From positions 868,001-932,000 of the forward strand of contig JBLDXI010000012.1 of NCBI GenBank assembly GCA_047495785.1: DNA of 64,000 bases. Reading direction: 5' to 3'. Position numbers and translations under genes: made by a program. The notes beneath the pieces are model-generated. The model was given only the letters and a program-made list of their open reading frames with translations, was not told where the DNA came from and did no database searches. The stretch's first letter is position 1, and each line of letters opens with the position of its first letter. Of the stretch, positions 1 through 64,000 are shown one piece after another. This DNA is from Lepidodermella squamata. Its lineage: Eukaryota; Animalia; Gastrotricha.

Positions 1-328
1 GCGCATTAATTTGATTGGTTGTTGTATTCAAATCAGTAATTGAGAATTGGCCAACAGATAAGTATTGACGATTGACGAATTTCGACATGATGTTAGGGAT
101 CTATCGTGTTCGATATGGTAGATCATTGTAATCCTGGTAGTCGACATGTCCCTTGACTTGCCCACACTATCTTTGCAATAAAATATACACGATGGAGTGA
201 GCCCTCGTTAAAAGTAATAATAATTTAATAATAATAATACTTCTGCGCTTGTATATAGGATTGGATCATACTTGCAGTCAACCTCTACTCACAGTTCACA
301 GTCATAAAAGTGTCATAGTAGAAATGTT

Positions 329-1603
329 ATGAGTGCCTCATTATTCTTGCGCTGCTTCAACCTATCTCTAAAAATATGCGCAACATGTCTCTACATTACG
401 CTGCTCTTATTCCCAGCCTACATGTCAGTTTGCTCCCTATTCGATTTCATCGAAAAATTAAACGAAATTGCGGCCGAATCGAGAAATTCATCTGATACTA
501 ATTGCTCGGAAATGTGGCCCGATTTAGAGCTATTTTTAACAATTCCACCTAATGCCGTTGGCGAAAAGGAATTTACGTCTTGGTTTTTGCCATCATTAAC
601 TTTATTCTGGCCACTGAACCAACCGCTGAAACTTCTGCTTGTTACTGATAAGAGTGACGACGCAAAGTCGAACAATTTTACTGACAGAATGGAGAATCGA
701 TCTTCAATTTTTCGACCTGATATAAAAATCAGGAGTGTCCTAACAGGCGAGCCGCCATTTTCTGACAGCGGCTGGCACAAATCTCAATACCTGAAATTTT
801 GGGCCGATAATTTTACCTCGTCACAATTCGTCGGATTCGTCGATACTGATACAGTTTTCGTCACTCGAATTACAAAAGGAGACATTTTTCGCGACAATAG
901 GCCGATAATTCGAGCGATTTACGGCCGGCCCAAACAATCAGATTCCCATTTTTGGCGGCTAGTCCCAGGTCGAACGTTCGCCTTTACCGGCTTCAAGGAG
1001 CCGTTCAATTGCATGTCTAATTTTCCAGTAGTCATCAACACCTCTCATCTCGAATTTATTCGCGAAATAATTCGGAAACAAACAAATCAGACGAATTTTG
1101 ACCTAGCTTTCAGACAGGTGGTAAAGCGGAGTTTTTATTCTGAATACAACATGATCTGCACAATTTTGTGGTGGCAATTTCGGGATGATTATTACTGGAT
1201 AATTAACGAATCCCAACCTGGCTGGTCTGAAAATATCGATGGGCAAGTTTTGAGTCTAGAGGAGGCCGGCATTTCGATTGGAATGATGAATCAAGTTACG
1301 CCACATTTAGCCATTCATTGGTCGCATCAAAAGCAGAAAATTGGGATGAATTTCGACCAAGTCATGCGTAAAGGTGTTTGCTATGCGTTTATTACCGAGC
1401 CGGATTTCGCTCGACCGGCATTTTGTTGGAGGTTTCGTTACCAGCCTAGGCGCAAATTAAACAGGCTTGAGTTTCAGTTTGAAACCGATGACTTTTCACG
1501 TCGTCCGGGTACTTTGCTGGCTCACTTTCGAAGAATTGCTCGAATATCAAAATGCCTACACGAATTCGATGCAGAAAAATTGGCGAAATTAGACACTGTT
1601 TGA
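329..1603 (+). CDS. Intronless type II membrane protein, putative GT-A-fold glycosyltransferase-like
   Basis: 424-aa ORF with an N-terminal hydrophobic segment and a DxD motif after a hydrophobic strand (FVGFVDTDTVFV). Family not identifiable by eye. Confidence 0.55.
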   Translation: MSASLFLRCFNLSLKICATCLYITLLLFPAYMSVCSLFDFIEKLNEIAAESRNSSDTNCSEMWPDLELFLTIPPNAVGEKEFTSWFLPSLTLFWPLNQPLKLLLVTDKSDDAKSNNFTDRMENRSSIFRPDIKIRSVLTGEPPFSDSGWHKSQYLKFWADNFTSSQFVGFVDTDTVFVTRITKGDIFRDNRPIIRAIYGRPKQSDSHFWRLVPGRTFAFTGFKEPFNCMSNFPVVINTSHLEFIREIIRKQTNQTNFDLAFRQVVKRSFYSEYNMICTILWWQFRDDYYWIINESQPGWSENIDGQVLSLEEAGISIGMMNQVTPHLAIHWSHQKQKIGMNFDQVMRKGVCYAFITEPDFARPAFCWRFRYQPRRKLNRLEFQFETDDFSRRPGTLLAHFRRIARISKCLHEFDAEKLAKLDTV

Positions 1604-2197
1604 AAATCGCCAGATAAAAATAATAAAATCAGAAGATTGTCCAGTTTTTTTGGTGAACTAATTTACTCAGGGCTCAGATGAATTCTGAAAATCATAACGA
1701 AATTAATAAACAAGAAAAGATCTGCAGCAGTGCGCGCTTGTAAAGAAAACCCTCAGGTATTTTCCTTTCCAAGAAATTTTTCGAAAGAACTTTGATTTTG
1801 AAGGTTGATTTCATAGACAACTCTATACAGATCGGAAACTAGCGATCTTCCTATAGTAAATAAATTCACACCAAAACGTGAAAAAGTGGGCACGCGACCT
1901 TCATTTTTATTCACTCATCGCCCTATCCGCCCATAGTAATTTTTCCGATTTTTAATTATTTTCTAAAATTCCCAGAGAAAATCTTTCATTTCCCAAAAAT
2001 TTCTAACAAATTTACCGGAATACTAGAAGCGCTCCTCTATCGAATGAGTACCGCCTCACGAGACGGTTTTTTTTCTAACTTTTTTAAAATTATCTCAAAG
2101 TTGGTCACTTTTACGAAAAATCGCCATTTCAAAAGCCTTTCAGGACGGTAAAATTTTTCATTTTGAGCCGAAAAATTCCGAGAAAAACACTATGATC

Positions 2198-2450
2198 TTA
2201 TTCAATTTTTGCTCTATCCAAAGACATAAAACTTGAGCGAATCAGAATTTTTTTCGAATTTCGTGAAATTTTCGGACTTGTAATATTGGGATTTTGCGTG
2301 ATACTGCAAAATCTAAAAATAGCTATTAGGTTTTTTGTAGCTATTTTTAGCTCGCTCAAAGTAGCATCAAGCGAATGCAAATTTTGAAAAATTCAAAAAA
2401 ATTCTGATTCGCTCAAGTTTTATGTCTTTGGATAGAGGAAAATTGGATTA
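2198..2450. repeat. Fold-back inverted repeat, probable MITE remnant
   Basis: ~65-nt arms: ctctatccaaagacataaaacttgagcgaatcagaattttttt in 2198-2262 and its reverse complement in ~2387-2450. Confidence 0.8.
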
Positions 2451-2668
2451 GGTTGATTTGTTAACCATGCGCCCAGCTCCATGGCAAAAACAGGGAATTC
2501 GTTACTTGAAACTTTCAGGTAAATTTTCAAAGAAATATCGCCAATCGGATGAGGTCCAAGTCTAATTCCAGGCCCAATCTGGATAATGGAAACCGCGTCT
2601 GATCAATGTTATCGAATCGACGGCAAGAAATTTATATTAAAACGGGTGTGCCAACTGCACTTACTATA

Positions 2669-3471
2669 CCGTAAGGCGGTCTTACTTCGGACACTTTTGA
2701 CTTTGAGCTGGAATATCTCCTCAACCCCGGTGAATATAGAGACCGTTCAAAATGCAAAAGATAGCCCTGAGTCCTGGCTTTCAAATGACACCTTGAACAT
2801 TGAAAACGGATCAGTATGCGAAGAATAGTCCAACTTCTTCGCAGTCATGTCCCGCGACCCAAAATTACTAACTTTTCACTAAGTAGGTATTTTTCGCTGG
2901 AGAGAAGCGGAAAAGATAGAGCACTATCGATTTAGTAATGCTGTTATGTTCAAATCAATTTTTAACGAAAATTTTGATCAAGAAATACTTTAGAAAACAA
3001 ATTTTGTCCCGGGTAACTTCGGACAGCTTCAAACTACGGGAAATTCAAAAAGATGTCAATTGACCGTGACATTTTTCAAACTCCATATTTTAGTGAGAAC
3101 AGCACTAAGCTGCGTTGTGAGCACAATTCAATATTGAGGGTTCGAATCCCTCATCATGCATTTTGGTTTTTTTTAGATTTTTTCTTTAAATCTGCTCACA
3201 AATTTTTTCATCTCGCGTTGATGTGAACTTTGACCCCAATCTAAATATTCACACTGAGCTGTCCGAAGTTACCCCAGTTGTGTCCGAAGTTAGCCGGACT
3301 AGTTTTCCTTTAATACCTGTTCGGGAAAATTTTTTTTTTTCCGGAGTTGATACTAGAATATGCAGTTTTTCAAGGCGCATCTTTTGACATAGAGCCCGTC
3401 AAAAAATTCGTTCACCTCGAAAAACTAAGCCCCAAAAACACGTTTTTGTCCGAAGTAAGACCGCCTTACGG
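2669..3471. mobile_element. Non-autonomous Tc1/mariner/pogo-type element (MITE)
   Basis: Perfect 25-bp TIRs ccgtaaggcggtcttacttcggaca (2669-2693 and 3447-3471), flanked by TA on both sides. Internal copies of the acttcggaca motif at ~3016, ~3260 and ~3281. Confidence 0.92.
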
Positions 3472-3477
3472 TAAATA

Positions 3478-4051
3478 AGGTTCCAGCACTAAATTTGAAA
3501 GTGACTCGCACTAATCCTAATTTTCGACTTTCGGCCGGTTGGGCTTTCCTTTTGCGGCCTAGCTTAGGCTTAGGCCCGAGCGGCAGCTGTTCGGCAAGGC
3601 CGAAGGATGTTTTGATGGAAGCCTATGTTTATGTTCTGTGGCCAGCAATACGAACCTCGATTTGTACGTCGCGAAAACATTTCGAAGTAGTGAATCATGG
3701 CGCGGTTGGTGAGGCAAGAGCGGCCCTGATTCCACCACCATCAAGCTGCGCCAGTATCTGCGACGGGGTCGTCGGCAGACTCCTGAACTCACGTCCAGAC
3801 CTGCTCCTTGCCGCGTCGACGAATGGCAGGGTGGGGCACTTTCTCCATTTCAGAATGATAACCAGGAAATGATAAGGACGAGATGATGCAGTTGGTGATA
3901 TGATGACATAGGTAGCCGCCTTAAATATTGCTCAGCGGTGCGCCTAAGCTATTATTTAGTGCTGGTTTCATTATTTAGGCGGCGCGAAGATTTATAGCAC
4001 CGCCTGTTTGCATTTTAGGTGGACGCACTCATAAATTTAGCGCTGGAACTT
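3478..4051. mobile_element. Putative TIR element; the same terminus recurs at 30986
   Basis: aggttccagcactaaattt at 3478 with an imperfect inverted copy aaatttagcgctggaactt at 4033-4051. An identical 21-mer occurs at 30986-31006. No clear TSD. Confidence 0.5.
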
Positions 4052-4504
4052 GGCTGGAACATCATGTTAGATGGTGCATTATTTAGACCCAATAAAAACT
4101 CTTTCGGATGACTGTTGATTTTCATATGAATTAATTTTAATATTGCAGTTGGGAAAAATCTGCCAAATCTGCACTGGGCGTAATTTCAGCTCCCGTAGTG
4201 CTTCTCGCAAGTCGGTGAAAAATATTTGACCGTCCGCATATCGTGTTATCCTGCATAATACGTCCCTAAATCGGTCGAATTCTCATTAATTAGCTCGGTT
4301 AAATTGTTACATTTAATTATGGATTTTCGAATTTCAGTACAAAATCATGACGCAACAAAGCACGATTTTGACCCATTTTATAGATCCTGTTCTCGTAACA
4401 TTCAAATACCTCCTCCTTATCGATTCAAAAGCAGCCAAATCACCTCAGAAAATTGAATTATTGAAATTTTACTCGTTTGTTTTCACGCTTAGATTTATTC
4501 AAAA

Positions 4505-5437
4505 ATGTCTGAATCATTGGGAATTATTTGCAACAGCGGAAGAGCCGACATTGGCAATGGCGTCGAACTGTACTACGAACTTCGATCGGTAGCCAATCAA
4601 CCCATAACGGAACGCTTAGTCATGATCATGGGCACCGGCTGCACCTCGAAGCACTTCGACGAAGCCGCTACGGAGTTTGCCGCTAAATTTCCCGGCCTTC
4701 AAGTGCTGACTTTCGACAATCGCGGCGTCGGCCGGTCGTCACGCATCGCTGCCGCCCCTCAATCATGCGAAATGCTGGCGCAAGACACACTGAAACTACT
4801 TGACCTAGTTTTCGGGACATCGAGTTCCATCCACATCAACGGCATCAGCCTCGGCGGTATGATTGCGCAAAAATTGGCTGTCAAACTCATCAAAGCCGAT
4901 CGACTCAGATCGTTGTACCTCTGCAACACCGCGCCGGGAATTTGGATGAACCCGCTGCAATTTCTCGGCATGCGAGGCTGCCGATGGCTGATGAGTAAAA
5001 TCACCTACCCAACTCAAAAACAAATGGTTGAAAGCTTCATCACGCCGCTATCGTTTCCGTTCGGCGAAATGCCTGACATGACGTTTGAAGAAGTTACGGC
5101 TGTTCGCAAGAAGTTTATCGAAATTTGGATGGCCGAATACGACACTTGGTTCACGTTCAATGACGCTGATATCTGCGCGTCTCATCTAACAGCAGTTTTC
5201 GGGCACTATTTGACGGCGAGCGAAGCGGCGGCGATTCGCGATTCTGGTCGACTCGTCACGGTTCAGGTGAGCAAGCGTGACACAATTATTCCGCCCCGCG
5301 AGCAGTACCGACTGGCGAACATTCTCAAGGCTCGGCAGGTCGAGCTCGACCAAGGCCATGCTACTCGTAACCGAGCGATTGTCGACGCTTACGTCGATCA
5401 TTTTCGGCAGGCGACTGGAGAAAACGGCAAGGCGTGA
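4505..5437 (+). CDS. Alpha/beta-fold hydrolase (intronless)
   Basis: DNRGVGRS motif, nucleophile elbow GISLGG, acid in KRDTIIP, His in DQGH. Confidence 0.9.
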   Translation: MSESLGIICNSGRADIGNGVELYYELRSVANQPITERLVMIMGTGCTSKHFDEAATEFAAKFPGLQVLTFDNRGVGRSSRIAAAPQSCEMLAQDTLKLLDLVFGTSSSIHINGISLGGMIAQKLAVKLIKADRLRSLYLCNTAPGIWMNPLQFLGMRGCRWLMSKITYPTQKQMVESFITPLSFPFGEMPDMTFEEVTAVRKKFIEIWMAEYDTWFTFNDADICASHLTAVFGHYLTASEAAAIRDSGRLVTVQVSKRDTIIPPREQYRLANILKARQVELDQGHATRNRAIVDAYVDHFRQATGENGKA

Positions 5438-6028
5438 GCTGCCGATGAGATTTTGATGAGACATTTTTATCTAATATTTACCCAATAATTTCTGAATAGA
5501 CATTGATTTCATCGTGTATAAATTCACTCAGTACACAGTGATTACTTAGTATTGTTCTCGATAAATAAAAAATTAATTGAAATGACCCTGACATGATCTG
5601 CCTTGATGAAACGTGCAAGTGATACTAGGAGATGCGGCTGCGGTAGAATTACTGCATGAATGTAGAAGGCTGCTCGAAGCCAAGATACAATTTCAAACCA
5701 TGAGGTTTAGGCTAATGTCGCGGTTTTACCCAGTTTTCTTATCCGATCATAAGAATTTGTAAGTGAAATGAATCTTGAGATCTGTATGCGATCTTGTTTG
5801 AGATCACGAACTTGAACTTATATAGAGTCTCGATGATTGAGATGTCTAAAACGTTTGCCTGATAAAAGCTGACTTCCATGTCCATCAAAAATCCCAAAAT
5901 CAGCAACTTGTAAATTTGGTCATTCGAATAAGGCAGATTTTTCAGATTTTATTCCGTCAGTCAAATCGAGGATAAATTATCAATATCACTGCAAACTTAG
6001 GCGAGGAACAGTTTTTCAATTAAATTAT

Positions 6029-6626
6029 TTATTTGCTGGGAGCAGCACCGGTTTCGACGGCGACCGAGTAGGAGAAGTTGTTGGAGGCCGAGTAGCTGCC
6101 GCTCTTGCTGCCCTTGCGACCCTTGCCGTGCTTGCCACCGTGCTTCTTGCCGCCAAACCTTTTGCCGCCGAACTTCTTGCCACCATGGCCCTTCTTGTTG
6201 CCGTGCTTCTTGTTGTAGCCGCCGAAGGAGCCCGACCGCGAGTACGAGCCGGACATGGATCCGCGCTTGTGCACGCGCATGAACTTCTTGGTGGAGACCT
6301 TGCGGGTGTGCTTGTTCGTGCGGGCCGACACCGACGCGGACACGGACTTGGAGAACGAGGCACGGCGGTGCTTGCGCCCGGCGACGAAGGCCTTCTTGGC
6401 CGGGCGCTTCTTCATCGCGTGCTTCTTCGGCTGCCGGTTGTACGACACGCTGATGGAGACGCTCTTCGAGACGCTCTTGCCCTTGTTACCACGGCCAGCC
6501 TCAACGCTGGTGAAAGCTAGAGGCAAACACATAAAAGGTAGTATAGAAGAATATTAAAAACCATAACACGACCCACTCACCGAGGCCCAGAAGTAGGACA
6601 GCTGCTAGTGCGAGAAAAGCGCGCAT
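6029..6626 (-). CDS. Secreted, highly basic Lys/Arg/Gly/Ser-rich protein, copy A (exons 6626-6581, 6516-6029)
   Basis: Signal peptide MRAFLALAAVLLLGLAFTSVEA is joined by GT-AG intron 6580-6517. Strong GC3 codon bias. Paralog at 18.4-19.5 kb has the same intron position. Confidence 0.88.
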
Positions 6627-7141
6627 GGTGATCGAAGTTTTTTCAAGATTAGGATTATTTATCGAAAGCTATTACTGCAACTCTTGATTTTGCTGCTGCA
6701 TTCGCCAGCTTAAATATTGCATCAGCCAATTTTCAATCGCCATCGCGTTCAATTTCAGATGCGTAGCTTAATAATTATTGTAAACAGAAATTGGGGCAAA
6801 AATCGCCGAACTCTGTTCGAATCAATCAGCAGTTTCAATACAAGTGATAGATATAGGTACCCAATTGCCAGAGAGAAATATCGATTGAAAATTTCAAATA
6901 GCAAATAGCCTTGTTAATTTGCATGTTGGGCCTAAGGTCTTGACATATTCGAGACTTCCCAGATTCAGTGACGAGGCAATAGGTAATTTTAAACGTCGTA
7001 GTAGCGAAAAAGATACCGCAGAACAGATGTTCATTGAGAGTTCCAAGAAATCGATAATACGACGAGTCGGCTCACATGACTCTGGTCTCTGGATATAAGC
7101 ATAATACCATTTTCAGTATCCATGGAAAAATTATTTCGCAA

Positions 7142-8265
7142 ATGAGAACAATTCTAACTGGTTTATTCATTTTTACTATTGAACTCCTGCTTGTCGGCGC
7201 AAAGAAAGACCAATGCTCGTGGATCCCATCGATCAGCAATGTTAAGCCTGACAGCCTGAGAAAAATCAATCCAATTGCTTATGTTTTTCGAAACAATTAC
7301 TCAATCAAGGACTTGGAAAATGCTATAACATGTAAATTTTAATCAACATATTTTTTGAAAAATTAATTTATTAATTTTTCTGATTTAAAGTCGATCAAAA
7401 CTGTCAGTCAGACTTGGTGAGGACTCAGCCGCCTATTCTTGCCGTTAATTTGGCAGATTTTTCCATCGATGATATCAATCGAGTCTCAGAGCAGTTGACC
7501 GGGATCAAAAGGCTAGTCATCGTCACCCATGGCTGGAAAACTGGCTTCTGCTCAACCACATCATGGGCTCATCCCCTGATCAGCAGTATCCTACTAGCCT
7601 ATTCCGATGCTGCAGTTGTCTACATAGACTGGAAGAAAGGCGCGTCATCGTCTTTATACGACGTTCCGGCCGCAAATACCCGATTAGTCGGCGCCAAAGT
7701 CGCTGAATTTATCAAAGCTATTCTAGATTCGAAAACTGACGACGAGAAGCCGATGATTCATGCGATTGGTTTCAGCCTCGGTGCTCACGTCATGTCATTC
7801 ATGTGTAAATACCTCAAGGATTGCGATCGTCTCTCAGCTCTGGACCCGGCTGGTCCTGGGTTCCGGAACAACAGCCCGAGAGATCGAGTTGATCGATCGG
7901 ACGCGAATTTTGTCGATGTTTACCACTCGACTCAGTGCATCGGCATTGGGACTCGATCGCTGGGTCATCTCGACGTCTTCCTTAATAATGTTAAGAAAAG
8001 CCAACCGGGTTGCAAGAAGAATCTGAAACTGCTGACCAAGGCTGTTTTGAGTTCGAAGGCGAAACTCATGAAATTGGCTAATTGTGACCACCATACGGCG
8101 GCGACTTTCTACGCCAAGTCGGCTGTTTCCAGGATTGGCGAGAATGATGACGATTCAGGATGTTACTACGATAATGGCCGTGCTATTGGCTTATTCCTAG
8201 ATGAAGACAAGCCCGTGACTGGAACTATCAGGGTGAACAGGCCTTCAAGCTGCTTACATTTTTGA
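7142..8265 (+). CDS. Secreted pancreatic-lipase-family lipase/phospholipase A1, copy A (intron 7332-7390)
   Basis: Signal peptide; motifs THGW, GFSLGAH (Ser), ALDPAGP (Asp), DVYHS and CDH (His). Confidence 0.92.
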
Positions 8266-9611
8266 ACTAAACTTATCTTTGTTTCGTAACCGGTGGAAGC
8301 GTGCGGCCTGTGTTTTATTGGGAAAACCTATCTAATGAAAAATCTGCTCTCTGATAAGTAAAAAATAAATAAGGGAATTTTTGAAAGCAAAATCTGCTTT
8401 CGCACGCGATCTTTTTTGTTGAAAATGATTCAGTTGGTGCTTTTTTCAATTATTTTTCAATCATTCTCTTCACTCCTCATTTAAGTGTATAACTCATAAT
8501 GTAGCAATTCCCGAGATTGTGAATTCGTCGTCAACTCGAATTTTTATGGCATATTTTCATGGCATATTTTCATGGCAAATAGCTAAAGCATTATTTTTCT
8601 TCAAAAAAATCTGATCTATATCAAAACCTTCGGCCCATACCCAATTTGGCAAGTTTCGTTCCACCTGATATCGCTCTGAAGCGCCTTGAAAAGAATACAT
8701 GACTATTTTAAGCGTGCAATTCGCCAAGCCGAGCAGCGTGATGCGTCCAAATTGGGGAAAATATTATCAAAACGGTCAAGCAGACCCTTTTTAACACATG
8801 GCAACATTATTCTATGCTCAGACGCACACGACATGCGGTCATCAGGTCACGTGTCTTCGAACAATTGTCCAAATCAATGTTCATAGACTAAAAATTGCGC
8901 TCTATTAATTTATGATTCTACAAATCCCATGAATCTTCACACAATTCTTCAAGTAGTTTTTTCTAAAAAAATGTCAATTACCTACCGTAACTTTGGAGTT
9001 TTTCGAAGGGTAAAAATAACCTTTTCCCCAAAATAATATTTTAAAATTTGAACCAAAGATGGGCACAATTCTATTTCTGCCTTTTCCGGAAATTATAAGA
9101 ATTTGTCCATATTTAACTGATTTTTGGCAATTTGTAGCGTTTTCGGCTAACTTTTGATTGTTGGCGGTTAATTTTGGACGCTAATTTGCATATGCAACGG
9201 CCTTGTGAGTTTCAAGATGTGGGTCATATGTAATACTGCGTGCAAAATCGATTTTGATGACACTTTATAGTGCAGTTGGTGACAGTCCCAAAAAAACGGC
9301 TCCTAGCTCATCACCAAGCCTACGAGACACTGGTCCTTTATCCGTTTTTCCCGAATTTATACGATTTCCCAGCGCGGAGATATGCCTTTTAGACATCCTG
9401 GGGTTGTAGTCACCCTACAGGATTTTTTAAATATATAGGGTGGCAGGAAAATATGCCTTTTGGGCTTTAATGGCCTTTAGTGTCCAAAGTGTCCCAAAGT
9501 GTCCAAGGTTACTTTATCAGACCAAGGCGTTACGCTTTTCATATCAATTTTTGTTTCAATTTTACCCTTGAATTCAATTTTAGAGAATTCCTATAATTAT
9601 AAAGTATCATC

Positions 9612-10526
9612 ATGGTGTTTGCCGAAATTGGCGTTGCATTTACTTCATACGTTGCTGTTCGGAGTGCCGTTTTCGCTACGAAATTTTACCGAGCTCATTT
9701 TACCAAAAGCCGCGTCGATTTTTCAAAACTCTCAACGGCAATTGTAACTGGCTCTACGGATGGCATCGGCAAAGCTTACGCGTTCGAACTAGCTCGACTT
9801 GGCATGAAACGGCTGGTTTTGATCGCTCGAAGCCCCGAAAAACTCAGCTCAGTCTCAGCTGAATTGCAGTCAAAATACCCGAAAATCGAAGTTCGAACAA
9901 TCCAAGCCGATTTCCAAGAGACGAATATTTACCCGGAAATCGAGAAAAAACTGGCTGATTTACGTGATATCGACGTTTTGGTTAACAACGTCGGTGCGAA
10001 TATCAATGTGCAGAAACGCGTCCATGAAATGTCGCGAGCTAATTTATTTAAAATGATCAACATCAACATGACCTCAACTGTTTTAATGAGCCACCTCGTG
10101 TTGCAAAAAATGATTGCGGACAAAAGAAGGGGCGTAATAATTAACATTTCTTCAGGAGCTGCTAACGTTCCAGCTTATGGCCCGATGTACTTCTCAGCGA
10201 AAACTTTCGTTTCAAGGTTCAGCGACGGTCTGTCGATTCAATATGAAAACGAGAAATTCGGCATAACGGTTCAAGTGGCTGAGGCTCATCTTGTTCGAAC
10301 GAAATTGGCCCGGTTTATCGATGGCATTTTCTCAGTGAGTGCTGAAGAATATGCGAGACAAGCCTTGGCAACTGTAGGTCATTTACACAGGACCTCAGGC
10401 GCGACGAAGCATGACATCGAACGCATTCTCTATCAGCTTTATCCGAGGCGTGTTCACCTGTTTTTGCTCCATAAATTTCAGGAGAAAATTACGGAAGCTG
10501 CCCAGAAGAGTAAAACTAACGATTAA
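9612..10526 (+). CDS. Short-chain dehydrogenase/reductase, HSD17B12 / very-long-chain 3-oxoacyl-CoA reductase-like
   Basis: TGSTDGIGKAYAFELA, LVNNVG, INISS and catalytic YFSAK (YxxxK). Confidence 0.9.
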   Translation: MVFAEIGVAFTSYVAVRSAVFATKFYRAHFTKSRVDFSKLSTAIVTGSTDGIGKAYAFELARLGMKRLVLIARSPEKLSSVSAELQSKYPKIEVRTIQADFQETNIYPEIEKKLADLRDIDVLVNNVGANINVQKRVHEMSRANLFKMININMTSTVLMSHLVLQKMIADKRRGVIINISSGAANVPAYGPMYFSAKTFVSRFSDGLSIQYENEKFGITVQVAEAHLVRTKLARFIDGIFSVSAEEYARQALATVGHLHRTSGATKHDIERILYQLYPRRVHLFLLHKFQEKITEAAQKSKTND

Positions 10527-10789
10527 TGACTTTCATTTCCTAAACATGTGACTCGAATTTTGATTGCATTTTGTTAATAAAAGGAGAAATTAATTTTTTA
10601 AATTGTAAGACGGTGAAAAATCCACCCTCTATAATTTTTTTTAACAATTATTCTTTGATGAATCGACGTCGGAGTTGGATACCGTGACGAGGGGTATCTT
10701 TGGACAAAATGAGTTTCTTGAACATTAAAACTCAGCCATCGCTCCTACATTTCTGAAATTTTCACCGAAGAAAAGGGCAAGGAAATTGG

Positions 10790-11200
10790 CCTTCGAAGTT
10801 TTACGCGCACATATTGCCAATTTAAAAAAAAGCGCACTTACAATTTTTTATTGCATCATTTAATAATTCGTCGCGCAATAAATTGTTATTGTCTTATGCG
10901 CATTTGAGAGTTTAGGGATAGTCTGAGGCGAGGAATCTTGAAAGATATTCAACAGTTTTGATGGAATCAAGCTAGTTCTTCAAGCTAGTGGCATCAATCT
11001 ATAAATCGATTCGGCGACACTTTGTGGTTTACTGTCTTTTGAGGAATGATGGGAGCGTCCTAGAGGTCTGAAATTCGGAAATATTTGAAATCCTCAAGAA
11101 AAACTGAATAAGAATATATTGTAATCCTTCTTCAATAAGTCAACTTATTTTTCCGATTCGCTGGAAAATGCAGAAAACTCGGAAGACCCCAATTTCAACG
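10790..11200 (+). repeat. Diverged dispersed repeat, copy 1 (copy 2 at ~12826-13260)
   Basis: Collinear blocks shared with copy 2, e.g. ttatgcgca, tctgaggYgaggaat, gatgg.atcaagctagt, ttcggcgacacttt, gtcttttgagg, gatgggagc. Confidence 0.75.
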
Positions 11201-11705
11201 GTCAACTGCTTTTGGCTAACTTCGGACAATTATAGGGTAACCATGAGGGTAATTTTGGACGCTCATTTGCATATGCAATAGCATTGGGTGTTTTTACATT
11301 TTTTTTACTAGAACAGATTACGAGAGATGTTGAATGTTGATTGTATGGGAATGCCAAATTTTGATTTTTGTTTAGGGACATTCTAGGCTCGATTTGTGAG
11401 GTCAAAAACCAACTAATATTTCGCAGGGTCGGGTCGTGCGTTCGGGTTAGTGGGAGCGGTCGTGCTGGTGGTTGACAGACAATGGGGCTTATTCGGTATA
11501 GCTGAATGTTAATGATGTATTAATTTCAGTAGTAATAAAGGATTCCTGTAGAACTGTTTACTACCACTTTAATTGTCATGGAATACTAGGTAGATTTCTG
11601 GGAAAATTTGAACATTTTTAATATCCCCAGTTTCTTTTCAATGTGGAAATGAATACTCACAAATGAACGACACAGGCTAATCAATTTGAGGGAAGTTTCG
11701 AGATA

Positions 11706-11894
11706 TCGTTAGCGACGTTGAATAACTCGGATTTAGGCTTGTTTACATCTTTTTCAAAGTGATAGGTGACAAGTAAAAAGCGGCTTTTTAACTTAAATTA
11801 TGTGGCAAAAAACAAAAGACTTTTTACTTGTCAACTGCTGCCTTGAAACGGATGCAAACAAGCCTAAATCCGAGTTATTCAACGTCGCTAACGA
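11706..11894. mobile_element. Palindromic MITE with TA target duplication
   Basis: Arms atatcgttagcgacgttgaataactcggatttaggcttgttt are perfect for ~40 nt and imperfect to ~75 nt, spanning 11703-11897. Confidence 0.85.
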
Positions 11895-11952
11895 TATTAA
11901 GAATGGAATTCAAGTTATCAACTTTTTGAAATAACTTTTGAATTCTACTAGA

Positions 11953-12567
11953 ATGATAACTAAACTAATTTGTACTTTATTCTTGACTTTGGTCATTCTT
12001 TTGAGCTTTACCGGGGCGAACCCCACGGTAGAAGAGGGCGAAGTTGCTTTGAAGCCATTTCTCTCGCCGGACGAAATTGAGCAACTCAACAAAGAGAAAG
12101 AAGGCCGCAAAAACCGCCCATCGACCACGCCTGAAGTCGAAACAACGATCAACCAAGTCGGGCCAATCACCTCCGCCCCAGCTTACGAAACGTTTGTTCT
12201 GAAGCCTGTTATGAGTAAGGACGAACTCGCCCGACTTGAAGCGATCAAAAACAAGCGCAGAAACAAATCAACCACAACTACGACTCCAGCTTCACCTACT
12301 GAAGCCGCGATGGCCGATGGTGATATCGCTGCGCCTGTGCAATGTCCGCCTCCGTTTAGCCAATGCATCATTGCCCAGCCACCGTATGGAATGTTCCTTC
12401 ACAACACGCCGCAAATGATGCTGATGGTGTTCCACGATTCTGTTTCGAAAGACTCGATGGGGGTGAATCGGGAATTGCTCCCGATGACAAGACGTAATGC
12501 CCATGGCAATGCGCTCGACATGATTTTTATATGGCGTGGATCTTACTTTTTTCAAAGCTTAAACTAA
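11953..12567 (+). CDS. Orphan secreted protein with a duplicated LKP...DE...L motif; the 3' end may be spliced to an acceptor at 12625
   Basis: Signal peptide MITKLICTLFLTLVILLSFTGA. Repeats VALKPFLSPDEIEQL and FVLKPVMSKDELARL are each followed by a basic and Thr-rich tract. Confidence 0.6.
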   Translation: MITKLICTLFLTLVILLSFTGANPTVEEGEVALKPFLSPDEIEQLNKEKEGRKNRPSTTPEVETTINQVGPITSAPAYETFVLKPVMSKDELARLEAIKNKRRNKSTTTTTPASPTEAAMADGDIAAPVQCPPPFSQCIIAQPPYGMFLHNTPQMMLMVFHDSVSKDSMGVNRELLPMTRRNAHGNALDMIFIWRGSYFFQSLN

Positions 12568-12825
12568 CTTTTAAAAAGCCAGAACTAATAAAACTAATTC
12601 AGTTAAAAAAATATGGCTATTTCAGATGAAATCGAACCATCGTTCTCCTAGACAGTATCAGCATATTCAGCAACGACGCAACGATGGTTCATAAATGACC
12701 GTTAACAATAAGCAAAAACAAGTGGGGTTTGGCGAATTATTTCACATCATGAAATGCTGATGATCAATGAACGAGGAGTCGAACGATATCAAAAAGGTTG
12801 ATAGTCATCAGGGTTGCTGAGAAAA

Positions 12826-13260
12826 TCGGCTTCAAAGTTTACGGGGGAAAATTGCTAATTTCGAAACATTGCGCGATCAAAAATGGAGTTTTTTATTGCC
12901 TCAATTAATAATTTGTCGCGCGCAAATAAATTCTGATGTTATTTTCTTTTATGCGCACTCGAGATTTTCCGGGGTAATCTGAGGTGAGGAATTACAAGAT
13001 ATTCAAAAATGTTGATGGGATCAAGCTAGTGCTTCCACCTTGACCTGAACCGAAAAGCCTCTTCGGCGACACTTTGGGGTCTCCCGTCTTTTGAGGTGGA
13101 TGGGAGCTTCCAAGAGGTCCGAATTAAGAAGTTCGAAATCCTCGAAAATAACTGACTAAGAACATATAGTAATCCAAGAATCGGCCCACTTTAAGTCAAG
13201 ACAGGTTTTGCTGGCAATTGCAGAAAATACGCCAAATCCCACTTTTCACTCGTTAACGGT
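12826..13260 (+). repeat. Diverged dispersed repeat, copy 2
   Basis: Collinear similarity to 10790-11200. Confidence 0.75.
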
Positions 13261-13673
13261 CTAATTCGCCACTTTGATGAGTGCTGTACCGAATAAGCAC
13301 CACAAACCCGAACGCAACCCTGCATAAATAGTTGGACTTTGACTCTGCAAATCGTGTCTAGAATAGAGATACGAGGGGGTCCCAAATCGACATCGCAGAT
13401 AACAATGATTATAGCATTTCTTCAAAATCAATCATTAACACAATAATCGCCGGTCTTACCGCATTCGATAGCTCGACAGACGGGAAATTTTATGCAATAA
13501 AACCCGTTATTTTGTCCGTTGTCGTTGAAAAGCTATTCAACTGCAAAAGAACGGTGTCCAAAGTTACCCTGTCCTCGTTCACCCTGTACATTTTTTCAAT
13601 TCTCACGAAAAACAATAACTTTATTAGGATTATAACACGAAATTAGCAATTATCGCCTTGTTAATAGCTATCT

Positions 13674-15003
13674 TTAGTCTGATTTTTCTTCATTATCGCT
13701 GCCGGAGTCAGCCTCAGTGCGTTCAATACTGCCACTTTCCAATCGCGCCTCATCAGTCGCCTCGGTTTCTGATGGCTCGTACGCGTCATCTTTGAAAAGA
13801 TCATCATCTGCCGGAAGCTTAGTTACATACGGGCGCCGTCGTTCACAAATTCAAAAAACTGAGAAATTTTCATCACAATGGTTGCCCCCTTGAAAATTGC
13901 GATTTTGCAATAAATAACACAACCCAGTAGGTAATCGATGACGCTCTTCACACTGGTTACCGTTTTATCTCTCAATTAGCTAACCGTAACCTGCCATTAG
14001 CAATAAGTAAAAAATTTCGAATCGAAGTGTTTTTCAAGTAATTTCTAGGGTTAAAAAAATCGCTGATTCCGAAAATCACATTTTCAACTAAAAATTCGGC
14101 AATTTGAATTTTTTTATGTCATTTAGGCCCAGTTTTCGACCAGTTAGACTTGAAATAAAAATCTGGAAAATTCACCAAAATGTGCGGCTCAAAAATTTAC
14201 TAATTAGACCTGTTTTCAGCGTTCTAGAATGATTTTTAAGGGTGGTGACCATTGTCTCAAATGACAAAAATTTTGTAAAAATAATTTGTGAACGACGGCG
14301 CCCGTATGTAGCGTTTTAAGGCTGGCAGCCCCCATTGTCGTAGCGGCGCTCGACTGGTTGAACCTGTTCGAATTCGCAGATAAGTTGGTCTGCGGAAAAT
14401 AATTGGAAAATCAGCTTGAATGAAGATAACACTATTGGCAAACTTACTTGGTACGACGGTCCAACGCTTTCACTCAGGTCACTCGATGGAGGCGGTAGTA
14501 GATCCATCGTATCTGCGCTTTCCTCGGTGATAACACTGTCCATAGTTGGTGTATCAATTTCGGCCGGAGCTTCGTCAATCGCAGCAACTATCGCTTTCAT
14601 GGCTTCAACCTGCCCATTACCTTGTTTTCGGACACTTTTTCCCAAAGCAGCGCCGATGAAAAATGCGGCTAGCAGCGTGACAATAGTTAGCCAAATGATG
14701 TAAAATATTGAAACTTTGTCTTCGGCCAGTTTTTTGCCTCCATGATGACTGCGATTTCTAGCAGTCGCCTCAGGTTTGAAATGCGGACAGTCCGGTCTCA
14801 TGCCGCGGTAGTATCCGCACATCCATTGATAAGGTTTCGGGTAGATGAATCGACACGTTGCGGCGATATCTAAGCAACCGATCGCTATTTCCATCGGATC
14901 TTTCAACTTAACGACGGCGGGTTCTGCGTCGATTGGTTTGCTCAGATGATCGCATCGCACAAAGGCGAAGCAGAGTGAAACGACTAAATAAGACAACAGC
15001 ATC
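13674..15003 (-). CDS. Single-pass type I membrane protein with small Cys ectodomain and acidic tail; exon 2 interrupted by a MITE
   Basis: Signal peptide MLLSYLVVSLCFAFVRC and TM IFYIIWLTIVTLLAAFFIGAALG. Intron 14447-14390. Removing MITE 13826-14308 plus one TA gives the open frame ...ASLKTLTKLPADDDLFKDD...NEEKSD* ending at 13674. Confidence 0.75.
13826..14308. mobile_element. Tc1/mariner-type MITE inserted in a coding exon
   Basis: 26-bp perfect TIRs catacgggcgccgtcgttcacaaatt; TA at 13824-13825 and 14309-14310. Confidence 0.93.
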
Positions 15004-15223
15004 TTCCAACTAACGTTTAAAATCTCACAAAAATCGGCAACAATTTCCAAAACAAATTAGTTATCTCGCTTTTTAGGCTGGATTTTTTATTGCTATTATC
15101 GGTTTCGTTTATTCTTCGAATCTTTTTCTTTATCCAGTGATTTTACCGATATCATCAGATAGACAGCCGCAATTGAGCATCATTTCTGCCCATCTCGAAA
15201 ATTGGTTTATTTTTCATTAGAAA

Positions 15224-15464
15224 AGCCGCTCTGAAAGCGACTGACCCCTCCGGAAGTAGCCCTAGTTAAAGAGCCACCAGGCCGGAACGTTCATCAACGG
15301 CCGCCTCGAGACCAGCCACCGGTGAAGGTCGCCGGGCTCGTGCGGCCAAGTTCGCGCTCAGGGCCAGTCACCACGTCTCGTCATCGCGGTTTGGGTTTGT
15401 CGTCAGATGAGGCTGACGTTGGGGCAAATCTAAATAAAGAAATGATCCCAAGAAGTATGATCTT
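15224..15464 (-). ncRNA. U3 snoRNA
   Basis: 5' end AAGATCATACTTCTTGGGATCATTTCT (boxes A'/A), box C' GATGACGA (15385-15378), box B GAGCGCGAAC (15359-15350), box C TTGATGA (15297-15291), variant box D CAGA (15233-15230), terminal stem CCGC/GCGG. Order and spacing match known U3. Confidence 0.9.
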
Positions 15465-15586
15465 AATTTAAATTTTAAAAATTCTTTGGCCCCGTTATGA
15501 GATGGTGCTTTATACAGCCAGTCGATAGCTATGACTATTCAAAAAATAAAGAAAAAAGAAAATAGAAAATTATTAATAAAAGGTTG

Positions 15587-15658
15587 CTCCTTGGCAGGGA
15601 ATCGAACCCTGGTCTCCCGCGTGACAGGCGGGGATACTAACCACTATACTACCAAGGA
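15587..15658 (-). tRNA. tRNA-Asp(GTC)
   Basis: TCCTTGG/CCAAGGA acceptor stem, CTGTCAC anticodon loop, GGTTCGATTCC T-arm, TTTT terminator 5 nt downstream. Confidence 0.97.
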
Positions 15659-15715
15659 TTGGCTGATAAAACGTGTCCCAAACACAGACTGATTGTGCAA
15701 TCAATGCACTCCTAT

Positions 15716-15788
15716 GATGATGCTGACGTTGGGGCAAAACTTGATCTCAATTTAGAGATAAATAATTTTTCGGCGCCGTTTTGGGATG
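15716..15788 (-). repeat. Partial duplicate of the U3 upstream element and U3 5' end, with boxes A'/A deleted
   Basis: catcccaaaacggcgccgaaaaat...taaattGAGATCA-agttttgccccaacgtcagcatcatc versus U3 catctcataacggggccaaagaat...taaattAAGATCA[...]agatttgccccaacgtcagcctcatc. The element starts at -40 in both. Confidence 0.75.
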
Positions 15789-16100
15789 ATTATCGAATGC
15801 CTTTACAGACTAATCAGAATATTTCAACTCATGTCCAGCTTAGCTTAACAAGTATTTCTGCATAAAAATAACCAATGCATGCTGATGTTGAACGGATTCT
15901 CTGATTGATGATATTTTGCGAATGAACAAAACTATGCCATAAACGCGGCTATTTTCACGCAATACTGTTCGCCTTTTATTTAAAAGCGATAAATCATCAA
16001 TCGCATTATCACAAAAAGGTCATCACAATTGTTCTCAAATGTTCTTGAATATTGCGCGTTGCTTTATTGCTCATCTTCTCAATTCTGTTTCGACTTTCAC

Positions 16101-17404
16101 TTAGGCAGTCTTGACGGTGACGGGCTTGACGTGGTTGACGTTGCAGTTGACGCCGTTGATGCCGCCGAAGGCCTGGACGGCGGCGTTGAAGCCTCCGAAG
16201 GCGGGCAGCTTGTTGTACAGCTCGGACATGGTCGGGCACTTGGCGATCTCCTCGGTGGTCATCTTCGGCAGCTGGCACTCGACGACGAGGTGGCCCTCCT
16301 GGGTCAGGCACGACTTGAGCTCAACCTTGGTCAGGTCGATCTTTGCAAGGGTCTAATATAAATAGATCGTTAAAGTTATGAGATTGGATGAATATAGCTA
16401 CTTACCTCGGGCAGGACGAACTTGCGCGAGTACTTGCGGGCGACGGTGTGCTCCTTGCCGTCCTTGGCCTCGTGGGCAGCCTCGACGACGACGGCGCGCT
16501 CGGCCTTGTTCAGGGTGACGGTGACTTCCTCAGGCTTGAAGCCCTTGAGCTCGAAGCACAGGTACAGCTGGCGGTTGCCCTCGACGTCGATCATGCGGAT
16601 CGGGTGGGTCAGGGTGTAGAGCTCGACCTCGGAGGACGGGCGGAAGGCGATGTTGTACAGCTTGTTGTCAGCCGACAGGGTGTTCGACCAGGTGTTGGCG
16701 CCGAAGGGGCCGAAGGTGGTCGGGAACGAGCCGGTCCAGTTGTTGGCGAGGCGGGCGGCGTTCCAGGTGTTGGAGGCACCACCGAAGCGCGACTCGGCGA
16801 CGCGGGCGGCGATGACGTAGCACTGCTTGGCGCAGACGTCGGCGAAGAGCTCGGCGCCGATGCGGGCGGCGAACTCGGCGGTGTAGATGGCACCCAGGCG
16901 CTGGGCGATGATGGCGCCCAGTTCGGCGCCGTGCTCGGCTCCGAAGGTGTAGCACCAGCGGGCGCACTGCTCGACCGGCCAGCCGTTGACGAGCTTGACG
17001 GCGAGCTCGGCACCCAGCTTGGCGCACATCTCGGCTCCCCACTGGGCGCCGATGCGGACGGCCACCTCCTGGCCGACGAAGGTGTTGAGGCGGGCGGCGA
17101 CGATGGCGGCCAGCTGGGCACCGCACTCGGCACCGAAGACGCGGCCGGTCTCGGCTCCGCACTCGATCGGCGAGGCGAAGGTGTTGTAGGCGATCGGGGA
17201 CGAGGCGAAGGCGTTGTTGATGCCAGCAGCAGCGGCGAACGGGGTCGGGACGGCGGCGTTGATGAGGCTGCGCTCAACAGACGACGGCGAGTAGATGCCG
17301 GCCTTGCTGCGGAGCAGGCTCTCGACGTTCATCGGGCTTGAGTAGCCGGCGATCGAGGGAGCGACGGTCGACAGGGTCGGTTGGAAGTTGTACGAGCAGG
17401 CCAT
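16101..17404 (-). CDS. Large alpha-crystallin/HSP20-domain protein, copy A (416 aa; intron 16405-16353)
   Basis: ACD motifs FELKGFKPEEVTVTL, VEAAHE, RKYSRKFVLP, LTQEGHLVVE. N-terminal GAxxGA repeats. TATA box at 17522-17517. Confidence 0.9.
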
Positions 17405-17947
17405 TTTAGAGTTTGAGGAGATGAGTGAAAACACGAACGAAAGCGAAAATGAGCGAGAAGATGCTTTGATTGAGCAAAGAGCTGATTGATGATATCCTAG
17501 AGGCGCAGCGGCGTCATTTATAGGCCTCCCTTGGCATGGAGCACGTGTGCAGCCTCGCGCGCCAAGAATAGCGAACAATTGAAATGAAAATTGATGCGGA
17601 GCCAGACGAGGGGGAGCACGCGATTCAGGTGAAACAATAGAACACTAAAACTGAAAAAATTGAATCGAAGCCAATAACAAGAAAACATTTCGCCATCCGC
17701 GCGTAAAAAGCGTCATATTCACAAAATTGAATTTCCATTTTACTTCAACATCATGCCGATGAAACCTACTGCGTACAAGTTGAAGCGCGTGTCGCGACTT
17801 CGCAATCCTGCTATTCGCGTCCTCCGTTTTCAAAGCTCGACACAGTCGACCCGCTCCTGCTATTCGAGCCTCTAATCTCGGCCGTTCCGAGACCGATCCG
17901 TTCCATCGCATCCTATGTCGCAAAGTGATGCTTCGCCGCCGTCGATC

Positions 17948-17974
17948 GAAAGGAAAGGAAAGGAAAGGAAAGGA
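17948..17974. repeat. (GGAAA)n pentamer microsatellite upstream of sHSP copy A
   Basis: gaaaggaaaggaaaggaaaggaaagga. Confidence 0.9.
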
Positions 17975-18401
17975 CCTAGTGTTATCCATCTTAAAAAATT
18001 ACTAACTTTAAATGTCAAGGTCACTTTCACCCTTGTTTTAATTTTTATCCTCCTCACAAAACGACTTTCGAGATAAATCGAAAAAAGTATTTTTGAACTT
18101 TGACAATCTCACAACATCAAAATTAGCAGTTGTCAATGCTGAAATGTCACCGATTGTTCAGGAGGAGGTAATCGACCCCGCCTGATGAACCCAATTGCAA
18201 ATTGTAAGCTTATTCGTGGAGTGCTACGGATGTTTACCAATAGAAATGCTGAATTGGAGGACGATCAAAAATCTCAAATTCATCTTCAATTGCCAATAGA
18301 ATTAGGCAGATTTTTCAGATTTTATTCCGTCAGTCAAATCGAGAATAAATTATCAATATCACTGCAAACTTAGGTGAGGAACAGTTTTTCAATTAAATTA
18401 T

Positions 18402-19543
18402 TTATTTGCCGGGAGCAGCACCGGTTTCGACGGCGACCGAGTACGAGAAGTTGTTGGAGGCCGAGTAGCTGCCGCTCTTGCTGCCCTTCCGACCCTTGCC
18501 GTGCTTGCCACCGTGCTTCTTGCCACCAAACTTCTTTCCTCCGAACTTCTTGCCACCGTGGCGCTTGTTGCCATGCTTCTTGTTGTAGCCGCCGAAGGAG
18601 CCCGACCGCGAGTACGAGCCGGACATGGATCCGCGCTTGTGCACGCGCATGAACTTCTTGGTGGAGACCTTGCGGGCAGTGTTTGGGATTTGATTGATTT
18701 GATTTTGATTTGATTGATTTTGGGGTCATTTTTGCGCGATTTGATTTTAGAGGATTTGATTTGAAATATTTTGATTTGATTTTTGCGCAAAGATTTGATT
18801 CAACTTTTCAAAGATTTTGCTCATGATTTTGTAGTCCTAATCAGGTCTCCAATTGATACTGCAAACAACATATTGTACACCATTTTTCTATGTAAAAATG
18901 ATTACCAATATTCACTTGAACCAGGGAATTTCGCCGGTTTTCAACTCGATACACTTTTAAATTCAAAATTACAACCTCATGTTCTAAAAACCGTGTCATT
19001 GAGCTTTCGAGGTGAACAAATTCAGAGAAGAATTCTTCCAAGGATTTTGAGAGATTTTCCGAAATTGTGATTTGATTTTGAAGATTTGATTTTGGTTCCA
19101 GGCGATTTGATTTTAAAGATTTGATTTCGAATCCAGACGATTCGATTTTGAGGAAAAGATTGGATTTTACAGCGCTAAGATTTAGTCCCAAAATCAAAAT
19201 CAATCAAATCCCAAACACTGCTTGCGGGTGTGCTTGTTCGTGCGGGCCGACACCGACGCGGACACGGACTTGGAGAACGAGGCACGGCGGTGCTTGCGCC
19301 CGGCGACGAAGGCCTTCTTGGCCGGGCGCTTCTTCATCGCGTGCTTCTTCGGCTGCCGGTTGTAGGACACGCTGATGGAGACGCTCTTCGAGACGCTTTT
19401 ACCCTTGTTACCACGGCCAGCCTCGACGCTGGTGAAAGCTGAAATCGAAATTGAACATAAATGGAATGGGAAATTATGATATTGTCATGATTTTTACCAA
19501 GGCCCATGAGGGCAACAGCAGCCAAAACTAGGACAGCGCGCAT
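18402..19543 (-). pseudogene. Secreted basic protein copy B, disrupted by a hAT MITE (intron 19497-19439)
   Basis: Exon 2 is nearly identical to copy A. Insertion 18677-19220 introduces a TGA six codons after ...KHTRK. Confidence 0.8.
18677..19220. mobile_element. hAT-superfamily MITE
   Basis: TIRs cagtgtttgggatttgattgattttgattttg, 8-bp TSD cttgcggg (18669-18676 and 19221-19228), many subterminal GATTT repeats. Confidence 0.95.
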
Positions 19544-19903
19544 TTCGAATGGTAGAATAATGAGCTGAATATTCGATTGAAGGACTTGTTGATGATGCTT
19601 CTGCTAGGGATAAGCCCACGCTTTTATAGATAGTGCTCTCATTATCCAGAACGCATTGACATTATTTGAAATTTGTTGAAATTCGCAGTTAGCAATATTA
19701 ATTACAAAAACAATTATTTTTTTCGTCTATGGAAAATGACTGATTAGTTTTTTGTCACCATTTTTTATTTTAAATCCTTCTTGTCTTTTGCTACTATTAT
19801 CATGAGTTCAGCATCTTTTATTTTTTACTTAGTCGGATTAAGATCAAATAGAAAAATTCAAAAATTTCCTTTTTGGTAATGAGTTCCTACATGTAACGTA
19901 GTT

Positions 19904-20707
19904 TCACGATTGACTGCATTTGTTCACCATTAACGTCAAGTTTCCCGTTCCAACTTGAACAGCCGACCACTGAGAACCAGCGCCAATCGATTTACAGCAT
20001 TCAGCGAATGAAACCTCCGGCGTGTACTTCTCTATCGTCGGACCGCTGTCGCCAATCCCGTAGACATCAGGATGCTGAATGCAAAAATATTTCTTGCTAG
20101 TCCGATCTTGAAAAGGCCGAAATTTCCCAGATCTGAAGACGCAGATATCCAATCCTGTTGGTAGCTTGAAAATTTCCGACCCAGAGTTAGTCAAAGCTGG
20201 ATAGAGGGAAGAATGAGCGCTACAGCATTCCGAAAATGATTTGAAATAAATCGGATATTCCACCTATCATTACAACAGTTTCATTGATAGAAGCTTGAGA
20301 AATTTCAAAAGTTTACAAGTGGCTGAGCTTGACCTGATGGAACCAAGGTTTTGGGGTCGACGGACGTGTTCGACATACAGTAAAACATGTCGATAAACGG
20401 AGGATTGCTCATGACCTTCAAATTGTAGTGCCAAATGTAAAATCTCTGAAGATAGAAAAGCCACTGGAGAAAATTTCAAGAATTTGTCAATCCAAACCTC
20501 ATTTCTCGGAAGAGGTTTGAACACTTCTTGGCCGATGGTCTGGCAAGACTGAACGACTTTACAGGCATTTTCCTCAGCTGTTGATGCATCCGATGTTGTA
20601 GCCAAGTTTGCCGGGGGCTTATCGGTGACAGTAACTGCTGCGAAAATGCTGGCAGAAAGCGCTTGATTGATCAAAGCAAGGAGGAAACCTAAAATTATAA
20701 GTGACAT
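19904..20707 (-). CDS. Orphan secreted Cys-rich protein (introns 20497-20464 and 20316-20264)
   Basis: Signal peptide MSLIILGFLLALINQALS. Two GT-AG introns join three ORF pieces in frame. Internal repeat SFSECC / SFAECC. Confidence 0.75.
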
Positions 20708-21612
20708 TTTAAAAGTTTGCTCAATGCTTCAGCTACAGGGGAAAAGCCGGCATGCTTGAAGACAGAGCATGAAGCATTGGATTATCCGGCAACCTTGACC
20801 AGGCCTGACCATGGTCACCCTCTAAGCTCCGTGAGTCGGATTATACGCTGTGTCGAGTGAAATTGAGATACAGTTGAATTTCAGTGAACAAGGCGTATAC
20901 CTATTACCTGAAAAAAGTTCAGATTGACAACTATGATTGTCAGGAAATGTTGTATTATGAGAAGCTGAAAATTAAATCAGAATCAAACTTTAGCAGAAGA
21001 ATTTAGGAATTTTTTGGTAAAATTTGAGTGACCACAAATGATTCATCATATATGCGAAGTATTCCTAGCTGTGAAAGAAGCAATGCTATTGATTTTATTA
21101 CAAGCCCCGACATGGATGACGAGCGTCGTTCAATTTGAATCTGAGCAGCAACACATCCTCTCCTGTTTTCGTACCGCGTTCACACTATAGCTCCCATATT
21201 CTTTTGGTATAGCAACGGCTTGCGTTTTGCGCGTGGCGACTCAACAACAGTTAGCTTGTTTTTATAACAGCGCTAATCCAACAGGCGATAAGACATGGGA
21301 GTATTTGATTTCTTCGTCTCAAACAAAAATTAATCAGTGATATTTTCTTTTTACTGTGTTTGATAGCCGCTAACTCACGTGGCTTTTGCAAAATTATGAA
21401 GTGAGAGAATTTTGCACATTCTAGCACAAAAGTAAGACGATTGGAGAGAAGGATTTGCAATACGTTCGGTGTAGTATCGATCGCACGAATCATTCCACCT
21501 TGCTTTCAGCCCGTGATGATTGGCAGAAAGCGTGATCGGCCGCCTGGTGATGAGCGGCGAAATCAGTCTTATTTCTAACGGAAAATTATTAGAACTAGCG
21601 ATAAAAAAACTA

Positions 21613-24600
21613 ATGAATCTTGGATTCTTGCTAATATTCTTGTTTTCAGCAGTACGTGATGCTTCTGGTGGAACTTTCTTCTCCCGACTAGCTGCGAAGA
21701 AGGTTCAGCCAATTGCTGGCAGCGGCCTTTCTGATTTGTCTTCAGTGACTTCTCGAACAATCAACTCAGTCAGCGAGCCAAATGTTTGCGCTGCCCATTG
21801 CTCGAAGGACAAGAGTTGCGAAACGGCAATGCTGCAAATTTCGACGAAAACGTGTACCCTGCTGAAGGCACCAGCTTTCGCCTCGAAGCAGATCGAAACT
21901 ATCGATAATGCTGATTTTATAACCTTCAGCGTTGCACCTGCAAGCACTGCCTCTCGAACAGCCCAATACACTGGTTTGCAAAATGTTACCTACTACTTTG
22001 GAGCGATAAAAGAAGCATCCAGAAAACGTAAGAGTTATTAAAGCAACGTTGGTATTATTTTACAATTTCGTCGTAGCGAGTTGCTGGGACATGTACGATC
22101 CTAGTGCGCCCAACTTTTATGTGGAGGAACTTGGAGTAAGCAACAACAACCTTGGCGACCTTGCTTTTAGCTCGAGTTCGACCAAGGCGAGTACAATGGC
22201 GGCGTTCAGCAATCCAGCTCCGATGGCACGTCTAGGCTCGGCCACGTTCTTTTGCTGGAAAGCAAGCGTCACTAATTTGGCGAATGAATGGCTGAAGTTC
22301 GACATGCAACGCTTTGTCTGGGTCACTTCGATCAGCTACCGAAGCCGCGGTGCTAATGAATTTTGGCAGTCAATAAGACTTGAGTACAGCTACGACGATT
22401 ACTACTACAAGCGCTTGTTCACAGGATCAGGCTTAGACAAAGTTTTTTTTAATAGCTGAAATTTGACTTATCTATTAACTCTGAAAATTCTGCAGATATT
22501 AGACACGTCAACATCTGGATCTTCCACTATACGAGTGGATTTGCATAGGCCTTTTTTGGCAAAGTTCATTCGAATTATTCCGAATGCTGATACCAACCCA
22601 GTTCAAACAATTCGATGTATGCAGTTTTCGTTTTCTGGCTGCTCAGCCACTTGCACAGGTATTTTCATCCAAACATCAAAAATAGTGAACATCCATTGCA
22701 TGTAGAATCCTTGAGCGATGGATCGGTGGAAATGCAAAATGCGTTTTCGTGGGATACTTCTAAACAAATGACATCATTGGGGGAGATTTTGAGAATTGGA
22801 TTATTTGACCTTGGCAAACCAACTTTGGTTAACGGCATTCAGATCGAGGGCTGCACGCAAGGAAATCTTGTCAGTCAGTTCTCTGTTCAATACAAAACCT
22901 CAGCTACAGATCAATGGATCGGTGCGGCAACCGACGCCGGTTCACAGGTGAGAAAAACATCATTTTTCCATATATTATTAATTTCGAAACATTCGAAATA
23001 TTTATTAATAAGACATTTCCCGGGAATCCTGACGCCATCGGGCCTGTAACTTCATTGTTTCAAAACCGTCCGCTAGCCGCGCAATATTTCAAAATAATTC
23101 CGACGCTTTTTTCGGGACTGGTCTGCTATGAAGTTCGACTGCTCGGATGCAAGGCGAATCGGGTTGGTGGATTCATGAAAAATCTTGCTCGAGGGGCTCC
23201 TGTAACGTTCTACCCTCAAGCGGAACCGGCAAACACTCCAATGACCCTGTCGCCGCCGTCGGCTATAACCACCCCTCGACGCGGACCTGCGATGAGTAAT
23301 ATCCAAAATTGTTCGAAATTCGCAATCAATGTCACTCAACCAGTAACGGCTGATCAATTTATGGCAACAATTGATCTTGGCTCAAGTCGAACATTCAGTT
23401 CGGTAGCAATAACTACTGTCAACCAAGCTATCCCTGCGATATTATGTCCCGACAGCCTCTGGCTATTCTCAATACTAACTGGCGGGGATGACTTGTCGAT
23501 GAATGGAAACCATGCTGTCATTGGCGCAGGTGTTGGCTACGGCGATGGACCTGATGGAAGGCCCTATGGGTCGATATCATTTCCAGGAGGAACGAATCGC
23601 AATGTTTTGCTACCCCTGCAGGGTTTGGAGATCGATTTGACAAATGGATGGTCCTGGTTTACTTGGGCTTACATACTGCCAGCGACTGCAGAGTCAGCGT
23701 TATTTCAAACCAACGTTGGACCGTGAGTTTCAATATCTATTAGATTACCGAGAATTGCTTATCGTGTAAATTTAGTACCCTTTACGGATGGCGAGCTATC
23801 ATCTACCCCGGAGGCATCTTGTCAGTACAATACATAACAACACCTGATCTGCAATGGGCAACCAATGTGACCGTTCCACTATCTCGTTGGTCTTTTGTTG
23901 GCTTCACTTTGGATTGCCGCAGCGGTATTGCTCGAGTGTATGTTGACTCTTTGCCGAGCGATGTGAGATACGTTGGATGCGGAGCTAATACGGTGCCCAC
24001 GGGACCTTACGCTTTGATTGGGAGGCGAGGGCCATTAGCTGGGAGAATCGCTTGCTATCAAATTTATCGAAGACCGCTAGATCAGTCGGAGATAGTTGAA
24101 GCCTCTCTTTGCGCCTGGCAAGGTAACAACTATCTCTAGGTAATTGAAACCATTTTTGACCAAGTTATCTTATTCAGCTCCTCAGCCGTTTGCCTTGTTC
24201 CCGCTTAACTGCGCTACCACTGAGCTTCTCCGAGGTACCTTAGTGATGACTGCAACCGGATCTCCTGCTTGCTCGTCAATGGATGTTTACCCATCAAGGT
24301 AAGTATATAAAAGCCGCTTCTTACTGGTGAAGATTCCTGATAAATTCTTTTGAAAGCGCTTACTCTCTATCTACTTCGGATACTTTTTCAATATCGAATT
24401 CGGCGTCTGAGTTGGATCTTCAATACTCTTTCACAATATTGCTGCACGTAATGACCCCGGCCAATCTAACCGGCATTGTTTTTGGATGGTGGAACGGGGC
24501 AACTCCCGTTGCTTATTTCAAGTTGTGTCTACCGCCTTCCTGCTCTCCGGGTTTTGTTTTCCAATGTCGGTCGAATGCAACAATCGTTACTGTTACTGGG

Positions 24601-27600
24601 CCCACAATTCCATATAGATTCGGTCGGTGGTATCAAGTGGGCGTAATGCTGGATTACGGAACTAGGAGAGGGGTGAACTTGATTTTTGAGGGTGAGATGC
24701 TAGCAACAGCCGCTGCGGATTGCGCACTGCAGCTGGACACATCTTCATTTCGAATTGGGAGCTCGTCTTTTGCGGGATCAGTTGCTTGCCTACTGATATT
24801 CAAACACGGGTTGACTGAACGGCAACTTCTTACTGCTAGGCGCTGCCCTATGACAAGTATCCCAGCCATGGAAGCTGGTCTGTACAACACTTATGATAAC
24901 ATCCTGAATTTCGATCAGCTTAATGATAATGCTAATCTCTACACGGTAAATGGCGTGCCGATTTCGAGTTTATATACCATGCCATTCTTGAAAAACCACT
25001 CAGTCGCAACATTCAACGCCCAGCCCTCTACCCGCTTAGAGGGGCCCTTGCCACTAGCTGGGACGTACCAAGCAATGTCCTACACATTGGCTTCTTTTTA
25101 CTATCAAGTAAACACCGGGGACTGGCGACTATACGTAGTATCTCAATCGGATGCTGGCGGTCTGAAATTCTACACTTTCGGGGCAGATCGTGTCCGGATG
25201 TATTTTTGGACATCATGCGTTAGCGAGCAGAATTGGGATGTCGCCGGGTTGGTGGTCCCTAATGAGTGGAGACACTATGCGCTCACCGTGGACCAAGTTG
25301 GCAATAGTCAAAGGCATAAGTTTTACATTAATGGCGCCCTGCGATATTCACAAAACGTAACGTCGACCTATTGCCCAAACACGACTAACCCCGGGCGGAT
25401 CTACGTTTCAGTAAGCTCATTTACTGTATATAGCGATATGATTGAAAAAGTCCGTATCCTTGAAAGGACACAACGTATGACTGGGCTGCGGTCGGCGGCG
25501 GTGTGGCCTACGTCATTGCCTATCAGTCCACTTTGGAACAGATGCTTGTCAGCGAAATTTACTCTCAGACCCCGCCCCCTTCAAAGCGTAATTTATTCCT
25601 CTCTTAATTTTTTTAGGAATAATTGTTTCAAATGTTGCGTCAAGTTCAAGGACACGCCTGCTTCAATGATCTAACCTCCATAAGCGAGCCTATTATTACT
25701 TTTTCTTCGATACAAAACATCGAAGGGTACAATAGGTCAAATTTCAGGTTGAATAGTGATGGCCCTGCGGCTAGTTGGATTCCTAACACCAATGATGACA
25801 GTGAATACTTCCGCGTTTACTTCTCCGAAGCAGTTGTGTTCACTGCGATCGGAACCCAAGGAGATTCAAGCACTGGAAGATATTTGACAAAATTCAAAAT
25901 ACGATACACAAATGATCAGCGCATAACAGCATGGAATACTCAAGGAGATCGTTACACTGGGACTACCGAGAAAACGTTTACTGGTAATTATGATGCTGAC
26001 GCAATTGTGTGGAATCACTTCCGACCATACATCGTCTCCAGATATTTTAAATTGGTTCCTCAGAATTGGTCATCTGCAGGAATCGGCTTGAGGATTTCCA
26101 TAAGGGGCTGCCACAGTAATGTTTTGCGTTTAGAACAAATAATCCATCCTAATTCTTGTTGTTCACACAGACACATTTTGCAACACTAATCTCATGGACG
26201 ATAGTGTAGTATTTACCGCCTCCTCAGTTGTTGATACAGCAAACTTAATCAAGTGCGCCATTATCAACTCCAATTTCCCGTGGACAGCAACCCCTGATGA
26301 CCAATCACCTTTCATCCAATTCCAGTTTAAAAGCTACAAATTAGTCACAGCTAGCGTCATCCAGGGTGGAGTTTCTAGTTCTTGGATCCGCAAGTATCAC
26401 TTGGAAACCACGTTAGACGGTGTCTTCAACTGGAAAGGCTACACCTGGCAGAATGGTTCTTTGCGAATATTCGATGGGCCTAATGTCACGAATGGCATTC
26501 AAACAAACTACATGAAGCCAGCAGTAACGGTTAGAGCCATTCGGTTGGTCGTAGAAGATTACTTCACTTCAGCGTCTGGTCGATTTTGGTTTCTCGGCTG
26601 CTGGCAGTCAAATTTTGAACAGCCAACGCCAAGGGTTGCGGTTAGAAGTGGCGATAACTTTCCAACAAATAATCAAGTTGCTGCTAACCATACATTACGA
26701 GGGGCAAGCACGTCGCTGGGCTTGGGCAGTGGTATTTTCAATCAACGGCTCGTTTTATTGCAATATCCAGTCACCGATAGATACATCACCATAATGGCTG
26801 ATCGACCATATACCGAACTAACACTTTGCCAAGTCAGCGTTAACTACGACAACGGAACAAATTTGGCTTTGCATCAGAAGGTTACTGCTTCCTCTGATGT
26901 AACAACCTTTAGTAATGCTTCCCTGGATGATGGACGCATCTCGTTGACTGCGGCTGTGTTCGGCGGGACGTCATCTTGGTACTATTCCGATCTCGGAGTG
27001 CAAACACCCGTGTCAAAAGTTGAGGTCCTGACAAGTAATTCTGCTACTTGGACAGCCTATTCGTCCACCATACCCCCAGTTCAGGCATGCTCGCCGACAA
27101 TTCTGAACATAACCTGCTCAGGTACGAAACTCATCTATCCCCAAATGGCTTACTGGGGTAGAGATACGTCGACCCACTGCGGAGGAACAACTGGAGCCTG
27201 CCCACATGTTAACAACCCGACACTTTTCTCAGCGATCATGGATGCCTGTTACAAGAAGCAGAGCTGTTCTGTCGCAAATAACGGCACTGTCTTCGGGAGC
27301 TACACTGCTGACCCTTGCCCGGGATTACCGAAATTTAGCAGCATCAGTTACGTTTGCATGGAAGGTGAGTATGGAGGTCATTTTTTGACGACATTTTAAT
27401 GATCACACATTTCTATTCAGATGAGGACGAAAACCCAGGCCTGGAAGTAAGAGTTGGTAACAGCATCAACAACATCACTGCGAATGCGATATGCAGTTTC
27501 CATTCCTTGGCTGACAGTTATACTCTTCTTACTTTCACAAATTTTGAATTGCACTGCACCCCGCCAATCACGGGGCGTTATGTTTTCGTTACTAAAAGAT

Positions 27601-27641
27601 GGAGCGCTCCTCTTTCATTGGCCCAGATTCGAATTTTCTAG
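21613..27641 (+). CDS. ~1805-aa secreted multidomain lectin-like protein: PAN/apple, F5/8 type C (discoidin), LamG/pentraxin-like, F-type lectin and SUEL/Gal-lectin domains; 12 exons
   Basis: Introns 22028-22076, 22442-22495, 22659-22705, 22948-23012, 23723-23775, 24123-24177, 24299-24356, 25411-25466, 25588-25650, 26116-26170 and 27365-27420 give one frame. Motifs: CAAHCSKDKSC (PAN); TAIGTQG..YLTKFKIRY..FTGNYD..LRISIRGC (F5/8); WRHYALTVD..FYING (LamG); AYWGR..C..DPCPGLPKF (SUEL). Confidence 0.85.
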
Positions 27642-28210
27642 CTTGATAGAATCTATCAATTTCGATTCTTACTAAAGAAAGAAACCGAAAGAATATTACA
27701 TCTTTTATCCAGAATTTAACCGATGAAATTAAAAATTTACCGGAGAAAACCCGGAAACCCCAGATGGTAAGTGGTTCGGTAATTTTTGGTATTTTACCCA
27801 GTTGGGCAGAATTTCTCTGGACTTTTTTAATCCTATTAACAAGTGACATACTTGATTTATATTCTAAATTTGAATTTTTCTAAAAAATTACCGGCTCATT
27901 TTAGAGTTTCTGAACCCTTTTTCATGTATTTCCTTTGCTTACGTTACTCATGGGACACGCTATATAAGGAATGTCTCTTTTTGATTATACCAAAATGCAT
28001 TTCTGCTTATTGATCACCTATGTATTGCTGTGATTCTGACAAAAAAATGTTTGATAGCCAATCTAACTGAATTAATAAACTCAAAGGCAATCAAGACATC
28101 AAAAATGTGAAATAACAGAAACTTTATTCTAAAAGATCGAATCGATGAACTGATGACAGAAACACTTATTCAATAATAAGTAAAAGAAAAAAATCAAAGG
28201 GAAATCAATC

Positions 28211-29425
28211 TCAACAAATTTTAACAAGTGGTTCGAATTCCTGAAACTGGAGGTAAGATAACAAAACAACCGGCAGTTCAAGTTTATTAATCGCATTTCG
28301 GCGTGTTGGTTGGCCCAAGGGTAGTTGATCCAATATCGCCTTTCGGCACAGCGATTGCAATCGCATAGGATAGCCAGATCTAAGAGAATTGACGAAGGAG
28401 TGCATTGTCCCAAGTTCAAAAGCGCGGTCTTCATTGTCCCGATTCTCGTCACTCGCTAGTTGTTGCTCGCGTTCTCGAACAATTTCTAACAATGCCGAAG
28501 TTTCCAGGCTCGACATCTGCCGTGATTCGATAAGAAGGTCCCGTAGAGCCATTTGCCGGCCCCAGACGAGATGGCTGAAATTGTTGTCCTCGGTGATCCG
28601 CCAAAATTGCAGCAATGGAAGTTCGAAATCTTTGCCCTTTTCGAATAAACCTGGAATTAATTTCGAACCTGCTCGTAAAAGCGGCAAATAGGCGAAGCGA
28701 AACATGTCTATAATCGGCCTCAAGGGGCCATCTTCGCGAAATGATTGAATAATGATATCGCGGAAAACGGCTCGAAGTGGTGAGTATTTAACCTCATTAT
28801 ACGCGAGATTCAGAGCCTGAGGGGGAGCTGAATCTATGAAAATATCCGACATTTTCCGGCCGAAAGGGTACAGGTAACCCAGCTCGTGAAGGGGTATGAC
28901 ATGCGGCCATTTAAAGTTGTCAATATAACCCAATTCGAAGCGATTCAAACGGCGCTCGGCATCGCCGCTTAGATGATCGGCTCCAGCTTGAATCATCAAT
29001 CTCACCGAGTTGAATTGAGCGTTGCCTTCAGTTCGAAGCTCGGCAAATACTTCATCACTTTCAGCTATGTGCCTAGCAATCGATCCAATCATTCGAACAA
29101 CAAAAAGCAACGGAGGTTCGATAGAATTTCGTTTCGCATTCGCCAATGAGATGCCGTAAGTTTTCGTCAGCAGCTCAACCGCTTGCTCGAAAACGTTGAG
29201 ACAAGATTCGATTAGGAAGTGTTGCTTAGCCTCCAGGTCCAGCCGATCGTGGGTCCATTTCATGACCAATGCGAAATTTTTAAAATCGCATCGATGGATG
29301 ATTTGTTCGATTTTAACGGCAAGCCGTTTTCGGTCACGCTTCGACGAACCGCGACGGATGGCTTTGACCAGAGCTGCCAGGCTTTTATTCGCCCCGAAAT
29401 CGCCATCAATCTCACCGTCTTCCAT
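28211..29425 (-). CDS. SOCS-box protein (ASB-like, possibly degenerate ankyrin repeats)
   Basis: C-terminal PMRLQSLCRKAILDQL...INKLELPVVLLSYLQF fits the BC-box/cullin-box pattern. Start could instead be the upstream ATG at 29509. Confidence 0.75.
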   Translation of the reverse strand: MEDGEIDGDFGANKSLAALVKAIRRGSSKRDRKRLAVKIEQIIHRCDFKNFALVMKWTHDRLDLEAKQHFLIESCLNVFEQAVELLTKTYGISLANAKRNSIEPPLLFVVRMIGSIARHIAESDEVFAELRTEGNAQFNSVRLMIQAGADHLSGDAERRLNRFELGYIDNFKWPHVIPLHELGYLYPFGRKMSDIFIDSAPPQALNLAYNEVKYSPLRAVFRDIIIQSFREDGPLRPIIDMFRFAYLPLLRAGSKLIPGLFEKGKDFELPLLQFWRITEDNNFSHLVWGRQMALRDLLIESRQMSSLETSALLEIVREREQQLASDENRDNEDRAFELGTMHSFVNSLRSGYPMRLQSLCRKAILDQLPLGQPTRRNAINKLELPVVLLSYLQFQEFEPLVKIC

Positions 29426-29641
29426 CGAAAAATGAAATGATAATGCTAAGGCTTTCTCATTTTCGCGTTGATTCTCAGTGCTAAAGGTGACGCTTGGCAA
29501 ATAATGCAAGAATTATTTGTTCAGGTTAATAAGAACTGAGCAGATGTTCATTTCAAAAATCAATAAAGAGCCGGCTTAAACGCTAATTCCTAGCATTATA
29601 AAATAATTTTCTTGTATTTTTTTCAATTATCATTTCAAGCT

Positions 29642-30748
29642 ATGTGGAGTTTTTTAGCCGCCATTGTAGTTGGAGCAGGGCTTTTTGATAGCTTCGTCCA
29701 TTCAGACAAAGATGAATGCCTGTTGTATCCGTCAGTTCCTGAAGTGAAGGCTCAATCTCTAAAAGAAATAAGTCCAACGGCGTATTTCTTCCGCAACTAC
29801 AACTCAACCTACGACTCTATCAAATGTACACACATTTTTTTAATAAAACATTTTAAATATTTTTCAAAATTTTTAGTCGCCAAGAGCTGCCAAACAGATT
29901 TGCTGAAGACTAGGCCGCCATCGCTAGCCATCAAATTAGCGGAATTTTCCAGCCAAGACGTTGCTGAGGTGTCGAAGCAGCTGTATGGCATCAAAAAGCT
30001 GGTGATCCTTACCCACGGCTGGAAAACTTCATTCTGCTCGACATTGTCATGGGCTCATCCTTTGATTAACAGCATTTTACAGGGTGATTCTAACGCCGCG
30101 GTTATTTACCTTGATTGGGGAAATGGCGCCTCTTCATCGCTGTATGGCACTCCTGCTGCTAACACCCGTATTGTAGGCAAAAAAGCCGGTGAATTTTTGA
30201 AGGCAATTTTGGACTCGAAATCGGGAGATAAGCCGCAACTTCACGCAATAGGATTCAGCCTCGGAGCTCATGTTATGTCCTTTATGTGTAAGAACCTCAA
30301 GTCATGCGATCGTCTCACAGCTTTGGACCCAGCTGGCCCGAATTTCCGTAGCGATGGACCGAATGATCGAGTCGATATCACTGATGCTACGTTTGTCGAT
30401 GTCTATCACTCGACGCATTGTATCGGAATTGGGACCCGTTCACTCGGTCATCTTGACGTGTTTTTGAATAATGTCGGAGATGACCAGCCTGGATGTGGCA
30501 AGACAGTGAAAACATTCGTGAAAGCATTGACCTCTAAAGACACAATGCTGAAGTTTGCAAATTGTAACCACCACACGGCTGCTACTTTCTACACCAAGTC
30601 GGCGTCTCAAAGCGTATCGGCTAAGGATCGCTCGAGTTGTTATACTCATGATGGAAAGGAGATCGGTTTCTTTATAAACGCAGCTCAGGCGCCGCTGAAG
30701 GGGACGATCAAAGTGAAAAGGCCATCCAGTTGCTTGCATTTAAAGTGA
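29642..30748 (+). CDS. Secreted pancreatic-lipase-family lipase, copy B (in-frame 51-nt intron 29826-29876)
   Basis: GFSLGAH, ALDPAGP and CNH motifs. Intron at the same position and phase as in copy A. Confidence 0.92.
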   Translation: MWSFLAAIVVGAGLFDSFVHSDKDECLLYPSVPEVKAQSLKEISPTAYFFRNYNSTYDSIKCTHIFLIKHFKYFSKFLVAKSCQTDLLKTRPPSLAIKLAEFSSQDVAEVSKQLYGIKKLVILTHGWKTSFCSTLSWAHPLINSILQGDSNAAVIYLDWGNGASSSLYGTPAANTRIVGKKAGEFLKAILDSKSGDKPQLHAIGFSLGAHVMSFMCKNLKSCDRLTALDPAGPNFRSDGPNDRVDITDATFVDVYHSTHCIGIGTRSLGHLDVFLNNVGDDQPGCGKTVKTFVKALTSKDTMLKFANCNHHTAATFYTKSASQSVSAKDRSSCYTHDGKEIGFFINAAQAPLKGTIKVKRPSSCLHLK

Positions 30749-31852
30749 AATACCTTATTTCTGGCAATACTCAGTTGTCTAGTGGATCTTGTGAGTGAGT
30801 GTGAAGAAGGAAAATTGAGTAAAAAATTGGGTATGAAATTCACAGGTTTTAGTATAGCCGAATAAGCCGAAATAAAGATATTCGAACCTTTGGAAACCCC
30901 GGGTTTGGAACCAAAACTAACTGTAATAGCGGAACGGTGGCAAATTAGACAAAGTGGGGTGTGCCAAGTGCGCACCCTAAATTGAAGGTTCCAGCACTAA
31001 ATTTGAGACTCCAGCACGATTTCCCCTAAATAAGATTTTTTCAAGTCTTCTCTGGAATCTGAATATTTTTTGATTTATCATGCCTAACCGATAGATCTTC
31101 ATATTACGCATATAACGCTATACTTCAGCCTGCAGAGCCGTTATCGATTCCAAGTATCGATTTTACAAATCATTGATTTTTCCGATATCAGCCGTCGTGG
31201 AACCTAACTAACATCGATAATTTTTCTACGTAGCTTAGGGCGCCAGGTAACTAAAATAAAAAATCAGCATCGATCAAAAAACGAAAACGCCGAAATGTCA
31301 AAGAATATGAAAAATGTTGTGCCTGGACCTCATTTTTAGTGCTGCAAATAATTTGACCCTACAAAGTGTCCTTTTCGAATAATTTAATTGGCTCATGGCT
31401 GTGTCGATCACGTTCTGAGGGCCAGGTCTTATACAAAAAATCACAGATAATTTAAACGTAATTTAAATGAATTTGTTTACTTAATCAAGAAATTTCAGAA
31501 AAGACAGTTTTAGTCGAATCAATTATTTAATTTTGGTTCCGCTAAAAGAAGACATTCTGATAATTATCACAATTTTCGATTTTCTGCGATTCCATTGATC
31601 ACCGTAACTCGATTTGTTGTCACTAGAAGAGCGATTTCGATATTTACACTTGAATTGGCCGATTGCCAAGTCGAGAACATCGGCGGCCGATCGCGAGTGT
31701 GGGTGCATAATTCAGCAACCGCACGCTCTTGTTTCAATCACGTGTGTTTAAGCTGAACAACATAATGACACTCATTTTCGGCAGATCTATTAATAATTGC
31801 TACAGTTACAACTTTGCCCATCGGCAACTCCACTGGCTCTTTCAATCAATAA

Positions 31853-32362
31853 ATGCGAAAACCGTTTCGAAATATCGCGAAAATTCTCGGAATTTTTCTG
31901 ATTTTACGCGTCCGGTCTGTTCCGATCGACGCGGATTTGGCTAATGAATACGAGGAAGATTTCCCAAACTCAACCGATCAAGCAGCTAGCGGCAATATTC
32001 CTCAGCAAAATTTACTACGCTTCGGCCCGTTGAATTTGCCGCCAAATAATAAGAAAAATCTAGTGTCTAGTGGCGCGTCATCCCAGCGGCCAGATGACCG
32101 CGGTGCCAGCCGACGAGCGATTATCGGAATTTCGATTGTTGCAGTTTTTTGTATACTCGGCGTTGCGCTGTCAGCCGTCGTCGAGCAACGAAGACAGCGT
32201 CAGTTGAAGGACGCTATGGACGCAGGCAGCATGACGCGATCGGTGTCCTATTACGCACGTGCGCCTACTGTCAAGCGGTCACTTTCGCTATCGTTAACTT
32301 GCTCATCAGCAGACTCTGCACAGATGATGATGATGACCGAGCCTGATCGGCGAACACTTTAG
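31853..32362 (+). CDS. Small orphan type I membrane protein
   Basis: Signal-like N-terminus, TM AIIGISIVAVFCILGVALSAVV, AATAAA downstream. Confidence 0.6.
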   Translation: MRKPFRNIAKILGIFLILRVRSVPIDADLANEYEEDFPNSTDQAASGNIPQQNLLRFGPLNLPPNNKKNLVSSGASSQRPDDRGASRRAIIGISIVAVFCILGVALSAVVEQRRQRQLKDAMDAGSMTRSVSYYARAPTVKRSLSLSLTCSSADSAQMMMMTEPDRRTL

Positions 32363-34207
32363 TTTTTTTGAATTTTTTGTGCCGTATCGTTGTTAGAGTT
32401 GGAAACAATAAAATAAATCACCCTGAATTCGAACTATTTTTTCTACCGATTTTTTTCGGAAGATATGATTCATCTCTGAAGTAGAGTGCATTTATCGAAA
32501 TAGAAGCCATAAAATCCGCCTACTAAACTAGACAAATCAGCCTCAAACTGTACCTTCAATGCGGGTGTGATATAAACTGTGTCAGAAAAGTAGGTCGCTT
32601 TCCCACACACACACACACATGAGGTAATTACAGTTACGTAAATTAGGTTATTTTGGTGCAATAATTCTGGAAAAATGTCTAACAAATCCCTTGGCTCCTG
32701 TAGAATAAGGGTATCAATTTTGTTTTCCCGAATTCGATTCCATTATTGACTGCTGATTTTTGGAATCGAACCCTCGAAAAACCTAAAATCACCTATCTAG
32801 ATCTCTTCACCTGGGTAGTTTTAGATTGAATTATTTATACCAGAATAAAGCTGGCGCGCGAGCAGTAAATTCTAAAGAGCCAGTTCCATAGGTAAATTAC
32901 CTGCAAAGTAGCGATTTTGGATGTACAATATTGACAACTCGTCAGTACAATTTTGACAGCAGGTACAAGTTTGACAACTCAAAAAACTACCTTGAAATAC
33001 TTCTTAATCGATTTTCAAATGTTAATTCGATGAAGCCTGTCTCATTAGATAATTCTAGAATTTTCTTCCCGAATTCCAGCACCGTTCGTTTATTTTTGGT
33101 GAAGTTTCGAAGCAATACCTTGAAAACAGCATTTTATTATAATAAATCAAAAATCAAGTAAATAATCTAAATTTTCACCCCGCACATGATGAATCACTGT
33201 TGACGTTGTCAAAGTTGTACTAGCTTGTCAAAATTTTAGCTTTCTTTCGAGTCTTTTATCTAAGGTGAATTACCTGGATCAGGCCTTGGAAAAAATACAA
33301 CAATTATGCACAGGATAAGGGAGTTCTAACGGTGTAAAAATTTGCTCAGAATTCACCTGAATTGATTTTCTGGAATTTTTTACAAGTTTGTACCTTTTTG
33401 TTGTCAATATTGTATCGTTCCCCGTTTACTTCCCATCTTGGCTTAAATTTGAAATGATGCACGTGAAGAATATTTCTAGCTCTGTTTTACGAGGCGCGGC
33501 GGCCCGGTAACAGATGCGCGGCTATCTGTTCTCGCTCGAGGAATTGAAACATCTGGCGGCCTCTCGAGAGCGTGAAAATTTCGCTGGGTTACGACTTCAC
33601 AAAATGTAAGGCTAATAACCAACTTTTTCTCGTTCAGTGAAATTCGCAATAAACGCTATCAAAAATTAGCTGATGGAACATACAAATTCACATTTTTAAC
33701 AATTTCAATTTTAAATTCAAATTTCAAAAATGCTTCACATATTATTCTAAATTCAGAGAATCTAGAGAACTAATCAAAATTTCGCTAAATTAAGTATTCA
33801 AATTCAAAATTGGAGAAGCCATGAAAGCGCAATTTCAAGAGTGTCCCTTCTTCTAGCCAATCATTTTCCTTATTTATCTGGAGGCTGTGAGAAGAAATTC
33901 ACATTTTTTGCTCGAAAATCTTCTAATTGGACGCTGATTGTTCTGCAGTCTACGTACAAGACAGTTCAAAGTACATAATCCGAGCTTTTTGCAGTGACTC
34001 ATCGCTCATGACATTGTCCGCATCGAGACCTTGATGAGCACGTTGCAAATCGGCTAGTCACACATCCGTTACACCTAAAACGTTTCTTGCCCCAAATTTT
34101 GCATTATTCAGTAAAAATTATATAGGCTGATTTTAACTGAAAATAACTAAGACTCTGGTGATGACAGCTTGCCGTTGAGAGACTCTTTATTCCGGAAATT
34201 CAGGATA

Positions 34208-35898
34208 ATGTCCACCGAATGCGTTCTTGGAGTGCTAATAATTTTCGGTTTCTTGGCTATCCTCATCGCTCTAGTTCAGTGCTATCGGCTCTACGGCTGT
34301 TTTTCGTACAATTATGAAAGGAGGCGCCGTTCGGTTAAGCTCCACACTTCGGTGGCGTTAGAAGGTGGAGTTGTCAAATTAGCAGATCGGCGCAACTCAC
34401 GCCCTGATTCTGAGACAATGTCGATTGTCGGCCAAGAGTTCATCGCCGCCTCAACGAATGGCCCTATGCTCCCTCCTACGATTGCCGTGGCTGTTCGGCC
34501 AGCATTCAGGTGAGCAAAATGTTCCCACTTTGAATGAAACATGAATTCTCATCTGAAATGTCGGTTGTCAGTCGAAAAATGGAGAGATGTACACTTTTAC
34601 TGAAAAACAAATTGACGTATTATAGATTTTCGAACTCAGCATTGGCGGCAAATTAAATTTATAGGAATTTCTCTGATATTTTTGTGGGATTGCAGACCCT
34701 AAATTTGAATCGAGGCCCATAGAATTAGAGGGTAAGGGGTTGTGATTCCCAGGTGTAACCGAGTTCCATTACATACCAGCCTATAATTGTAATGTTCAAT
34801 TATAAAATCCAACAAAAACTTGAAATAAGTTTTAAGGATTCTGAATAAAACTAGATAGGCAGTGAGACCTTCGTTACTAATTCAAATAGGGCAGGACATC
34901 ATGAGGTGGCCAGAGATGAGAATGGGTCGAGTCACATGGCCATGCTTTGTTGAGCTTTTCATACTGGGCGGAACCCAATTTGCCTGAACCCGAAACCATC
35001 ATCAGGCTTGTTAACTTGAATTCGCCGCTTAAAAAACGTAAGCTCTCAGAAACAAAAACACCGTGTTCAGGTTAAGAGGGTTATTAATTCATTTTTAGAG
35101 CCCTAGCGAGGTCATTTTTATTAAGCGAGGTTCTTTTGATGTATAAAACCAAAGAAGTTGTCGGACGATGAACGCTAAATATAAATATTTTGGTCGCGTG
35201 GCTCGCATGATCTGGGACACGGGTCAAGGGTTCAGGCTGTAAATTTGAGGCTCAAGCTTGCAATAGATGTCTCCACATCCATCTATGGTTCATGGTTCTC
35301 AATCTTGTGCGCGATCATCGATCATGCCTGTCCAACCGATAGATCTCACTTCGGTTTCCAGAGCCAATATCGATTTTTGGCATCGATTTTGCACAGCTTT
35401 GATTTTTGCAATATCCACAGTCTTGGAAGCCAAATTGAAATTTGTTTGATTAAACAAAAAATCTCGAAGCTTTAAGCAGTCGGTAAAATGTAGTTCTTGA
35501 AGCTTGAACCTTTCTGAGCTTGAAGTTTTGGTGGTGTAAATAGCTGAACCTGTAACTCAAGCTTCAAAAGGTTCTTGCTGGTAAAACTAGACATCCTTTG
35601 AATTGGTCAATATAATCTTGGGAGATTATTGGAATTTTTGACATGCTTGTTGAGATTCAAGGCATAGCTTCGATTATTTCTAATTTTCATTTCAATTGTT
35701 TAATTATTTTATTTCTAATTCAGTATAAGCTACCATCGCTATAATGGCTTCAAATTGGAACAGCGCGCTACCACGCCCTGTGGTTCAAGATCTCAAGTTC
35801 CGCTGCCGTCAGCAGTTGGTAGCAAAAATCTACAACCCGACGATTTGCCTTCATATGAGCAGGTCCTTGTTCACGGCATCAACACATTACGCGGTTAA
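34208..35898 (+). CDS. Small single-pass membrane protein with C-terminal PY-type motif (exons 34208-34509, 35724-35898)
   Basis: N-terminal TM. Donor GTGAGC at 34510 and acceptor ttcag at 35723 join in frame to ...DDLPSYEQVLVHGINTLRG*. Confidence 0.65.
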
Positions 35899-36298
35899 TG
35901 ACGTTATAACACTCGGCGCTTAAATCTCATCCATTGCGATTTCAGGTGATCAAATGTGTGATGATAGGTTATATTTAGTGTCTTTCAGTGAATTAAATAA
36001 TAGTGTCTGGCAATAATAAAAATGCTGATTGTGATCTTCAACGTGATTCATCATTTTCCTGGGATATATTTTCTATAAAAAGGCAATGTCCTTGCGTTTT
36101 GAAATTAAGAATCGACAGATGATTTTTGTTATTCATCCCGCATTCTCCGTCTTCCCAGGATCGCCCGAACAGAAATTTGGAAATTGCCCCACATTTCCCA
36201 GCCAGCCCAGGCCTCTTGAGACCGGACGATCGAGCAAAAGCTAGCGAGGCGGCACGCGATTTCGCTGCAAAAAAATATAAACAAAAACATAGTCAATT

Positions 36299-36512
36299 CT
36301 AAAAATAGAGCTTTGAAAATAAAAATAGTCGCGTGATTTCGTTTTTCGTTTCGTTTCGTTTCGTTTCGTTTCGTTTTTCCAAAAAAGGAAAATTTCCTCG
36401 CTTTTCGAAATTAAAAATAGCACCATAACAGCGGACGGCCCATCTTGCTGCTATTTTTAGCGTGTCTCGCCCGTGCTGAAAGTCGCGCCAAAAATCGACT
36501 TGGGCTATAAAA
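36299..36512 (+). promoter_or_regulatory. sHSP copy B promoter: three MEF2-consensus sites, (TTTCG)n array and TATA box
   Basis: ctaaaaatag 36299-36308, ttaaaaatag 36411-36420, ctatttttag 36451-36460; TATAAAA at 36506; (tttcg)n at ~36337-36375. Confidence 0.6.
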
Positions 36513-36616
36513 GCCGCTTGGTTGCGGTACCTAATTCATCATCAATCATTTCAATTTTCAAGCTTTCAAGCATTCTTTCTGATATTTTCTAAATCTTGTT
36601 CCTAATCGTCGACAAA

Positions 36617-38342
36617 ATGGCTTTCTCTTTCTCTAACAACGCTGGCTTCGACGGTCTCTCTGCCAAGTTCGGCCAATACAACCAAGCTGGTCTGGCTCCC
36701 TCGGCCACTACTGGCTTCGGTGGCATTAGCAACTTTGGTGCTCAAATCAACAACAGCAACGCCGCGACTCAAATCGGTGCCAAGATCGGCCATTCAGTCG
36801 GTCAAGAGTACGGTGCTCAGCTCGGTGCTGCCATCGCCGGTCAACTGAACGCCACCTTCGGAGCCCAGTGGGCTGCCCAGCTCGGAGCTGCTCATGGCGC
36901 TGAGGTCTTGGCTGAGTTGGGTGCCCAACTGGCCGTCTTCGCCGCCGCCACCGGATTCGGTGCCCAGTCGACCGCCCAACAGGGTGCCCAGTGGGGTGCT
37001 CAGGCCGGCGCCCAGTTGGCCGTTGTTCTGGCTGCCAAGCTCGGCGGACAGGCTGCCGCTGGAGTCTTCGCCAACAACCAGACTATCACCCAGATCGGTA
37101 GCTCCATCTTCTCGCAGGCTGGTGCCAAGCTGGGTGCTTTCGTCGCTGCTCAGATCAACGGCGGTGCCTTCGGTGCTGGTGCGAACAGCGGCCTTATCGC
37201 TGGCAACTTCGGCGGCTTCAACGCCCTCAACAACGGTCTATTCGGCGGCCTGAACGGCTACAACGCTGGCCTTTTCGGTGCCAACCACCTCAACAACTTC
37301 GGTGGTATTTTCGGCGGTAACGTCAACAACTTGGCTGGTGCCTACAACAACGGCCTCTTCGGTGGTGCCAACAACAACTTCGCCAACAACTTCTCTGGCC
37401 TCTTCGGTGGCAACGCTACCTTCGACGGTCAGCTCTCTGGCAACTTCGGCGCCAACACCTTCGGCGGTCTCTTCGGTGGTGCCAACCTCGCCAACCAGGC
37501 TGGTCTCTTCGGTGGTGCTTTCGGTGGTAACGTCAACCATTTGACTGGCGCCTACAGCAACGGTCTCTTCGGTGGTGCCAACAACAACTTCGCCAACAAC
37601 TTCTCTGGCCTCTTCGGTGGCAACGCTACCTTCAACGGCCAACTCTCGGGCAACCAACTGAACAACTTCGGTGCCAACACCTTCGGTAGCCTCTTCGGCG
37701 GTGCCAACCTCGCCAACCAGGCTGGTCTCTTCGGCGGCAACATCAACGGCCTCTTCAACTCGCAGGCTGCCGCCGACAAGCTGTACAACATCGCCTTCCG
37801 CCCGTCCAGCCAGGCCGAGCTCTACACCCTGACCAACCCGGTGCAGTACGTCAACAACCAAGGCAAGCGCCAGCTGTTCCTCGCCTTCGAACTCAAGGGC
37901 TTCAAGCCTGAGGAAGTCACCGTCACCCTGAACAAGGCCGAGCGCGCCGTCGTCGTCGAGGCTGCCCACGATGCCAAGGACGGCAAGGAGCACACCGTCG
38001 CTCGCAAGTACTCTCGCAAGTTCGTCCTGCCCGAGGTGAGACTTTGATCAAACTGACCTATAAATAACCTTAATTTTCCGATTATTCAAGACTCTCGCCA
38101 AGGTCGACCTGGCCAAGGTTGAGCTCACCTCGCAACTGAATGCCGATGGCTACTTGTTCGTCCAAGCCGAGCTGCCTCAGTTGACCACCGAAGAGATCGC
38201 CAAGCTGCCGTTGTCTCACAACCACCTCAACCAGATCGCTTTCAACAAGGCCCACAACAGCGCCCTGTACGGCAACAACAGCAACAACGTTTTCGCCCAC
38301 CTCGCCAACAACGTTACGCCTGTTACTGTCAAGACCGCCTAA
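36617..38342 (+). CDS. Large alpha-crystallin/HSP20-domain protein with GxxxG and GLFG/Asn repeats, copy B (556 aa; intron 38036-38090)
   Basis: ACD as in copy A, same intron position, same C-terminus PVTVKTA. Confidence 0.9.
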
Positions 38343-39821
38343 GCTTATCATCGGATGCCGAAAACCCTTGAAAACTTGAATAACTTCTGATGATTTGAAA
38401 TCATCGTTAATTTATAGTGATATCTCGTGATCAAAAATGTTATTGCTCTGAGCCCAAATAAATTCTGTGTTTCGGCATCATCTCTGTTTGCTTTAGTCAA
38501 AAAATTTCGACCACAAAATTATACTGCAAGTTGAAGCTGAAAATAATATTTCAAATGTTTTTTAAATTAAGAGATGTGGTCGAGATGTGGAACCGGAAGG
38601 TTAGGCTGAATCTTTTTCGTTTTTCGGCAGGCTAAAAGCTTTTAAACCCACCCGCAAGCAAATAACAGTATCTCTTTTCGTCATAGCTTCAATCAAGTAT
38701 TGAGGAGTCCATCTGAGAGAAAGCCATAAATATGCATTCAAAATCGCGATGGCTTTGCGAAGAAAAATAATTATTCGTACCTAAATTCATTTCAAAATTT
38801 TCCACAACCTGGTTTTACGACCTTTTCAGCTCAACTTCTGTTCTGAATTCTCCGAAGCTTTGGTTACAACAGAAAAGTCAGGGTCTTTTGCTCGCCAACC
38901 GGTCAACAATCTCGCACGTCTCTGGTATCTTCAGATCGGGTGACTTGAGCCTATGAAAATCAATGGCGAGATGGCGAGATAAATACCCCATGAATGCGAT
39001 AGCCTTGAACCAATTGATAGCCAAATCAGAATTCCTAAAATGCTTACCTCGATTAGGAATTACAGGTAAAATTATGACAGCATTTTCGGAAATTCTCGTA
39101 TAATTAGGAATAATTTGGTAACTACAACCGAACCAGATGTGAGCAAAATGTGTACTTACTGATTTCATTTTGAGCCGTTTAAACAGTCTGCCTAAGGTGA
39201 CACGATTCGGATCGTTTACTTGCCATTTTCGATTTTTCGTTTTCGAAATTTCTCAAATAACACCTGAAGCTTGAAAATTAGTTTCCTTAATTTCGAATTT
39301 TCCATAGGCATCTTGTACTAACTGGGCCCAGTAAAAACACTGCTGGAACCTGGAACAACCGGTTTTCGACAAAGTTGAGCAACAACAATACCAACAAGTA
39401 GTACTCGCGTATTAAATTTTATTTCAAATTCGAATTTGTTCATGCGATGGTACTAGAACGATGAGGTGATATTACGCGCGATGAGATTTCAATTTTCTCT
39501 CTCTGTCATTCTTAATACCCAAAAGACTAGTTCGCAAGCTTTTTTCTTCGATCAAATAATTCAGAATAATATCATCACTATTACGATCATGCAGTTTCCT
39601 CCGTTTTAAGTAGTAGACATCATTTGTTTGTAATAAGAACGCTATATATATAGAGGTGGATATAGGTACACGAAAAAACGTAGATATCTATATAACACAG
39701 ACAACATATTGGCGATGCATGTTGAGATGTTGTTGTTTTGGCTGATCAAAAAAAATTGTCAATTGTTCATATTATCATGGTAAAAATCATGCACGGTTGA
39801 TTGATTGTTTTCAGTAGTAGT

Positions 39822-41810
39822 TTAGTGGCGTTTCGGGGTTCCGTTGGCGATGGCGGGCGCCGCGTCCATGGGCGCGTGCTCGTCGGCGGCGCACGGCTGC
39901 GGGGTCGGCATGCCGGCGGCGGCGGCAGCGCGTTCGCGACGCAGCCGCTCGACCTTGGCCGAGTGGTCGTGCAGGCGCTGCAGCATGTGGCCGAGCTGCT
40001 CTTCGCGGTTCTTCATCGCGCGGTCCAGCTCGGTGGAGACCTTCTCGTCGGATTCCTTTGTCAGCGCGTCGGCGGCAACCATCACTTCCTTGACGTGAAG
40101 CAAGTGTTCCTGCAAGAAAAATCGTTACAACAATGTCAATAGATCAAAATACAGAAAATGGTATAACTAAGCATGCCTCCGTAATTAACAAAACCATACA
40201 AATTCAATCAAATTCCCATAAAAATTAGTTTACTTGATAAGAGCAATAACTGAAAAATTTTAAAATTTATCGAATATTTTTTAAGTTTAAAATTTGATTT
40301 TTAGGATGAGTTCAAAAATTCAGAATTATTAGCAAAAGCTCAATTTTAACCTTCAAAATTACGGTAGTTTGTAACTTTCCAAAAAGCATTTTGAACTCAT
40401 CTAAATAGAAAACACCCATGTTAATTTTTGTAAAAAATGAATTTCTGCTACAACCACCAACAGCTTGGTGTCATATGAAAGCTGATGAGACGCAATCATT
40501 ATGCAAAAAACCCAAGATAACTTTTACTCATATGTTAAGTTTAAACCCATCAAGCGCCCCAATTTATCTCGAATTTTCAAAATATTTTTTAATTATTTTT
40601 GAAATATTTTAAAAATAGGACGTTTTCGTTCTGGGTTCTGGTAGGCTTATTTGCTAATCTCAAAAAATGTACCAACTGAACTCGGCCCAGTGATTTCTTT
40701 CTCATATCAAATATTTCATAATTTAACAGAATTTTGAAAGTTTTAGTAAATTTAGGGTTGGTTCCACTAAAAGTAAGGTTATTGTACAACTAAATTTATG
40801 CTAATATTGGGAAAATATCGAGTAAACTAGCTCGTTATATTTTTTTGACAGGCTAAAAAAATCAATCAAAAATAAATTTCCAGTTCAATGACATTTCCGT
40901 TTTTCATCTCCAGATCGAAATTTTCCCAACGACAGTTTTCGAAAATATTTCGTGCAACGATTTTAAATTGATCATTTTTGTTTAAATTCCATTATTTTAA
41001 GTCTAGGTGGCATGATCTCAGTAGCAACGGCACTGCTCAGCTCATTTATTGTTATAATAAATAATTTAGGCCGATGTGGTACACAAACTCTCAGGTTAAA
41101 TTCAAGCAAAGTCAAATTCTTAAAAAAAATTGTTATCCATATAAGTTCATGAAATTTTTAACAAAAATGTCCCCTACACCGTCATTAAACTTTAATTAAC
41201 ACCCCTTGGGAATATTTTAATTTCACTAATTAGCTGTAACAAAAAATATTTGATTTTTCTATACCTGAGCACGTTCCTTGATTTCGTTGATGCGAGCAGT
41301 GCGCTTCTCCTCGGCCTCGGTCAGCTTCTGGCCGATTTCAGCTTCGAGTTCGGCGCACTTTTGAGCCAGCGACTCTTGAGCCTTCTTCACGCGTTCGAGG
41401 CGACCGGCCAGCCGCGTCTTGATCTCAACCAGGTACTTGTCGCGACGCTCGTCCGCCATCGACATTTCGCGCTCGAGTTCCTCGCGAGTCTCCTTAATGA
41501 AGTTGTTCTCGTCGTCGCGACGCTTCTCTCGGGCCGCGTCGATCCGCTCCATGCGAGCCTTCGCAGCCTCGACTTTCGCGGCTTCGAGCGACATGCGGCG
41601 ATCTTCAGCCTCCTTCAGCCGGTTCTGAGACCGCTCGGCGTTTGTGACGACGGGCATACGGGGCGATTCTGGCGGCTTCTGGCCCGAAGCCGGCTTGTAG
41701 ATCATCTCGTACGAGACGCCATTCTTGCCCTGGCGAGGCGATTCTATCGAACAATCAGAGTCAGAGATCGAATGATCAACATTTATAACTTCATCAGCGG
41801 TCGTCGCCAT
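39822..41810 (-). CDS. Stathmin-family protein with a duplicated stathmin-like domain (intron 41264-40110)
   Basis: GVSYEMIYKP, SP sites, RLKEAEDRR and QKLTEAEEKR, MKNREEQL..LQRLHDH..VERLR. Confidence 0.85.
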
Positions 41811-44800
41811 TGCGAAATTTTAGAGGGTGTGGTTGGTTGAAATTTGAATAAAAACTAGCCAACTATTTTTTCGCCGTTTTTTAGCAGTCTAGAATTTATG
41901 CAAAAAGCCCAATTAGGCGAGCATATACTACTCGGCTCAAATGCAAATGCGAAAAATAAAATGCTGTGTTTGTGGTGGTCGATGCGTTGAGAATCGATTA
42001 AGGCGAGCGCGCGCGCACAAAATCGAAGCAGTGAAAAACGCGCTGTTGCCCGGGATGCGCGCTCTCGCTTATTATTTATCATCATGACGGCCGCAGCTAT
42101 ATGCCACACAACTATGATCTCACTGCTTCGCTCAGCATAAATACACATGGAACGGAAAGGGGAGATGAAATGCTCGACGATAATTTACAAGCGACCACTC
42201 ACTCAGCCAAATCGACTTTCTTATCCGACAAGCTATAAAAACTCATTAAGTAGTTTTTAAGGCGACTGGACCCACGCGATACAAAATATGATTTAATTTT
42301 TAGTTTAAGAAACAAACCTGGAATAACGCCATCATCACTCGGGACTTGAAGAACAGACAAGGCAGACATTTTGTTGAAGTTAAAATTAGTCGAGGGGTAA
42401 AACTACGTGTGTTAATAATCGGTGTTATGTAGCGAACCTAGAAGCGAAAAAACTGAAAATCTCAGAATTATTCGATCAATGAAACAAGACGTGGCGCCAA
42501 AAATTTTAAGGTGGCACGTGCTGTTATTTTTTCGACTCGGCGAAGGAGCACACATGTGACGCAACAGGATTATTATTCGCGCGTGTCACATCTGTGAAAA
42601 TAGACACGCGTTTCATCACAGAAATGCGAAGCATCGAAATTCAACGCCTCTTTTGTTCTGTGAAGAAGAATGACGCTACTTTAAGAGTATGTCTTTCATT
42701 TGAGATAATTGCTTTGTATCTGCGAATAATCATAGGGACGCGGTTCAATAAAGGCGTAGTTGTCCATTGAAATTTAGCGATGTTTTGCGCTGTTATCCGC
42801 GCAACACGCAATCAAACGAGAAGCAATAAAAACAAAACCATATCATGCATGTATGTCTGAATGAAAAACAACCCTTGCTTTGACAATATGCACAGAAAAG
42901 AAACTACACGCAAACAGTGTAAGAAGTAAATCGCTCGGAAATTAAAAGTGGCGAGACCAGCCTTTGTTGTGACGTGCCGCAGTGGCAGCAATTTTCAATA
43001 ACCACGTGGCTCGCAATTTCATCCCAGTAAACACGCTCGCGAAAAGGCAGGTGAATAGCTGTTGATGGCGAAATAATTGAATGCCATGAAGTGAAACGCA
43101 AAATGATTTTATCACAAATAATATTTTCAATGAAGAACTAGTCAGTTGATCCTACATAATAAAACAAAAAATAACAGCGACTTTGAATTTCAAGCACCAC
43201 TACGGATCAAAGTCGATGTTGATGGGTAAGTTTGCGGTTTAAGATCTGGAATTCGAGTGTGACCTCGTGTATTTGCTATCAGGGTTAGTCCTTACAAATT
43301 TTTTCACTTATCTTAGTTGGTTTTTGCGCCCGGTGCCAAAGTACCGAACATAATTCTAGTCACCGCGTTATTCATAAAGCGAAGAAGTATCGAAAGGATC
43401 TCACTCACAATTACCATGTAAGCTGTGAATGCAATCGTTACATGATAGATGAACGCATCACAAGATTCGGACTAGGAACGGTTCGCTGGTGTTGTCATCG
43501 GCAAAAGTGTCAAGTGACCAGTTTTTGAAATTGAAATTCTTTCTCCTTTTCTATCATGATGGTGTGGTCAAGTTTACAAACTCGCGAAAATTGCCAAAAG
43601 TTTTTTCAATAGTTCAAGACGTATGACGAGTTCACGGAGAATATATGTTGTCGGACTGATATTTATGTATAAGTAATTCAATGAAGCTTTAATGATTCGC
43701 CCAATTTCAATTCATTTTTATTTTCATCGGTTGATTCAATTGAATTGAGGGATGGACCGTTCGAAAAAACATGAATGAAATCAGTATCTCACCCATTAGC
43801 CTCAAGATTTCAGCATGTTATACTTTCCTCGGCATAAGTCGCTTGTACACTAGTATCAGTTGATTGGTAATTACTAATGTTGTGTAACAAGGTTTTGTGC
43901 TTCACATTTTCCCACGAGGTTTCGCGAACTAGTTGATTCGCAAATCAACATAGCAACTAATCATTTTTCAGCTAAAATGGCACAGATTAGGACAGATTTC
44001 ATAACTTGTGATTTTCTGAGCAGCTGAACCAAGAAACCAAACTGAAGCTAAATTCAGTAAATACTTGTGCGAAGCTTCCAGGCCTTTAACTTTACTCATT
44101 CTTTGTGAATCTATGCGCTTGCAAAATCATTTACGAGCTAAAGCACCAGCGTCAAACTACAACCCTTCGACCAGAAGCGCTTCATTGGAGTGATGAGCTA
44201 TCTACACGAAATCATCGCATTCAGAAAAGGAGCTCAATAAAGACAGGCCAGATTCACCGTGAAGCCACCAGCAGGTTCAAAGTTCAAAGTTCAAAGTTTT
44301 ATTGCGGTAAGTTTGTTTTCAACTTTTGACACACACACGCACACAGGACATTTAGACATAGAAATAGAAATGAAGAAAGAAAGCAGGCTGTTTTCGTAAA
44401 ATAAAACAAAACTCGCATGACGCGACCCGGTATATCATTTCAGCACATAACCAGGATTAAAACCTTATTTCGGAGACGATGAAACATCCTGGCCACCGAG
44501 CTCAGAGGTTTAGACTCTTGAAACCATGGTAACTGACGGCAGAAAAATCACCCACGTGGTCACAGGTATTCGCGGATCAACGGATTCGTCAGGAGCTTTT
44601 ATTCTGATCAGCTGTTTTCAAAATTTCCCGCGCAATAATAATTATTGTTGCAAATAATATTTTTGTTGGCTATTTTATTGATTTACAATACATATATAAA
44701 TTTTGCATTCAAAACCAGCCGGGAAATTTTTTCAATTATCGCGTCGCCTTATCATCGCCGCTGCAGTTTTCAATTTCGTGAGCTTCTCTCCACTGGGTTC

Positions 44801-45051
44801 CTTGTTCGTGTGGCGTTACTAACGTCGCTGCTTCAACTTTTCGCCACGTTTCCCCTGCTTCTTGTTTAAATAGTGCATTTTTCCAATGTTTAAAAGAATT
44901 TGGTTGGTGTCGGCCGTCAGCCAAATAATACTGACGGTGTGGAGTCCTGTAGCTTTAAACTGTAGTTTATAGTTAGATGATCCTCGCTGGTTACATGTAA
45001 TAGCTGTGTATTGCTGTTGTAGATTCTTATATTAGAAGTCAGTATTCGGAC

Positions 45052-46263
45052 ATGGCTGCCCCACCAGCTCAAGCGCAAGAGCATGCGATCAACATTCGAG
45101 TTATGAGATTGGCAAAACCTAGCTTTGCCTTGCAGGTGCCTGCTTTTCAATGTGATGGTGACATTTTTCAAGATGCTGCCAGCTCTGGATTCTTGAATGG
45201 TTGTGGCTTGGGAATGGGGCTTATTGTCCCTCAAACTTTCGGCATGGTGCATGTCGGCGAAGATTTTTCATGCCTTGTTTCAGTATTCAACGAATCACAG
45301 TCACGAATCGCTAATGAAATCGCTCTTCGTGCTGACCTGCAGACTCAGTCTCAAAGGACAACTCTTCAAGAAGTAGTTCCTATTACAGAGAAGACGTTGC
45401 CTGTGGGTGGCCGTTTTGATACAGTAATTAAAAGCAAGCTGACAGATACAGGAGCCCACATTCTAGTCTGCTCAATATCATACGCTGTCGAAGCGGAGAA
45501 ATTGAATTTCAGGAAGTTTTTTCGCTTCGATGTTCGGCGTTTGGCAGACATTCGTGTTCGAACGTTCCCAACGCCATCGAAATTATGGTTTTTAGAGGCC
45601 ACGTTGGCTAATACAACCGCTCAAGTCTTATGGCTAGAATCACTGGGTCTCAGCATTGCAACTTCTATGATTGGCTCATTAGTGGACGAGCCCTCGCCAT
45701 TATCGCGACTGTTGAAGCCACAAGAATCGCTTGTTGTTCTATTTTCTGTCGACAGAGATGTTTCATCATTGCAAACGAGAAACAGGTCAGCAAGTCAGAC
45801 CACCATGCAGCCGATTCCTGGTCAAATCGCACTCAAGTTTCGATCGCAATTTGGCGATGTCGCAAGCTCAGATTTTCTGACACAGATTCCAAGCGATGTT
45901 TACAGTCAAGCTAAAATGATTCTCCGAATGGACGCCCCATCTGACATTAACGTTGGTAGCTGCATTCCAGTGACGTTCAATATAACAAATGTCACGAATT
46001 CTAACTTGAGCCTCAATTTGGATCTCGGCACTGGAAGCGATTTTATTGGCGTTGGAGAGACTTCACAAACTACCAATGAAATTCTACCAGGCGAGCAAGC
46101 GTCTAGTCAATTCAAAGTTATCGCGTTGAAGCCAGGCTTCGTAAATTTTCCTCCGCTTTCTATATTTCTTAAAAGTCAGCATCAATACATACGCGACATG
46201 CCGACTCCAATGCTAACGATGTTCGCTAGCGTCCCCCAACCGTCAAGTGCAAATTCTTCGTAA
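45052..46263 (+). CDS. TRAPPC13: Trafficking protein particle complex subunit 13
   Basis: RVMRLAKPS, PQTFGMVHVGEDFSCLVSV, ADLQTQSQR, GAHILVCSISY, FRKFFRFDV. Confidence 0.9.
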   Translation: MAAPPAQAQEHAINIRVMRLAKPSFALQVPAFQCDGDIFQDAASSGFLNGCGLGMGLIVPQTFGMVHVGEDFSCLVSVFNESQSRIANEIALRADLQTQSQRTTLQEVVPITEKTLPVGGRFDTVIKSKLTDTGAHILVCSISYAVEAEKLNFRKFFRFDVRRLADIRVRTFPTPSKLWFLEATLANTTAQVLWLESLGLSIATSMIGSLVDEPSPLSRLLKPQESLVVLFSVDRDVSSLQTRNRSASQTTMQPIPGQIALKFRSQFGDVASSDFLTQIPSDVYSQAKMILRMDAPSDINVGSCIPVTFNITNVTNSNLSLNLDLGTGSDFIGVGETSQTTNEILPGEQASSQFKVIALKPGFVNFPPLSIFLKSQHQYIRDMPTPMLTMFASVPQPSSANSS

Positions 46264-46379
46264 TGGTTGGCTTACTTTCATGTTAATTTATTTGAGCTAT
46301 CAATTGTTAATAAATAATATACTTTATTGATTGATTAACTAAAGCTTCATTCTGATTTTAGAGTTTAGAGAGTGAAAGA

Positions 46380-49300
46380 ATGAACACCAGTATGTCTGGT
46401 GATATTTACAGCAAGCATGCGACGGGCCGTGATGTCGACGGTTAGTTATACCAAAATCAAATGAATAATTTTCATAATCGTGAATTTTTTAGAGCTCGTA
46501 ATGGCTACGCTTGACGCAGCTGGTGATCGAGACGAAAAAGCTCGCGATTCAGTGATTGCTTCCTTGGTGAAAATCGGCCAAAAGGAACCAATGCTAGTGC
46601 TTGTTTCTTGCGTTCGTCAGCTCGGAAAACAAGACAAAATTCAACGCGAACATCGAATTGCCGTCCTCATAGTCATGACGGAACTGATTCGAAATACAAA
46701 TCCATTTCCTCAATCTGACGTTTTGAACGCATGCATAACAGCAGCTGCTGGCGAATTGTGTGCCAGCAAAGACATCATTCCTGAATGGCAAACACCGGCT
46801 AGCAATGTTCTAGTGGCTGCTGGGGTTCACGATTGCCCGGCAGTTATGAATAGCATTCTAGATTTATTCAAAATCGGCCAGCTGCCTCATTATTTTATTA
46901 TTCATACCGTTGCAAATCTGGCAGCAGAGAACAGTAATTTTTCGCATTTTTTTCTGATCAGATTCATTAATTTTTCTGGTTTTTTTCCAGAATTTGGTTA
47001 CGTTCAATTCCTGCAGCAAGTTTTGAATAATTTACTTCCTAATTTGGGTCCATTGAGACATGATAACATGCGATATGTCTGCGCCTATGCCCTCGGAAAA
47101 TTTGCCGAAGCTTTGATCGATTATTTAGCTAATCTTGACCGAGCCCCTGATTCTACTGTTAGCAAAAACGATTTTCTTCAATCATTCAATACTGCATTCG
47201 ATATTTTGGTCGTTTGGCTGACGACCTCGAAAGACGTGAAATTACGAGCCGCCTTAATGGAGGCGATGGGTTACGTCGCGTTGCTATCAGCCCGCGAGAA
47301 AATTGAGTTACATCTAACACCAGTTATTACCAATCACTTGCTACCAGCGCTGAAGAAGCAAAACGAGTTCACATTCCCGGCAACGCAATGCCTGGCTATG
47401 TTGATTGACTCTTGCATTCAAAACGGGTCTATTCAAATGGGAATGATGGCTGATCCTATTATGTCATCTATGTTGTTTCAGCTGAACGAACTGGCTGATT
47501 TTTCGAATCCTATGGCGCTGAAAACGCATAACGAGATGTTGAGATGTTGCACTTTAATGTGTTTTAGCGATCCTCAGGCGACTATTACCTTCTTACTGAC
47601 AAGATTGGAGCCGAAATCGAACGTTGATCCGAAAATAAAATCGCGAGTTTTATCGGTTTTGCGGCATTTAGTCAACACTGCTGATAACGAAATCGGCGAG
47701 AGAAGGGCTACTGTAATGATAAGTCTTCGAGAGGTTGTTAACGATCAAGATGAATCTGTAGCTCGAGCTCTACTTCAGCTGATCGTTTCAATGGCTGACC
47801 ACGCGTATTTCGATCTAGAGGGCAGTCGAATTTTGATCGAATACGTCGTAAGGCAATGCGCTCTTAGCCAACCTAAGGGCATTAAGTTGGCACCAGGTGC
47901 TCCGAATTTTCAAGCTATCGCTAGTTTAGCCTCAAATGTGTTGAATTTGCTAACGACAACTCTACCTCAAGTCGAAGGTGCACTATGGCCAGGTTTGTTG
48001 GAATATCTTCTACCAGTCAGATATTCACAGGCCTTTGGAAATGTCTGCAAATCGCTTGCTTTCATCGCCCAGCGTCGTTTGGATAACCCTAATAACGGCA
48101 CAACGATTGAAAACAATCACTCACCCGACTATCCGATTTTGGTGAATTTCGCATCTCTGCCAAATTGCCCGAAACCTGTTGAAATTTTTGCGAGGTGCTT
48201 GCTAATGGCAGCTGATGAGACAGAACTCGATAAAGTTGGCAGTCATATCATCAAATTTCTGGACGTTTTCGCGCCGAATTTCTTCCAGGGCGTTCAGGAG
48301 ACGTCGCCGGACTGGCAGGCCTCCTTAAGCATTTGCACGCAACTCATCGAATCAGACCCATCTGAACGGTCGAAAGACTTCCAGAAGGAATGGGAAGCTG
48401 CTCTGGTGAAATTGCTACTCGCCGCGATTGAAATCGCTCAAAGCGCCCATCCTGATTGGATTGCTGAGTTGAGCCAGGCGTTTTTCGCCCAACTCGATTC
48501 GTATAAGACCTCCCCACGTAGCCGTTGCGTATTCCACGTAATCATCGCTGGTTGCTTGAGCCGAGCTGTGAAACGCGATTTTATCGATAAAACGGTCGAT
48601 GATTGGTTTGCATGTGTCGATCATTCCAATTTAGATGAACAGCAAAGCTTCGCCCTGGGATGTGGCTTCGCTGCTACGACCCAGCTTGACGTTATCCTCA
48701 ATAAAGTCGAAGCTGGATTGAAGGGCAAATCGACTGGTGCTGCTCCAAAACAGGAAAAATCGGGGTTCGCCAGTTTTTTCTCGAGCCTTGGCAAATCAGA
48801 AGCAGGGCCGAATGATCGTATAAAATCCACCCTAATGCTGTGTATGGGTAACGCAGTGAGCGCCGCCCCGCCTAGCCTGAGCATTTCTCGCATTGAGACA
48901 ATCGCAGTCCCTCATTTGCTATCCGCCGCTAACTCGTCGTCAAAACCCGCCCAGGACGCAGTTATCAGACTTTCGATCGCTAATTGCATTGAGACAATCG
49001 CTAGATCGCTGCATCCTGACGTAGCCGGCCGGATCGTGAATCTGGCTAAACGAGACGACTTACTCATTCAAGTGTGCAAGAAATTTGTAGGCGACGAGGC
49101 GCCGGCTAATATCAATTCAGAAGTTCGGCTGGCTAGTATAAAAGCCGCGACCGCTTTGATTGAACTCGACCCGGTTGTTCCGGAAAATTTGCTCGAACAG
49201 CTAGTCGTCACGCTGTCAAATTCAGTTTTTCAACTTCCAGAATCCGCAAGTAGCGAGGTTAAATTTTTGCATACGATGGATGCTCTGACCGAATTTATTC

Positions 49301-52280
49301 TAACGGTTTTCGCGAAATTTCAACAACCCTTGGCTGCAATCGCCTTTTTGATGAAACATTTGTCGGATGATAAGTGGCTTCAATCTTTGAGCGACTGGCA
49401 TCGAGATAGGGCTTCGCTAGTCATCTCGAAGGTGATTGATAAATTCCACGAGCGGATGATTTCTGGAGCGTTTGTCACATCAATCGGTGAACAGCAGAAT
49501 TCATTCGCGACGCTGTCTCATTTATTCGCGGTTCTCATCCCGCGTTTAGCCGACCCGAGTCAAACTGCGAGAACAGCTAGTTCTGAAAGTTTAGTTTCTT
49601 GCCTGAAAACACTCACCCACATGTCTGCGAAGGATATCGATGTGACTGATTTGGCTAAATCGATTCATGCAAGAATAACGAGTGGCGAGACTAATTCGCT
49701 GCATTCAGCTGTTTTGGACCTGTCTAAGCTGCTGAGTAAATTGTTGTCTGATATCAAGCCGTTGGTTCAGGCGCTGAGCTTGTCTGATTGCCAGAGTCAT
49801 GGTTCGGCGGCGTCTTGCTTGGTACTTCATACTATCATCAAGCAACGATCGAATGAGCTAGTCGATTTGGTCCCGTGGCTTTTCGATCGATTTTTGGGTG
49901 AGTTTATCATTTTTCCGATTTTTTTTTATTTTTTTCGGCTAATAATTCTCTTAACCCTGAAAATTAAACCTTTCCCGGCTGATTTTTTTTGGAAGATATT
50001 TATAGCCCTTGCAAATATTTCCTTGCGATTCCAATTTTAGTTTCTGTCCCAATTTATTTTCAAAATTGATAAGTGTCAATGGCGATTTCATCAATTTTGG
50101 AAACTTCATAGAAAATCTGATCTGAAATTTTCAACTCCAGTGCCATTTGATAGCTCTCTTGCTCGATATCAAAAATTGTGATAGCTTTTTGCTAGCGTCT
50201 CCTCATCAATCTGAAGATGGATTTGGTCTTCTATTAAGGTGGAGTTTATAAGAGCGATCTTCTGTGGCTTGAAATTTTAAAATCTCCTAGAAGAACTAGT
50301 TCCGGAAATTGTTAAGTAAAGAATCGTCACTACACTTTTGAAGATTTTTTGTAAATTCGGATAGTTCGCCAATCCCTTTTATTTACTCGTTTAAATTTTA
50401 TGGAAACAATGTCGGTCATTTTGATTGTTTTAATGATTTTCAGGTGAGCTGTCAAAACTTATCGATACCCCTCAAGAGTCGAAAAACGGTCCATCTAAGA
50501 AGGCCGGTCATTCGAATTCAGTCACAGAAGCCGGTGGACCTTCGAATTCAGCGCAAACTGCTCCTGTTCAAACCGGTATATTACGATGCTGCCGACTGCT
50601 GACCAACAATCAAATCACACCCAGCTTGAATGCTCTTCTTTCGATTCAATATCCCTATCCCGAATCGGTTTCGATTGTCTGGCGATATTTGGCCCAAGAT
50701 AACCAGTTGGCCGGGTCGATTTTGGATGTTTTCCTAGAAAAGTTGACGCGATGCGTGCCGTATGATGAGCCGAAGAAAAAACCGACTGTTTCACCCGGAG
50801 AAAGCGGCCAGATTGGTCGGTCTCGGCCGATTAGGGTGGCTCATATGCAGCCCTTATTGATTCTAGCCGCATTAGGGGACATGTTCACTGTGCCGGAAAT
50901 GGAAGGCAAATTACTCGCAAATTACCACCAAATTCTTGCTATATTGATCCTTCTCGTTTCGGGTTATTCTGGCGCGAAAGAGCCAAATAGAGATCAGCCG
51001 CAACAGGCTGCGAAAACGGGTAAAAATGCCGCCCCACCTGCGCCTCAGCTGAAAATGCCAACCCCCGTTAGCCAGGTTTTGTTGACCCTGAACAATTTCC
51101 TGAATTCAGCCTCATCGACTGATATTCGAAATGCAGTCGATGGCGTTTGGCCGGATTTTGCGAAAGACGACCACGTTCTCGAGGCGATTTCGAAGCTAGC
51201 TGCTGAGCTTGGAGCATCGCGACCGAAACAAATGGCGAAAATCGCCAATATTCTCCTGCCCCATTTTACGTCACCCTACGACACGTATCGATCGGCAGTT
51301 GCTGCCTGTCTGGCTGAATTCATCACGCAACAAAAGCCGAATGAGGGCGAAGATTCGAATTTGATTGAAACGCTTATCGGAAGTGTTCAAGGCCATTTAA
51401 CTGATCAGTCTTTCGAGGTTCGGCTGTACTGTTATCGCGGCATGGGTAACGCCGGGTCGAAAGACGAAGATTTAGTCAATCGCCACGCAACCAGCCTCCT
51501 TAATTGCCTGCTTATGGGCCTGGAAGATCGAGACGATAACGACGGAGCGATCAGTCTTGAATCTATCAAAGGTCTTGGTAAGATTCTATCGAAATGCTCC
51601 GAGCAAGTTGTTCGGCCGATTTTTGTCAACATCGTTGTTCGTATCAAAGTTTGCTTTGATAACGAAAATGAAGACATTCGGGCTGAAAGTATCAAGTTAT
51701 TCGGCGAATTGACGCGTTTCGCCACCGGACCGAGTGAAGTCACTGTCTGGGAACAAGCCCATCTCGCCCTCGTGCCAGTTTGGGTTCACCTTAATGACAC
51801 TGATTCGGAGGTTTCGCTAGCCAGTGCCGGTGCTTTGATTGCGCTGGCTAACGTTCTCGGGGCAGCTGCGGTTCAGCAGCTGTTCCAGAAGGCTCTTGGG
51901 CCGCTTTGTCAACAACAATCGACTAGTTCGCTTCATTTCGTCGAATTTTCATCCTCGGCCGCTGGTCTTTTAGCCGAATATTTCGCAGATCGAATGTTTT
52001 CGTACTACACTCAATTTTCAACCGGATATTTTGTCAGTCCGAAACCGAAAATTCGAGCAAATGCTGTTACAATTTTAGGTTTGATACCTTGAATAATTGG
52101 AAAATTCCACCTTAATTAAATTTTTCTACAGGTTTTCTATTGGCTAATTTGCCCCCGGAAAAGCACAATGCTGTAGGCAAGCATCATTTGTGTACGCAGT
52201 TGATTTCGATGTTGAAGGATTCCTCGGCTGAAGTTCGATGCCGAGCGGCCGAAGCTATTGGCCTGTTGGCTCACTACTAA
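46380..52280 (+). CDS. MROH1: Maestro heat-like repeat-containing protein family member 1 (introns 46441-46492, 46934-46990, 49898-50443, 52079-52131)
   Basis: EWQTPASNVLVA, LPHYFII, HNEMLRC, LWPGLLEYL; C-terminal LKDSSAEVRCRAAEAIGLL. Confidence 0.88.
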
Positions 52281-52573
52281 TCTGAAATTATGAATTTTCA
52301 CTTTATAAATCGAGTGATAATAATGCGCTTCCGATTTTTTGATTACAACACAAATACTTTCATGCATGATTTTTTCGATTACTAATCGAAACAAAAAACA
52401 ACGAGATATATTGGTACTTATTCTTCGGTGATTGATGTGATGATTTTTTGCTTCAAACATTAATTTTTGCAATTATGTACTTCGATTTTGGTAATGACCT
52501 TCTATTTTAATTGAACTGTGAATTATTGATTAAAATTCGCCCTGATATTCAATTTTTTAGATTTTTCTGAAAA

Positions 52574-55500
52574 ATGCTTAGCACCTGTGGAGATAAACGC
52601 CTGCTTTCAAGCTGCCTCTCGCCCCATCGAATTTGTACGCTGATATGTGTCCGAGAAATGACTCAATGGGAAGCTTGGCACGGCGAACCAGGTGCTCATC
52701 TCAACGATTCAACGAATCCTGATAACACTCTGTCGAGTCTAGTACCTCGCTCCTATGACACTGAAATGGCTCGTCGAAATATTTACGTAGCGCTGTATCG
52801 CCTAACTCAATGTGCGGAGGCGACCTCAAAAGAAGAGTTCATCCTAGAACTGCGTGATCGGCACCAATGTTGCCCTGATTTCATTGACGCTGTTAAATTG
52901 GCGTTGAAAGCTATGGTCGACTCGCCGTTGGATTCGCTTCTTGAGCTTTTCGTTTTATTACCCGAGTTGATTAATTCAGAGGCTCCTATTGCTATTGCTG
53001 GGACTAGCTCGATAGGCATATACATTCGCCAGTCGATTTTAGCCTTCAATCGCCTGGATTTTGCTCAAATCGAGAAAGTTTCGCGTAAATTATGTGATTT
53101 TATCGAGCCGCCGTTGACCAGTGCTAACACGTCGAATCCTTCGAAACGATTCGGCGCTTCGAAAAGTTTTGTCGATTTTGAGCGGGCGAAAACTGGGCTT
53201 CATATCGAAGATCAAACTGTTTTCTTGCGTAACCAGCCGTTTTCGAATGTGAACGAAGACCCGTGCGCGGCTGGGGATTCGAACAATGCCGAGCAGCGGC
53301 AGCCGGATAGCTACTTTTCGCATCATCTCGATTTGATGTCGCAGTCATTTTTCAGGTTTGAACTCACTTTTCTTGAGGGAATGCAACGAATTCAGTCATA
53401 CTATAGAAAATTTAGTCATATTTCATGAAGCATAGCATAGCATAGCATTTTCTTTATTTTACCTTTTCCTTCATTAATCAACAATAACATAACAATAACA
53501 ATGGAGTAGGTGTACAGAAATGAAGAAGTTGCCGCCTAGCAATTTTGAACGTAAATTGTTCTGAACCACACATATTTCTAATGACCTCATTGGGAATCCT
53601 GTCCCTGAGTGTTACGCCGCATATTTTACGCAAATAACGCATATAGCCTACGTCGAGTCGCCTCGCATCCTCAGAAGTTAACGTCCAACTTTCGCTGCCA
53701 TGCATGATAGTCGCATCCACAACGCCCTTTAAACATTTCATTTTTTCTTTAGTCGGGACAGATCGATTACCAAAAATATATTTCCTCATAGCGCCGAACG
53801 CTTTGTTGCCTTTTTCTGAACGAGTCCTTACATCAGCCTTACACCTGCCGTCAGACGTGATAACACTTCCCAAATATACGAATTCATCAACTTCTTCAAT
53901 GTACTGCCCGTAGATGGAGAAAGATACATGTAAATTGCAGTCATTTTTATTGACTCTCATGAATTTGATTTTGGAACATTAATTTTCAAGCCCAAGTGTC
54001 CACACGCCTCAACAAAAACCTATCATGAAATATCAACTATAAACGAAAAATGCGGTTATTCGTGGTTGATATGGGGCCAGTTTTCACTCATCAAACATGT
54101 AGGTATCATCAGTGTTAATTCATAGTTGAAGTTTGTCACCACATCTCTCACGCCGCTCACACGCCCGGTTATTCGCTCGAGCAAACTCATGCTGATGAAT
54201 TCGATTATCGCATGCGAGTAATGATTAGCACTGTCACAAGGGACGAAATCGCGGCTACACCAAGGACGACGAGCGCGCCAATAATGAACTTCGTTACTTC
54301 AGAAAACATTCGATTGACGGTTCAACGGTCCAAACGAGGGTTTGATATTGATCTTATTGATTGTGAATCAGCTTGCTCTAGAAAAAAAATTGCACAATGT
54401 ACAGTGGCAATCGTTTTCAGCAGCACCGTAGCCTGATTTACGACTGTAGCAGCAGGCAGTTGGAACATGGGAAGCGGTGCCCCCAGCGGCACTAATTTAG
54501 CGATTTGGGTTTTGTTGAAATTTGCAACTTCCTCACCGCCAGCGTTTGAAGATTTAACCCATAGATGTACGCGAAAGCCTCCGTTCAGGTCTACGTCCGT
54601 GATTTCGCCGTGCATAATGACCGATGGCACTAGCTGACTCATAAATTCGTTCGAATAGTACACCTCTACATTTGTCGCATCTACCGGCAAAGTTGAGAGA
54701 GAGAGAGAGACGCTGGACCTCCGCTAGGGGAACCCTATCGGGCTGGTTCAAGCAATCATCAAGAACGTAAAACAACAAGAAACAATAGTTTTCTGTGAAA
54801 ATTTGTCTTTTCTCTCTCTCCTGAGAGCCCCAGGGACAACTGGAAGCCAGCCCATATAGAGCTCGCGCTAGCCAACCAGCGAAAGCCTCTACGGACCGTT
54901 AGAACCGAGAGATTTCAGAGAAATAGATCCGATTAGGCTCGAGCCATTCCTTCAGAGTACCGATGGCTGTACCGGGTGTAGAAAATGGGCGATCTGTCAT
55001 TGTGATGATTACGGCCGCTAGCAAATGCATTGATCGAGGCTCAAAAGGCCGAAGATCTCCAGCTCGACCTCGCCAATGCTCTCGCATGACGAAGTAATCT
55101 GAACTTCGAAAACGCCTCGCACAGGCACCTGAGATACCATGGCTACGGCAAACTTCGAAGACGCGTGGTCCAAAATGTGAGATAAATCAGTTCTATCCAG
55201 CCTCAACGAACCGTTGCGATCATTTTCGGAATAGCCATGAATTCCTTTCCAACTGAATTCTCTTTGGATGAATTTGCGCCACTGATGACATACTAAAGTG
55301 CTGACTCTGAACTGATCTGAAGTGTCCTGGTAGCTCGAAATTGTAGATGGGACATTTTCGCAGAGGAAAAATAGGAGAAATTTATATTTCAGACTGTAGA
55401 ACTGGGAAATACTGAATAAATCAGTCGAGAAATTCCAAGATCTGGTCCAATCTGGCAGAATCTGGGCATTAATTGTTGACTACCACTTCGATTTTGCTCC

Positions 55501-57463
55501 GCTTTTTGCAATTTGGGGCTAGCTCATGTTTTCATGGCGCAATTTTTCTCACTAAACCCTTTGGTGTGTTTACTCGGACTAAGACTATCTCTAACGATTC
55601 GACGAATTACCGTATCTTCCGTAAAAAAATGGGGTTTTGGGTATATTTTTAGCTTCTAGAATTTGAATTTTGATTTTACAATAATTGTGAGAACTTTTTA
55701 TTAATTAATTGAATTCATTAATAAATATTATTTTCAATTTAGATGTGCAACTGACGCTTTGATTTCGTACTTCTCGCGAAATTTCAAAAACCGCATGCCT
55801 GACATTGTGGTCCGCGAGCCATCTTCCGGCTTCCAGATGCGTGAGATGAAGTCAAAATCCGCAATTTGCTCGTCCCGATTCGAAACAATCCTGCTCGGTT
55901 ACATCGCCGGCGTCTCTGGCGATCTCAACGGCTGCCATTCTCTACTCATCGATGCTACTAAACAGTGCCATTCTGCTGGGGATGTTGTCGGTGTTGAACT
56001 GGCTAATCTGATGTCGCTGTTAATTTTCGGCTGCGAACTCACTACGCCAACTTCAGCGGTCGGAAATGCGATTCAATCACTCCTGGAACAACAATCCAGT
56101 TCAACTGGCACAACTGGCCCAACCCCTTCGACCTCGGTACCATTGACCCCAGAGGGGCTGAAATATTTGTCTTTCGTTAATTTCTACAAAGCTGTGATCG
56201 AAGTGCTGCGGTCTGAAGAGGTAAGAATTTTTCGAAATATTTGCCGAATTTTTGTAATTTTTTCGACTTAAGAAATCGACGGCCGTTTGCACCCAGATCG
56301 CTAATCTGGTCAACGCGTATTTGCCCGTTATCGACCGGGCCTCGCCATCTGAAGCAACCCAGCTGTCCCTAGTGCTCACCCAGGCCATGTCACTGGTCTA
56401 TCGACTCCACGGCGAGGTCGCTCTAGCTTGCAGTTTCGATCTAGTCACTCTATACATGAATGCCGAATTCACCCCTGGCCAATTTTTCGGCACCCACCCG
56501 GTCCTCCGGGCCTGGCAAGACCTAGCCCTTAACAACTGGTCATCCCAAGCAACGGGCAGCGTGTTGTGGCAGCGTATTGACACGATTTTCCCGAGCCAAC
56601 CCGACGTTGGCCGGCAACTCGTTAATTTGAGCTCAAATTTTAAGGTGGATCTCACGCAGGGTGTCTACTCATCAGCCGAATCTCTCGTTAACCAGCTGTT
56701 TTCAATCGATAAAAACGAAGCCGCTGTTCTCTGCGCTACTTACCTGCTTGAATCTGGGCAGTTCTACGAACTCGAGGCTCATCACAACAAAGTTTTGACC
56801 GAAGAAAGCCACCGTTTCCCGTCGATTTACCGCCTGAGGCTTGAAATCGTGCGCGGGTTGTATTTTGTCGCAATCAACGACTGCACGCGAGCGCTGGAAA
56901 CTTTTGATCGATTGATCGGCATTTGCGATTCGAAGAATCAAGACGACGATCTATCGGCGGCTTCAAAATCGATTTTCGCCTCAAATTCCGAGGGCTATCG
57001 CCATTTAGGCATTAAAGCGCTGGTTTATCTCTACAAAGCTCTTGTGATGTTGAAATTGGGCTTCATCGCTAAAGCCAGGCATATTTTACAGGCCAAGGCG
57101 ACGATTTTATGCCGGATTTACTGCTCGAGTTTTGTCGTAGGCCAGGCGTACTATTTACTGGCTGTTAGCGAGGCGTTGTCGCAGAATTTGCCTGGGTCAT
57201 CACAGGCGCTTGATCAGGCAATTGCGATTTTCACGCAAATCGACGCGCAGCCGATGCTGCTGCACGCGCACACGGCGGCGGCGTTGATTGCGCAGGCGCG
57301 TGGCGAGACGAAATCGCGCAACGTGCACGCGCACAAGTTTTTAGCCTCGCGCCAAGAGCTGGGCGAGCGTGATCGCATCTGGGTGGATTCTGACATTTGG
57401 AAACTGTCGCCTTTCTATTTTATCGACGCGCTCAGCGCCGCACTTCGCATTGTGAAAAACTGA
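52574..57463 (+). CDS. ANAPC5: Anaphase-promoting complex subunit 5, divergent (introns 53356-55742, 56221-56272)
   Basis: SPHRICTLICVRE and SSIGIYIRQSILAFNRLDFAQI resemble the APC5 N-terminus. DALISYF and a TPR-like C-terminus ending SRNVHAHKF. Confidence 0.75.
53478..54000 (-). mobile_element. Non-LTR retrotransposon 3' fragment (RTE-like) in ANAPC5 intron 1
   Basis: IEEVDEFVYLGSVIT, HGSESWTL, MRYLRKICGVTLRDRIPNEVIR; short tandem repeats at the 3' end. Confidence 0.85.
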
Positions 57464-57563
57464 ACGAAAAAAACCGGTTTTAACTGCCTTAATTAATTTT
57501 TTCGAGCGTTGAATAAAATTATTAAAAAATTATTAGAATATTAATTTTTTCTAGTGTTTAAAA

Positions 57564-60500
57564 ATGACGCCACTGGAAAATTTTGTCTATCAATTTTTCA
57601 CTTGGACATGCGTTGCTGCTTCGGTTGTCCTGAAAATGCCGCAGCTGATTACTGTCTTGAAGACAAAATCAGTTAAAGGCCTGTCTACCCAGCAGCTCAT
57701 GCTCGAACTGTGGTCCTATACTGCTATGTTGGCCTATCAATTCGCTGAGAAAATGCCCCTTCTTCAATACATCGACTATGTTTTTCTAATGTTTCAAGGT
57801 ATTTTTTTAAATAAAAATAATTTAAAAAATAACACAGTTTAAGCTGGATTTTTGTTGTTTTAAGAAATTCCGCTCTTCCTGCTGGTCCTTCACTACAACG
57901 GGCATTTCAATCTCTACACGGCTATTTATGGCGCTATTTTCAGCGCTGTTTTCGGGTCAGTCGCTTCTGGCACTAGCACGGCTGGATTCAACGCGCTCAT
58001 TATCGTAAGTTGTCATGTAAAAATTTGAAAAAATACGACAAAATAATCTTTCATACATATTTTTTTCATGCAATTGTGTTTTAAGCAAAACGGTGATAAG
58101 GTAGTGGAGTTGAGGGTTAGGAAGAGGGCCGGATTATGACGCAAAACATTGAGCCCGGGCCCACAGGCACATCATCTGCCCGGGCCCCTCCCCTATCTTC
58201 CCCACTCAGTTTACTTCCATACTTAATCGTTGAAAATTGTTCAATAAAAAATAAGTAAAATGAGCCAAGACAGGATCGAACTGCGAAATCGACTCAATCA
58301 AGCCAAAATAATTGCCGTTGTTAGGGAATGCGATTTTTTCAATTGAGCCGCGGAAAGCCAAACCCTGCTCAGCTAGAAATTTTATAACGGCAAAAAGGCG
58401 GCGAATTTCATCCTCGCCGGCTTTAGCCATGGTACAATCGACTGGTTTTTTGCCGGAACGTGAAAAGAATGCGTGAAACGCATCTTTATGAGCAGCACTG
58501 TTTTGATGACTTCGAATATACGCATGGCAGTTCTTCCAGTCGTGAACATATTGGTGCTATCTGAAAACGACTTGCAAACAGACCAAAATAGCATTGAGCA
58601 GATTGCGAGAAAATTAAATACTTCGAGGCGCCTCCGCCACGGCGCCTCCACGCCATTAGGCAAACATGAACGCAGTATGTCAAGAGTTGAACCCGTCGAT
58701 TAAGTCGACTTTATAGTGTTCGATTCTAGGGCCCTTGCACCCGCTGGATCCGCGGAGAAAGAACGTTCAGCGTCGATAATTTTTCCTGCCACTTCGAACA
58801 ATTTGCCGTCATCCAGGGTTTTGCTTTTGACATCAGGCCTTGAAACGCACCACGTTGATAGTCTGTTGAATGGTAGTCAGTAAAGCTAAATATCGACATG
58901 GCATCGCAGCTGGGAATATTGTGTTCACTACAATAGTTTCGGACGGTCTTACGACTGCGACACAATCCGGCGTGGAACTCTTTGCCAATATCGATGTTAT
59001 AGATAGGCGAACGTATTACTCTCAAAAGCCCCGGAGAAGTACACTACAAAAAATAAGTCTGTTTTCACCGATTGCAAAAGTCGGTTAAGAATAAAATCTC
59101 GGTAAATAACTCAGTGAATTTTTAGCTATTAGTTATTACTTTTTCAAGAACTCAGCCATAACCGTGCACTCGGTATTCACCTCGGTGATTTTCTGGTAAT
59201 AACTGGAAACTCGGTAATCACAATAGAAAAATTATTTTAAACAACGGAAAACTCGGTTAATATTATGTCGGTTTTTCCGATGAAAAATAAATATGATAAA
59301 CATCTCCATCAAAATCTGCTGCATATTTCGCCAGTGAAATCGGTCACCGTATAGACAGACTTGGCGGTTTCATGACGACAACCGCTTATAGTAAAAAACC
59401 AGGATGATGTGGAAAAATAAAGCTACCGTAAATACCGAATTATAAGAGAGTGCCTTATAATAATTTCAAATGCCCCAAAAGTCCTGCCTTGTAAAACGGG
59501 TCTGCCTTTTATTTCGGGTCTGCCTTATATTTATTTTTACCGAGCGCCTTAAGCTTTTTCAGCTCCTCCATAGCGGCCTCACACCATTGTGTGACCACTT
59601 TTTAGGCGGGAAAAAAGCCTCTTCTGAGTGGTTGATTCGAATAAAAGCGCGATTTTCAAAAGCTTGATTTTTTTATTGTATAAAAACATTATTTGTTTGT
59701 TGACAAAATAATTGGCAGAAAAGTTAAGAAAAAAATGACATGACGATGAGACGCAGCAGGCGTGACACAAAAAATTGATAGTATAAAAAATATCACCAAG
59801 TCATCAATGAGCGGGCAGTCAACAAATCGATAAAAAGCAATTTTAGACAAAATAATAATTTTTAACGCTAGGAAACATTAACTGTTGCATAGATAAACAA
59901 GAACCGTTTGTATCAAACTATCACCAAGAATGCGATCACACAGTATTAATATTTTACCTCGAATACTAGTTTTCAAAAACTTCGACATTATGAACTACCA
60001 GAGACAATCATTTTATTGTAAGGAGGACAATAATAGTTCGTAAACTTTTTATAGAATTGAGAAATAGTAACAGAAAAATCATTGAAATATCGCATGAGGC
60101 ATTTCAATAATATGTTTATTTAGCATAAACAGGTGATCATTACTTTCTAAAGGAAGACATAAAAAAATCTTCCGAGTTCAGTTATCTAAACTAAATTCGC
60201 ACTTCAATGGCACAAACTAAGAGAGCAATGCACCATACAATATACGATCCAATATTCAATTAAATCGAATACCCGAAATTCGGTAAAAATTCTAAACCGA
60301 TTTCAAAATTTCCGAGAGTGATGAAGCAATCAAGGGAAGACGACGTATTGCGCAATGAGATCACGCAGCTTTTTAACGACAGCAGGCTGAGTTCCGGGGC
60401 CGAAAACGTCTTCTCTAAAAACAAACATGGAAACGATTTATTAAATGGAGGAAGACAATAGGAGATCATTTGTAGCGGTAAAAAACTGGAGTTTGAGAAC

Positions 60501-63500
60501 ACCATGAGATTTGGACGATGAGAACCATTTCGCATGAAACGCCGTTTTGTCGATCGAGAAGAGTTTGCTAGAAAGGGTTTCCAGCTCTCCCAACACAACT
60601 TCCATCTCACCATAAGTTAGCGAAATTCGCTTCGGCGATACGACCGAATCTAAGAATAATTTTCAATAAGGGAATAGGAGGAAAATTCGAAAATACTTTT
60701 TAAAAAGTTTCAGCGCGTTGCAACGAGTAGAAGGAACAAAGACAGCACCACCTCGAGGTAGCAAATTTCGCCGTCTACAGTTTCCTCGCCGGGTAGACAA
60801 GTAGTGAGCTATCATAACACGAATAGCACTTACTAGTTCGGCCATCAATTCAAAACAATTAGTCTGAAATAACATTTTTGAATACTTGAGCAAATGGTAC
60901 GGATTCTATCACGTCAGAGTCAGACATCAGAGTCAGTGTCACTTCAATTTTCAGTCAGGAATTAGAGCGGCTTCTTTTTCGCCCTTTTCGGCTGCGGCGG
61001 TGGAGCGAAAGGTTGACGAGCTTCCTGCAGCCAGCGAGCGGCGTCGATGACCAATGTTTGAGGCAATCGGCGGCCCTGAATGAAACGCAATTAAAACCAG
61101 CCGAGAAGTTTCAAAGTTTCAAACTCACTTCCGTAGGACTTTCGGGTAGAACGCGGGCGTTCTCGGTTAGGTCATACACGAGTTGGATAGATTTATCCAA
61201 AAGTTCTTCGCGCCATTTCTGTCAGTGAGATGATAAGGCGAGTGTAACTTGGACGGAAAATACATAGGGAGATAAAATGCCTACCAATTCCCGCTCGTTC
61301 AGAGGACCCAAAACACTGCCCTGTGGAACACCGGATGACACATGTGACCAATCAGAAGAAGCATTATTTACACAAACGCGCTGCTTACGAAGGATGAGAA
61401 AATTTTTAATCCAGTCTAGCAGTAATCCTTCAAAGCCATAATTACGTAATTTATCCAACAGTTTGATATGAGATACTGAGTCGAAAGCTTTTTTAGATCA
61501 AAGTATATACAATCAGTATAATCTCCACGGTCAAGCGTCTTCGACCAGTCATTCACAGACTCCAATAGTTGTAGTTCGGTATTGCGACCAGGTAAAAAAC
61601 CGAATTGCTCAGAAGATATTAGATTATTTTTCAATAAAAATGATAGCATGTTGAATCTAACAACAGATTCCATGATTTTACATGGGACACTAGTTAGGCT
61701 GATAGGTCTATAATTCTCAGCGGAAGAAGAGGATCCAGACCCTTGATAAATAGGAATTACATTAGCAATCTTCCAAAGGGTAGGCAATTGAGATGTTTCA
61801 AAACTAGCAGAGAATATTAGAGAAAGTGGAACAGATAGGAGCTTCTGACAAGTTTCTAAGGATAGCTGGGTTGATACAATCTGGACCCATTGAGGTGTTG
61901 ACATCAATTTTTCTTAGAAAAGATTCAATAATATTTTGAGGAAATTCTACACGCTACATCGGTGATTTTATATTAATATTAGAAGTCGGGACGGGCGAAT
62001 TGTTATCAACAGTAAAGACAGAGGAGAAAAAGTCATTGAGCACTTTAGACTTTGATTCATCCGATGATATAATACTACCATCATTTAAACGGAGACTCGG
62101 GATCGACGGCCTAGATTTCAGGCGGCTATTTGCATACTTATAGAAACACTTAATTTTACCGTTGTTCAATATGTTCAATTCATGATTTGCTCGAAAATTC
62201 AATTCAATCAACCGAGGATCAAGGAAAACGGAGCAGTGTCCAGTTAGGTTGAAATTCGAACGCCTTCAAGTGAATAATTATAAAATAAAAATTGAAAAAA
62301 TTCAAATAAAATATTACTGTTTCTTCTTATCCGCTTCCGTTTTCTGGCTTGAAATCACGCCAATAGAAACGAGAATGGACTGGGCTGTGCGGAGAGCGCT
62401 TTCGTAAAATGTTTTGTAGAAGTCTTTTCGCAGCGTCAGGCATTTGCTGAAGCAAGTCTGCATCCCGGCTAGGTCGTGGGCGGCGAGAGAATCAGCGGCG
62501 ATCGCGACTAAAATGCATTGAGCTGTACCGTCGGATATTTCGAAAACTCGCTGAAGTTCTCCGAGGACTCTTGCTAGGATGACGTCCAGATCTAAAACAA
62601 AATAAAATTCATATTTCAAATTTTAAAATATATTAAAATTCAGAAATATGCTTGAAATTGGGAAATTTGATCGATGGAAATTTACGAGTCACTTGCACTT
62701 TTCTCAATATCTTTGCCGAGATCAGCGGCTTTTGCGATGGCGAGAAGAAAGACATTAGACGCTGGATTGCATTGACCAGCTTCGGCGAGGCTCCACGAAA
62801 ATATCGCATATTTTTGATGCGGTGCGAAAGGCCCAATGGCATTTGCAAACGTCATCTCGTCGTAAAAAATGATGAGCGGAATGACGAAAGTGGCCATGGT
62901 TAGGGTGATAAGCCTTTGCACTCGGCTTCCATGGATGACAGATCGAAAGCAATTCACGTTTTTACCGAGTTCTAGTAGCCTCGATTTAGCGAATTGCGCA
63001 GTGAAATCCGAGCTTTGCGGAAGAATAGCAGTGATTTGAGGTTCAATTGGCAAGTAGAGGAAATTTCCGATTTCTTCAGGTTCAACATCAGCCCATTGAA
63101 CATAGGTGGTAAACACGGCCGCAAACCACTTCGATGTCAGCCGCTAACAGCAATGTTTTCCCTTAGACTTTCAATGGCAGCATAAGCACTTGATGGGTCA
63201 TGAGTGTAAGCTGCATATGTGGATACTTCAAATAACTGCGTTAGCCGAGGCTAGTAGAGCACACGCCACTCAAAACTTGATTTGACATTTGACATTTGAT
63301 TTGTAACGTTCGCATTGCTGATGTTTTTAGGCCCGAGTTCCCCAACGTAAAACGATTGCCGTTTTTCCTGACCAGCTTTCACTTGACCGATGAATCTTTA
63401 GATTTCACTGTTCTCTGATCCATAGGGTTCCACAGTGCATTCGGCCAATGCTGTTTTTACTACATCGGAGGCGAATGAAGACCTCTCTTGCAACGAATGA

Positions 63501-64000
63501 AAAACAAACGCATGATTCGTTAAGGATGGGCACAATTATAGCAATTTTCCAAGCAAGAAGAACGATCCCGCAGTTTAGGCTAACCTTGTACAGCCAGCGC
63601 AAATGTTTGACCGAAAGCAGTACCTCCTTTTTTCAGAAGTACATTTGAGACGTTTTCGTGACATGGATTGGGTTAGGGTCAGGCTTAATTATTTTTGCTT
63701 ATTGATTAGTAAAATAAATAAATAATTTATAAAATATAAATAGATAATATAAATTACAAATTATATTAAATTAGAATTATTAATTATATAGGTATTCAAT
63801 TTATATGAATTTATACGAATACATATTTAATAATTATGAATTTTCAGAATGCCAACACGCCTATTAGCGCTTTTGCGAAATTGACGCAACTTTTCTCGAT
63901 TATTCGTGACAAAAGCGCCGGTTCAGTTTCGGTCACAACCTGGTCGCTGGCGGCTTACACCTGTATCGCCCGTATCATCACCCTGAAAATGGAAATGGAA
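57564..64000 (+). CDS. SLC66A3: PQ-loop protein SLC66A3/PQLC3, running off the window end (introns 57799-57864, 58005-63847)
   Basis: LKMPQL..KSVKGLS..LMLEL. Exon 3 ISAFAKLTQL..SAGSVSVTTWSLAAYTCIARIIT matches PQLC3. Confidence 0.85.
58125..58663 (-). mobile_element. Degenerate hAT transposase (ZMYM1/DUF4371-like) fragment
   Basis: VIKFLAEQGLAFRG..NNGNYFGLIESISQFDPVLAH; hAT-like terminus agggccggatta at ~58125. Confidence 0.75.
61280..62211 (-). mobile_element. Frameshifted CR1/L2-type LINE reverse transcriptase fragment
   Basis: LWKIANVIPI, ENYRPISLTSVPCKIME, QFGFLPGR, SGVPQGSVLGP across three frames. Confidence 0.9.
62314..63116 (-). mobile_element. Degenerate CMC/EnSpm-like transposase fragments
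   Basis: IFYDEMTFANAIG..HQKY..WSL and IAADSLAAHDLAG resemble motifs of animal CACTA-like transposases. Confidence 0.55.

Follow-up and report, generated by a model that had tools for sequence, protein, structure and literature searches.

The region between 36617 and 38342 (+ strand) of the window, namely the whole 64,000-nucleotide stretch of Lepidodermella squamata DNA that was analysed, encodes a small heat-shock protein (sHSP) in which the α-crystallin domain (ACD) is preceded by an Asn-rich array of GLFG repeats. The preferred reading, drawn from the sequence and from modelling and held with a probability of about 50%, is that of a cohesive and multivalent array, whose valency would be multiplied by sHSP oligomerisation, giving constitutive gel- or condensate-like self-assembly. 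No described protein combining an ACD with FG or GLFG repeats was found in the literature or in sequence searches, in agreement with the first-pass annotation, to which this architecture was new; however, the gene is not a one-off, and it belongs to an amplified, lineage-specific sHSP family.

Regarding the gene model, the two-exon sHSP-GLFG gene is genuine, transcribed and spliced. The ORF and its translation give a protein of 556 residues on the + strand by joining 36617-38035, the coding part of exon 1 (aa 1-473), to exon 2 (38091-38342), which contributes the second half of the ACD, the C-terminal extension and the stop codon; the 55-nt GT..AG intron between them (38036-38090) has the same position as in a paralogue found in the window. 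Contigs from the cDNA-like run X1 match the window exactly from 36603 on and span 36603-38434, with the flanks uncovered; over exon 2, RNA contigs extend across 38089-38434, and coverage stops at about 38434-38486. The GT..AG joint is spliced in runs X4 and X2, with a loose end at the joint in X1; a contig from X4 (37710-37803) links the FG array to the ACD in RNA, and the mRNA-derived relative P0002 reads PETLAKVD uninterrupted over the exon junction. The 556-residue spliced model proposed at first inspection is thus borne out by the ORF, the RNA contigs and the removal of the intron in RNA, and its confirmation at transcript level extends to the entire coding region, repeats included. The protein has a single Met, encoded by the sole ATG in exon 1; hence, no internal ATG is available from which the crystallin domain could be translated with the repeats left out.

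As for the flanking signals, a TATA box (TATAAAAG, 36506-36513, +) can be read directly in the sequence and is followed, about 30 nt downstream, by the initiator-like TCATCAATCA, common to the promoter of the paralogue; an AATAAA polyadenylation signal, also a direct reading, stands at 38457-38462 (+). The three-unit heat-shock element GAAnnTTCnnGAA, searched with at most one mismatch, is absent from 36000-36616 and 17405-18000, the regions upstream of the two genes; a heat-shock-element promoter is common among sHSPs, and it is not a defining feature. Three MEF2-consensus-like sites occur upstream of the gene, and they could signal a muscle role as in other metazoan sHSPs, or derive from repeats; as a muscle signal they were discarded, identical 10-mers being present in another part of the window, within a MITE-like hairpin. 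No signal-peptide-like N-terminus was recognised on inspection.

The FG array occupies aa 183-385 (37163-37771, +) and has 19 FG motifs, nine of which are GLFG, with a pitch of about 10 residues. All the motifs listed by the first-pass annotation were located in the translation: the nine exact GLFG start at aa 207, 218, 246, 261, 284, 296, 316, 331 and 370, GIFG and SLFG are found at 230 and 358, respectively, and NFG and TFG are present as well; FG dipeptides are 24 in the whole protein, and within the array they are spaced by 4-18 residues. The array is composed of 26% Gly, 22% Asn and 13% Phe, with 0.5% of charged amino acids (one residue in aa 186-385), and the stretch of some 390 residues ahead of the ACD, described as almost uncharged, has indeed 11 charged residues out of 390 (2.8%). 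When aa 186-385 were shuffled, the mean number of GLFG was 0.19 and the maximum was 3 in 20,000 shuffles, compared with the nine observed. AF2 gave pLDDT values of 30-51 over the array, which is consistent with disorder, although as weak evidence since it relies on two aligned sequences only; an ESM Atlas feature search with the FG array alone returned no match.

Part of the array, as judged from its copies, has been enlarged by the recent duplication in tandem of a unit of 210 nt (70 aa), located at 37297-37737 (+), the second copy of which has 12 nt inserted. Tandem Repeats Finder reported 37297-37687 with a period of 210, 1.9 copies and 84% matches, while a repeat search paired 37297-37444 with 37507-37654 (91%) and 37441-37515 with 37663-37737 (92%); the unit and the tandem arrangement noted at first were therefore right, and the boundaries given for them were about 13 nt off. 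If one copy of the duplicate is dropped, six GLFG are left. Over the 70 aligned codons of the two copies, 53 are unchanged, 11 carry synonymous differences and 6 non-synonymous ones, synonymous sites being only about a quarter of all sites; this comparison indicates that purifying selection, together with optimal codons, has preserved the sequence of the array.

The other modules of the protein were delineated with AF2 and Foldseek runs on the exon-1 product, in which the ACD was folded only as its exon-1 half. AF2 predicts, in order, a disordered tail, a four-helix Gly/Ala bundle (aa 47-181), the disordered FG array (aa 186-393) and the ACD. The low-complexity N-terminal tail (aa 1-46, 36617-36754, +) has three FG motifs and pLDDT of 28-34. 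The predicted Gly/Ala/Gln-rich four-helix domain (36755-37159, +) consists of helices 47-77, 83-112, 116-152 and 155-181, with pLDDT over 10-residue blocks of 65-92, mostly 76-92; no homologue of it was found among 1.84 billion representatives, and comparison with the PDB retrieved generic helix bundles only, with Z < 7, so that no fold was assigned to this domain.

The ACD is, from its sequence and predicted structure, of the metazoan type, with the canonical fold and motifs of sHSPs. Its first half, together with the preceding motif FRP...E.YTLTNP, is encoded at 37799-38035 (+) and matches Pfam HSP20 with E 1e-5; exon 1 alone scores 26 bits against a cut-off of 20.8 in the PF00011 profile check. 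The AF2 model, which agrees with this and with the original assignment, has strands from aa 409 and pLDDT over 10-residue blocks of 69-89 within aa 401-473; Foldseek relates it with probability 1.0 to the cores of alphaB-crystallin, HSPB6, SIP-1 and Tsp36, with rmsd of 1.1-3.5 over 45-50 columns. R463 and R467, in the R-K-F/Y-x-L-P strand, are invariant across 16 family sequences, and the conserved arginine of this strand corresponds to alphaB R120. Finally, the V-T-V at aa 551-553 (38322-38330, +), three residues from the end, is a predicted I/V-x-I/V anchoring motif; in sHSPs, this motif docks into the beta4/beta8 groove of a neighbouring subunit, and the relatives of this protein terminate with IPVKT or PVTVKT.

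The likeness of the array to the GLFG nucleoporins is one of motif and composition and not of homology, and on sequence grounds it is read as convergence. By phmmer, the sole significant PDB match is a GLFG nucleoporin (9hcj chain J0, E 7e-10), with a bias exceeding the score, and Nucleoporin_FG is the only Pfam family that surfaces for the array; both results fit the cohesive GLFG-nucleoporin pattern claimed at the outset, but in the FG-repeat profile check the Pfam score was 15.1 bits (E 0.043), under the gathering cut-off of 32.2. Pfam found neither a GLEBS motif nor a C-terminal autoproteolytic domain, HSP20 being the sole domain above threshold and the C-terminus being the ACD. Nup98 FG domains are depleted of charge and have one motif per ~12 residues (PMC9579204), and FG cohesion rises 3-5-fold per residue of spacer shortening (PMC9918544). 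In common with Nup98, Nup100 and Nup116, the sHSP has GLFGG every ~10-12 residues, with spacers rich in Asn, Gly, Ala or other polar residues, nearly no charge and predicted disorder (PMC9579204, PMC9918544, PMC4283134); it differs from Nup98 in the extent of the array, 190-200 aa with ~19 motifs against 500-700 aa with ~50 (PMC9579204), and from all three in that it has no pore anchor and its array is fused to a chaperone domain.

The paralogue, a 416-aa sHSP gene with Cys-rich sequence located at 16101-17404 on the - strand, ~20 kb from the GLFG gene, has the same four-helix domain, intron position and ACD (Pfam HSP20, 28.9 bits); all the modules are common to the two proteins except the GLFG array, in place of which the paralogue has a short linker with five FG motifs and zero GLFG. 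Identity is 33% in the four-helix region and 46% in exon 2, and at the DNA level it reaches 97% over 50 ACD codons; gene conversion was considered and rejected, because codon bias and identical residues account for most of this value. The environmental relatives carry other uncharged aromatic repeats at the position of the array (FPSTFGG x5, SPMSNWS x7, Met/Pro-rich arrays), some of them FG-rich and none with GLFG; the transcripts L009 and L010 have unequal repeat numbers, and the member P0001 has two ACDs. No annotated family member was found in public genomes, and the nearest named ACDs are those of a mollusc p36-like protein and of a nematode sHSP (E ~1e-4), the ACD-containing matches of named relatives being 29-42% identical to the query. 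Word-indexed searches with exon 1 and its ACD gave no match, as low-complexity words swamped the candidates and few exact 5-mers were shared, and an ESM Atlas feature search with the whole exon 1 returned weak sHSP leads only (0.77).

As for expression, the gene has a GC3 of 0.75, whereas the neighbouring ORFs lie mostly at 0.42-0.49, with two at 0.60-0.62, and its codon choice is extreme, with TTC:TTT of 46:1 and AAC:AAT of 70:1. An antisense ORF at 37238-37993 is taken as a by-product of these GC3-rich codons. High expression had been deduced from the bias, which is strong, but the RNA depth of the gene itself is modest beside its paralogues: 1266 contigs stack on the ACD, with a summed depth in X1 above 1e5, versus ~100 for the GLFG gene, or ~1/1000 of the family peak. 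The GLFG gene may then be a minor, specialised member of the family.

In the mechanism proposed here, the array would have arisen by expansion of a short FG-bearing linker like that of the paralogue, and it would constitute a sticker region convergent with Nup98-type FG domains rather than descending from them. Nineteen motifs on a single chain would be insufficient for condensation at low concentration; the valency would be raised by the pairing of ACDs, by higher oligomers and perhaps by the helical bundle, leading to dense gel- or condensate-like assemblies. With the formula of PMC9579204, treating the oligomer as one long chain and using parameters from a different spacer (GGLFGGNTQPAT), the extrapolated saturation concentration is ~0.4 mM for 19 repeats, ~30 μM for 38, falling to almost zero for a 12-mer. 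Since the heat-shock promoter is absent, the protein is envisaged to act constitutively, supplying in bulk a matrix with a sequestering, protective or structural role, in a mode like that of yeast Hsp42 or lens α-crystallin and unlike that of a classical stress-induced holdase. A bolder version, which is unlikely, has the GLFG members building a cytoplasmic FG hydrogel outside the pore, with ACD oligomers as the hubs that cross-link short arrays; this would be a dense permselective or mechanical intracellular material, such as a protective matrix or a skeletal layer of syncytial tissue, and it would admit transport-receptor-like proteins while excluding others. If true, no natural FG phase before it would have had a role outside the pore or an sHSP as its scaffold.

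Alternatively, the protein could be an ordinary holdase whose aromatic, disordered N-terminal region has been enlarged; its oligomers would be polydisperse and stay in solution, with no phase of their own. In favour of this, the ACD is canonical, as are the conserved arginines and the V-x-V at the C-terminus, and the many low-complexity flavours among the family members suggest loose sequence requirements. Moreover, the N-terminal regions of sHSPs are typically disordered and rich in Phe, Trp and Pro, and they are used for substrate binding and oligomer contacts. This explanation is nevertheless judged rather unlikely, given that ~390 residues ahead of the ACD are several times the usual length and are nearly free of charge, that the regular GLFGG motif and its spacers appear to be under purifying selection, that the heat-shock element is absent upstream, and that bulk expression across the family suits a material better than a catalytic-scale chaperone. 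The pattern of substitutions weighs also on the possibility of a neutral expansion of low-complexity sequence, the array being a functionless by-product of replication slippage tolerated in one of many redundant paralogues. The recent date of the duplication (91-92% DNA identity) and the variable repeat number of L009 and L010 speak for it, yet it is very unlikely: the synonymous differences outnumber the non-synonymous ones in spite of the small share of synonymous sites, optimal codons have been retained almost without exception, the frame is open across 556 codons of an expressed gene, and run X4 holds, in addition, variant FG contigs with 90-95% identity.

Least probable of all is a pore-directed chaperone. 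Its array would serve for partitioning into the FG phase of Nup98 or for binding transport receptors, and with it the protein would guard FG nucleoporins or cross the pores unaided. The type and spacing of the motifs are those of FG phases, and GLFG-repeat fragments, tested from 7 to 70 repeats, do partition into a host FG phase, with a log partition coefficient linear in repeat number (PMC9579204). Against it, no nucleoporin anchor domain was found, Nucleoporin_FG stays below threshold, the paralogue and all the environmental relatives do without GLFG, and no link of the locus to nuclear-pore genes emerged within the window. An abundant free GLFG protein would also be expected to compete with transport.

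Returning to self-assembly through the array, the closest parallel is yeast Hsp42, an sHSP "sequestrase" with a prion-like domain in its long N-terminal extension (PMC5881502, reviewed in PMC13287201), which drives the assembly of deposits (PMC5881502, PMC13287201). In both proteins, the ACD stands behind a long, disordered, uncharged and Asn-rich extension; in the present one this amounts to ~390 residues before the ACD, with the nearly uncharged array being 22% Asn and 26% Gly. Hsp42 differs in being linked to stress and in having an extension made of the prion-like domain and a second disordered region, described with neither FG/GLFG repeats nor a helical bundle (PMC5881502, PMC13287201). 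The GLFG protein, for its part, is a member of an amplified family of animal sHSPs, and 473 of its residues are encoded before the intron. Sequestering sHSPs aside, the Tsp36/p36-type proteins of flatworms and molluscs (PDB 2bol; "small heat shock protein p36-like" of Babylonia areolata) are among the closest named ACDs, but they are devoid of the four-helix Gly/Ala domain and of the FG array; Tsp36 has two ACDs, as in P0001. The lens α-crystallins and Artemia p26 are bulk constitutive sHSPs of ~20-26 kDa with no repeat arrays; the likeness is in having sHSP family members that are very abundant without heat shock and act by mass. The Gly/Phe-rich regions of Hsp40/DnaJ and the glycine loops of keratin and loricrin are uncharged Gly/aromatic segments on a folded assembly domain; they are not known to be homologous to the array, their motifs are unlike and they have no regular GLFG period. 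A literature search on sHSPs in the rotifer integument returned nothing relevant.

Work on FG phases has so far been almost confined to nuclear pores and engineered repeats. If the self-assembly reading holds, this gene would amount to a natural experiment, with a short GLFG array joined to an oligomerising chaperone domain, and the published scaling of cohesion with repeat number and spacer length could be tested on it; cohesive GLFG repeats would also have originated in evolution a second time, independently. The Hsp42 idea of sHSPs working via self-associating low-complexity extensions would be extended to an amplified, very highly expressed animal family, and assemblies with a structural role, if this were proved, would add a new class of intracellular biomaterial.

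As for the rest of the window, it also encodes a TRAPPC13 product, which gave no hit in an exact look-up and has metagenome proteins as its best relatives, and Rfam identified U3 and one tRNA only.

Regarding the gene model, the + strand GLFG gene starts at an ATG at 36617, with exon 1 extending to 38035 and exon 2 running from 38091 to the stop codon at 38340-38342; the 55-nt intron between them has GT..AG borders, and splicing and translation give a product of 556 aa. Four public sequencing runs were compared with 36300-38700 as contigs, and the expression levels, strand and transcript ends obtained in this way are approximate. Contigs of run X1, identical to the window, cover 36603-38434 with zero depth in both flanks, and the depth is about equal over the N-terminal half (80-130) and at the 3' end (124). 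The 38035/38091 joint was seen in the RNA run X4 and again in X2, which derives from a more distant relative; moreover, the environmental family relative P0002, whose contig is mRNA-derived and carries a poly(A) tail, has PETLAKVD without a break over the position of this splice junction. Run X3 was read as DNA, since its depth extends over both flanks of the gene. The two-exon model of the first-pass annotation is thus supported, and the available data hold no sign of transcripts starting downstream of the repeats: the X1 depth is even, an X4 contig (37710-37803) spans the FG array into the alpha-crystallin domain (ACD), and the single Met of the protein is the start Met, so that no internal ATG could start translation of the ACD alone. 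One X1 contig has a loose end with primer-like sequence, presumably that of the SMART cDNA primer, and this end suggests a cDNA library but is not taken as a mapped start site.

As for the protein, AlphaFold2 was run on the exon 1 product with a 16-sequence alignment, informative mainly for the ACD. Residues 1-45 are predicted to be disordered (pLDDT about 30), while residues 47-181 form four helices (47-77, 83-112, 116-152 and 155-181; pLDDT block means 65-92, most of them 76-92), for which the fold search returned generic bundles only. No confident structure was obtained for residues 186-393 (pLDDT 30-51); beta strands follow from residue 409 (pLDDT up to 89), and in Foldseek they match the cores of alphaB-crystallin, HSPB6, SIP-1 and Tsp36. 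Pfam HSP20 exceeds its cut-off with exon 1 alone, so the ACD proposed behind the repeats is confirmed by both approaches. V-T-V, among the last residues, corresponds to the I/V-x-I/V anchoring motif. Inspection of the N-terminus shows no hydrophobic core of a signal peptide and no basic residues, and the protein is taken as intracellular on this ground.

The repeat region has the motif counts and the nearly uncharged composition described for it previously: 9 exact GLFG, one GIFG, one SLFG and further NFG, TFG and AFG motifs make up 24 FG dipeptides, and only 11 of the 390 residues of the N-terminal part are charged. The FG array itself has one FG per ~10 residues, with GLFGG dominant, 22% Asn, 26% Gly and 0.5% charge; shuffling residues 186-385 in 20,000 trials gave a mean of 0.19 GLFG and a maximum of 3. 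The tandem duplication also stands, although its boundaries had been placed about a dozen bases off: Tandem Repeats Finder reports 1.9 copies of a 210-nt unit at 37297-37687, and a repeat search gives 91-92% identity between the two copies, the second of which carries a 12-nt insertion. Removal of one copy leaves 6 GLFG in 126 aa. Comparison of the 70-aa copies found 53 identical codons, 11 synonymous and 6 non-synonymous differences; with synonymous sites being only ~1/4 of all sites, this pattern indicates purifying selection on the repeat sequence. Variant contigs of the FG region, at 90-95% identity, occur in X3 and X4.

The likeness to cohesive nucleoporins holds for the pattern but not for the profile. 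In published Nup98 FG domains, a motif occurs about every 12 residues and charge is extremely depleted (PMC9579204), and the array matches them well in spacing, GLFGG usage, Asn/Gly spacers and charge. However, phmmer against all PDB sequences gave one significant match, the GLFG nuclear-pore protein 9hcj_J0 (E 7e-10), whose aligned stretches are all weak and whose score is smaller than its bias term; Nucleoporin_FG, the sole Pfam family appearing, reaches 15 bits against a cut-off of 32. In addition, the array has one third of the length usual in GLFG nucleoporins, and the protein lacks a pore-anchoring domain. These features lead to the conclusion that the array probably reflects convergence on the cohesive FG design and not nucleoporin membership.

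The window contains a paralogous small heat-shock protein (sHSP) gene (17404-16101, - strand) with the same intron position, a four-helix domain at 33% identity and a nearly identical ACD core. Only ~40 residues, with a few FG motifs and no GLFG, separate its helix bundle from the ACD; with this short linker at the same place, the GLFG array seems to have grown out of a short aromatic linker that was already present. Fifty ACD codons (16406-16555 in the paralogue, 37886-38035 in the GLFG gene) are 97% identical in DNA, the 43 codons preceding them 76%, while the proteins encoded by exon 2 share an identity of only 46%; codon bias and residue conservation account for most of the 97%, and gene conversion, considered as its cause, is not claimed. 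An exhaustive HMMER search with the paralogue exon 1 against 1.84 billion representatives gave only 49 proteins at E 1e-3 or better, all matched over the ACD and the conserved FRP...E.YTLTNP lead-in, and none over the helical domain. The best matches were products of ~1-kb metatranscriptome or Logan contigs, and the nearest named proteins were a mollusc p36-like sHSP and a nematode sHSP (E about 1e-4). The N-terminal parts of the relatives are all poorly charged low-complexity arrays, in Pro/Thr/Asn/Tyr/Trp, Met/His or Gly/Phe/Ser flavours; some have tandem FPSTFGG repeats, with up to 17 FG in one protein, and GLFG is absent from the arrays of all environmental relatives. Two pairs of near-identical environmental transcripts of the family (L009 and L010, L011 and L012) differ solely in the count of the 7-aa FPSTFGG repeats or of a longer repeat block, and thus N-terminal arrays vary in copy number within populations.

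Regarding expression, 1266 X1 contigs are stacked on the ACD core with a summed depth >1e5, denoting a large and very highly expressed sHSP family; the GLFG gene, with ~100 over its unique parts, is a modest contributor. The codon bias from which high expression had been proposed is indeed extreme (TTC 46:1, AAC 70:1, GC3 0.75, compared with 0.42-0.49 for most neighbouring ORFs, 0.60-0.62 for two and 0.93 for the paralogue). Both genes have a TATA box and a common initiator-like motif, and no three-unit heat-shock element (≤1 mismatch) was found upstream of either.

Published work indicates how such an array might behave. The saturation concentration of GLFG repeats falls log-linearly with repeat number (PMC9579204), and shortening the spacer by one residue lowers it 3-5-fold (PMC9918544). 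The published formula (PMC9579204) gives ~0.4 mM for 19 repeats, ~30 uM for 38 and practically zero for a 12-mer, a crude extrapolation that treats the oligomer as one chain and whose fitted construct has different spacers. The array alone would be too short to condense at ordinary concentrations; the ACD, the V-x-V anchoring and perhaps the helical bundle would multiply its valency, and condensation should follow. This predicted gain, together with constitutive, codon-optimised expression and an amplified family, points to a bulk self-assembling protein (probability about 0.5), which may form a sequestering or protective matrix, like the deposits of yeast Hsp42, or a material comparable to lens crystallin, and would not be a stress-induced soluble holdase.

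A possible but doubtful alternative is that the protein is a holdase of the ordinary type whose aromatic N-terminal region is oversized. That the array is a neutral product of slippage is improbable, as both the selection and the codon evidence oppose it. A chaperone directed to the pore, or a binder of transport receptors, is very improbable: although the partition of GLFG fragments into FG phases (PMC9579204) makes it physically plausible, it is backed by no domain, no neighbour and no pattern in the family. Yeast Hsp42 is an sHSP already known to have a self-associating prion-like extension (PMC5881502). Full-text literature searches found no paper on an ACD fused to FG or GLFG repeats, and nucleoporins and nuclear pores both go unmentioned in a 2026 review of sHSPs and condensates.

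A perfect (TTTCG)6.6 microsatellite (36344-36376) lies in the promoter region of the GLFG gene, and three MEF2-consensus-like 10-mers (YTAWWWWTAR) are located within 160 nt upstream of the gene (36299-36460); the whole window has 17 such sites versus 8.7 expected. The pair CTAAAAATAG / CTATTTTTAG also lies at 2313-2350, inside a MITE-like hairpin (2192-2457; 70-nt inverted arms, 86% complementary, 126 nt apart), so the upstream sites may derive from a repeat instead of being muscle enhancers. Just downstream of the paralogue, on the - strand, are a U3 snoRNA gene (15225-15464, 102 bits) and a tRNA-Asp(GTC) gene (15586-15658). The product of the ORF at 6029-6532 (- strand) is a low-complexity protein, extremely basic and striped with serine, that has SxSVS and GGKK-type repeats and no Pfam match. 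Finally, TRAPPC13 followed by a Maestro-type HEAT-repeat gene (45052-52092) is syntenic with ENA metagenome contigs (L001, L002, L003, L007), whose TRAPPC13 is 55% identical to that of the window, and one such sample has a family sHSP next to cathepsin, FMO and mitoguardin genes; therefore, those environmental samples contain a relative of this animal. The identity of TRAPPC13 to the other homologues found is only 27-29%, which suggests a fast-evolving lineage.
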